Positions 1 to 35,354 of a stretch of 35,354 nt of DNA are shown in pieces. Source of the stretch: Sulfolobales archaeon (GTDB lineage: Archaea > Thermoproteota > Thermoprotei_A > Sulfolobales > NBVN01). The DNA lies in assembly GCA_038841535.1 (NCBI GenBank), contig JAWBTQ010000014.1:1-35354 (forward strand), given 5' to 3'. The notes under the pieces are model-generated. The model saw only the letters and a list, made by a program, of their open reading frames with translations. It was not told the DNA's origin and searched no databases. Position 1 is the stretch's first letter, and each line of letters opens with the position of its first letter. The position numbers and the translations under genes are program-made.

Positions 1-293
1 GTGGAATTAATTAAGTAGGCTAACTGGTCTTTGAGCCTCTTACCAGCTTCTACGTGGCTCTCACTACTGCCAGAAATAAGAGCTACCTCAGGTTCGTATT
101 CAGATGTTTTAAGGTTGTTATAAAGGTGTAGAGCGTGGAAGAGCACATTTAGGTCGGAATCGTCTGGAAAAACAGTCCCGAATTTTAGTGCTGCATCAAC
201 TAGTTGTGCGTAACCCAGAACTGGGGTCTCTACTCCGGCCTTAGATATATCGTCATCATAATCAACTGCCAGAACTAAGACACTCCTATTCAT
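1..293 (-). CDS. DUF373 family archaeal membrane protein, N-terminal part (runs off window start)
   Basis: Not in the ORF track. Manual translation from ATG at 293: MNRSVLVLAVDYDDDISKAGVETPVLGYAQLVDAALKFGTVFPDDSDLNVLF..., matching the DUF373 pattern (VDxDDD...TPxxG...PxDSDxN). ATGA overlap with the upstream gene. Confidence 0.8.
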   Translation of the reverse strand, partial: MNRSVLVLAVDYDDDISKAGVETPVLGYAQLVDAALKFGTVFPDDSDLNVLFHALHLYNNLKTSEYEPEVALISGSSESHVEAGKRLKDQLAYLINS

Positions 294-1186
294 CTTTCCT
301 CTTCAACTATATCTTCGTAAGCACCATATAATATCTGAGCTTCTTGAAAGCTCAATCTCTCTTTTTTCTTCGCCTTCTCTTCAGCTTCCCTCCTCTTCTT
401 GTCTAGTATCTCGAGTGCTTTCTGCCGGGACTTACCAGCTCTAAGTTCTTTGAGTTCCTCCAGATCTCTCCTAAGTTCTTCGCTCAACGTCTTTAGCTCT
501 TGCTTAACCTCTAGGAGCCTTTTAATAGACGAGCTTAATTCGTCGGTCAGCTGCCCTAGGATTTTCTTATGCTTATCGATCTCCGACCTGAGGGCTTCCG
601 CTTTTGAGCTAAGTTTCGCTACCTCTTGAGTTAGTTGCTCGACCTTCTTCCCGAGATCTCCTATGCTAATCTTGATTCCCGTTATCTCGGCTTTCAACTC
701 GCTTACCTCACTAGACTTCTTGGCGTTCTCGTAAGCTTTCTCAAGCTCAGCTTCCAGTTTAGCTATCTCCTTTACCAATCTATTTTCTTCTTCAAGACTC
801 AGGGGCTCTGTGATTATTCTCCACTCCAGCTTCTCTATACGCGCTTTGAGAGTGCCTATGTTCGACCTGAGTCTGTCCCAGTTCCTCACGTCTACTTTGG
901 AGAGAATATCGTAGAGCCTCCCTCTCTTTCTTCTGAGTTCCTCGACTAGTTTCCGTCTCTCCTCAACGACCTTTCTACGCTCTTCCAGTATAGAGTTCAT
1001 GCTATTCTTAGTCGCCAGATACTCGTTTCTTAAATCTCCGATCCTACTTCTGCTAGCTGCTATCTTGCTCTTTAGTTCTCTAATGCTACTGACCAATCTG
1101 TCTCGCTCTAGCTTAAGTTCCGCTATCTTGCTCTTAGTTTCCTCAATCTTCCTAAGTAAAGCTTCCTCTGCTACGTCCTGAGACAA
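290..1186 (-). CDS. Archaeal long coiled-coil protein (COG1340-like)
   Basis: Continuous heptad K/E/L-rich sequence with the central LEWRIITEPLSLEEENRLVKEI segment typical of this family; coupled to the DUF373 gene. Confidence 0.7.
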   Translation of the reverse strand: MSQDVAEEALLRKIEETKSKIAELKLERDRLVSSIRELKSKIAASRSRIGDLRNEYLATKNSMNSILEERRKVVEERRKLVEELRRKRGRLYDILSKVDVRNWDRLRSNIGTLKARIEKLEWRIITEPLSLEEENRLVKEIAKLEAELEKAYENAKKSSEVSELKAEITGIKISIGDLGKKVEQLTQEVAKLSSKAEALRSEIDKHKKILGQLTDELSSSIKRLLEVKQELKTLSEELRRDLEELKELRAGKSRQKALEILDKKRREAEEKAKKKERLSFQEAQILYGAYEDIVEEER

Positions 1187-1190
1187 AAAA

Positions 1191-1898
1191 TCACACTCTC
1201 TTGATTAAGATTCTGGCATCAGCTACTTTAGCACCCTTACCCTCAGGAAACACCATTACTGGGTTGAGGTCGACGTCGGTAACTTCTGGAACCTCGTCCA
1301 TCAATTTTCCGACCTTAATTATCAAGTCAACGATTGCTTTCTTATCTCTCGGGGGCATCCCCCTGTAGCCTTGTAGTATGCTAGCAGCCTTGATCTCCCG
1401 TATCATCTCCTCAGCGTCGTATTCCGTAATTGGAGTTATCCTGAGAGAAACGTCTTTAAGCACCTCAACGAATATTCCTCCTAAGCCGAACATTACTACA
1501 GACCCAAATACAGAATCTCTAGTGGATCCTACAATAACCTCTAGGTCCTGAGGCACCATCTCTTGAATCAGTATTCCAACAACTCTTGCTGTTGGAGCTT
1601 TAGACCTGACGTTGAGTGTTATAGTATCAAACCACTTACGCACTTCTGATTCCGAGGATATGTTTACTTTTACACCTCCCACATCAGACTTATGGACTAT
1701 GTCCGGGCTAACTATCTTTAGAACTACTGGATACCCTATCTTCTCAGCTAATTCAACAGCTTCATCCGCACTAACTGCTAGACCGAACTTTGGTACAGGT
1801 ATGTCGTAGGTTTTTAGAAACTCGTAGGCTTCGTGCTCAAGTAGCTTGTTCCTCCCGTCATCTAGAGCCTTGTATATCAGTTCTTTAGGTGTTACCAT
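1191..1898 (-). CDS. acdB: Acyl-CoA synthetase (ADP-forming) beta subunit, ATP-grasp
   Basis: LLEHEA, GYPVVLKIVSPDIVHKSDVGGV, FGLGGIFVEVLKDVS and DLNPV...ADAR motifs. Confidence 0.92.
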   Translation of the reverse strand: MVTPKELIYKALDDGRNKLLEHEAYEFLKTYDIPVPKFGLAVSADEAVELAEKIGYPVVLKIVSPDIVHKSDVGGVKVNISSESEVRKWFDTITLNVRSKAPTARVVGILIQEMVPQDLEVIVGSTRDSVFGSVVMFGLGGIFVEVLKDVSLRITPITEYDAEEMIREIKAASILQGYRGMPPRDKKAIVDLIIKVGKLMDEVPEVTDVDLNPVMVFPEGKGAKVADARILIKRV

Positions 1899-1959
1899 GC
1901 TACCACCAGGATACTGCTAAAGCTTATCCTTAATAACTTTACTGCTATCTGGATAGGCA

Positions 1960-2955
1960 TCACCATGTCTGTTGAGCCTCTCGCCCTTGCTTACTAATCA
2001 CATATTCGTAAGCTGAGTAGGCAGCTACAGCTCCTTCAGCTACAGCAGTCACGATCTGGTCGAACTTCTTCTTGTGGGGTCCTCCCGTACAATCCCCAGC
2101 AGCGAAAATACCCTCAATATTAGTCTTCTGCCCTGGCCACACTACAATGTAGCCGTATTCGTCTAGCTCTAGCCCGATGCTCCTCAGAAAATCCCTAGGT
2201 GGCTCTGAACCTATTTCAACTATCACCCCCGATACGCTGACATCTCTTACTTCTCCGCTTACTACGTTTCTAATTCTAATCCACTCAACTCTATCGGTTC
2301 CACCTATTTCTGTGACAACCGAGTTCAATAATAGCTCTATCTTCGGGTTCTTCTTGACTAGCTCTACGTACGCAGGAAACGCCCTAAAGCTGTCACGTCT
2401 ATGAACTAAGTAAACCTTTGAGGCGTACGAAGCAGTAAGCAGCGCCCCCTGGAGTGCCGCGTTACCTCCCCCAACAACTGCCACTTCCTTATCCTTAAAC
2501 ATGGGTGCGTCACAGGGAGCGCAGTACGTTACTCCCCTCCCCTTCAACCTGTCTTCTCCCGGAACACCGAGGTTCCTCCGCAAACTTCCGACTGAGATAA
2601 TAACTGAGGTAGACCTATATGAACCTGAATTCTGTAGAACTACTTCGAAGTCTTTTCCTGTTCTTCGAATTGCCACTACTCTATCTATAACCACCGGAAC
2701 TCTGTACTTCATTACATGCGACTCGAACTTCTTAGCAAGCTCCGGACCCGGTATGTCAGGAATTCCGATGTAGTCATCGATAATCCCGGCCTCATTTAGA
2801 GTTCCACCGATGGATTCAGCAACTAGTAATACCTTGAGGAAGAACCTAGCGGCATAGAGAACGGCTGAAAGACCTGCTGGACCTCCACCCACTACTATCA
2901 CATCAAAGAGTTCTCCAGGCGCAGCTTTAGCCGGAAGCCTCAGTCTAAGCCCCAC
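1960..2955 (-). CDS. trxB: Thioredoxin-disulfide reductase
   Basis: GGGPAG FAD motif, redox CAPCD, GGGNAA NADPH motif, HRRDSFRA, FAAGD. Confidence 0.9.
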   Translation of the reverse strand: MGLRLRLPAKAAPGELFDVIVVGGGPAGLSAVLYAARFFLKVLLVAESIGGTLNEAGIIDDYIGIPDIPGPELAKKFESHVMKYRVPVVIDRVVAIRRTGKDFEVVLQNSGSYRSTSVIISVGSLRRNLGVPGEDRLKGRGVTYCAPCDAPMFKDKEVAVVGGGNAALQGALLTASYASKVYLVHRRDSFRAFPAYVELVKKNPKIELLLNSVVTEIGGTDRVEWIRIRNVVSGEVRDVSVSGVIVEIGSEPPRDFLRSIGLELDEYGYIVVWPGQKTNIEGIFAAGDCTGGPHKKKFDQIVTAVAEGAVAAYSAYEYVISKQGREAQQTW

Positions 2956-3086
2956 TGGATACTACCCTGATCTAGTAGCTTAGCCACTAAAAGAATTGAT
3001 TTAGGTAATGCCGCCTGGTCAAGCAGTGCTTATATATTTACAGGAGATAGAACACACTGGCGTGCATCCATTAAGGTGGTAAAGGT

Positions 3087-4085
3087 TTGATGCAGAATTC
3101 CCAGGAAAAGCCTAGAGCAACGACGGTGTACGCTGGATTAACTTGGGACGATGTGGTCGGCGCTGCCGCTCTTGCTGCGGCGCTCGGTAGGAAGGGCTAT
3201 AGAGTGTATGTAGACCTCCCGACGAGAGTAGAGCTTAGTAGCTTGAGAATACTTAGGTCATACGCTGTTGGAATACAGCCAAAAGGTGGTGTCAGCATAG
3301 TTAGTTCAATAGCTATGATCTACAGTAGGACTAAGAGGATGGGATACGTATTCAAGTACGATGACGGTGGTCGCGGTGAAATTCTAATGAAGCTAAGTAC
3401 TGTTAACTCAGCAACAGAGGTTGTTAAGGAATATCTATCGACGATTAATGCCGATATAGAAATACCTCAGCAACTTATTGACGACGTAATAGCTATGAAT
3501 AACGGAGGTTTAAACAGACTTAGCAAAGTGGGTAGAGTAGTCTACGGAGTTTATAAGTTAAAGAGTAACGACAAGAACGTTAGGCTAATTCTTTATAACT
3601 ATGCCTACAGCTCTATATTAACAAAAAACCTGAAGTTACCTCAAGAGCTATTGCACCTATATGGCGAGTACGAGAAGTCCCTAAAGCTAGTTGATGAGCT
3701 AATTAAGGGAGATAGGTTCATAACTATCGGTCCATACAGAGTAGCTCTAATCTCATCTAGGCATACCGATGATTTCGTAGCTAGAAACATTGAATACCTT
3801 AGACCGTTCGCTACGGAGATCCTTGCCTACTTGTGTCGCTACAGTAGCCCAGCGTTCCTGATCTACGAAGAGTATCCGAATATACACGAGGTCAGAGCGT
3901 GTGTTAAGTATAATGTAAGTATAGTTAAAGTAGTTGATTCTGTTCCTAAGGAGATACTAGACAAAGTTAACATCTCTACTTCACCAACGTCTGTAACTTT
4001 AGAGTTTACCAATCCTCAAGATGCTAGTCTCGATAAGGCTTTGGAGGTAGTAACCCAAATAGTAGCTAGACTACCTAAGCCGTGA
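3087..4085 (+). CDS. Hypothetical protein, possibly a degenerate DHH-fold protein
   Basis: 332-aa ORF with TATA-like TATATATTTA (3031-3040) and GGTGG RBS. N-terminal TWDDVVGAAAL resembles DHH motif I, but no DHH triad is present. Confidence 0.6.
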   Translation: MMQNSQEKPRATTVYAGLTWDDVVGAAALAAALGRKGYRVYVDLPTRVELSSLRILRSYAVGIQPKGGVSIVSSIAMIYSRTKRMGYVFKYDDGGRGEILMKLSTVNSATEVVKEYLSTINADIEIPQQLIDDVIAMNNGGLNRLSKVGRVVYGVYKLKSNDKNVRLILYNYAYSSILTKNLKLPQELLHLYGEYEKSLKLVDELIKGDRFITIGPYRVALISSRHTDDFVARNIEYLRPFATEILAYLCRYSSPAFLIYEEYPNIHEVRACVKYNVSIVKVVDSVPKEILDKVNISTSPTSVTLEFTNPQDASLDKALEVVTQIVARLPKP

Positions 4086-4094
4086 TGATATACC

Positions 4095-5657
4095 ATGGGG
4101 AAGGCTTTCGTCGTAGTAGCTAGAAAGGTATATACGAGCTTTAAACCCCTAAACTACGTTCAGGCATTTGCTGTATATGGTGGCAGGGTTATCTACGCTG
4201 GAAGTAAGGATAAAGCAGTTAAGATCGTGAGTGATTTAGGCGGAGATGTTCTTGATTTCTCTGACTATACGGTAATCCCTGGCTTAGTGGATGCTCATAC
4301 GCACCTAGACTCCCTAGGGCTGGCTCTAAACTCTGTAGACTTGAGGAGTGTCGAGTCGATTGAAGAGCTAAAGACGTTAATTAAGAGGGCATCAGAAGGA
4401 GAGCACGAGTGGGTATTCGGTCGAGGCTGGGACCAGGAGAGGTTTAGAGAGGGTAGGTTTCCGACACGCTGGGACATAGATGAAGTTGTAGGAGATAGAC
4501 CCGCGGTCCTAGTTAGGGTATGCGGGCATATGGCTCTCCTTAATACTGCCGCATCGAGAGAGCTGGCGATTGAGGAGTTAGCTGCAGAGAGAGTTATCAG
4601 AAACGAGACTGGGGAGTTCACAGGTCTCGTAGTCGAGGAGGGTGTTGAAGTAGCTATGAAGCAGTTCTGGAGTAGAGTCGACGATAGAACACTAAGAAAG
4701 TACCTAATAGACTCAGTTGAGCATTCTGTTCAGTATGGCATAACAGCACTCGGATTTATGGGTGCTTCCACTAGGGTTACTAGTGCTTTAGCCGAGCTCT
4801 CGCTAATAGGCGTACTCCCAGCTAAAGTAGATGTCTACTTAAGTCACGAAGGTTTTAGGAAGGTCTCTGAGTTAGGCTTTAGAGCCCCCCTTACCTTCGG
4901 AAGAGTCAGAGTCGTGGGGGTTAAGCTCTTTGCTGACGGATCTTTAGGAGCTAGAACAGCATATCTATCAGAGCCGTACGAGGACGCATCAAAAGTTCGA
5001 GGTACTAAGTTATTGAGCAGCGAGGAGATAGCCAGGATAGCTTCGCAAGCGAGTGATCTAGGTTTTCAAGTAGCTATTCATGCTATAGGAGATGCCGCTC
5101 TAGATGAAGTTTTGGAGGGGATGAAAGACGTTAGATGCAGAAAGAGAGTAGAACATCTCTCCATCGTTAGGGATGATCAGCTGGCTAAGCTAGGAGAGCT
5201 TGGTGTTGTTGGCGTGATTCAGCCTCACTTCGTCTTAAGCGACTGGTGGGTGGTTAGGAGAGTTGGTCCGAGGAGAGCTAAGTGGGTATATAGGTTCAAG
5301 GACCTCAGTAAGTTTATTCAGATAGCTCTATCGACAGATAGCCCTGTGGAGCCGATAGACCCGTGGGAGAACGTATATGCCGCGGTCACTCGAGGAGAAA
5401 GTGAGGGAGTAGAGCTAGCTAAGCACACTAGTGACCAGAAGCTGACGGTATCTGAGGTACTACATTACTATACACACGGCTCTGCTGCTGCCTTGGGAAG
5501 AGAGGACAGCATGGGAAAGCTAGAGCCTGGCTATAGTGCCGATTTCGCTGTACTAGCTCAAGACCCGCTGGAAATCGAATTAGACGAGATCAAAAAAGTG
5601 AAGGTCCTCGAGGTTTATGTCGATGGCGAGAGAGTATACTCTAGAGAGATACGCTAG
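4095..5657 (+). CDS. Amidohydrolase-3 (YtcJ-like) metal-dependent hydrolase
   Basis: PGLVDAHTH, GRGWDQ, KLFADGSLGARTA, HAIGDAA, RVEH, STDSPV, GKLEPGYSADF. Confidence 0.9.
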   Translation: MGKAFVVVARKVYTSFKPLNYVQAFAVYGGRVIYAGSKDKAVKIVSDLGGDVLDFSDYTVIPGLVDAHTHLDSLGLALNSVDLRSVESIEELKTLIKRASEGEHEWVFGRGWDQERFREGRFPTRWDIDEVVGDRPAVLVRVCGHMALLNTAASRELAIEELAAERVIRNETGEFTGLVVEEGVEVAMKQFWSRVDDRTLRKYLIDSVEHSVQYGITALGFMGASTRVTSALAELSLIGVLPAKVDVYLSHEGFRKVSELGFRAPLTFGRVRVVGVKLFADGSLGARTAYLSEPYEDASKVRGTKLLSSEEIARIASQASDLGFQVAIHAIGDAALDEVLEGMKDVRCRKRVEHLSIVRDDQLAKLGELGVVGVIQPHFVLSDWWVVRRVGPRRAKWVYRFKDLSKFIQIALSTDSPVEPIDPWENVYAAVTRGESEGVELAKHTSDQKLTVSEVLHYYTHGSAAALGREDSMGKLEPGYSADFAVLAQDPLEIELDEIKKVKVLEVYVDGERVYSREIR

Positions 5658-6363
5658 GCAACTCCCGCTAATAGGTATCGAAGGCCAGAGAAAGTTACTA
5701 AGTTCAACGGCTCTTGTCGTGGGTGCCGGAGGCCTAGGTAGTCCAGTCCTTCTCTACTTAACGGCAGCCGGTGTTGGAAGGATACTGATAGTAGATAGAG
5801 GGTATGTAGACTTACCGGACCTTAACAGGCAGGTACTGTATAGTGAAGATGACGTTGGGAAAGCTAAAGCTGAGGCAGCAGCAGAAAAGCTTAGGAGGCT
5901 TAATAGCTCTATATCGGTAGCAGGTTACAGAATAGATGTCACAGACAAGCTTTTCGAAGAGCTAGTGACTTCAGCTAATGTAGTTATTGACTGCCTCGAT
6001 AACTGGGCTGCTAGATTCGTTCTAAACGAGCTAGCTGTTAAGCATCTTAAGCCCCTAGTTCACGCGGGTGTTCAAGAGTTCTATGGTCAGGCTACGACCG
6101 TAGTCCCCGGTCAAACGCCGTGCCTTAGGTGCATCATCCCTAAGGGAATCAATAAAGGAGAGCCTATACCGGTCATAGGCTACACACCCGCTGTGCTTGG
6201 GTCTATCGAAGCTTCAGAAGCGATCAAGCTCCTACTCGGGGATAGACCGGCTCTTGCCGGCATGCTCTTGGTAGTTGACTTAAGGAACGCAGAATTCAGT
6301 AAGATAAGGGTAGTAAGGAGAAGCAATTGCCCAACATGTGGAGTACCTACTTCAGCAAGCTAG
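5617..6363 (+). CDS. ThiF/MoeB/HesA-family E1-like adenylyltransferase
   Basis: RYARQ, GAGGLGS, DLNRQ, DCLDNW, and two Zn-binding pairs CLRC and CPTC. True start may be the ATG at 5623. Confidence 0.9.
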   Translation: MSMAREYTLERYARQLPLIGIEGQRKLLSSTALVVGAGGLGSPVLLYLTAAGVGRILIVDRGYVDLPDLNRQVLYSEDDVGKAKAEAAAEKLRRLNSSISVAGYRIDVTDKLFEELVTSANVVIDCLDNWAARFVLNELAVKHLKPLVHAGVQEFYGQATTVVPGQTPCLRCIIPKGINKGEPIPVIGYTPAVLGSIEASEAIKLLLGDRPALAGMLLVVDLRNAEFSKIRVVRRSNCPTCGVPTSAS

Positions 6364-6407
6364 TCTGCCTGCGGTTATTGCGGTGCTTATCGCCTGCTCT
6401 AGGAGAT

Positions 6408-7442
6408 CTATATCCATTTACCCGGAATGTACTTACCCCTAATTGGTATTGAATGCCCACACTTTGGACACTTATAATTGTCACCATCTCGATCTAAGTT
6501 AAAGTGGCTCACCCTATATCCGGCTCTCTTAATAAGGACTTTACCACACCTCGGGCACTTAGTTGCTTCATAGTCAGAGACTCCCACGTTCCCCACATAG
6601 ACGTACTCAATACCTGCCTTGGCTGCTGCACTTCTGATCTTCAGTAACTTCTCTATAGGGGTAGGGGGCTCAAGCCATCTATGAGCCGGGTAATACCTGT
6701 TAACATGTAGGGGGATGGAGGCTCCTAAGTATCTTATGTGGTTATCTATTATCCACTCGTAGCATTCATCAAAATCGTTAGTATTCGTTACAACGAGGTA
6801 AACCATCTCAACGTGAGCACCAAGGTCTACTGCTAGCTTAGCGTTTCGATATATCTTAGAGTGGTCGACTCCGGCGAGGCCTTTCTTCATGGATGGACAT
6901 CCCTTAATATCCGCTGAGAACCCATCAACTCCAGCGTCTATTAGAGACCTGACTACCGTTTCTGTAAAGTACATATTAGTTACAACCATAGAATACAGTC
7001 CGCGTTTTATAGCTATCTCCGATACGTCGATCACGTAGTCTAGGTTTACTGTGGGTTCATTAAAGCTTGCCGATAAGCCTTCATCACCCCTATGAAGAGC
7101 TGTATCAACAAGCCTCTCAGGACCGACGAATGGGTCACTAGCTCTCGGGTGGGCGAAGCTTAGGTGGTAGTTCTGACACCATGGACAGTAAAAGTTGCAG
7201 CCCCATGTAGAGTACGTTAGTGAAGTACTGTTAGGCCAGTAATGGAAAAGTGGTTTTATCTCTATTGGTCTACTCTCAAGAGCGCTTAATCTACCGTAGC
7301 CTAAGTGAACGAGCTTACCGCCTTCGTTAAAGTAGTTGCCGCAACCTCCCCTCCGCCCTGGGATGATCAAGCATAACTTCTCACAGGTAAGACACCTTAC
7401 TAATCCGCTACCAACAGACTCGTAGAACCTAGCTTCCTTCAC
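6408..7442 (-). CDS. amrS: AmmeMemoRadiSam-type radical SAM enzyme (PflA-like)
   Basis: N-terminal CxxCxxxC...GxC, PIEIKPLFHYWP, CNFYCPWCQN, FNEPT, YVYVGNV and C-terminal CPRCG/CPKCG. Confidence 0.8.
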   Translation of the reverse strand: MKEARFYESVGSGLVRCLTCEKLCLIIPGRRGGCGNYFNEGGKLVHLGYGRLSALESRPIEIKPLFHYWPNSTSLTYSTWGCNFYCPWCQNYHLSFAHPRASDPFVGPERLVDTALHRGDEGLSASFNEPTVNLDYVIDVSEIAIKRGLYSMVVTNMYFTETVVRSLIDAGVDGFSADIKGCPSMKKGLAGVDHSKIYRNAKLAVDLGAHVEMVYLVVTNTNDFDECYEWIIDNHIRYLGASIPLHVNRYYPAHRWLEPPTPIEKLLKIRSAAAKAGIEYVYVGNVGVSDYEATKCPRCGKVLIKRAGYRVSHFNLDRDGDNYKCPKCGHSIPIRGKYIPGKWI

Positions 7443-7522
7443 ACTAGTAACTAAGTCTAGAAAACCTTAAATAGATCATAGATCTATAGCTGGTGTACTA
7501 GAGTACCCTCTTACCACTTTCT

Positions 7523-7732
7523 CTACTTTGTTATATCCCTGACATTCTGGCACTTAAGCTTCTTTAGAAACTCTTCAAGCCGATCTATCGGAACTTTAAT
7601 CGTGTAGAGGTACCTCTTCGTTCTCGCCTTAACCTTAGCTAAGTTCTCCTTCGGCCTCCTAACAACTCTGCACTCACTAGCTCTTTCAGATATCTTAATG
7701 AACTCTTCGGGGTCCTTTATCTCGATAGGCAT
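7523..7732 (-). CDS. rpl38e: 50S ribosomal protein L38e (eL38)
   Basis: MPIEIKDPEEFI...KVKARTKRYLYTIKV signature; GGGTG-like RBS and a TTAAAT TATA-like box upstream. Confidence 0.85.
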   Translation of the reverse strand: MPIEIKDPEEFIKISERASECRVVRRPKENLAKVKARTKRYLYTIKVPIDRLEEFLKKLKCQNVRDITK

Positions 7733-7959
7733 TACTCACACCCTATAGGCAACTCTTCGTTAATTACTCTATTTAAGGCTTAAAAGCTTTGATTACTCGA
7801 CAATCTTCATAGTAAACTCGTGGGCTATCTGCGGACGCTCAAACAGTCATCAGTAGCCTTACATCAATGTTAAGTAGCCTCATCTGATCTTTCTACTCAA
7901 TATGTAGGAGTTTAAGGAAGTGTCGAACATCCACGTTATTGGGCAGCTATTTAACCTTA

Positions 7960-7995
7960 TTTGAGCTAAATGAAGAGGCTTTCATTTAGCTCAAA
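7960..7995. promoter_or_regulatory. Perfect 15-bp inverted repeat with 6-nt spacer; candidate operator or hairpin
   Basis: TTTGAGCTAAATGAA-gaggct-TTCATTTAGCTCAAA, lying between TATTTAA (about 7948) and AAATATATT (about 7995-8003), upstream of the M20 gene. Confidence 0.6.
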
Positions 7996-8001
7996 AATAT
8001 A

Positions 8002-9282
8002 TTGTGTCAGCACCAGATCTCTATGTCTATAGTGGTGAGAAGGTTGTTCTATGGGGATAAGTACGTAAGTCAGGCAGTAGTTCTCCTGAAAGACATGGTT
8101 TCTATTCCAACAGTTAATCCACCAGGGGATCACTACCTTGAGTTCGCTAATTTCGCTAAAACGGTACTTGAAAAGATAGGTTTTGACGTATCTCTCATAG
8201 AGGTTCCGGAGGACTTCCTAGATAGGTACTACCCGTATGCTCCAGCACATCGAGGTCACCCCAGGTTTATAGTTTATGCAAGGTATGGTTCAGGTAAACC
8301 AGTGCTGCACTTTAATGGGCACTATGACGTAGTTCCTCCAGGAAGCGGGTGGACCCGCGATCCGTTCACGCCGGTTGAGGAGAGTGGAAGGATATATGGG
8401 CGTGGGACAACGGATATGAAGGGTGGTATTGCTGCTTTTATTGCTGCTGCTAAGTCCATAATAGATAGCAAGGAGAGCCTTAGAGGCACGATAGAGGTAG
8501 CACTAGTTCCCGACGAAGAAGCGGGTGGTGCTGGGAGTAGGTACTTCGCTGTAAAGAGATTCTCTGAGCCTGACTACGTGATATTGGGTGAGCCGACCAC
8601 AAACGGGATCATAGGCATAGGGCACAAGGGTATGGTAAGAGCCATGGTTACAGTCTACGGTAAACAAGTTCACGGAAGCGTTCCCTGGCTCGGAGATAAT
8701 GCCTTTGTGAAGGCAGCTAAAGTGGTTACTAGGTTTTTAGAGATATATAACCCACTACTAAAGACAAGAAGAACGTCGGCTCCAGTAATATACGATGAGG
8801 GTGCTCACCCGACGATAAATATCGGGGGCTACGCCGAGTCTACATCGAGAAAGGATAACATAGTCCCCGGGGAGTTCAGGTTCAGTATAGATAGAAGAGT
8901 CATACCAGAGGAGAATGTGGACTATGTTGCTGAGGAGCTAGAGAAGCTGTTTACTAGAGTCTCAGAGGAGCTTGAGGTCAGATTAAAGCTCGATGTCTTA
9001 AGTAAGGTAGAGCCTTCTCTAACGCCAACTGATTCACCTTTAGTTAAGGCTTTTGAGGCATGCGTCTCTAGGGAGACCTCGGAAACACCCAAGCTCTATC
9101 TCGAGCTCGGTAGGAATGACGCCGTCTATTACACGAATATCCTAGGCTCTCACGCAGTAAGCTACGGACCTGGGGCAATGAACGCCTCGCACACACCAGA
9201 TGAGTATACTACAGTAGAGGAATTAGCTAAATCTATTGCTGTCTATAAATGCGTCATCGAATCACTGATGATAGCTAACTAA
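8002..9282 (+). CDS. M20 family metallopeptidase/deacylase (ArgE/DapE-like)
   Basis: IPTVNPPG, FNGHYDVVP, YGRGTTDMKGG, DEE, GEPT, HGS, NIVPG, SHTPDE. Likely true start is TTG at 8044 after GGTGA. Confidence 0.9.
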   Translation: MCQHQISMSIVVRRLFYGDKYVSQAVVLLKDMVSIPTVNPPGDHYLEFANFAKTVLEKIGFDVSLIEVPEDFLDRYYPYAPAHRGHPRFIVYARYGSGKPVLHFNGHYDVVPPGSGWTRDPFTPVEESGRIYGRGTTDMKGGIAAFIAAAKSIIDSKESLRGTIEVALVPDEEAGGAGSRYFAVKRFSEPDYVILGEPTTNGIIGIGHKGMVRAMVTVYGKQVHGSVPWLGDNAFVKAAKVVTRFLEIYNPLLKTRRTSAPVIYDEGAHPTINIGGYAESTSRKDNIVPGEFRFSIDRRVIPEENVDYVAEELEKLFTRVSEELEVRLKLDVLSKVEPSLTPTDSPLVKAFEACVSRETSETPKLYLELGRNDAVYYTNILGSHAVSYGPGAMNASHTPDEYTTVEELAKSIAVYKCVIESLMIAN

Positions 9283-9309
9283 GCCACTTACAGCTCGAGG
9301 TGTAGTTGA

Positions 9310-9777
9310 ATGTCTCCAGAGTTACGTACGTGTGTTGACCGAGAGCTTGTAGACTTAGTTATGTACTCGGTATATAGAGCTGCTAACGAACTACTAGGGG
9401 ATAAGACCTGGGATCTTGTCTGGAGGTCTGGCGAGGTCCTCTACGAGAAGTTGGAAAAGCTGCTCGAACTAGAACTCATTGAAGACCCAATAAAAGCTCT
9501 TTCTAAAGTGGTTGAGTGGCTACAGAAGGAAGGATACGTAGATGAGGCACATGTAAGGAAGATCTCCGAGAGAGAAATCGAGTACATAATGAGTAGACCG
9601 GCAATAGCTCGAGGGGCTGAGGAGCTAGTTAAAGAAGGTGCGGTGCCCCCCCACTTGTCGACTTCCATCATGTTCGCGGTACTCAAAAAACGTGGTTTTA
9701 AAGCTGAGCTTACTGGAGACCCGCAGTTCCTGCCAGACGGCACAGTCGTTGAGAGGTGGAAGATACTTAAACTATGA
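9310..9777 (+). CDS. Hypothetical protein, possible V4R/HNOX-like ligand-binding fold
   Basis: 155-aa ORF with GAGGTG RBS, co-oriented with the M20 gene. The fold is inferred from the pattern (LLG...RSGE helix, EGY turn, strands, terminal hairpin). Confidence 0.6.
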   Translation: MSPELRTCVDRELVDLVMYSVYRAANELLGDKTWDLVWRSGEVLYEKLEKLLELELIEDPIKALSKVVEWLQKEGYVDEAHVRKISEREIEYIMSRPAIARGAEELVKEGAVPPHLSTSIMFAVLKKRGFKAELTGDPQFLPDGTVVERWKILKL

Positions 9778-10090
9778 TACTTGGAGAAATAGGGTTTGGG
9801 CATAATGGTTTTGACGCCATTTCGTTCTCTGGAGTCCATTCCTCTAGTCTCTATTTCATTAGAATCCAGCTACTAGTCTTCACTCACTTGAGGTGTCTCA
9901 ATAACGCCCACCCCGTTTACCTGTTGGAGTATGGAAGAGTAGGGGCAGCACGGATTCGCACTTTTTAAAGAAGCTACTTCCTGTATCGGGCAGCGAGTAA
10001 CTTTGTTAAGCTCCCTGCGTCCTTAGGATTTTTGGTTCTTATTAAAACTTTTTAAACGTTTTTAGAGTTTTATAATCCGCTACATCAATA

Positions 10091-11050
10091 CTAGTGTTTT
10101 AAGTGGTAAACATCTCCTGCCTCAATGTGGTACCTAGTTCCAGATGTCTCGACGACCAGCCTTCCAAGCCGATCGACAGCTATTGCGTGTCCAACAACTT
10201 CTTTACCTCCTAAAGTCACGACTCGTACTGTTTTACCTATGGTTGCTGAAAGCTTTTTCCAAGAATCGATAACCTTATCTACCTTTGCAGTTGAGAGGTG
10301 GCCATAGTACGTCTTGAGTCTAGATAGTATCACGGCTAGAAGAGTTGCTCGGGGAACTTCATTACCCACTAAGTTGCGGAGGGTTGTAGCTGTTTCGCGA
10401 ACTACTAGTGGAAGTTCGTTATTGGCGTTGATCCCGACTCCTAGGTATAGCAACCTTATTCTATCTGCTTCAGCCTCTCCTTCCACTAGTATTCCGCAGA
10501 CTTTCTTATCATCGACTAAGACGTCGTTGGGCCACTTAACACGTGCGTCCACCCCTAGCAAAGCTATTAGAGACTCAGCGACTGAGACACCCGCCGCTAG
10601 GCTCAGGAGATGTAGGGAACCAGTGAACTCAGGTCTCACTATAACCGTAAACCACAGACCTCCCCGTGGAGCATACCAAGCGCGACCGAGCCTACCCCTA
10701 CCAGTTACCATCTCGTCGCAGACAACGGTCGTCCAGCTACCGGCTCCCGCTGCGGCCAGCTCTTTAGCAATGTCTTGAGACGACTTAACGCACTTCTCTG
10801 TGTACGTGACTGAAGCTTCTACTCCAACCAAGTTCAGAAGCTCTACAGTTTTTGCTATATCGTCTTCAAGAGGCATGTAATATCCGAGACCTGGCTCAGC
10901 TACTATGGGGATACCCCACTTCCTCAGTCTATCAACTACCTTATGTATGTACGCTCTAGAAACCCCGAGCTCTGAGGCTATAGACTCGCCACTCACTATC
11001 TTGCCGCTCCTCAAACTTGACAAAATCAATGCTGCTGCTCCTGCGAACAT
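10091..11050 (-). CDS. birA: Bifunctional biotin-protein ligase / repressor (N-terminal HTH)
   Basis: SGESIASELGVSRAYIHK HTH, GRGRLGRAW, KWPND, KVCGIL, GVGIN. Confidence 0.93.
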   Translation of the reverse strand: MFAGAAALILSSLRSGKIVSGESIASELGVSRAYIHKVVDRLRKWGIPIVAEPGLGYYMPLEDDIAKTVELLNLVGVEASVTYTEKCVKSSQDIAKELAAAGAGSWTTVVCDEMVTGRGRLGRAWYAPRGGLWFTVIVRPEFTGSLHLLSLAAGVSVAESLIALLGVDARVKWPNDVLVDDKKVCGILVEGEAEADRIRLLYLGVGINANNELPLVVRETATTLRNLVGNEVPRATLLAVILSRLKTYYGHLSTAKVDKVIDSWKKLSATIGKTVRVVTLGGKEVVGHAIAVDRLGRLVVETSGTRYHIEAGDVYHLKH

Positions 11051-11111
11051 ACGATTAATGGTTAACCTACTGCCTTATATATTTTTCACTAACTAAAGTA
11101 AACGGTCGCAA
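11051..11111. promoter_or_regulatory. Compact divergent promoter of birA and bioY
   Basis: 61-bp gap with central TTATATAT (11075-11082), a GGTTAACC palindrome (11060-11067) and GTAAAC (11098-11103). Confidence 0.5.
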
Positions 11112-11765
11112 ATGCGCTCGCCCAACCGGTACGTATTAATAGTATTTGGAACATCGACTATAGCTGTAGGTGCGTGGTTAAAGTTTAACGTAGGCCCGGT
11201 ACCCTACACTTTCCAAAACTTCGGGGTGGTTCTCGCCTCCCTAGTACTTAACCCAGCAAGTGCTGCCATGTCTGTTATTCTTTACATCCTAATGATCTTC
11301 CTAGGTCTCCCAGTAGGAGCAGGGTTCTCTGGGGGGCCTCACTTGTTGTTTGGCTATACTGCTGGCTACATATGGGGGTTCTTGCTATCGGCACCGATAA
11401 TCTCAGCTCTCACGAGGACGTACTTAAAGATATCTAATAGGCGCTTACACGAACTTCGCGCTAAGGACATAGTCTTCCTCACCGCACTAGCGAGTATCGG
11501 TATGCTCCCAACATACGTGCTAGGATACACTGTGTTTAGATATCACGCTCTGTCTTCGGTGGGTTTGCTTGACTGGGCTAAAGCTACCTCTAAATTATTA
11601 TGTTTTTACGGAAGTCCGGAGCTAGTCATACTGATAGCCACTATAATAGTGTTCATACCTCAAGACGTGTTGATGGATCACCTGCTAGCTGTTATAACAT
11701 CCAAAAAGCTATGCTACCTCCTGTCGAGTAGAGGTGTCAAAACTGGCGAAGGCAGTATGTGCTGA
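11112..11765 (+). CDS. bioY: Biotin ECF transporter S component
   Basis: GPVPYTFQ, LYILMIFLGLPVGAGFSGG, TAGYIWGF; hydrophobic; divergent from birA. Confidence 0.9.
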   Translation: MRSPNRYVLIVFGTSTIAVGAWLKFNVGPVPYTFQNFGVVLASLVLNPASAAMSVILYILMIFLGLPVGAGFSGGPHLLFGYTAGYIWGFLLSAPIISALTRTYLKISNRRLHELRAKDIVFLTALASIGMLPTYVLGYTVFRYHALSSVGLLDWAKATSKLLCFYGSPELVILIATIIVFIPQDVLMDHLLAVITSKKLCYLLSSRGVKTGEGSMC

Positions 11766-12954
11766 TGGTCTGTCTGTCGGACTCGGCGGGACGAATCTCA
11801 TCGAGAACCTTAGCTTCACTATGGAGTCTGGAAGTCTGTGGCTTGTGAGTGGGGACTGTGGAACAGGTAAAACCACTCTCGCTAAGTCATTAGTTGGCTT
11901 AATTCCTGAGTTCTACGGGGGCTATCGCATCAGTGGTAGAGTGGAGGTGTTTAGCTATAGACCTGCTGAAGCACTGCGAAGAGGTCTGACTGCGTACATA
12001 CCTCAAGACATCTCGCAAGCAACTCTAGGTACGAGTGCCGCAGAGGAACTCTCTACTTATGGATTGTGGAGTAGAGTGCCGGAGCTGAAGAGGGTCGTCG
12101 GAGACTTAGCCTTTAGAGAGTTTAAAGCTCTCTCTGCTGGAGAAAGGTTCAGAGTTTTAGTGAGTATCTCAATGCTTCTGAACAAGAAGTTGCTAGTAAT
12201 CGACGAGCCGTCCGGCTACTTAGACTCGACTACCCTTCGAGAAGTACTAGAGATCTTTAAGGAGCACGCAAGTAGCACAAGCTCAGTTATCGCGTTAATT
12301 GATCATAGACTTAGCTACTACACGAACGGTGTGAGCGGAGTAATCAACTTAGGAGCTAGAACTGCTTGTTCAAGCATTAGTTTAGACGCCGAGCCTACAA
12401 GTGGAGTCATCCTCGAAGCTCGAGACCTAAGTTTTAGTTACTCTAGAAGAAAGATACTCAGCGGTATAGACCTCGAAGTGGGGCGAGGAGAAGTAGTCGC
12501 AGTCGTAGGCCCCAATGGTTCTGGTAAGACAACATTACTCAAGCTAGCTTTAGGGCTACTAAAACCCCGTAGAGGTAAAATTAAAAGGTACTATAGAAGG
12601 GTCCTCTACCTACCTCAGTTATCGAGTTACTGGCTTAGTGGTGACCTAAAATATGCGCTGAAAACTCTTGGCTGTAGTCCCGGGGTGGCCGATCTCGCCG
12701 GCGTAAGAAACGTGAATGTCGCAGCGCTAAGCCTCGGGGAAGTCAGGAGGCTGGCGGTATATGCCGGTGTCTACGGTCCGAGTGAGTTAGTAGTTGTTGA
12801 CGAGATCTCACTGGGTCTTGATGAAGCGTCTATTACCTGTGTTAAGAGGGTACTTATTGAAGCTAAAAAAGCCGGTAAGTCTGTGTTGTTCTCCACTCAT
12901 GACGCGGAAGTAGCTAAGCTCTTGGAGCCCGACTCCGTGGTGGAGATCTCTTGA
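11734..12954 (+). CDS. ECF-type ABC ATPase with two fused nucleotide-binding domains
   Basis: Walker A GDCGTGKTT and GPNGSGKTT; signatures LSAGE and LSLGE; Walker B VIDEP and VVDEI. Confidence 0.85.
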   Translation: MSKLAKAVCADGLSVGLGGTNLIENLSFTMESGSLWLVSGDCGTGKTTLAKSLVGLIPEFYGGYRISGRVEVFSYRPAEALRRGLTAYIPQDISQATLGTSAAEELSTYGLWSRVPELKRVVGDLAFREFKALSAGERFRVLVSISMLLNKKLLVIDEPSGYLDSTTLREVLEIFKEHASSTSSVIALIDHRLSYYTNGVSGVINLGARTACSSISLDAEPTSGVILEARDLSFSYSRRKILSGIDLEVGRGEVVAVVGPNGSGKTTLLKLALGLLKPRRGKIKRYYRRVLYLPQLSSYWLSGDLKYALKTLGCSPGVADLAGVRNVNVAALSLGEVRRLAVYAGVYGPSELVVVDEISLGLDEASITCVKRVLIEAKKAGKSVLFSTHDAEVAKLLEPDSVVEIS

Positions 12955-13526
12955 AGATAGTCTCCATAGTCAGCTTAATTCTAATAATAGTTACTTCAGT
13001 TACCCTAACAATAGCTGGGAGTGCGCATATTACTTTGAATCTTTCCATAATCTTGCTGCTTTTAGCTCTAACTGCCTCTAGAAGAACTGTAGCTAGAGTA
13101 CTTAAGGCAATACTCTCTTTCAACTTCGTGTACTTCCTTACTTCTTTACTTGTTCAAGCAATATCTTTCGGGTCAATAGAGCTCTTGGGAACGGCTTTAC
13201 AGTTTCTTAAGCTCACTTCTCTAGCTCTAAGCTCTTTTACTGTAGCAGGCATAATCTTTCCTTTCTTAATCCGTAAGGCATGTTCAAACCAGGTATTACT
13301 GACTTTGCTCATAGCTATGAGGTCTGTTGCTGATAGCTACATCACTCTTTCCGATACTCTGGACGCCATCAGAATAAACTATGGTACATCTAAGAAATTT
13401 GACTCTAGTACAATACGAGCTGCCATAGAAAGTCTTCCAGTACTCGTCCTCGACGCTGTTTTACGAAGATTCGAATCAGCCATTACCATGCTTCCCAGCA
13501 CGTACTGTAGGGCAAAGTACGTTTAA
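12951..13526 (+). CDS. Probable divergent ECF transmembrane (T) component
   Basis: Several TM helices followed by amphipathic C-terminal helices (AIRIN, RRFESA); TTGA overlap with the ATPase; completes an S-A-T module. Confidence 0.6.
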   Translation: MKIVSIVSLILIIVTSVTLTIAGSAHITLNLSIILLLLALTASRRTVARVLKAILSFNFVYFLTSLLVQAISFGSIELLGTALQFLKLTSLALSSFTVAGIIFPFLIRKACSNQVLLTLLIAMRSVADSYITLSDTLDAIRINYGTSKKFDSSTIRAAIESLPVLVLDAVLRRFESAITMLPSTYCRAKYV

Positions 13527-13690
13527 CCCGGAGTAACTCTACGCATATGCTATGTTCTCTCATAGTAAGTTTAGTGAATAGTGACTAGAGATAAGTTTTC
13601 GTACCGACCTATCATAGATGGACAGCTTTACACTTTTGAACATACTTAAACAAGGCTCTCGTTGCTATGTAAGTTAGTAGTGAGGAACTA

Positions 13691-14875
13691 TTAACAGCTG
13701 GTTCTTTTGTGTAGCTTAGCTATAAAGTATCCTGGAGTATCGTGAATGTGGGGATGAAAGCGGGCTAAGTAGTCTTTTTGAAAACCATAAACACCTTTAG
13801 AGGCTCTCTTTATATTTACTTCGCTAACGTCAAGACATCTGCTTTCTTCTAGTACTTGCTCTATTACTTCCTCGTTTTCCTCCACAGTTACAGTGCACGT
13901 AGAGTATACTATAGTTCCACCTGGCTTTACTAGCCTATAAGCAGCTCTCATGAACTGTAGCTGGTACTTCTTTAAAGCTAAGACCTCCTCTAAGGTCTTG
14001 TGGTCTTCTATCTTGGGTCTCACTCCTAGAGCAGAGCATGGTGGGTCCACTACCACCTTGTCAGGTCTTAGCCATGGAAAATCCTCGTAAACGTACCTTG
14101 AGTCACTGACCCACACCTCGACGTAGGGGAGGTGACCTAGCCTAGAAAGCTCCTCCTTCATTCTATCTACTTTGCCCCTAGACCTATCGAAAGCAACTAC
14201 TGTAACTCTTCCACCAGAAAGTTCGACAATATGACTTGTTTTCCCTCCAGGTGAAGCGCATAAATCGACAACAAGCTCCCCGGGTTTTAAGTCTAGTTGT
14301 CGGGATACGTACATGGCCGGAAGGCTTTGAGGGTAGATTAGACCCTCACTAAATTCCGGTAACTCCCTAATTCCTACAGTCCTATAAAGCGATTTGGTAG
14401 TTCTAACAACCAAACCTCGTTTTTTCTTAATAGCCTCGTGGCAGTCTCTCGTGACTACGCCTTCCCCAACCTGGATTCCCGACTTCGTGACAATAGCTAC
14501 TTCATCACCTCTCCTCACGTTATAGTAACACTTCAATATGCCGGGAGCGTAAAGGTCGGCCCCTAATGCTACGGCCTCAGCAGCCTCCTTCGATGCTACG
14601 ACCACCTTGTCTCTAGGGTTAACCTTAAAGGGTCCATAGACCTTGAAATATATCGCCTCAGGAAGTTCTTCATCAGGATACGCCTCTATACCCCTATCCT
14701 TCAGTCTACTAAGCAACTCTCTCGGTTCTATCTTTAGGGTATTCACGCGAACGTAAAGTCTTCGACCAGGAGTTTTGACTCCCTCTAAAAACAAGCTTAC
14801 ATTTTCCCCGTACACCCTTCGCAGAGATTCAAGTAACCGAACATCGTAATCGAGTTGTCCCATGCTGTACCTCAT
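13691..14875 (-). CDS. RsmB/NOP2/Sun family RNA m5C methyltransferase with PUA domain (NSUN6-like)
   Basis: RVNTLK, PUA GADLYAPGI, DLCASPGGKT, DPPCS (motif IV), YSTCT (motif VI), GYFIAKL. Confidence 0.9.
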   Translation of the reverse strand: MRYSMGQLDYDVRLLESLRRVYGENVSLFLEGVKTPGRRLYVRVNTLKIEPRELLSRLKDRGIEAYPDEELPEAIYFKVYGPFKVNPRDKVVVASKEAAEAVALGADLYAPGILKCYYNVRRGDEVAIVTKSGIQVGEGVVTRDCHEAIKKKRGLVVRTTKSLYRTVGIRELPEFSEGLIYPQSLPAMYVSRQLDLKPGELVVDLCASPGGKTSHIVELSGGRVTVVAFDRSRGKVDRMKEELSRLGHLPYVEVWVSDSRYVYEDFPWLRPDKVVVDPPCSALGVRPKIEDHKTLEEVLALKKYQLQFMRAAYRLVKPGGTIVYSTCTVTVEENEEVIEQVLEESRCLDVSEVNIKRASKGVYGFQKDYLARFHPHIHDTPGYFIAKLHKRTSC

Positions 14876-15011
14876 GCATAAAAACGAAGTAAGTAATATG
14901 TTAATACATAGTTACGAAGCATTACTACGCAAGCGGGGAACCGCATTAGTAAGAGCACCTAAAATCACTGTCCTCGCTAGGTGATGTACAGCTTCTTTTG
15001 AGTAAAGTGTT

Positions 15012-15117
15012 CCTGAGCTTTGGGGTACAGCTCTGGTGTAGGTTCATATCAAGTGGTGTCACCGCTCCATATCCGTCCCCCGCATCGGCACCGGTTCCAC
15101 ATCACCCTTAGGGGCTC
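15012..15117 (-). mobile_element. Degenerate right-end / omega-RNA-like remnant (copy B), homologous to the element at 16761-17036
   Basis: 15025-15115 aligns to 16773-16864 at 59/92 positions with one gap. Shared blocks: GCCCCyAAG, GATG, ATGCGGGGG, ATATGAACCwACA, AGAGC. Ends in ...CAGG on the minus strand. Confidence 0.7.
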
Positions 15118-15213
15118 TAAAGGAAGATAAGGACTAAGTAATACTTCGAGACTATAGGTTGTTATCGCTCCCAAGCTTTTTTAGTCTGTTAGGAACATGA
15201 GTTTGGGAGTGGT

Positions 15214-15537
15214 ATGAGTGAAGTTCGAAGAGTATTTAGAACTCAGGACAACAAGTACGACGCACTCCTATCCATAGTCTTAGGGGAGAAGAGGTTTTAC
15301 ATGGTTGTATCTGGTTTAGCTAGACCACCAAAGGTAGTAAGGATCTTGGAGGCTGGTGCTACAGTCAAGCTAGAACTGCTAGACCAGTTCGATCACGGAT
15401 TTCTTACTTGTGTACTAGAGCGTGGGCACTTTGAGGAAGAGTTTGCTAGCGTTAAGTGCACTCCGGGTAACGTTTGGATAATAAGTGAGGACACTATTTT
15501 AAGACATAGGCAGTGTCCTGAGTCCTCGTCTGGTTAG
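15214..15537 (+). CDS. Hypothetical protein
   Basis: 107-aa ORF with GGGAGTGG RBS, 10 bp upstream of the GTPase gene; no motif recognised. Confidence 0.65.
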   Translation: MSEVRRVFRTQDNKYDALLSIVLGEKRFYMVVSGLARPPKVVRILEAGATVKLELLDQFDHGFLTCVLERGHFEEEFASVKCTPGNVWIISEDTILRHRQCPESSSG

Positions 15538-15547
15538 GTCGGATTAG

Positions 15548-16342
15548 ATGAGGTTTGCTAGCTGGAGGCTAGTTAGAGAACTCTTAGAGCTATCTGATGT
15601 GGTTCTCGAACTTACGGACTCTCGAGACCCGCTCAATACTAGGAGTGTGAAGCTAGAGAAGGCGGTTTCTAGAGCGGACAAACCTTTAATAATAGTCATT
15701 AACAAGGCCGATCTCGTACCTCGCCCTATATGTGAGGAATGGAAGATCTTCTTTAAGGTTAAGCTGGGATACGAAGCTGTCTATATATCAGCACGGAATA
15801 GGCTGGGGACCATGGTCTTAAGGCAAGCAATCAAGAATGCTGCCAGGGAGTCGGCTAGAGAGAAAGAGAAGATAGTAGTGTCTGTTTTTGGTCTACCTAA
15901 AGTTGGCAAGTCGACACTAGTAAACGCTCTAAAAGGAAGGCACTCAACGCCGACTTCTCCATACCCTGGGCATCCCGGCTACACCTTCAAGTCTAGGCTG
16001 TTTTATATAGGCGGAGGCATATATATCATCGATACTCCAGGGATCGTGCCGCCTGAGGGAGGGGACGTAGAGGCGGTCATAAGATCGAGACCTGTAGACG
16101 AGTTCCCTAACCCAGAGAAAGTAGCCGTAAACTTAATCCAAAAAGTCTTGAAGTACAACAAAAAAGCCTTCCTTGACGCATATGGAATAAAATCTGAAGA
16201 TCCTAGCGAGATAGTAGCTGAAGTAGCTAAGCTAAGAGGGTGGGTAAAGAAAGGAGAGCCAGATACCTACGAAGCCTCTAAAGTAGTCATTAGAGACTAT
16301 TTAGACGGTAAGATCGTGTACTACTACAGCCCAACAGCTTAG
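15548..16342 (+). CDS. Circularly permuted YlqF/RbgA-YawG family GTPase (ribosome biogenesis)
   Basis: Motif order DSRDP, G4 NKAD, G5 ISA, G1 GLPKVGKST, G3 DTPG. Confidence 0.9.
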   Translation: MRFASWRLVRELLELSDVVLELTDSRDPLNTRSVKLEKAVSRADKPLIIVINKADLVPRPICEEWKIFFKVKLGYEAVYISARNRLGTMVLRQAIKNAARESAREKEKIVVSVFGLPKVGKSTLVNALKGRHSTPTSPYPGHPGYTFKSRLFYIGGGIYIIDTPGIVPPEGGDVEAVIRSRPVDEFPNPEKVAVNLIQKVLKYNKKAFLDAYGIKSEDPSEIVAEVAKLRGWVKKGEPDTYEASKVVIRDYLDGKIVYYYSPTA

Positions 16343-16821
16343 TATTAAGAGCTCTAGTGCTTTCTTCGTCATTTACGTCTATCTGCGCTAACTATTGCTT
16401 GCTTTAGCCTTAGCTAGACAAGAGCCTGCAATACTTGAAATTCCTTACGCCACCTTGAGCACCTTAAAGTATAGAGAGCTTGAAACTCGTGCAGTGGAGA
16501 TGGTAGGTGATGAGGTCAATTAGTATAGAAACCTATCTCCGGATTCGCATCAATGTTTGTCAGCATTTTATTAGGGATTCTACAGGGGGCTTCGTTAAGT
16601 CGGTAAACCAGTTAGTTTATGTGGTGAGGCTTAGAGCATTGATCCCACAGCTAACTCCAGTAAGTGCAGATTTCTGAGCCTATATGTTCTCTACATAAGA
16701 TATTATAGTGTGAGTAACTCATCTCCCAGTTAGCGTCAAAATATCATAGCTTCAGAAACTCGTTGTTAGGAAGTTCGGCTCTCTTGTTGGTTCATATGGG
16801 TAGACCTCATTGCCTCATCTC

Positions 16822-16864
16822 TGTTCCCCCGCATTCCGCTCGGGGCCTCATCGGGCTTGGGGGC
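16822..16864 (-). ncRNA. H/ACA-like hairpin with apical K-loop inside the putative omega-RNA
   Basis: Minus strand reads gCCCCC-aag-CCc-GAUGA-ggcc-CCGA-gcGG-aaugc-GGGGG-aACA. A second GAUGA-ggcaa-UGA K-loop-like motif follows immediately. Confidence 0.5.
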
Positions 16865-17000
16865 GTTCAGGGCGACCCCCGGCACTCCACATCTTGAGTA
16901 ACTCGGGGAGAGCCGATCTACAGAGCTGAGCTCTCGACCCCTCATCGAACTACTTCCACATACCACTACACATAGAGTACTTACAAGCGTCCCCATCCAC

Positions 17001-17030
17001 ATAAACAAATATGAACAAATATGAAACCCG
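17001..17030. repeat. Three imperfect 10-bp tandem units at the element left end
   Basis: ATAAACAAAT / ATGAACAAAT / ATGAAACCCG. Confidence 0.75.
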
Positions 17031-17065
17031 AAACAGCTACTCAAGGCTAGCGATAAAGTGATGAG

Positions 17066-17860
17066 CTATTTGCGCGTACTGTCGGGTTCTATGTAGGTAA
17101 TGGGTCGCAAGTTTATTGAATCAAGCTTCTTTTTCACGTTTTTATATAGTCTTACTATCTCTAGCTCAACTGTTTTAGGTATTTCCTCATCTATCTTAGA
17201 CAATCCATATATCAATTCAGCTATTTCACGCGGCTTATTGAACGAGGACATTACAGCTATCAAGAGGGTTCTACCGGGAATGAAACCTGCTTTAACTAAT
17301 TTTTCAATGGAGCTAAGCTGGCAGCTATAGTACTCCTTTGAGGCTCCCGTGAGTAAACTAAATGTATCCGGGTTAGCGCCCTTTAGCGACACTCTTATAG
17401 AGATGTTCTTTTCACTAAACTCTCCTAACTCACCAACTCGATCGTCACTGCATCCTAACAAAATCCCGTTCGTCTCTATAACTAGCAGGATCTTGTTCGA
17501 CCTTCTTGAAAAATCTTTCATGACCTCTAGTAGATGGTCAATGCATATAGTGGGTTCGCCACCAGAAATTCTGGTGACTCTCGCCTTGGTTTCTACAGAA
17601 CCGAGGACTAGTTTTCTAGCTACTTCCTCTGGGGTTAGATAAAACCCGAGGTCAAACCTGTTCTTAAACCATGCCCAGCAGAAAACGCAGTCGAGATTGC
17701 ACCCGATAACGTATCCAGCGAAGGAGCCACCATACCAACTTCCGTGCGAAAAACCGTAGTATTTTCTAAGAAGTTCACCGTACAGAGACCTAGACGTGAC
17801 TTTCTCTTCAATCAACCTAGCTGTAGCCAGAGGGTCACTACTCTTCTTCGATGATCCCAT
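17066..17860 (-). CDS. Radical SAM protein (archaeal COG5014-like)
   Basis: WYGG...GCNLDCVFCW, RISGGEPT, IETNG, RVSLKG. Confidence 0.85.
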   Translation of the reverse strand: MGSSKKSSDPLATARLIEEKVTSRSLYGELLRKYYGFSHGSWYGGSFAGYVIGCNLDCVFCWAWFKNRFDLGFYLTPEEVARKLVLGSVETKARVTRISGGEPTICIDHLLEVMKDFSRRSNKILLVIETNGILLGCSDDRVGELGEFSEKNISIRVSLKGANPDTFSLLTGASKEYYSCQLSSIEKLVKAGFIPGRTLLIAVMSSFNKPREIAELIYGLSKIDEEIPKTVELEIVRLYKNVKKKLDSINLRPITYIEPDSTRK

Positions 17861-18719
17861 AGAGCTCCCTTCTTCTAGCTTCGAGAAGGTTTGGTTCCCG
17901 CCCCAGGAACTCAGCGGCCGAGATAGGTAGCCTACTAGACAATACTGAGACTTCTCTAAGAAGCTCAGAGTAACCTAAGTCTCTCATAAGGTGATGATCT
18001 ACTATGAGTACATTGACGCACCTAGATAGAGTAGCTAAATTGCTTTTAGCTCTCGCTATCTCCTCTTTCATGTACGCCCTGCCGACTAAGTATGTTGGTG
18101 GACCATCGACGATAGCTACTCTAGAGCCGCACATAAATTTGACAACATACTCCTCTAGGGGTCCTTCAACATCCGATGAGTAACTAATTACTTCTCCCCC
18201 CTCTTCTATCTTGACCATGAGGACGTACCCGAGCTTAGTGCTATTGCCGTGTGGAACGGGTACGGAAAAAACGATTTTAGTGTTGCCTAACTGAACGAGC
18301 TGCCCATCTGCCACTTGTACTCTAGCTTCAACTGTCCTAAGCCTCCTCAAAAACCTCGAAGCCCTAATCTTCTGAGATAAGTTAATGTTTTTCGTGGGGT
18401 CTTTAACTAGCACGAACTTAGATGCGTACTTCTCCACAGGGATCCTGAAGCCCGGGTCGTGGTGGTCGTAATGGTAGTGAGTTACAACTACTACATCTGA
18501 GTCTACTAGTTCAGCCTCTATCTTCGAGGTGTACTCCTCTAGCGACTCTAGTTCCAACTGGTGCGGGGGGAGTCCGAACCTGACAGGAGCTAGGGCAGCA
18601 GACGGATCAATGATTATCTTAGCGTTACTGGTCCTCACAACAGTAGCCATAGATCTAACTCCTAAGCTGTCAAACGCTATCGGGATTACCTCGATGTTCC
18701 CACAATAGGGGTTCTCCAG
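17838..18719 (-). CDS. UPF0282 / COG2248 metallo-beta-lactamase-fold protein (start uncertain; frame is open upstream of ATG 18650)
   Basis: IIIDPSAALAP, THYHYDHH, PHG, SDVEGP, DGPPTY, DHHLMRD, EARR. The upstream in-frame IPIAFDSLGVRSMA is the family N-terminus. Confidence 0.85.
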   Translation of the reverse strand: MENPYCGNIEVIPIAFDSLGVRSMATVVRTSNAKIIIDPSAALAPVRFGLPPHQLELESLEEYTSKIEAELVDSDVVVVTHYHYDHHDPGFRIPVEKYASKFVLVKDPTKNINLSQKIRASRFLRRLRTVEARVQVADGQLVQLGNTKIVFSVPVPHGNSTKLGYVLMVKIEEGGEVISYSSDVEGPLEEYVVKFMCGSRVAIVDGPPTYLVGRAYMKEEIARAKSNLATLSRCVNVLIVDHHLMRDLGYSELLREVSVLSSRLPISAAEFLGREPNLLEARRRELYGIIEEE

Positions 18720-18778
18720 TTAGGTTAATAACAACTTTCTTTTTTACCTTTTCGCATACGTATAAAGTGGGTTAAGCC

Positions 18779-19891
18779 ATGTACGAAATAACTAAAGAGC
18801 AGGTCTACTCATTACTTAAAAAGCTTTCTGAAACTGTCGGTCCATCGGGCTTCGAAGACTCTGTTAGAGACGTAGTTATTGAGGAGCTTAAGCCGCACGC
18901 AGATTCCCTCTGGATTGACTCCCTCGGTAACGTGATAGCTGTTAAGAAAGGCTCTAGGGGGAGCGGCAAGCTAATGCTGGCTGGTCACATGGACGAAATA
19001 GGTCTGATCGTAAGCCACGTAGACCAGAGGGGGTTTATAAGGTTTCAGCCCATAGGGGGAGTATCTGAAAGAACTCTACTAGGGCAGAGAGTCGTGATTA
19101 AGACAAGGGATGGGAGAGTCATACGCGGCGTTATAGGTAGCAAGCCTCCGCATATAATGAAACCAGAAGAGCTTAAGCAAGTTCCAGAGACTAAAGACAT
19201 GTACATCGATGTAGGGGCTTCTAGCAAAGATGAAGTGGAAAGGATGGGTGTAACCGTAGGGACCATAGCCGTATTCGATAGAGACCTCACCATCGTCGGA
19301 GGCTCGTCTGAGGTTGTGACTGGAAAGGCTTTGGACGATAGAGTAGGTGTAGTGGCCGCCATAGAGGGTTTCAAGGCTATAGATAGTAACGAAGTCGATG
19401 TTTACGCTGTTGCTACAGTCCAGGAAGAAGTAGGTCTTAAAGGGGCTAGAGTTGCTGCTTACTCGATCACTCCGGACGTAGCGATAGCGCTCGATGTCAC
19501 TATAGCTAGTGACGTAGCAGGTGTTCCAGAACAGGAATGGATAACGCAGCTTGGGAAGGGGCCAGCCATTAAAGTCGTGGATGGGAGGGCTGCTACTGGA
19601 CTTATAGCTCACCCTGCTGTTAGAGACAAGCTGATAGAGATAGCTAAACAATTCAACATACCTCACCAAGTGGAGGTAGCGCCTGGGGGTACTACTGATG
19701 CGTCAATCATCGCGTTAAACAAGGAAGGAGTTCCAGCTGCCACGGTTTCCATACCCTCCAGATACATACACTCACCAGTCGAAGTAATACATCTAGCAGA
19801 TCTAGTGAACGCCTCTAAACTTACCGCCCTCTTCTCGTCTAAGATAACTTCTGAGTGGGCTATATCGATATCTAGGAGGGTCATCAAGTGA
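18779..19891 (+). CDS. M42 family (TET) aminopeptidase
   Basis: GPSGFE, AGHMDEIG, KPPH, KALDDRVG, QEEVGLKGA, GGTTDA, RYIHSPVE. Confidence 0.93.
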   Translation: MYEITKEQVYSLLKKLSETVGPSGFEDSVRDVVIEELKPHADSLWIDSLGNVIAVKKGSRGSGKLMLAGHMDEIGLIVSHVDQRGFIRFQPIGGVSERTLLGQRVVIKTRDGRVIRGVIGSKPPHIMKPEELKQVPETKDMYIDVGASSKDEVERMGVTVGTIAVFDRDLTIVGGSSEVVTGKALDDRVGVVAAIEGFKAIDSNEVDVYAVATVQEEVGLKGARVAAYSITPDVAIALDVTIASDVAGVPEQEWITQLGKGPAIKVVDGRAATGLIAHPAVRDKLIEIAKQFNIPHQVEVAPGGTTDASIIALNKEGVPAATVSIPSRYIHSPVEVIHLADLVNASKLTALFSSKITSEWAISISRRVIK

Positions 19892-20226
19892 GCGAAAGCA
19901 GAGAAATAGAGTTCGAAGAGTTTTCAAGAGTAGATATGCGGGTCGGTAGAATCAAAAAAGCTGAGAGAGTGCCAGGCTCGAGAAAGTTGCTGAAGTTAGT
20001 AGTAGACATCGGAAGAGAAGAAAGACAGGTAATAGCTGGAATAGCTGAGTGGTATAGTCCCGACGAGCTGGAGGGAAGGTACGTAATCGTGGTAGCAAAT
20101 CTTAAACCTAAGAAGATAATGGGCTACGTTTCTCAGGGGATGATACTAGCTACTTGTGAAGAGCTCACTAAACCCGTTTTAGTAACTGTTGCAGAACCAG
20201 TAAATCCCGGGGCTAAAATCTGTTGA
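19888..20226 (+). CDS. Stand-alone tRNA-binding OB-fold protein (MetRS C-terminal domain / Trbp111 / CsaA type)
   Basis: DMRVGRI, KLLKLVVDIG, RQVIAGI, ANLKPKKIMGYVSQGMILA. Confidence 0.9.
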   Translation: MSESREIEFEEFSRVDMRVGRIKKAERVPGSRKLLKLVVDIGREERQVIAGIAEWYSPDELEGRYVIVVANLKPKKIMGYVSQGMILATCEELTKPVLVTVAEPVNPGAKIC

Positions 20227-20294
20227 GCACCCACACCTAAACTCCCATAAGCACTTCTTTTTAAGTACGTAACTCAGAATTTGAGGGATAGCAA

Positions 20295-21095
20295 GTGCCG
20301 AACTTACTATCATACCTAGTGCTTACGCTACTCTCGATAACATTAGCTTCTGGTTTTAGTTCGTCGATTAATGCGACGTGCCACATCCACGGTGTTCTAG
20401 CTACGGTTACTATAAACATATTTGTTACTGCGGAGTACACAGAGATCCCGGTTCTCGGAAACCTACTAGCCATAGTGAACACGTCCCAAGGGGCGTACGT
20501 AAGCTATCGTGGTGGATACCTCGAAGTCCTAAGTCTTGGTGTCCCCTCAAACCTCACGATTACGTACATTACTGAATTGTTTAAGAACGTGAACGGAGAG
20601 TATGTAGCGGAGTTCTATAACCCTTATAGAGTTCTCGCTCTTTACCTACCATCAAATACGGTGGTTATAGAAGTATCAAATCTCAGTTACTTTCGAAAGA
20701 CCAGTGACCACTATGAGCTGGTATTCTCAGAAGGCGATGTGAGATTAGCCTACATCTTCGTAGAAGCGAGAGCCGATCGCACGACATGGCTTGATTGGAT
20801 ATGGATAGCGCTAGGAGTAATTGCTATCGGCGGTATAGGGTATACAGCGTACAACCTTTACGCTAAGCGAAAGAGAGAATTCGAAAAACTAGAAGCTCTC
20901 GACGAAAGAGACAGAGCAATAATAACCGCACTAAAGTCAGGTCCTATGATGCCGCAAGAACTAATAAAGATTACTGACATGTCTAAGGCAACGTTTTACA
21001 GGAGAATAAGGAGACTTATATCTATGGGCTATGTAGAGCAAGTCAAAAAAGACGGGAGGGTCTACTACAGACTGAAGAGAGGGGAGGTATACTAA
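20295..21095 (+). CDS. Membrane-anchored winged-HTH transcriptional regulator (COG2512-like)
   Basis: N-terminal signal peptide, beta-rich ectodomain with NAT/NTS/NLT/NLS sequons, TM helix WIWIALGVIAIGGIGY, C-terminal wHTH LDERDRAII...QELIKITDMSKATFYRRIRRLISMGYV. Confidence 0.8.
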   Translation: MPNLLSYLVLTLLSITLASGFSSSINATCHIHGVLATVTINIFVTAEYTEIPVLGNLLAIVNTSQGAYVSYRGGYLEVLSLGVPSNLTITYITELFKNVNGEYVAEFYNPYRVLALYLPSNTVVIEVSNLSYFRKTSDHYELVFSEGDVRLAYIFVEARADRTTWLDWIWIALGVIAIGGIGYTAYNLYAKRKREFEKLEALDERDRAIITALKSGPMMPQELIKITDMSKATFYRRIRRLISMGYVEQVKKDGRVYYRLKRGEVY

Positions 21096-21109
21096 GCTTA
21101 ATCGAGAAA

Positions 21110-22330
21110 TTACCTAATTAGAGATTGAATTAGTCCTATCGAAACTATGAGTACGGTTAGCACGAGAGTAGTCCACTGAATAGCTCTGTCTAATTTTTGC
21201 GCACGTATCTTCCTAAGTAGTTCCGAGACTAGCTTACCTCCATCAGTCACTATCAGAGGAGCTGAATTAACTACCGCTAGCGACAGGTTTACTATGTAGA
21301 GTAGCTGGAACTGGCAACTAGAGTACAGCAAGTGGACCGGAGTCTCACTCGAGTAGACGTAGGTATTTGGAGCGACTATTACTCCAACTCTATAGCCGTA
21401 TTTTTCCATGTCTTCACTACTCCTAAGCACCAGATACTCATCAATTTCATCTGAAGCTCTATAGTATCCGCAAAATCCCACTTCGACTAAAGCCCTTACT
21501 TTGAACTTGAATACAGCTGTTCCATAGAGAGTAGTGTTCAAGACTCCCCTAAGCTTGTCTATGGAGTCTATTGCGGTACCATTAATTTCTTCGAGTATGG
21601 CTGGCTGTTTTAGACCCACGCGACCGGCCGGCATATTTGGGTCTACTCCGAGTATCAACATGTGGGGACCCTCGAGATAAGTAGATAGAGGCTGTGCTAT
21701 CACTCCCATGAGGGCTAAAGATATGAGGCCTAGGGCCAGATTAGCCATAATCCCAGCACAGAGTACAGATGCCTTAGCGCTAAGCTTAGAGTGAGCGAAC
21801 TCCGCCTCACTTACTCTCACATAAGCTACTGGGAATATTAGTGCTATACCCACACCCCAACTCTCTATAGGAATTCCATTGATTACTGCTGTTAGCATGT
21901 GAAACAACTCGTGAACTACTAAACCCATGCCTATAGATGTCAATAGTGGAACGAGAATGTCTAAACCCAGCGTGATACCAGGAATTACTGGTACTAGTGG
22001 CGACTGAGGTGCGGGACCTCCACTGCTCAAAGACGAGAACAAGTCCACTAAATAGCTCAATATAGTTCTATAAAACAAGTAAACAGAGATAGCTAGGCAA
22101 GCGACAGAGAGCGCTAAGAGAGAGTACCTTACGTGCTTTCCTGACGAACGAGGTTTAACTCTTTTACCTAAGTCTATCATCAAGACGCCGGGTTCCACAG
22201 TCAGTTTGAGCTTAGATAGTTTCTCTCTAAAACCCTGAGAGCTCTTATTTAAATAATAGAAAAGTAGTTCAACAACAACTAATGCCACCAAAACCGTTAT
22301 TACCATCTCTCTCGACACTTGGCTCACCAA
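21110..22330 (-). CDS. Site-2 protease (M50 intramembrane metalloprotease) with PDZ-like domain
   Basis: HELFH, AYV, AGIMAN, PAGRVGL...INGTAI, NSAPLIVTDGG (NxxPxxxxDG). Confidence 0.9.
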   Translation of the reverse strand: MVSQVSREMVITVLVALVVVELLFYYLNKSSQGFREKLSKLKLTVEPGVLMIDLGKRVKPRSSGKHVRYSLLALSVACLAISVYLFYRTILSYLVDLFSSLSSGGPAPQSPLVPVIPGITLGLDILVPLLTSIGMGLVVHELFHMLTAVINGIPIESWGVGIALIFPVAYVRVSEAEFAHSKLSAKASVLCAGIMANLALGLISLALMGVIAQPLSTYLEGPHMLILGVDPNMPAGRVGLKQPAILEEINGTAIDSIDKLRGVLNTTLYGTAVFKFKVRALVEVGFCGYYRASDEIDEYLVLRSSEDMEKYGYRVGVIVAPNTYVYSSETPVHLLYSSCQFQLLYIVNLSLAVVNSAPLIVTDGGKLVSELLRKIRAQKLDRAIQWTTLVLTVLIVSIGLIQSLIR

Positions 22331-22333
22331 GTC

Positions 22334-22975
22334 CTAAAGCAGCAATTTCAAATCCAGCAGGTTTTTAATGACTACGTCCGCACCGATATTGGGGGCTCTA
22401 AGTTTGTTTCTCCTAGCTATAAGAACCGAGAACATTCCAGCACTTCTTGCTGGAACAGTATCGTATACTGTATCACCGATAACAACAGTATCTCTAGGTT
22501 CAACACCAGCTTTTTCTAAAACCTTAATGAATATGTCTGGGCTTGGCTTACCCCTACGTACCTCGTCTCCCCCCACAGTGTAGTCAAAGTAGTCAAGGAG
22601 CTCGAGCCTCTCCAGGAGTGGTATGAGCACATAGTTAGGGGTCGACGTAGCCAGACCTAAAGCGTAGCCCCGTTCTCTTAAATAGTTGAGGCACGGCTTA
22701 GCATCTGGAAACAGCCTAACTTTACCGTCAGCTATCTGGTCGAGGAAGTGTCGGTCCTTCAACCACCTTATGCTTGAATAATGCCTAAGTCCAAACTCTC
22801 CGAGGATCTCTTTGACTATGTCACCTCCTGGGAGGCCTATTAAGTCGACTAGCTCACCCCTATCTACATGACCAAGCCCTAGGCACCTTATAGCGAATGA
22901 CCAGCCTTCAGCGTGAGTATCGACGCTATCGACTAGTGTTCCATCTAAGTCAAAGACTACGAGCTTAAGGCCCAA
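22334..22975 (-). CDS. HAD-superfamily phosphatase (beta-PGM/Gph-like)
   Basis: FDLDGTLVDS, LATS, KPSPDIF, GDTVYD. Confidence 0.9.
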   Translation of the reverse strand: MGLKLVVFDLDGTLVDSVDTHAEGWSFAIRCLGLGHVDRGELVDLIGLPGGDIVKEILGEFGLRHYSSIRWLKDRHFLDQIADGKVRLFPDAKPCLNYLRERGYALGLATSTPNYVLIPLLERLELLDYFDYTVGGDEVRRGKPSPDIFIKVLEKAGVEPRDTVVIGDTVYDTVPARSAGMFSVLIARRNKLRAPNIGADVVIKNLLDLKLLL

Positions 22976-22984
22976 TCTAGCTCC

Positions 22985-23737
22985 CTACATGATCTCGCGA
23001 TCTCTATACCCGGTTTTCTCGGCCTCTTCTTTGCGGCCCATCATCTTAGCCATGGCTGCGGTAACTCTCTGCTCTACGTGAGTTGCGTACGCATCTAGCT
23101 CTTCGACTCCGATGCTCATACCTAGGAACTTAGCTAGTACTTGGATTACGTGCTTAGCTGCTCTAAAGTCAACTTCATCTACTTCGACTAAAGGTGCCCA
23201 CGTCTCACCTAGGAGGACTGCTCCAGGAATCCCAAAGTACTTACTCCAACCTATTACTATTCCGTTCATCCCGCTTATCGTGCCACCTCTGAGTTTTAGA
23301 GCTCCAATGGAAGTGAACATCTCCACAGTCTTCTGATCAGTTCCAACTACGTAAACTCTCCTAGCTTGGTCTGCTGTAGGCACTACGTAGGCTGCGGCTG
23401 CCACTACTAGCTTAACCCCCCTCCTAACTAGAGACTCGATAACCTTCTTAGAAAGAAGGTTTTGCCCCTCCGGGCTTTGAGGTTGCGCATCAGCTGTAAA
23501 CACTAAAGCCTTCCTGATATCGTATATTCTTCCAGTAAAAAGAGTGCAGAGTCCGTTGTCGTCAACCTCTAGCTGGGATGGAAAGTGAACGGAATAAACT
23601 TCTCCAACGAGGACGCCCCCCAACTTGTCTACTAAGTAGTTTGCGGTTACGTAACCAACTCTACCCATACCGGGGAGTCCAACTAGCAGTACTTTGTTCT
23701 CGAAGTCACCCTTCTTTAGCTTTATGTACACGCCCAT
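22985..23737 (-). CDS. PAC2 family (proteasome assembly chaperone-like) protein
   Basis: GLPGMGRVG, HFPS, DAQP, GTISGMNG, LLGET, DFRAAK. Confidence 0.85.
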   Translation of the reverse strand: MGVYIKLKKGDFENKVLLVGLPGMGRVGYVTANYLVDKLGGVLVGEVYSVHFPSQLEVDDNGLCTLFTGRIYDIRKALVFTADAQPQSPEGQNLLSKKVIESLVRRGVKLVVAAAAYVVPTADQARRVYVVGTDQKTVEMFTSIGALKLRGGTISGMNGIVIGWSKYFGIPGAVLLGETWAPLVEVDEVDFRAAKHVIQVLAKFLGMSIGVEELDAYATHVEQRVTAAMAKMMGRKEEAEKTGYRDREIM

Positions 23738-23800
23738 ACGAGACCCATATACTGAGTATTGGACTTATTAAAAACTAGGTGGAACGCTACGAGTCAGTGG

Positions 23801-24652
23801 TCACTCACTACTCGAAGAAGAACTACTAAAACCACTGTGAGAAGTCCTATTGTTTGACTCAGGCGTGTTGCTGGTTCCACAACTTGGTAGTGGGAACGCT
23901 ATGTAAGAGCTTCCTACCCGAATAATCTCAACTTTGACACCGTAGACCTCTTCGACGGCCTTAGACGAAAAGACGTCGCTTGGCGGTCCGTAGGCTACTA
24001 TTTTACCTTTATCGAGAAGGACTACCCTATCGCAGTATAGTGAAGCTATGTGAATATCGTGGAGAGCCACTATAGATGTCGCTCCGTATTCAACTGTGTA
24101 CTTCTTGATGATGTCCATAACCTCGAAGCGGTACCGTATGTCGAGGAACGCCGAGGGCTCGTCTAGTAAGAGCACTCTCGGTTTTTTAGTGAGAGCTGCT
24201 ACTATTACGACTCTCTGCAGTTCTCCACTGCTCAGCTGGTCTAACCTCCTGTCAAGCAAGTGAGATATCCCTAGCTCTTTTGATAGGAAGTCGACTAGCT
24301 CTAGGTCTTCCTTGCTCTCGAAGTACTGGAACACTCTGTGGAATGGGTATCTGGATGTGAGGATAAAGTCTATAACGCGTGCTGGCAGAGTTCTCGGTAG
24401 GTGCGGGTCTGAGTACGAGAGTGTTTTAGCGATTTCGTTTCGGTCATACGTCTTCAAGTCTTTTCCGTCTAAGTAAATAACCCCCTCTTCAGGCTTTATG
24501 ATAGAGGCTATCAGCTTCAGTAGAGTAGTCTTCCCGGAGCCATTCGGTCCTACCAAGCAGAGTGTTTTACCGCTATCTATTTCAAGTGATACACCATCGA
24601 CGGCTCTGGTGGAGTCGTAGCTAAACGAGACGCTCTTTAGCTCCACCCTCAC
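23801..24652 (-). CDS. Cobalamin/iron-chelate ABC transporter ATPase (BtuD/FepC-like)
   Basis: GPNGSGKTT, LSSGELQR, LLDEPSAFLD, LHD. Confidence 0.88.
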   Translation of the reverse strand: MRVELKSVSFSYDSTRAVDGVSLEIDSGKTLCLVGPNGSGKTTLLKLIASIIKPEEGVIYLDGKDLKTYDRNEIAKTLSYSDPHLPRTLPARVIDFILTSRYPFHRVFQYFESKEDLELVDFLSKELGISHLLDRRLDQLSSGELQRVVIVAALTKKPRVLLLDEPSAFLDIRYRFEVMDIIKKYTVEYGATSIVALHDIHIASLYCDRVVLLDKGKIVAYGPPSDVFSSKAVEEVYGVKVEIIRVGSSYIAFPLPSCGTSNTPESNNRTSHSGFSSSSSSSE

Positions 24653-25683
24653 TTCCTACCACCTCTGATGACTAGGTAGGCTAGGAACGGGGCTCCAATG
24701 ATGCTCGTAATGACTCCCAGAGGTAGCTCACCCCGAGTAGAAAACAGAGTAGCAAGTCTTGCTACGATATCTGCTAAAACAGTTAAAGCAGAACCCGATA
24801 GTGCTGATAAAACTATGGTAACTCTGTGGTCAGATGCTCCGTAGAGCATCCTAGATATGTGTGGGCCCGCTAGGCCGATAAAACCCACTATCCCTACTAC
24901 AGCTACTGAGGCTCCAGTTAGTAAGCTGGCTATAAATGCTGAAGCAACCGTAGTCAGCTTAACCCTATACCCCAGCTGGCTTGCGTGATGTTCTCCGAAA
25001 AGGTAAGCGTTTAGTGCCTTGGGGATGCCTAGAGCGTATAGAGCGAGAAGAGAGAGTACTGCGGGGACGACTAAGTACGGAATGTCCCGCACGAGAGTGC
25101 CACTCGTAGAACCCATTAGTAAGTTAACGTATGGATGCCTCAGCTCGTCCTGCAGTATGTAGAGAAGTACGTGTGAGACCCCAGAGAAGAGAGCGGAAAC
25201 AGCGACCCCCGAGAGCACTAGTGAAAGACCTGTACCACCTGCTAGAACTCCAAGAGACGTAGTCAGGAAGTATCCTAGGAGAGCACCTCCTAGCGCTAAT
25301 GAGATAGCAAGCTGGCGCTGAGCGAGAATGCTGACATCAACAAGCAAAGCTGCTGAGAGAACTGCCAGAGCTGTTGACGAGATCCCCAGAATAAAGGGGT
25401 CTGCTAGAGGGTTCCTAGTTATACCCTGTATTAGAACCCCGGCCACGGACAGCATGCACCCCACGAGTATTGAAGCAGTAGTCCGCGCAATCCTAAGGCT
25501 CACGACCAGCTTGATAGCCTCATCGCACCCAGCCCCCAATAGACAGCGGAGGGCTTCAAAAGGGGGTATCATCGATGAACCCACTGCCAAGGAGACTACA
25601 ACAAAAAGTAAGAGTAGAGATGAGAGAGCTACCATTAAGAAAAAGAACCTCACACTACTGGCTCTAGCAATGCGATGGGCCAT
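24649..25683 (-). CDS. FecCD/BtuC-family ABC permease
   Basis: QGITRNPLADPFILGISS, GIVGFIGLAGPH, ELPLGVITSIIGAPF. Confidence 0.9.
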   Translation of the reverse strand: MAHRIARASSVRFFFLMVALSSLLLLFVVVSLAVGSSMIPPFEALRCLLGAGCDEAIKLVVSLRIARTTASILVGCMLSVAGVLIQGITRNPLADPFILGISSTALAVLSAALLVDVSILAQRQLAISLALGGALLGYFLTTSLGVLAGGTGLSLVLSGVAVSALFSGVSHVLLYILQDELRHPYVNLLMGSTSGTLVRDIPYLVVPAVLSLLALYALGIPKALNAYLFGEHHASQLGYRVKLTTVASAFIASLLTGASVAVVGIVGFIGLAGPHISRMLYGASDHRVTIVLSALSGSALTVLADIVARLATLFSTRGELPLGVITSIIGAPFLAYLVIRGGRK

Positions 25684-25692
25684 AGACGGTCC

Positions 25693-26850
25693 TCACGTAG
25701 CAGGTGTTAAAGCTGAGAAGACTCCAGCGGTGCTTGGCCGAATAGCAGTACCAGCACTGATAATGCTGGTAGTGCCCCCCTCAAATCGGTAAACTACAGG
25801 AATCTTAGGTGGGCCGAATATATCAGGAAACAGTATGGAAGCCAGCACTCTGACAGCTACTCCCAGTCTCGGTCCAGGTCGAACTAAGATATCGTTAGCT
25901 TCTTGGTCTACTAAGTAGATTCTACCGGTTCTAAACGCTTTAGTCTGCGCTAGAGGGGTTTCACTAATCTCTTTAGTTAAAACCGTGTAGTTCAAACCCA
26001 TAGCGCTAACGATGATTACGTCTGGGTCATGCGATAGTATGAACTCGTAGTCCAACGCAGGCCAACCAGTAAATTTATCTGCTATGTTTATTCCTCCAGC
26101 AGTTCTTACTAGCCAACCTATGAAAGTGTTTCCTCCAGCTGAGTATAGGCCCCACCCAGGAGGACCGAGGAGAACGAGAACCTTCGGTTGCTCGTCTTTA
26201 GGAACTGCCGTCTCCACCGACATTATATCGGCTTCTATCCTGTTTATTAGCTCTTCAGCAACCCTCTCAACTCCGAAGATCTTAGCGAGAGCTCTTATGT
26301 CGCTGTATACATCATACTTATCGCTCGCAGCTCTTGTGTAGAATACCTTGATGCCCAATTGCTCAAGAGACTCTTTGAGCCGGAGGTGAGGTGGAGTCCC
26401 CGCAGATCCGATGACGAGGTCTGGTCCTAGAGAGATTATCTTCTCTAGGTCGGGCGTCCAGAAACCGCCTATTATTGCTATCTTTCCTTTGCTCACCAAT
26501 TGTTGGGCTTCCATTGGGTAGTTGCATTGGCTCGTAATACCTACAACCCTATCTTGAAGTCCCAGAGTGAACAGTATCTCTGTTATCGATGGAGCTAGTG
26601 ATACTACTCTAGTAGGCGGTTTGTCGAACACTATCTCTCTTCCTAGAGCATCTACTACAGAGATTCTTACTTCAGGCATAATTACCGTGGTTAGCTCGCT
26701 TAAGCGTTGTGTGAAAACTATGGAGATGGTCTTGGTCTCAGTTATAGTAGCTGTCGCAGTAGTACCTCCAGTGAGATACGTACCTACTCCTAGACCTGCT
26801 GCGAGCATTATGAGTGCTACAGCTAGAGTGAGCACTACGTTTCTAGTCAT
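25693..26850 (-). CDS. BtuF-like substrate-binding protein with N-terminal anchor and Thr-rich linker
   Basis: VDALGR, RVVSLAPSITE, EKIISLGPDLV, AGGIN, RPGPR. Confidence 0.88.
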   Translation of the reverse strand: MTRNVVLTLAVALIMLAAGLGVGTYLTGGTTATATITETKTISIVFTQRLSELTTVIMPEVRISVVDALGREIVFDKPPTRVVSLAPSITEILFTLGLQDRVVGITSQCNYPMEAQQLVSKGKIAIIGGFWTPDLEKIISLGPDLVIGSAGTPPHLRLKESLEQLGIKVFYTRAASDKYDVYSDIRALAKIFGVERVAEELINRIEADIMSVETAVPKDEQPKVLVLLGPPGWGLYSAGGNTFIGWLVRTAGGINIADKFTGWPALDYEFILSHDPDVIIVSAMGLNYTVLTKEISETPLAQTKAFRTGRIYLVDQEANDILVRPGPRLGVAVRVLASILFPDIFGPPKIPVVYRFEGGTTSIISAGTAIRPSTAGVFSALTPAT

Positions 26851-26980
26851 CGTTTGGACACCCTATACATACGTAACTGTATCGGTATATAAACTTTCGT
26901 CTCAACCGCTTTAAAGGCAATTCCAGAGGCTCACTTCAAGCTTTTAAGTTCGATCGTCTTATCTATCGAGGTACTAGGCT

Positions 26981-27268
26981 ATGGGTAGGACGAGAGTCGT
27001 TGGTGTAGCTGGTAGGTTTGGCGCTAGATATGGCGCATCCCTTAGGAAGAAGTGGCGGGAGGTCGTAGAGCGTAGGTACTCTGAGTATGTTTGTCCACTA
27101 TGTGGCACTAAGACCCAGTTCAGGAGGCTATCCGTTGGTTTATGGAAATGCCCTAAGTGCGGAAGGACTTTTGCTGGAGGTGCATACCAGCCTTATACGG
27201 AGATAGGTAAAGTGATTATTGTGTCTGGAGTCGGAGGTTTTAGCTCGAGGGAAAGGTCTAGCTCTTGA
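26981..27268 (+). CDS. rpl37ae: 50S ribosomal protein L37Ae (eL43)
   Basis: GRFGARYGASLRK, CPLC...CPKC zinc ribbon, FAGGAY. Confidence 0.95.
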   Translation: MGRTRVVGVAGRFGARYGASLRKKWREVVERRYSEYVCPLCGTKTQFRRLSVGLWKCPKCGRTFAGGAYQPYTEIGKVIIVSGVGGFSSRERSSS

Positions 27269-27831
27269 AGAGCAGACTACTAATAACGACTTCTAGAGAG
27301 CCTTCTAGAAGAACTAGGAGCTTCATTAAAGACTTAAGCACTGTGTTGCCTAATTCAGTGAGAGTAACTAGAGGCAAGTCCACGCACGCTGAATTAGCTG
27401 GTAAAGCCTCCTCCCTAAGTGCTTACGGTATTCTAGTAGTTCTTGAGAAAAAAGGTAATCCCTCCGCGCTCCTATTCGCAGAACCAACGGGGCCGGAGCT
27501 CAAGAAGGTCTTTCTTCTAAAGTTGGGTGGAGTTAGCTTACTGAGAGAGCTGCCGGGTTCTCAATTACCTCTAGGGGTAGAGAAGCTCGTTATTGTACCA
27601 AAAACTATCCCTAGAGGTTTTGCGGAGATACTAGCTCCTTATATAGTAGAGTGCTTTAGACCCACTATAGTAGAGAAAGCTGTGGGAAGAGTCTTAGAGA
27701 TAAAGCTACTAGGAGGAGAAAAAGAGGCATTAGTAGCGTTTATTTGCGCTTCTAGCGATAGAGAATGCGGACCTCGATTTAAAGTCATAAGAATAGTAGA
27801 TTACGTTAAGCAAGTAAGGCTTCCCGAATAA
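27265..27831 (+). CDS. Brix/Imp4-domain ribosome biogenesis protein
   Basis: LITTSREPSRRTRSFIKDL, RGK, KGNPS, GP near the C-terminus. Confidence 0.88.
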   Translation: MKSRLLITTSREPSRRTRSFIKDLSTVLPNSVRVTRGKSTHAELAGKASSLSAYGILVVLEKKGNPSALLFAEPTGPELKKVFLLKLGGVSLLRELPGSQLPLGVEKLVIVPKTIPRGFAEILAPYIVECFRPTIVEKAVGRVLEIKLLGGEKEALVAFICASSDRECGPRFKVIRIVDYVKQVRLPE

Positions 27832-27920
27832 GAGACGTTTATAGACAGGATTTTAATGCCAAGTCTAATACTAAAAACCGGGTTAAATTACCGCGGTCGT
27901 CTAAAGTTTGATGAAGTGAA

Positions 27921-29702
27921 TTAGTACGCCCTAAAGTTTGGAATTGGTCGAGTCTTTCTCGTTATGGCTTGGTGTACTATAATAACTATGGCAATACCAA
28001 TTGGGAGTAATATCAGGGGGCTAATTACTCCAACAAGTATTAGTATGTAGAGCAGTAAGCTCGAGAGAGCTGCCATCGTTCCATAAGGTAGCTGGGTCTT
28101 TACGTGGTCTATGTGGTCACAGCCGCTGAACATGGAAGACATTATCGTAGTGTCACTTATTGGGGAGACATGGTCTCCATATATTCCCCCACCAAAGACG
28201 GCGCCTATCGAAGCAGCAGTAAGAGCGTAGGCAAGACCTAGATCCCCGAGCTGGATTATCGCGAGCTTCCAGGCTAAGGGGACGGCGATCGGCATCATTA
28301 TTCCGAACGTACCCCAGCTTGTCCCAGTAGTGTACGATATGAACATGGAGACTAGAAAAATTAGTAGTGGGGCAGCATGCGCTGGAACTCCTACCGATAC
28401 TGCGTGGCTAACTACGTAATCGGCGGTGCCGATGGTATCAGTAGCTGTCTTAATGCTCCACGCAAGTAGTAGTATCGCGTTTGCGTACAGCATTGTGTAC
28501 ATACCTTTAACTGTGTACTCCATGGCTTTCTCAAAGCTTAATACTCTTCCTAAGAGGACTCCAGCTAAGGCAACAATATAGGCAGCAAAGCTACCCCATA
28601 ATAGTGCCGTTGCAGCGTCAGACTCCATTAGAGCTTCAGAAAACGGTATAGTCCACCACGGAAGTTCATATATTACTCCCTCCTCCGCATATCTCTCGAT
28701 AATTACCTGCGCTCCAGTGTACCACATCCCAATTAGCGTTACAAACACTAAGATAGCTATTGACGCAACGAACAATAGAGGAGACGCCCTTTTCTCCTTA
28801 ACGGGTTCACCCAGCACGGTCTCTGTTGGCATCAGAGGTACAGCACCATCTCTGAGCACTTTTCCCTCGTTAACAGACCTAGCTTCAGCTGCTAACATGG
28901 GCCCGAAGTGCTTCCTGAGTACGATAACTAAGTACACCATGACTATTGCGAGAATGGAGTAGAAATGATAGGGAAGAGCGGACAACCACATAGCGTAGGG
29001 ACCTATATCAGGTGCCACAGCCAGTCTACCGGCAGCTACCTCTTGTTGAAGAGTTTCGAGAGCTGCCTTAACCTGTCCAACTTCGTAGCCTATCCAGGTC
29101 GAAATTAGCGCTATACCCGCTACAGGGGCTGCCGTCGAGTCAACGATATAACTTAAAAGCTCTCTGCTAACTCTAAGCCTATCGGTTAAAGGTCTCATGG
29201 TATTACCTACGATTATCGTGTTGGCGTAGTCGTCAAAGAACACTATAGTTCCTAGAGCCGTCGTAGCTAAGCTAGCTCCCCGCGCAGTCTTAACCTTCCG
29301 TGAAAGGGATTCAGCTAAACTGTGCAGAGAACCGGAGACGTACAGTACACCTACGAGAGCACCAATGACGAAGTCGAAGAGGAGTATAGTCGCATTCCAC
29401 GAGTCTGTAGCATTTTCGACGAGCCAGCCGAGGGCGCGAGCGGTACCCGTTATCGGGTTATAGGCTGCCACCATTAGAGCGCCAACCCAGACACCGAGAA
29501 AGAGTGACGGTAGAACTTGACCTGTAAGCATACAGAGGGTGATCGCCAAAAGCGGAGGTAGTAGAGGAAAGGTGTAGTAGTCGAACCTCTTATCTTCGGG
29601 CATGTACTCAGCGTTCGGGGGAGCTGCTAGAATTAACGCTATAACTAAAACTATGGCAACGATAGCCATCTTCAGAGAAGTACCGGGCTTCAAGCGGGTC
29701 AA
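27921..29702 (-). CDS. NhaC-family Na+/H+ antiporter-like transporter
   Basis: FFDDYAN, DSTAAPV, TGTSWGTFGI, GDHVSPISDTTIMSS, HIDHVKTQLPY. Confidence 0.88.
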   Translation of the reverse strand: MTRLKPGTSLKMAIVAIVLVIALILAAPPNAEYMPEDKRFDYYTFPLLPPLLAITLCMLTGQVLPSLFLGVWVGALMVAAYNPITGTARALGWLVENATDSWNATILLFDFVIGALVGVLYVSGSLHSLAESLSRKVKTARGASLATTALGTIVFFDDYANTIIVGNTMRPLTDRLRVSRELLSYIVDSTAAPVAGIALISTWIGYEVGQVKAALETLQQEVAAGRLAVAPDIGPYAMWLSALPYHFYSILAIVMVYLVIVLRKHFGPMLAAEARSVNEGKVLRDGAVPLMPTETVLGEPVKEKRASPLLFVASIAILVFVTLIGMWYTGAQVIIERYAEEGVIYELPWWTIPFSEALMESDAATALLWGSFAAYIVALAGVLLGRVLSFEKAMEYTVKGMYTMLYANAILLLAWSIKTATDTIGTADYVVSHAVSVGVPAHAAPLLIFLVSMFISYTTGTSWGTFGIMMPIAVPLAWKLAIIQLGDLGLAYALTAASIGAVFGGGIYGDHVSPISDTTIMSSMFSGCDHIDHVKTQLPYGTMAALSSLLLYILILVGVISPLILLPIGIAIVIIVHQAITRKTRPIPNFRAY

Positions 29703-29819
29703 CCTCGATCATTTATTTTACAGATACTTAAAAATTTTATGCTGAAGGGTGCTCGTTTGTTTGGAGAACGAGGTGTCGGTAGATTTAAGGTACTAATTAG
29801 CTTAATTTCACCATAATGT

Positions 29820-30389
29820 ATGGTATGCCCAGAGGTGGTGCAAGTACGCACGGCTGTAAAACCTTCAGTTCGGGTAATTGAGGTTGAAGACTGGAGGGTT
29901 CTTGTTGAAGATGAAGATGGAGTAGTGCGAGAACTAGGTCTTGGATGGGTTGCTGAAAAAAATAGGTACTTCCTCGATATAGCTGAAATAACGTACTTAG
30001 TGTACAAGGACTTCTGTGAAGTGCTTATTGAGGATAGAAGAGCTGATCTATCTTCATTATACTCCCGCTTCCCTCGAATGGACTACGCTTGGTCTAAGTT
30101 TACTGTACTGCTTGACCTACGGGAGAGGGGGAGGAGAGCAAAGTCTGGTTTTTCACCAAGGGAGTTATTCTACACTAAGGGTAGTGAGAAAGTCCTAGTC
30201 CTAGTCCTTGAAGAAAACACCCTAATACAGGCATCAAAAATTGTTGAGTGGGTTAAGTCAGCTATAATGCGAGAGTTTACCCCTATAATCGCTATAGTGG
30301 ACGCGCACGGTGATGTAACTTACTACTCCGCTAGCCTGTCTCGAGCTCGAGATTTAAGTAGGGTGTACCTAGATGAAGGTTCCTCTTGA
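29820..30389 (+). CDS. tRNA-intron endonuclease, probably the structural (non-catalytic) subunit
   Basis: LDIAEITYL, VLLDLRERG, AIVDAHGDVTYY; lacks the GxKYG/His/Lys catalytic set. Confidence 0.7.
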   Translation: MVCPEVVQVRTAVKPSVRVIEVEDWRVLVEDEDGVVRELGLGWVAEKNRYFLDIAEITYLVYKDFCEVLIEDRRADLSSLYSRFPRMDYAWSKFTVLLDLRERGRRAKSGFSPRELFYTKGSEKVLVLVLEENTLIQASKIVEWVKSAIMREFTPIIAIVDAHGDVTYYSASLSRARDLSRVYLDEGSS

Positions 30390-31665
30390 GCCAGCTAGAG
30401 GAACTAGGGACATACTTCCACCCTTCTCAGAGTACTATCAGCAGATCATACTGAAGTTCTCGGAGTTAGCTGAGTTATATGGTTATAGACTTGCTATAGT
30501 CCCAACCATAGAGCACTTTGAGGTCTATGAAGCTAAGTCTGGCCCAGGAATAAGCAAGAGTATGTACGTATTTCAAGATAAGGCCGGTAGGACTGTATGC
30601 CTAAGACCCGAGTTTACTGCTAGCATAGTTAGAGCGTACTTGAAGCATCTAACTGCTAAGCCTAAGCCCATTAAGCTGTACTACTATGGGCAAGTCTTCA
30701 GGTACGACGAGCCTCAGTTCGGTAGATATCGGGAGTTCTACCAAGTTGGTGTTGAGTTCATAGGGGAACCCCGAGTTTATGCGGACATAGAGCTGTTCCA
30801 ACTGATAAGAGACTTCTATAGGACCATAGGACTCTCGAATTACGTATTCAGGATAAACGATATATCGATAATTAGAGGGCTACTTGTGAGGTGGGGAGTA
30901 CCTGAGGATTACCAGGACGAGGTTCTGCACCTTATAGACAAAGGTGAAATAGATAGAGCTCTCGGATTAGTTAGTGGCTTCACTGAGTCGGGGACTTCGG
31001 TACTCAGGAATCTGCTAGAGACTAAGGCGCTAACACCAGATGAACTAAAGTCTGAGTTAAGTAAACTAGAACTACCCCGAGACGCCGTCTATTCGGGGGT
31101 TAGTAGGCTATTAGAGCTGTTTGAAGCTCTTTTAAGTCTCGGCATTAAGGCTTACGTAGACTTTAGGTTAGTTAGGGGGTTAGCGTATTACACGGGGACT
31201 ATTTTCGAGGTTACTGTACCAAACTTTAACCTCAGTATTGGAGGTGGAGGCAGGTACGATACTCTTTCTAAAGTACTGGGAGGCATCGGAGTTCCTGCCA
31301 CTGGGTTCTCTCTCGGTGTGGAGAGAACTATACTAGCTCTAGAGTCGGAGAAAGCTCTAGAAAACCTTGCGAGACCTAGACCTAGAGTCATGTTGATATC
31401 CTTGGTGTCAAATGTCGCATACGTCGATGAGGTGTCACGCAAATTGCGTGAGAGCATGTTCATTGTTGACGTGAGGTATTCATCAAAGCACAAGCTATCA
31501 GACTTACTGAGTCAGGCAGTAAAAGCCGAATACGATTATGTAGCAATCGTAGGTGAGTCGGAGATGATGAGTAGGAGTGTGACTGTGAAGCATCTGAAGT
31601 CCGAGACTCAGAAAACAATAAGTGCTGACTCTCTAGGAGACCTCGGTGTAGTGTGGAAACCATGA
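30373..31665 (+). CDS. hisS: Histidine--tRNA ligase
   Basis: RGTRD, LRPEFTA, FRYDEPQFGRYREFYQ, VRGLAYYTG, GGGRYD, GFSLGVER and an anticodon-binding domain. Confidence 0.95.
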   Translation: MKVPLEPARGTRDILPPFSEYYQQIILKFSELAELYGYRLAIVPTIEHFEVYEAKSGPGISKSMYVFQDKAGRTVCLRPEFTASIVRAYLKHLTAKPKPIKLYYYGQVFRYDEPQFGRYREFYQVGVEFIGEPRVYADIELFQLIRDFYRTIGLSNYVFRINDISIIRGLLVRWGVPEDYQDEVLHLIDKGEIDRALGLVSGFTESGTSVLRNLLETKALTPDELKSELSKLELPRDAVYSGVSRLLELFEALLSLGIKAYVDFRLVRGLAYYTGTIFEVTVPNFNLSIGGGGRYDTLSKVLGGIGVPATGFSLGVERTILALESEKALENLARPRPRVMLISLVSNVAYVDEVSRKLRESMFIVDVRYSSKHKLSDLLSQAVKAEYDYVAIVGESEMMSRSVTVKHLKSETQKTISADSLGDLGVVWKP

Positions 31666-31720
31666 TAGAGAATGCTTACCGCAAAATGCTCCAGCATCCT
31701 ATGCTGGGTGATCTCCGAGA

Positions 31721-32680
31721 ATGAGTAAGGAACTTGCTCCAGTGGAGGATATAAGGGTCAAGAAGAGAATGAACATTAAAGAACTCTTTGAAGCATATAG
31801 AAGCATCCATGGCTTTACAGCCGGATATCTCGCTATAGCTACTGATGTGCTGATTGAGGGACTTAAAGAATCGGATGTGAGGTTTCTAGCGTTTACCGGC
31901 AATCTAGTCGCAACAGGTCTGAGGGGCATAATAGCACAACTTATTGACTTGGGGTTCTTTAACGTCGTTATAACTACGTGTGGAACTGTAGACCACGATA
32001 TCGCTCGGAGTCTGGGTGGTGTGTACTATAGGGGGGACTTCGACTTAGACGATGTAGAACTATCTGAGAGGGGTATACATAGACTGGGTAATGTCCTCAT
32101 ACCTAAGGAAAGCTATGGAGTGGTCATAGAGTCTTACGTTAAGGGCTTAGTCAGTAGACTAGCTGGAGTCAAGCAGGTTTGGGGAGTGAGAGAAATACTA
32201 CGAGAGGTTGGAAGCGACCTCAAAAATGACGCTAACTCCATCTTAGGAGCAGCATTCAGATCTGGAGTAGGAGTGTATGTTCCAGGCATTACCGATGGTG
32301 CCTTTGGCACTAATCTCTTTGTTTTTTCCCAGTTTAAGGGAATCAAGTTAGACATATTTAAGGACATGAAGGAGCTCTCTGACATTGTCTTTACTTCTAA
32401 AAAGAGCCTAGCGCTAGTGATTGGTGGTGGTATAAGCAAGCACCACACCATATGGTGGAACCAGTTCAAGGGAGGACTAGACTATGCCGTTTATATAACA
32501 ACAGCAGTAGAGTGGGATGGTTCTCTTAGTGGAGCTAGAACTAGAGAGGCAGTCTCGTGGGGTAAGATCAGAGCAAGAGGAAAGCATGTTACAGTCTACG
32601 GTGATGCGACTGTATTACTTCCACTAATAGCCGCATACCTTATCGACTCATCAGAACAGCAAAGAGAACGAGTTCATTAG
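31721..32680 (+). CDS. dys: Deoxyhypusine synthase
   Basis: FTGNLVATGLR, HRLGNV, GGGISKHH, DGSLSGARTREAVSWGK, GDAT. Confidence 0.95.
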   Translation: MSKELAPVEDIRVKKRMNIKELFEAYRSIHGFTAGYLAIATDVLIEGLKESDVRFLAFTGNLVATGLRGIIAQLIDLGFFNVVITTCGTVDHDIARSLGGVYYRGDFDLDDVELSERGIHRLGNVLIPKESYGVVIESYVKGLVSRLAGVKQVWGVREILREVGSDLKNDANSILGAAFRSGVGVYVPGITDGAFGTNLFVFSQFKGIKLDIFKDMKELSDIVFTSKKSLALVIGGGISKHHTIWWNQFKGGLDYAVYITTAVEWDGSLSGARTREAVSWGKIRARGKHVTVYGDATVLLPLIAAYLIDSSEQQRERVH

Positions 32681-32904
32681 TTAAAGTCACTTTCACTCAG
32701 ACCAGTAAGTAGGTCAATAGCGCAAAACTCAAAGCTGTATTACCTAAGACAGATACTCATAGCCGTTCATTAGGTGTGCTGATCTTGTTGTTTGAGCATG
32801 AAGGTTGTAAAAGGTTTTGATAAGTAGAATTGAGTGGTCTAAGGTTTTTAAGCGTTCGAACTGGTTAAGAGTTATGTAGAGAGTAGCTGAGTGACTATGC
32901 AGGG

Positions 32905-35354
32905 GTGGTCATAGTTAGGGAAGAACTCGATGAAGCCTCATTAGCTGTTTACCTAAGGACTTGTCCCAACTGCGGAGGTGTGATTAGCGATCGAAGGCTT
33001 CTCATGGGCCTGCCGTGTAACAGGTGCCTTCCTCAGGGTGCTCTGGGAGTTGGTCACGAGTCTTTGTTTACCGTAATGAGGAGTCTCGGTACGGCTAAAA
33101 ATTATAAAAAACTAGAGGAGATTCAAGGAGTATACGAGGAACTACTCAAGTTTTTCATTGAAGCCTTAGGTAGTGAACCTTGGGGCATCCAAAAGCTATG
33201 GCTTAAGCGTCTAAGTAAGAGATCGTCGTTTGCTATGCTCGCACCTACTGGAGTTGGTAAAACGACTGTAGGACTTCTCTCAGCTGTATACTTTGCTATG
33301 AAGGGAGGTAAGAGTTACGTCATAGTGCCGACAACCCTCTTGGTTATGCAGGCTGAGAGGATTATAGAGAGGTTTCTCAACAAAATAGGGTTTACAGCCA
33401 TAGTTGTCTCGATACACTCTAAGCTCAGCAAGTCCGAAAGAGTAAAGAGGGAAGACATGGTTCAGAAGGGGGAGTTCGATATACTAATTACGACGTCAAG
33501 GTACCTCATGAAAAACTTCGATAAGCTGCAGAACCTCAAGTTTACTTACATCTTCGTAGATGATGTCGACGCTGTCATGCGCGGATCTAAGTCTATCGAG
33601 ATGATCTTAGTTTTAATGGGCTTCTCTAAGGACGACATCGACAGAGGTTTAGAGTTAATTAAGTTGAGGAGGGAGCTAGTTTATCGAGGTTCTAGTGAGG
33701 ACTTAGTAAGTAAGGTAAGGATTCTGGAGAGCTGCCTGAGGGAGAGAGCTAGGAGCGTTAATTCCGTTTTAGTAATATCTTCAGCTACTGGCTCACCTAG
33801 GGGCTCCAGGTCCAGACTCTTCAAGGAACTCTTGGGTTTTGATGTCGGAGCTCGCCCAGAGCTTATACGAAATATTGTGGACATATATTTCATTCCATCG
33901 GCAAGCCTTGAAGATGCGCTATTTGAGCTTGTAGAGCGCTTAGGAAGAGGTGGGCTTATTTACGTTCCAGTCGACCGGGGGATAGAATACGCTGATTACC
34001 TAGTTAGTATCCTGAGGTCTAGAGGGATTAAAGCTGAAGCCATACATAGCAAGAAAGCTAGCGCGCTAGACTCTTTTACTTCCGGCGAGGTTGACGTACT
34101 CGTTGGTGTAGCAACTTACTATGGAGTACTAGTGAGGGGGATAGACCTACCGGAGCACGTTAGGTTCGCAGTCTTTGTTGGTATACCTAGACATAGGGTT
34201 AGCTTACGAGTAGATAAACTCGATGCCACCGACGTGTTGAGGTTACTGCCTCTCTTAGTTGACATAGTTAAATCTGAGGAAACTCGCGATAAGTTAGAAT
34301 CATATCTCACTAAGTTGATTAGAGCCGTGAGGAGGGCAGGTATCTTCATAATTGAAAGGTTTAGAGAGATAGCAAAGGGTGTTAGAGAACCTGAAACAGC
34401 TATCGAGAAGATGTTTGCTGAAGCTCTTGGGCTAGTTAAGGACCTAATAAAGGATCCCGATATATTAAATTCTCTAACAAAGAACCCAGAAGTCACAGTT
34501 ATAGAAGAGAAAGGCGAGCTCTACGTACTTATACCGGATTCTCCGACATACATACAAGCAAGTGGGAGGACATCAAGACTGTACTTGGGAGGAATAAGTA
34601 AAGGTGTATCAGTAGTCATAGTTGACGACTTGAGGCTCTTAAGAGGGCTTGAGAAAAGGCTTTCTTTCATTATCGACGATTTTAGGTTTATGAGCTACTC
34701 TGATGTTCTTCCGATACTTCCCGAACTCTTGAGGGAAGTGGATAGAGATAGAGAGCTCATTAGAAAGGTTCGTGAGGGAACCATAACTAAGGAGGAGTTA
34801 TCGAAGCTTAGAGGGTTGGAGTTTAAGACATCGCTACTAGTTGTTGAGTCTCCGAACAAAGCGAGGACTATAGCGAAGTTCTTTGGGAGACCAAGTGCTA
34901 AGGATTACGGTAGGTTGAGAGTGTATGAAGTAAGTCTCGGTAATCAGACTATACTCATAACGTCATCCGGTGGACACGTTTATGAGCTCGTTACCAACGC
35001 CGAAGACCTAACTAAGGGTGTTAATGATTGGGTGGAGTTATTCGGAGTTATGCTGAAGAAGAGAAGGTATATCCCACTATATACAACCATAAAGAAATGT
35101 CAATCGTGTGGCAAACAATTCACGGATGAAACAGCTAGACCCGATGTATGCCCGTACTGCAGCTCAACACGTGTAGTCGACTCAGAGAGCATAGTTTCAG
35201 CCATAAGAGATGTAGCTATGGAGGTAGACGAGGTTCTAGTTGGAACAGACCCTGATACCGAAGGCGAGAAAATAGCTTATGACCTAATTAGCGCGATCAC
35301 CCCCATTAACAGTAATGTTAAGAGAGTAGAGTTTCATGAGGTAACGAGAAGGGC
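32905..35354 (+). CDS. rgy: Reverse gyrase, 5' part (runs off window end)
   Basis: Not in the ORF track because there is no stop in the window. In one frame from GTG 32905: CPNC...CNRC zinc finger, APTGVGKTT, VDDVD, SSAT, RGIDLP, YIQASGRTSR, VESPNKARTI, second zinc finger CQSC...CPYC, TDPDTEGEKIA. Confidence 0.96.
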   Translation, partial: MVIVREELDEASLAVYLRTCPNCGGVISDRRLLMGLPCNRCLPQGALGVGHESLFTVMRSLGTAKNYKKLEEIQGVYEELLKFFIEALGSEPWGIQKLWLKRLSKRSSFAMLAPTGVGKTTVGLLSAVYFAMKGGKSYVIVPTTLLVMQAERIIERFLNKIGFTAIVVSIHSKLSKSERVKREDMVQKGEFDILITTSRYLMKNFDKLQNLKFTYIFVDDVDAVMRGSKSIEMILVLMGFSKDDIDRGLELIKLRRELVYRGSSEDLVSKVRILESCLRERARSVNSVLVISSATGSPRGSRSRLFKELLGFDVGARPELIRNIVDIYFIPSASLEDALFELVERLGRGGLIYVPVDRGIEYADYLVSILRSRGIKAEAIHSKKASALDSFTSGEVDVLVGVATYYGVLVRGIDLPEHVRFAVFVGIPRHRVSLRVDKLDATDVLRLLPLLVDIVKSEETRDKLESYLTKLIRAVRRAGIFIIERFREIAKGVREPETAIEKMFAEALGLVKDLIKDPDILNSLTKNPEVTVIEEKGELYVLIPDSPTYIQASGRTSRLYLGGISKGVSVVIVDDLRLLRGLEKRLSFIIDDFRFMSYSDVLPILPELLREVDRDRELIRKVREGTITKEELSKLRGLEFKTSLLVVESPNKARTIAKFFGRPSAKDYGRLRVYEVSLGNQTILITSSGGHVYELVTNAEDLTKGVNDWVELFGVMLKKRRYIPLYTTIKKCQSCGKQFTDETARPDVCPYCSSTRVVDSESIVSAIRDVAMEVDEVLVGTDPDTEGEKIAYDLISAITPINSNVKRVEFHEVTRR

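Follow-up and report, generated by a model that had tools for sequence, protein, structure and literature searches.

An RNA scaffold of ~116 nt suffices for the TnpB protein of ISDra2. In SisTnpB7, activity was strongly reduced when the CDS-derived part of the reRNA was trimmed below 113 nt, according to the available part of PMC11043419. Derivatives of IS605-type elements that resemble PATEs or MITEs have been described in G. stearothermophilus (PMC10055086) and in Haloquadratum walsbyi (PMC3119063), as far as the available portions of these two papers go. According to Meers et al. in the former, PATEs frequently encode omega RNAs, for which TnpB would have to be provided in trans; dispersed, tnpB-less omega RNAs on PATEs have already been proposed in print there.

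The window, i.e., the whole 35,354-nt stretch of DNA analysed here, corresponds to contig C14 of a 1.56-Mb assembly that is 84% complete. A sequence-only reading had described two same-strand copies of one RNA scaffold in it, here called copy A and copy B, and had likened them to a dispersed set of orphan guide RNAs, with decay of a related IS as an equally possible alternative. For copy A, it is that alternative that fits best: this copy is very probably an ordinary transposon relic, left by an IS or PATE insertion whose 5′ part was deleted and which is now decaying neutrally.

Copy A occupies a 338-nt spacer that separates two divergent genes. On the same strand as copy A (minus) and downstream of it lies the gene of an RsmB/F-family RNA m5C methyltransferase with a PUA domain (13691..14875; PF01189, E 5e-44; PF01472, E 5e-13), in agreement with the earlier description of copy A as directed at an m5C methyltransferase gene. 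The right end of copy A is 146 nt from the ATG of this gene, whose nearest matches were in MAGs labelled Ignisphaera, Desulfurococcales or Sulfolobales. On the plus strand, an ORF of 107 aa (15214-15537) is followed by a GTPase gene, and the block so formed (15214..16342, annotated with Pfam) has copies A and B on either side.

The gene order of the window is methyltransferase (−), copy A, 107-aa ORF (+), GTPase (+), copy B and radical-SAM (−). According to tblastn, the two closest relatives, G002 and G007, carry the radical-SAM, 107-aa ORF, GTPase and methyltransferase genes on one strand, and their ORF–GTPase block, which lies between copies A and B in our sequence (15122-16769), is therefore inverted relative to the window. 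Both breakpoints of the inversion fall in the window spacers that hold copies A and B. As these copies are direct and not inverted repeats, the inversion is not accounted for by simple recombination between them. The divergent pair of 107-aa ORF and methyltransferase gene was also observed in more distant relatives. Between the GTPase gene and copy B lie 427 nt (16343-16769) that hold nothing but a 56-aa ORF and match neither other parts of the genome nor the related loci. The window further encodes a radical-SAM protein with a C-terminal zinc ribbon (6408-7442, minus strand) and a 95-aa ORF (26981-27268, plus strand). The window's only two PF07282 matches, both weak, sub-threshold and distant (6447-6638 and 27029-27169), fall within these two proteins and are probably generic zinc ribbons.

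A tnpB-derived repeat family and its parent element

Copy B (16770..17050, minus strand) is a complete non-autonomous element of the PATE/MITE kind (profile positions 3-295, E 4.5e-87). It is ~280 nt long and comprises a left end, ~90 nt of the 5′ part of tnpB and a ~140-nt 3′ module; both ends are thus present and the core is deleted. Copy B matched dozens of sites in the genome with 72-85% identity over ~275 nt. An iterated nhmmer profile built from it yielded 76 matches in the 1.56-Mb genome, 35 of them full length (~280 nt) and 59 reaching the right end. Six of the 76, copy A included, begin at profile position 170 or beyond. The idea that an excess of truncated right ends might represent scars of aborted homing was dropped, as the counts showed no such asymmetry (six right-end-only matches; 12 with a left end and no right end).

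On contigs C19, C3, C1 and C9, the 3′ module adjoins tnpB ORFs (PF07282) or runs into them. The parent element on C19 is ~1.5 kb long and consists of the family left end, an open frame of 423 aa and the family right end. The frame scored above threshold for PF07282 (57.6 bits) and TIGR01766 (57.6 bits; cut-off 32) and below it for NF040570 (88.8 bits; cut-off 100), and the nearest solved relatives of the protein are TnpB and Cas12f proteins. Copy B derives from this 1.5-kb tnpB-only IS200/IS605-type element, and the ~280-nt copies, copy B among them, are PATE/MITE-like internal-deletion derivatives of it. Searches for the Y1 transposase (PF01797) found none in the 84%-complete assembly, although the family is represented there by >50 PATE copies, besides several tnpB genes; the enzyme that mobilizes the family may simply be unassembled.

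A covariance model that spans the final 113 positions detected the module in 21 of the 52 genomes of the taxonomic family. Among the matches listed, at least 72 were in G002, at least 58 in the genome studied here (G000) and at least 52 in G007. Judged by eye, the PATE copies of the present genome show three or more distinct deletion junctions. All of them share a 3′-terminal stretch of ~140 nt that runs from ...TCAAGATGT on, and the tnpB-bearing copies have this stretch as well; the pattern suggests that the whole 3′ module, and not only its terminal hairpin, is needed for the spread or retention of PATEs. At the family left ends, conservation begins at GCCT and the preceding bases are unconserved. 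At the right ends, the majority base directly after CCCC in the alignment consensus is T. From these end alignments we would guess that the family TAM may lie in or at GCCT. We also observed a left-end-only fragment on contig C3 (~66413-66488) that abuts sequence resembling the 3′ end of a tRNA gene, with a T-arm-like GGTTCGAATCC motif.

As a by-product, this work describes a tnpB/PATE family that is abundant in hot-spring archaea related to Ignisphaera, with its right end and structural module defined. The covariance model of the 3′ module could be used to annotate the family. A literature search on TnpB, MITE or IS605-type elements returned no Ignisphaera paper.

Copy A as a 5′-truncated right-end fragment

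The reported same-strand similarity between copies A and B proved to be real. Their Smith–Waterman score was 29, as compared with 15.7 ± 2.2 (maximum 26) for 1000 dinucleotide shuffles, none of which reached 29. The two were also aligned by MAFFT on the minus strand. Using the family profile, nhmmer matched copy A at window 15123-15015 (minus strand) over profile positions 179-288, with an E value of 9.3e-19 and a score of 66.4 bits. In the covariance model, copy A scored 84 bits; typical copies scored 118-136.

We assign copy A to 15022..15121 (minus strand), with an uncertainty of ~3 nt at its 5′ edge. Within the tnpB element family it is a solo right-end fragment, and it has two parts. The first is a tnpB remnant (15059..15115), consisting of the last 18 codons and a TGA stop (15059-15061) in a frame that is still kept. 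The second is a non-coding right end of 37 nt (15022..15058), whose last bases, ...ACCCC, end at 15022. The translation of copy A ends in APKGDVEPVPMRGTDMER and that of the intact element's TnpB in TPKGDAYPRPMRGKEMRR; the frames are homologous and stop at the same place. In the intact C19 element, the stop is followed by the same 37 nt. Copy A is therefore homologous to the 3′ end region of tnpB, and its overlap with the coding end survives as a remnant.

Similarity across at least 50 copies stops at ...GAGCTG(A/T)ACCCC, which places the right end of copy A at 15022. The right end had previously been put at ...CAGG (15012); those bases are flank. Any guide would accordingly start at 15021, ten bases before the guide proposed at that time.

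At its other side, copy A is incomplete. As had been stated, it has no left end: nhmmer with --max and E values up to 1000 found a single match, to the right end, in the whole 338-nt spacer. Upstream of ~15121, we detected no family similarity (Smith–Waterman score of 17 against the upstream parts of 50 copies; 17.1 for shuffles). Copy A begins at profile position 179 and thus has ~100 nt of the ~140-nt 3′ module; it lacks the upstream ~40 nt, including a hairpin that all complete copies keep. Because only one end is retained, copy A is a fragment and not a PATE.

We infer an insertion followed by a deletion. A tnpB-only IS200/IS605-type element, or a PATE derivative of one, would once have inserted between the methyltransferase gene and the 107-aa ORF. 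All but its last 100 nt would then have been lost, leaving the tnpB remnant and the 37-nt right end described above, and this remainder would now be decaying neutrally, neither selected nor used. The region represented by copy A corresponds, in intact members of the family, to the 3′ portion of the right-end/omega-RNA module, which explains the conserved stems.

The missing 5′ part also bears on the proposal that copy A is a working orphan guide RNA, in which a minus-strand transcript would be loaded in trans by a TnpB of the family and would carry a fixed guide running from 15021 downward. We regard this as very unlikely. An intact-looking TnpB ORF of the same family is present on C19 and could act in trans, which favours the proposal and counts against a relic. 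The proposal is also favoured by the published precedent of PATE-borne omega RNAs for the concept as such (PMC10055086, in the part available). The transcript would nevertheless lack the upstream ~40 nt and hairpin of the complete copies. By analogy with SisTnpB7, the ~60 nt of CDS-derived sequence in copy A would fall short of the required length, a comparison between different TnpB lineages that may not transfer.

Pairing in the 3′ module

Copy A retains two helices within 15077..15114 (minus strand): a basal helix of CCCCU (15114-15110) and GGGGG (15081-15077), and an upper helix of GG (15106-15105) and CC (15088-15087). The upper stem is CC/GG in copy B, such that both stems and the double change that had been noted between the copies are indeed present. 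These two helices, together with the intact terminal ...AGAGCTG.ACCCC motif, count against a mere relic and in favour of an orphan guide RNA.

We tested three helices in a MAFFT alignment of 52 copies: the upstream hairpin (columns 50-54/58-62), the basal helix (67-71/101-105) and the upper helix (75-76/94-95). Together, these were paired in 84.0% of cells, as compared with 76.7% in column shuffles (0 of 500 reached the observed value) and at most 63.7% with slid partners. The upstream hairpin, the helix that has no counterpart in copy A, was paired in 78.7% of cells (A2 columns 50-54/58-62). The swap between C–G and G–C in the upper stem occurred in 15 of the 52 copies, and GU, UG, AU and UA intermediates were also seen. 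Three other pairings were rejected: a hairpin register at columns 49-53/57-61, which was paired in 39.9% of cells, and the pairings of GGGG (42-47) with CCCCC (66-71) and of GGGG (101-104) with the terminal CCCC (176-179), neither of which was better than slid controls.

In a larger alignment of 80 matches from 79 loci, which was fitted to the model, 83.0% of cells were paired (shuffles, 68.3%), the covariation was 0.377 (shuffles, 0.170; slid partners, at most 0.234) and double changes occurred at eight of eight pairs; the copies are related, so the swap may largely be one event between two master lineages. Cells with a GU or UG wobble (42) were not in excess of those with a disruptive CA or AC (39), and individual copies therefore appear to decay neutrally.

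In our reading, active elements have a structured 3′ module, as one would expect of a right end/omega RNA, and copies A and B inherited their compensatory difference from different master lineages. The pairing data fit an RNA structure and a structure in top-strand single-stranded DNA equally well, and show selection for no individual copy. The sequence-only reading is supported in part: copies A and B belong to one family with helices that covary, which also speaks for an orphan guide RNA, and the module lies at and over the 3′ end of tnpB, as do TnpB omega/reRNA scaffolds. This support does not extend to selection in individual copies. More generally, when two copies keep their stems through compensatory changes, this does not show that either is functional, because the copies may owe such differences to distinct master elements within one transposon family.

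Folding of the individual sequences (minus strand) was no better than that of shuffles (z of 0.0 for copy A and 1.26 for copy B), and RNAalifold predicted just four pairs from the 52 copies, at −1.09 kcal/mol. The G and C runs permit many competing pairing registers. These results speak for a chance resemblance, or a low-complexity artefact of the G and C runs. That explanation retains next to no probability and is already refuted by the profile match and by the pairwise score that none of the shuffles reached; a tnpB frame and stop that are colinear with those of the intact element also argue against it. At the gathering threshold, Rfam had no matches over the whole window; when six right-end loci were scanned by E value, three matches emerged, all at chance level (E 0.7-7.2). 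A tRNA search found none.

Variation and candidate guide of copy A, and comparison with known systems

Copy A is the most diverged family member that still aligns clearly, and is an outlier of the family: its identity to the nearest copy is 73%, and the median for the other copies is 86%. At the syntenic site of seven relatives (G001, G002, G005, G007, L057, L058 and L059), there was no profile match at E values up to 10. These loci have the same or an inverted gene order and their intergenic regions are unalignable beyond the promoter-proximal bases, so the absence is a weak argument; as far as it goes, it counts against both conservation in syntenic position and use as an orphan guide.

DNA contigs from three hot-spring studies span the site, and copy A is therefore present in those populations. 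The metagenome contigs contained three haplotypes of copy A: the window type, a variant differing at nine sites, and one with six of those nine. The nine sites lie within 15010-15097 (88 nt), eight of them inside the element. The rest of the spacer (~250 nt) had two further variable sites, and the flanking genes differed by ~0.5-0.7%, as counted from the listed differences. At six of the eight internal sites, the non-window allele is the majority base of the family, and three of these columns are 94-98% invariant. The window allele has therefore drifted from conserved positions, or the site has been gene-converted. None of the eight internal sites breaks a helix pair, and one turns a U-G into a U-A, which counts in favour of function and against a relic. 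The clustering of polymorphism in copy A could reflect relaxed constraint, ectopic gene conversion among at least 50 paralogues, or a mutation hot spot. Variation at positions that are nearly invariant in the family is a further argument against a working orphan guide.

We also considered an exapted cis element. Copy A would then have become part of the sequence that controls the methyltransferase gene, upstream of it or within its 5′ leader, or part of the divergent promoter region that serves the 107-aa ORF. Its position in a 338-nt divergent spacer, its orientation, shared with the methyltransferase gene, and its presence in contigs of all three metagenome studies would suit such a role. 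Relatives that have the same divergent gene pair, on the other hand, have shorter spacers without copy A, and conservation of the spacer with G002 is confined to 47 nt beside the 107-aa ORF. The 146 nt between the right end and the ATG, together with the high polymorphism of copy A, further argue against this role, and we consider it very unlikely.

In metatranscriptome run X13, contigs covered the family right end at copy B and none covered 14896-15183; contigs from multi-copy sequence could not be assigned, and such contigs reveal neither strand nor transcript ends, nor does a gap in them prove absence. The summed depth over the copy B module (16794-16978) was 223, versus 6.2 for neighbouring single-copy genes, a ratio of ~36 that lies within the range of DNA runs (~13-71) and is therefore not readable as expression.

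Only the 20 nt that adjoin the right end on its 3′ side (15002..15021, minus strand) could serve as a guide. The earlier proposal that the copies carry different guides holds insofar as each family copy has a different 3′ flank. The flank of copy A, with its start moved to 15021, was matched nowhere else in the genome when up to four mismatches were allowed and had no exact match in viral_contigs, both of which weigh against a working guide. Since copy A has neither a left end nor a TAM, a guide would have no donor joint to protect; correspondingly, no TAM-flanked match to the guide was found, with the TAM itself being a guess.

Overall, these data argue for the transposon relic. Counted in its favour were family identity, the in-frame tnpB end, the truncation, the divergence, the relatives without the repeat, the alleles in populations and a guide without a match. 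The proposed orphan guide is not supported for copy A, given a fragment that is 5′-truncated, most diverged, undetected in seven relatives, polymorphic and matchless in its guide. A more specific version, to which we give marginally less credence still, is that copy A is a minimal loadable omega RNA, transcribed toward the methyltransferase gene and bound by TnpB in trans, either as a fixed-guide orphan directed at some virus or plasmid not yet sampled, or in the role of a decoy or regulator. If copy A were loadable in trans, scattered truncated right ends would form a reservoir of stand-alone guides.

Copy A works like no known system in particular. The family module resembles the right end/omega RNA (reRNA) of IS200/IS605 elements such as those of ISDra2 and of SisTnpB1 and SisTnpB7 from Sulfolobus islandicus, in that it overlaps the last tnpB codons and has conserved stems. 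Its non-coding right end of 37 nt is close to the 38/39 nt given for S. islandicus in the available part of PMC11043419. As with TnpB omega RNAs, the module is followed by a variable flank, the would-be guide. Copy A departs from the IS200/IS605 omega RNA module in having no tnpB, no left end, ~100 of ~140 nt and no Rfam match. The resemblance to PATEs and MITEs applies to copy B and ~35 other copies, which are internal-deletion derivatives with both ends, whereas copy A has one end only. With TldR-type domesticated TnpBs, as described in the portion of PMC10705468 available, copy A shares a TnpB-family guide scaffold located away from a transposon; TldR guides, however, lie beside a tnpB homologue that has lost nuclease activity and match a promoter at another site, and copy A has neither feature. 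Copy A is also like solo or truncated IS remnants, which are similarly single, diverged, non-syntenic, partial and intergenic. Compared with these, its only peculiarity is that the retained part is a structured guide-RNA end.
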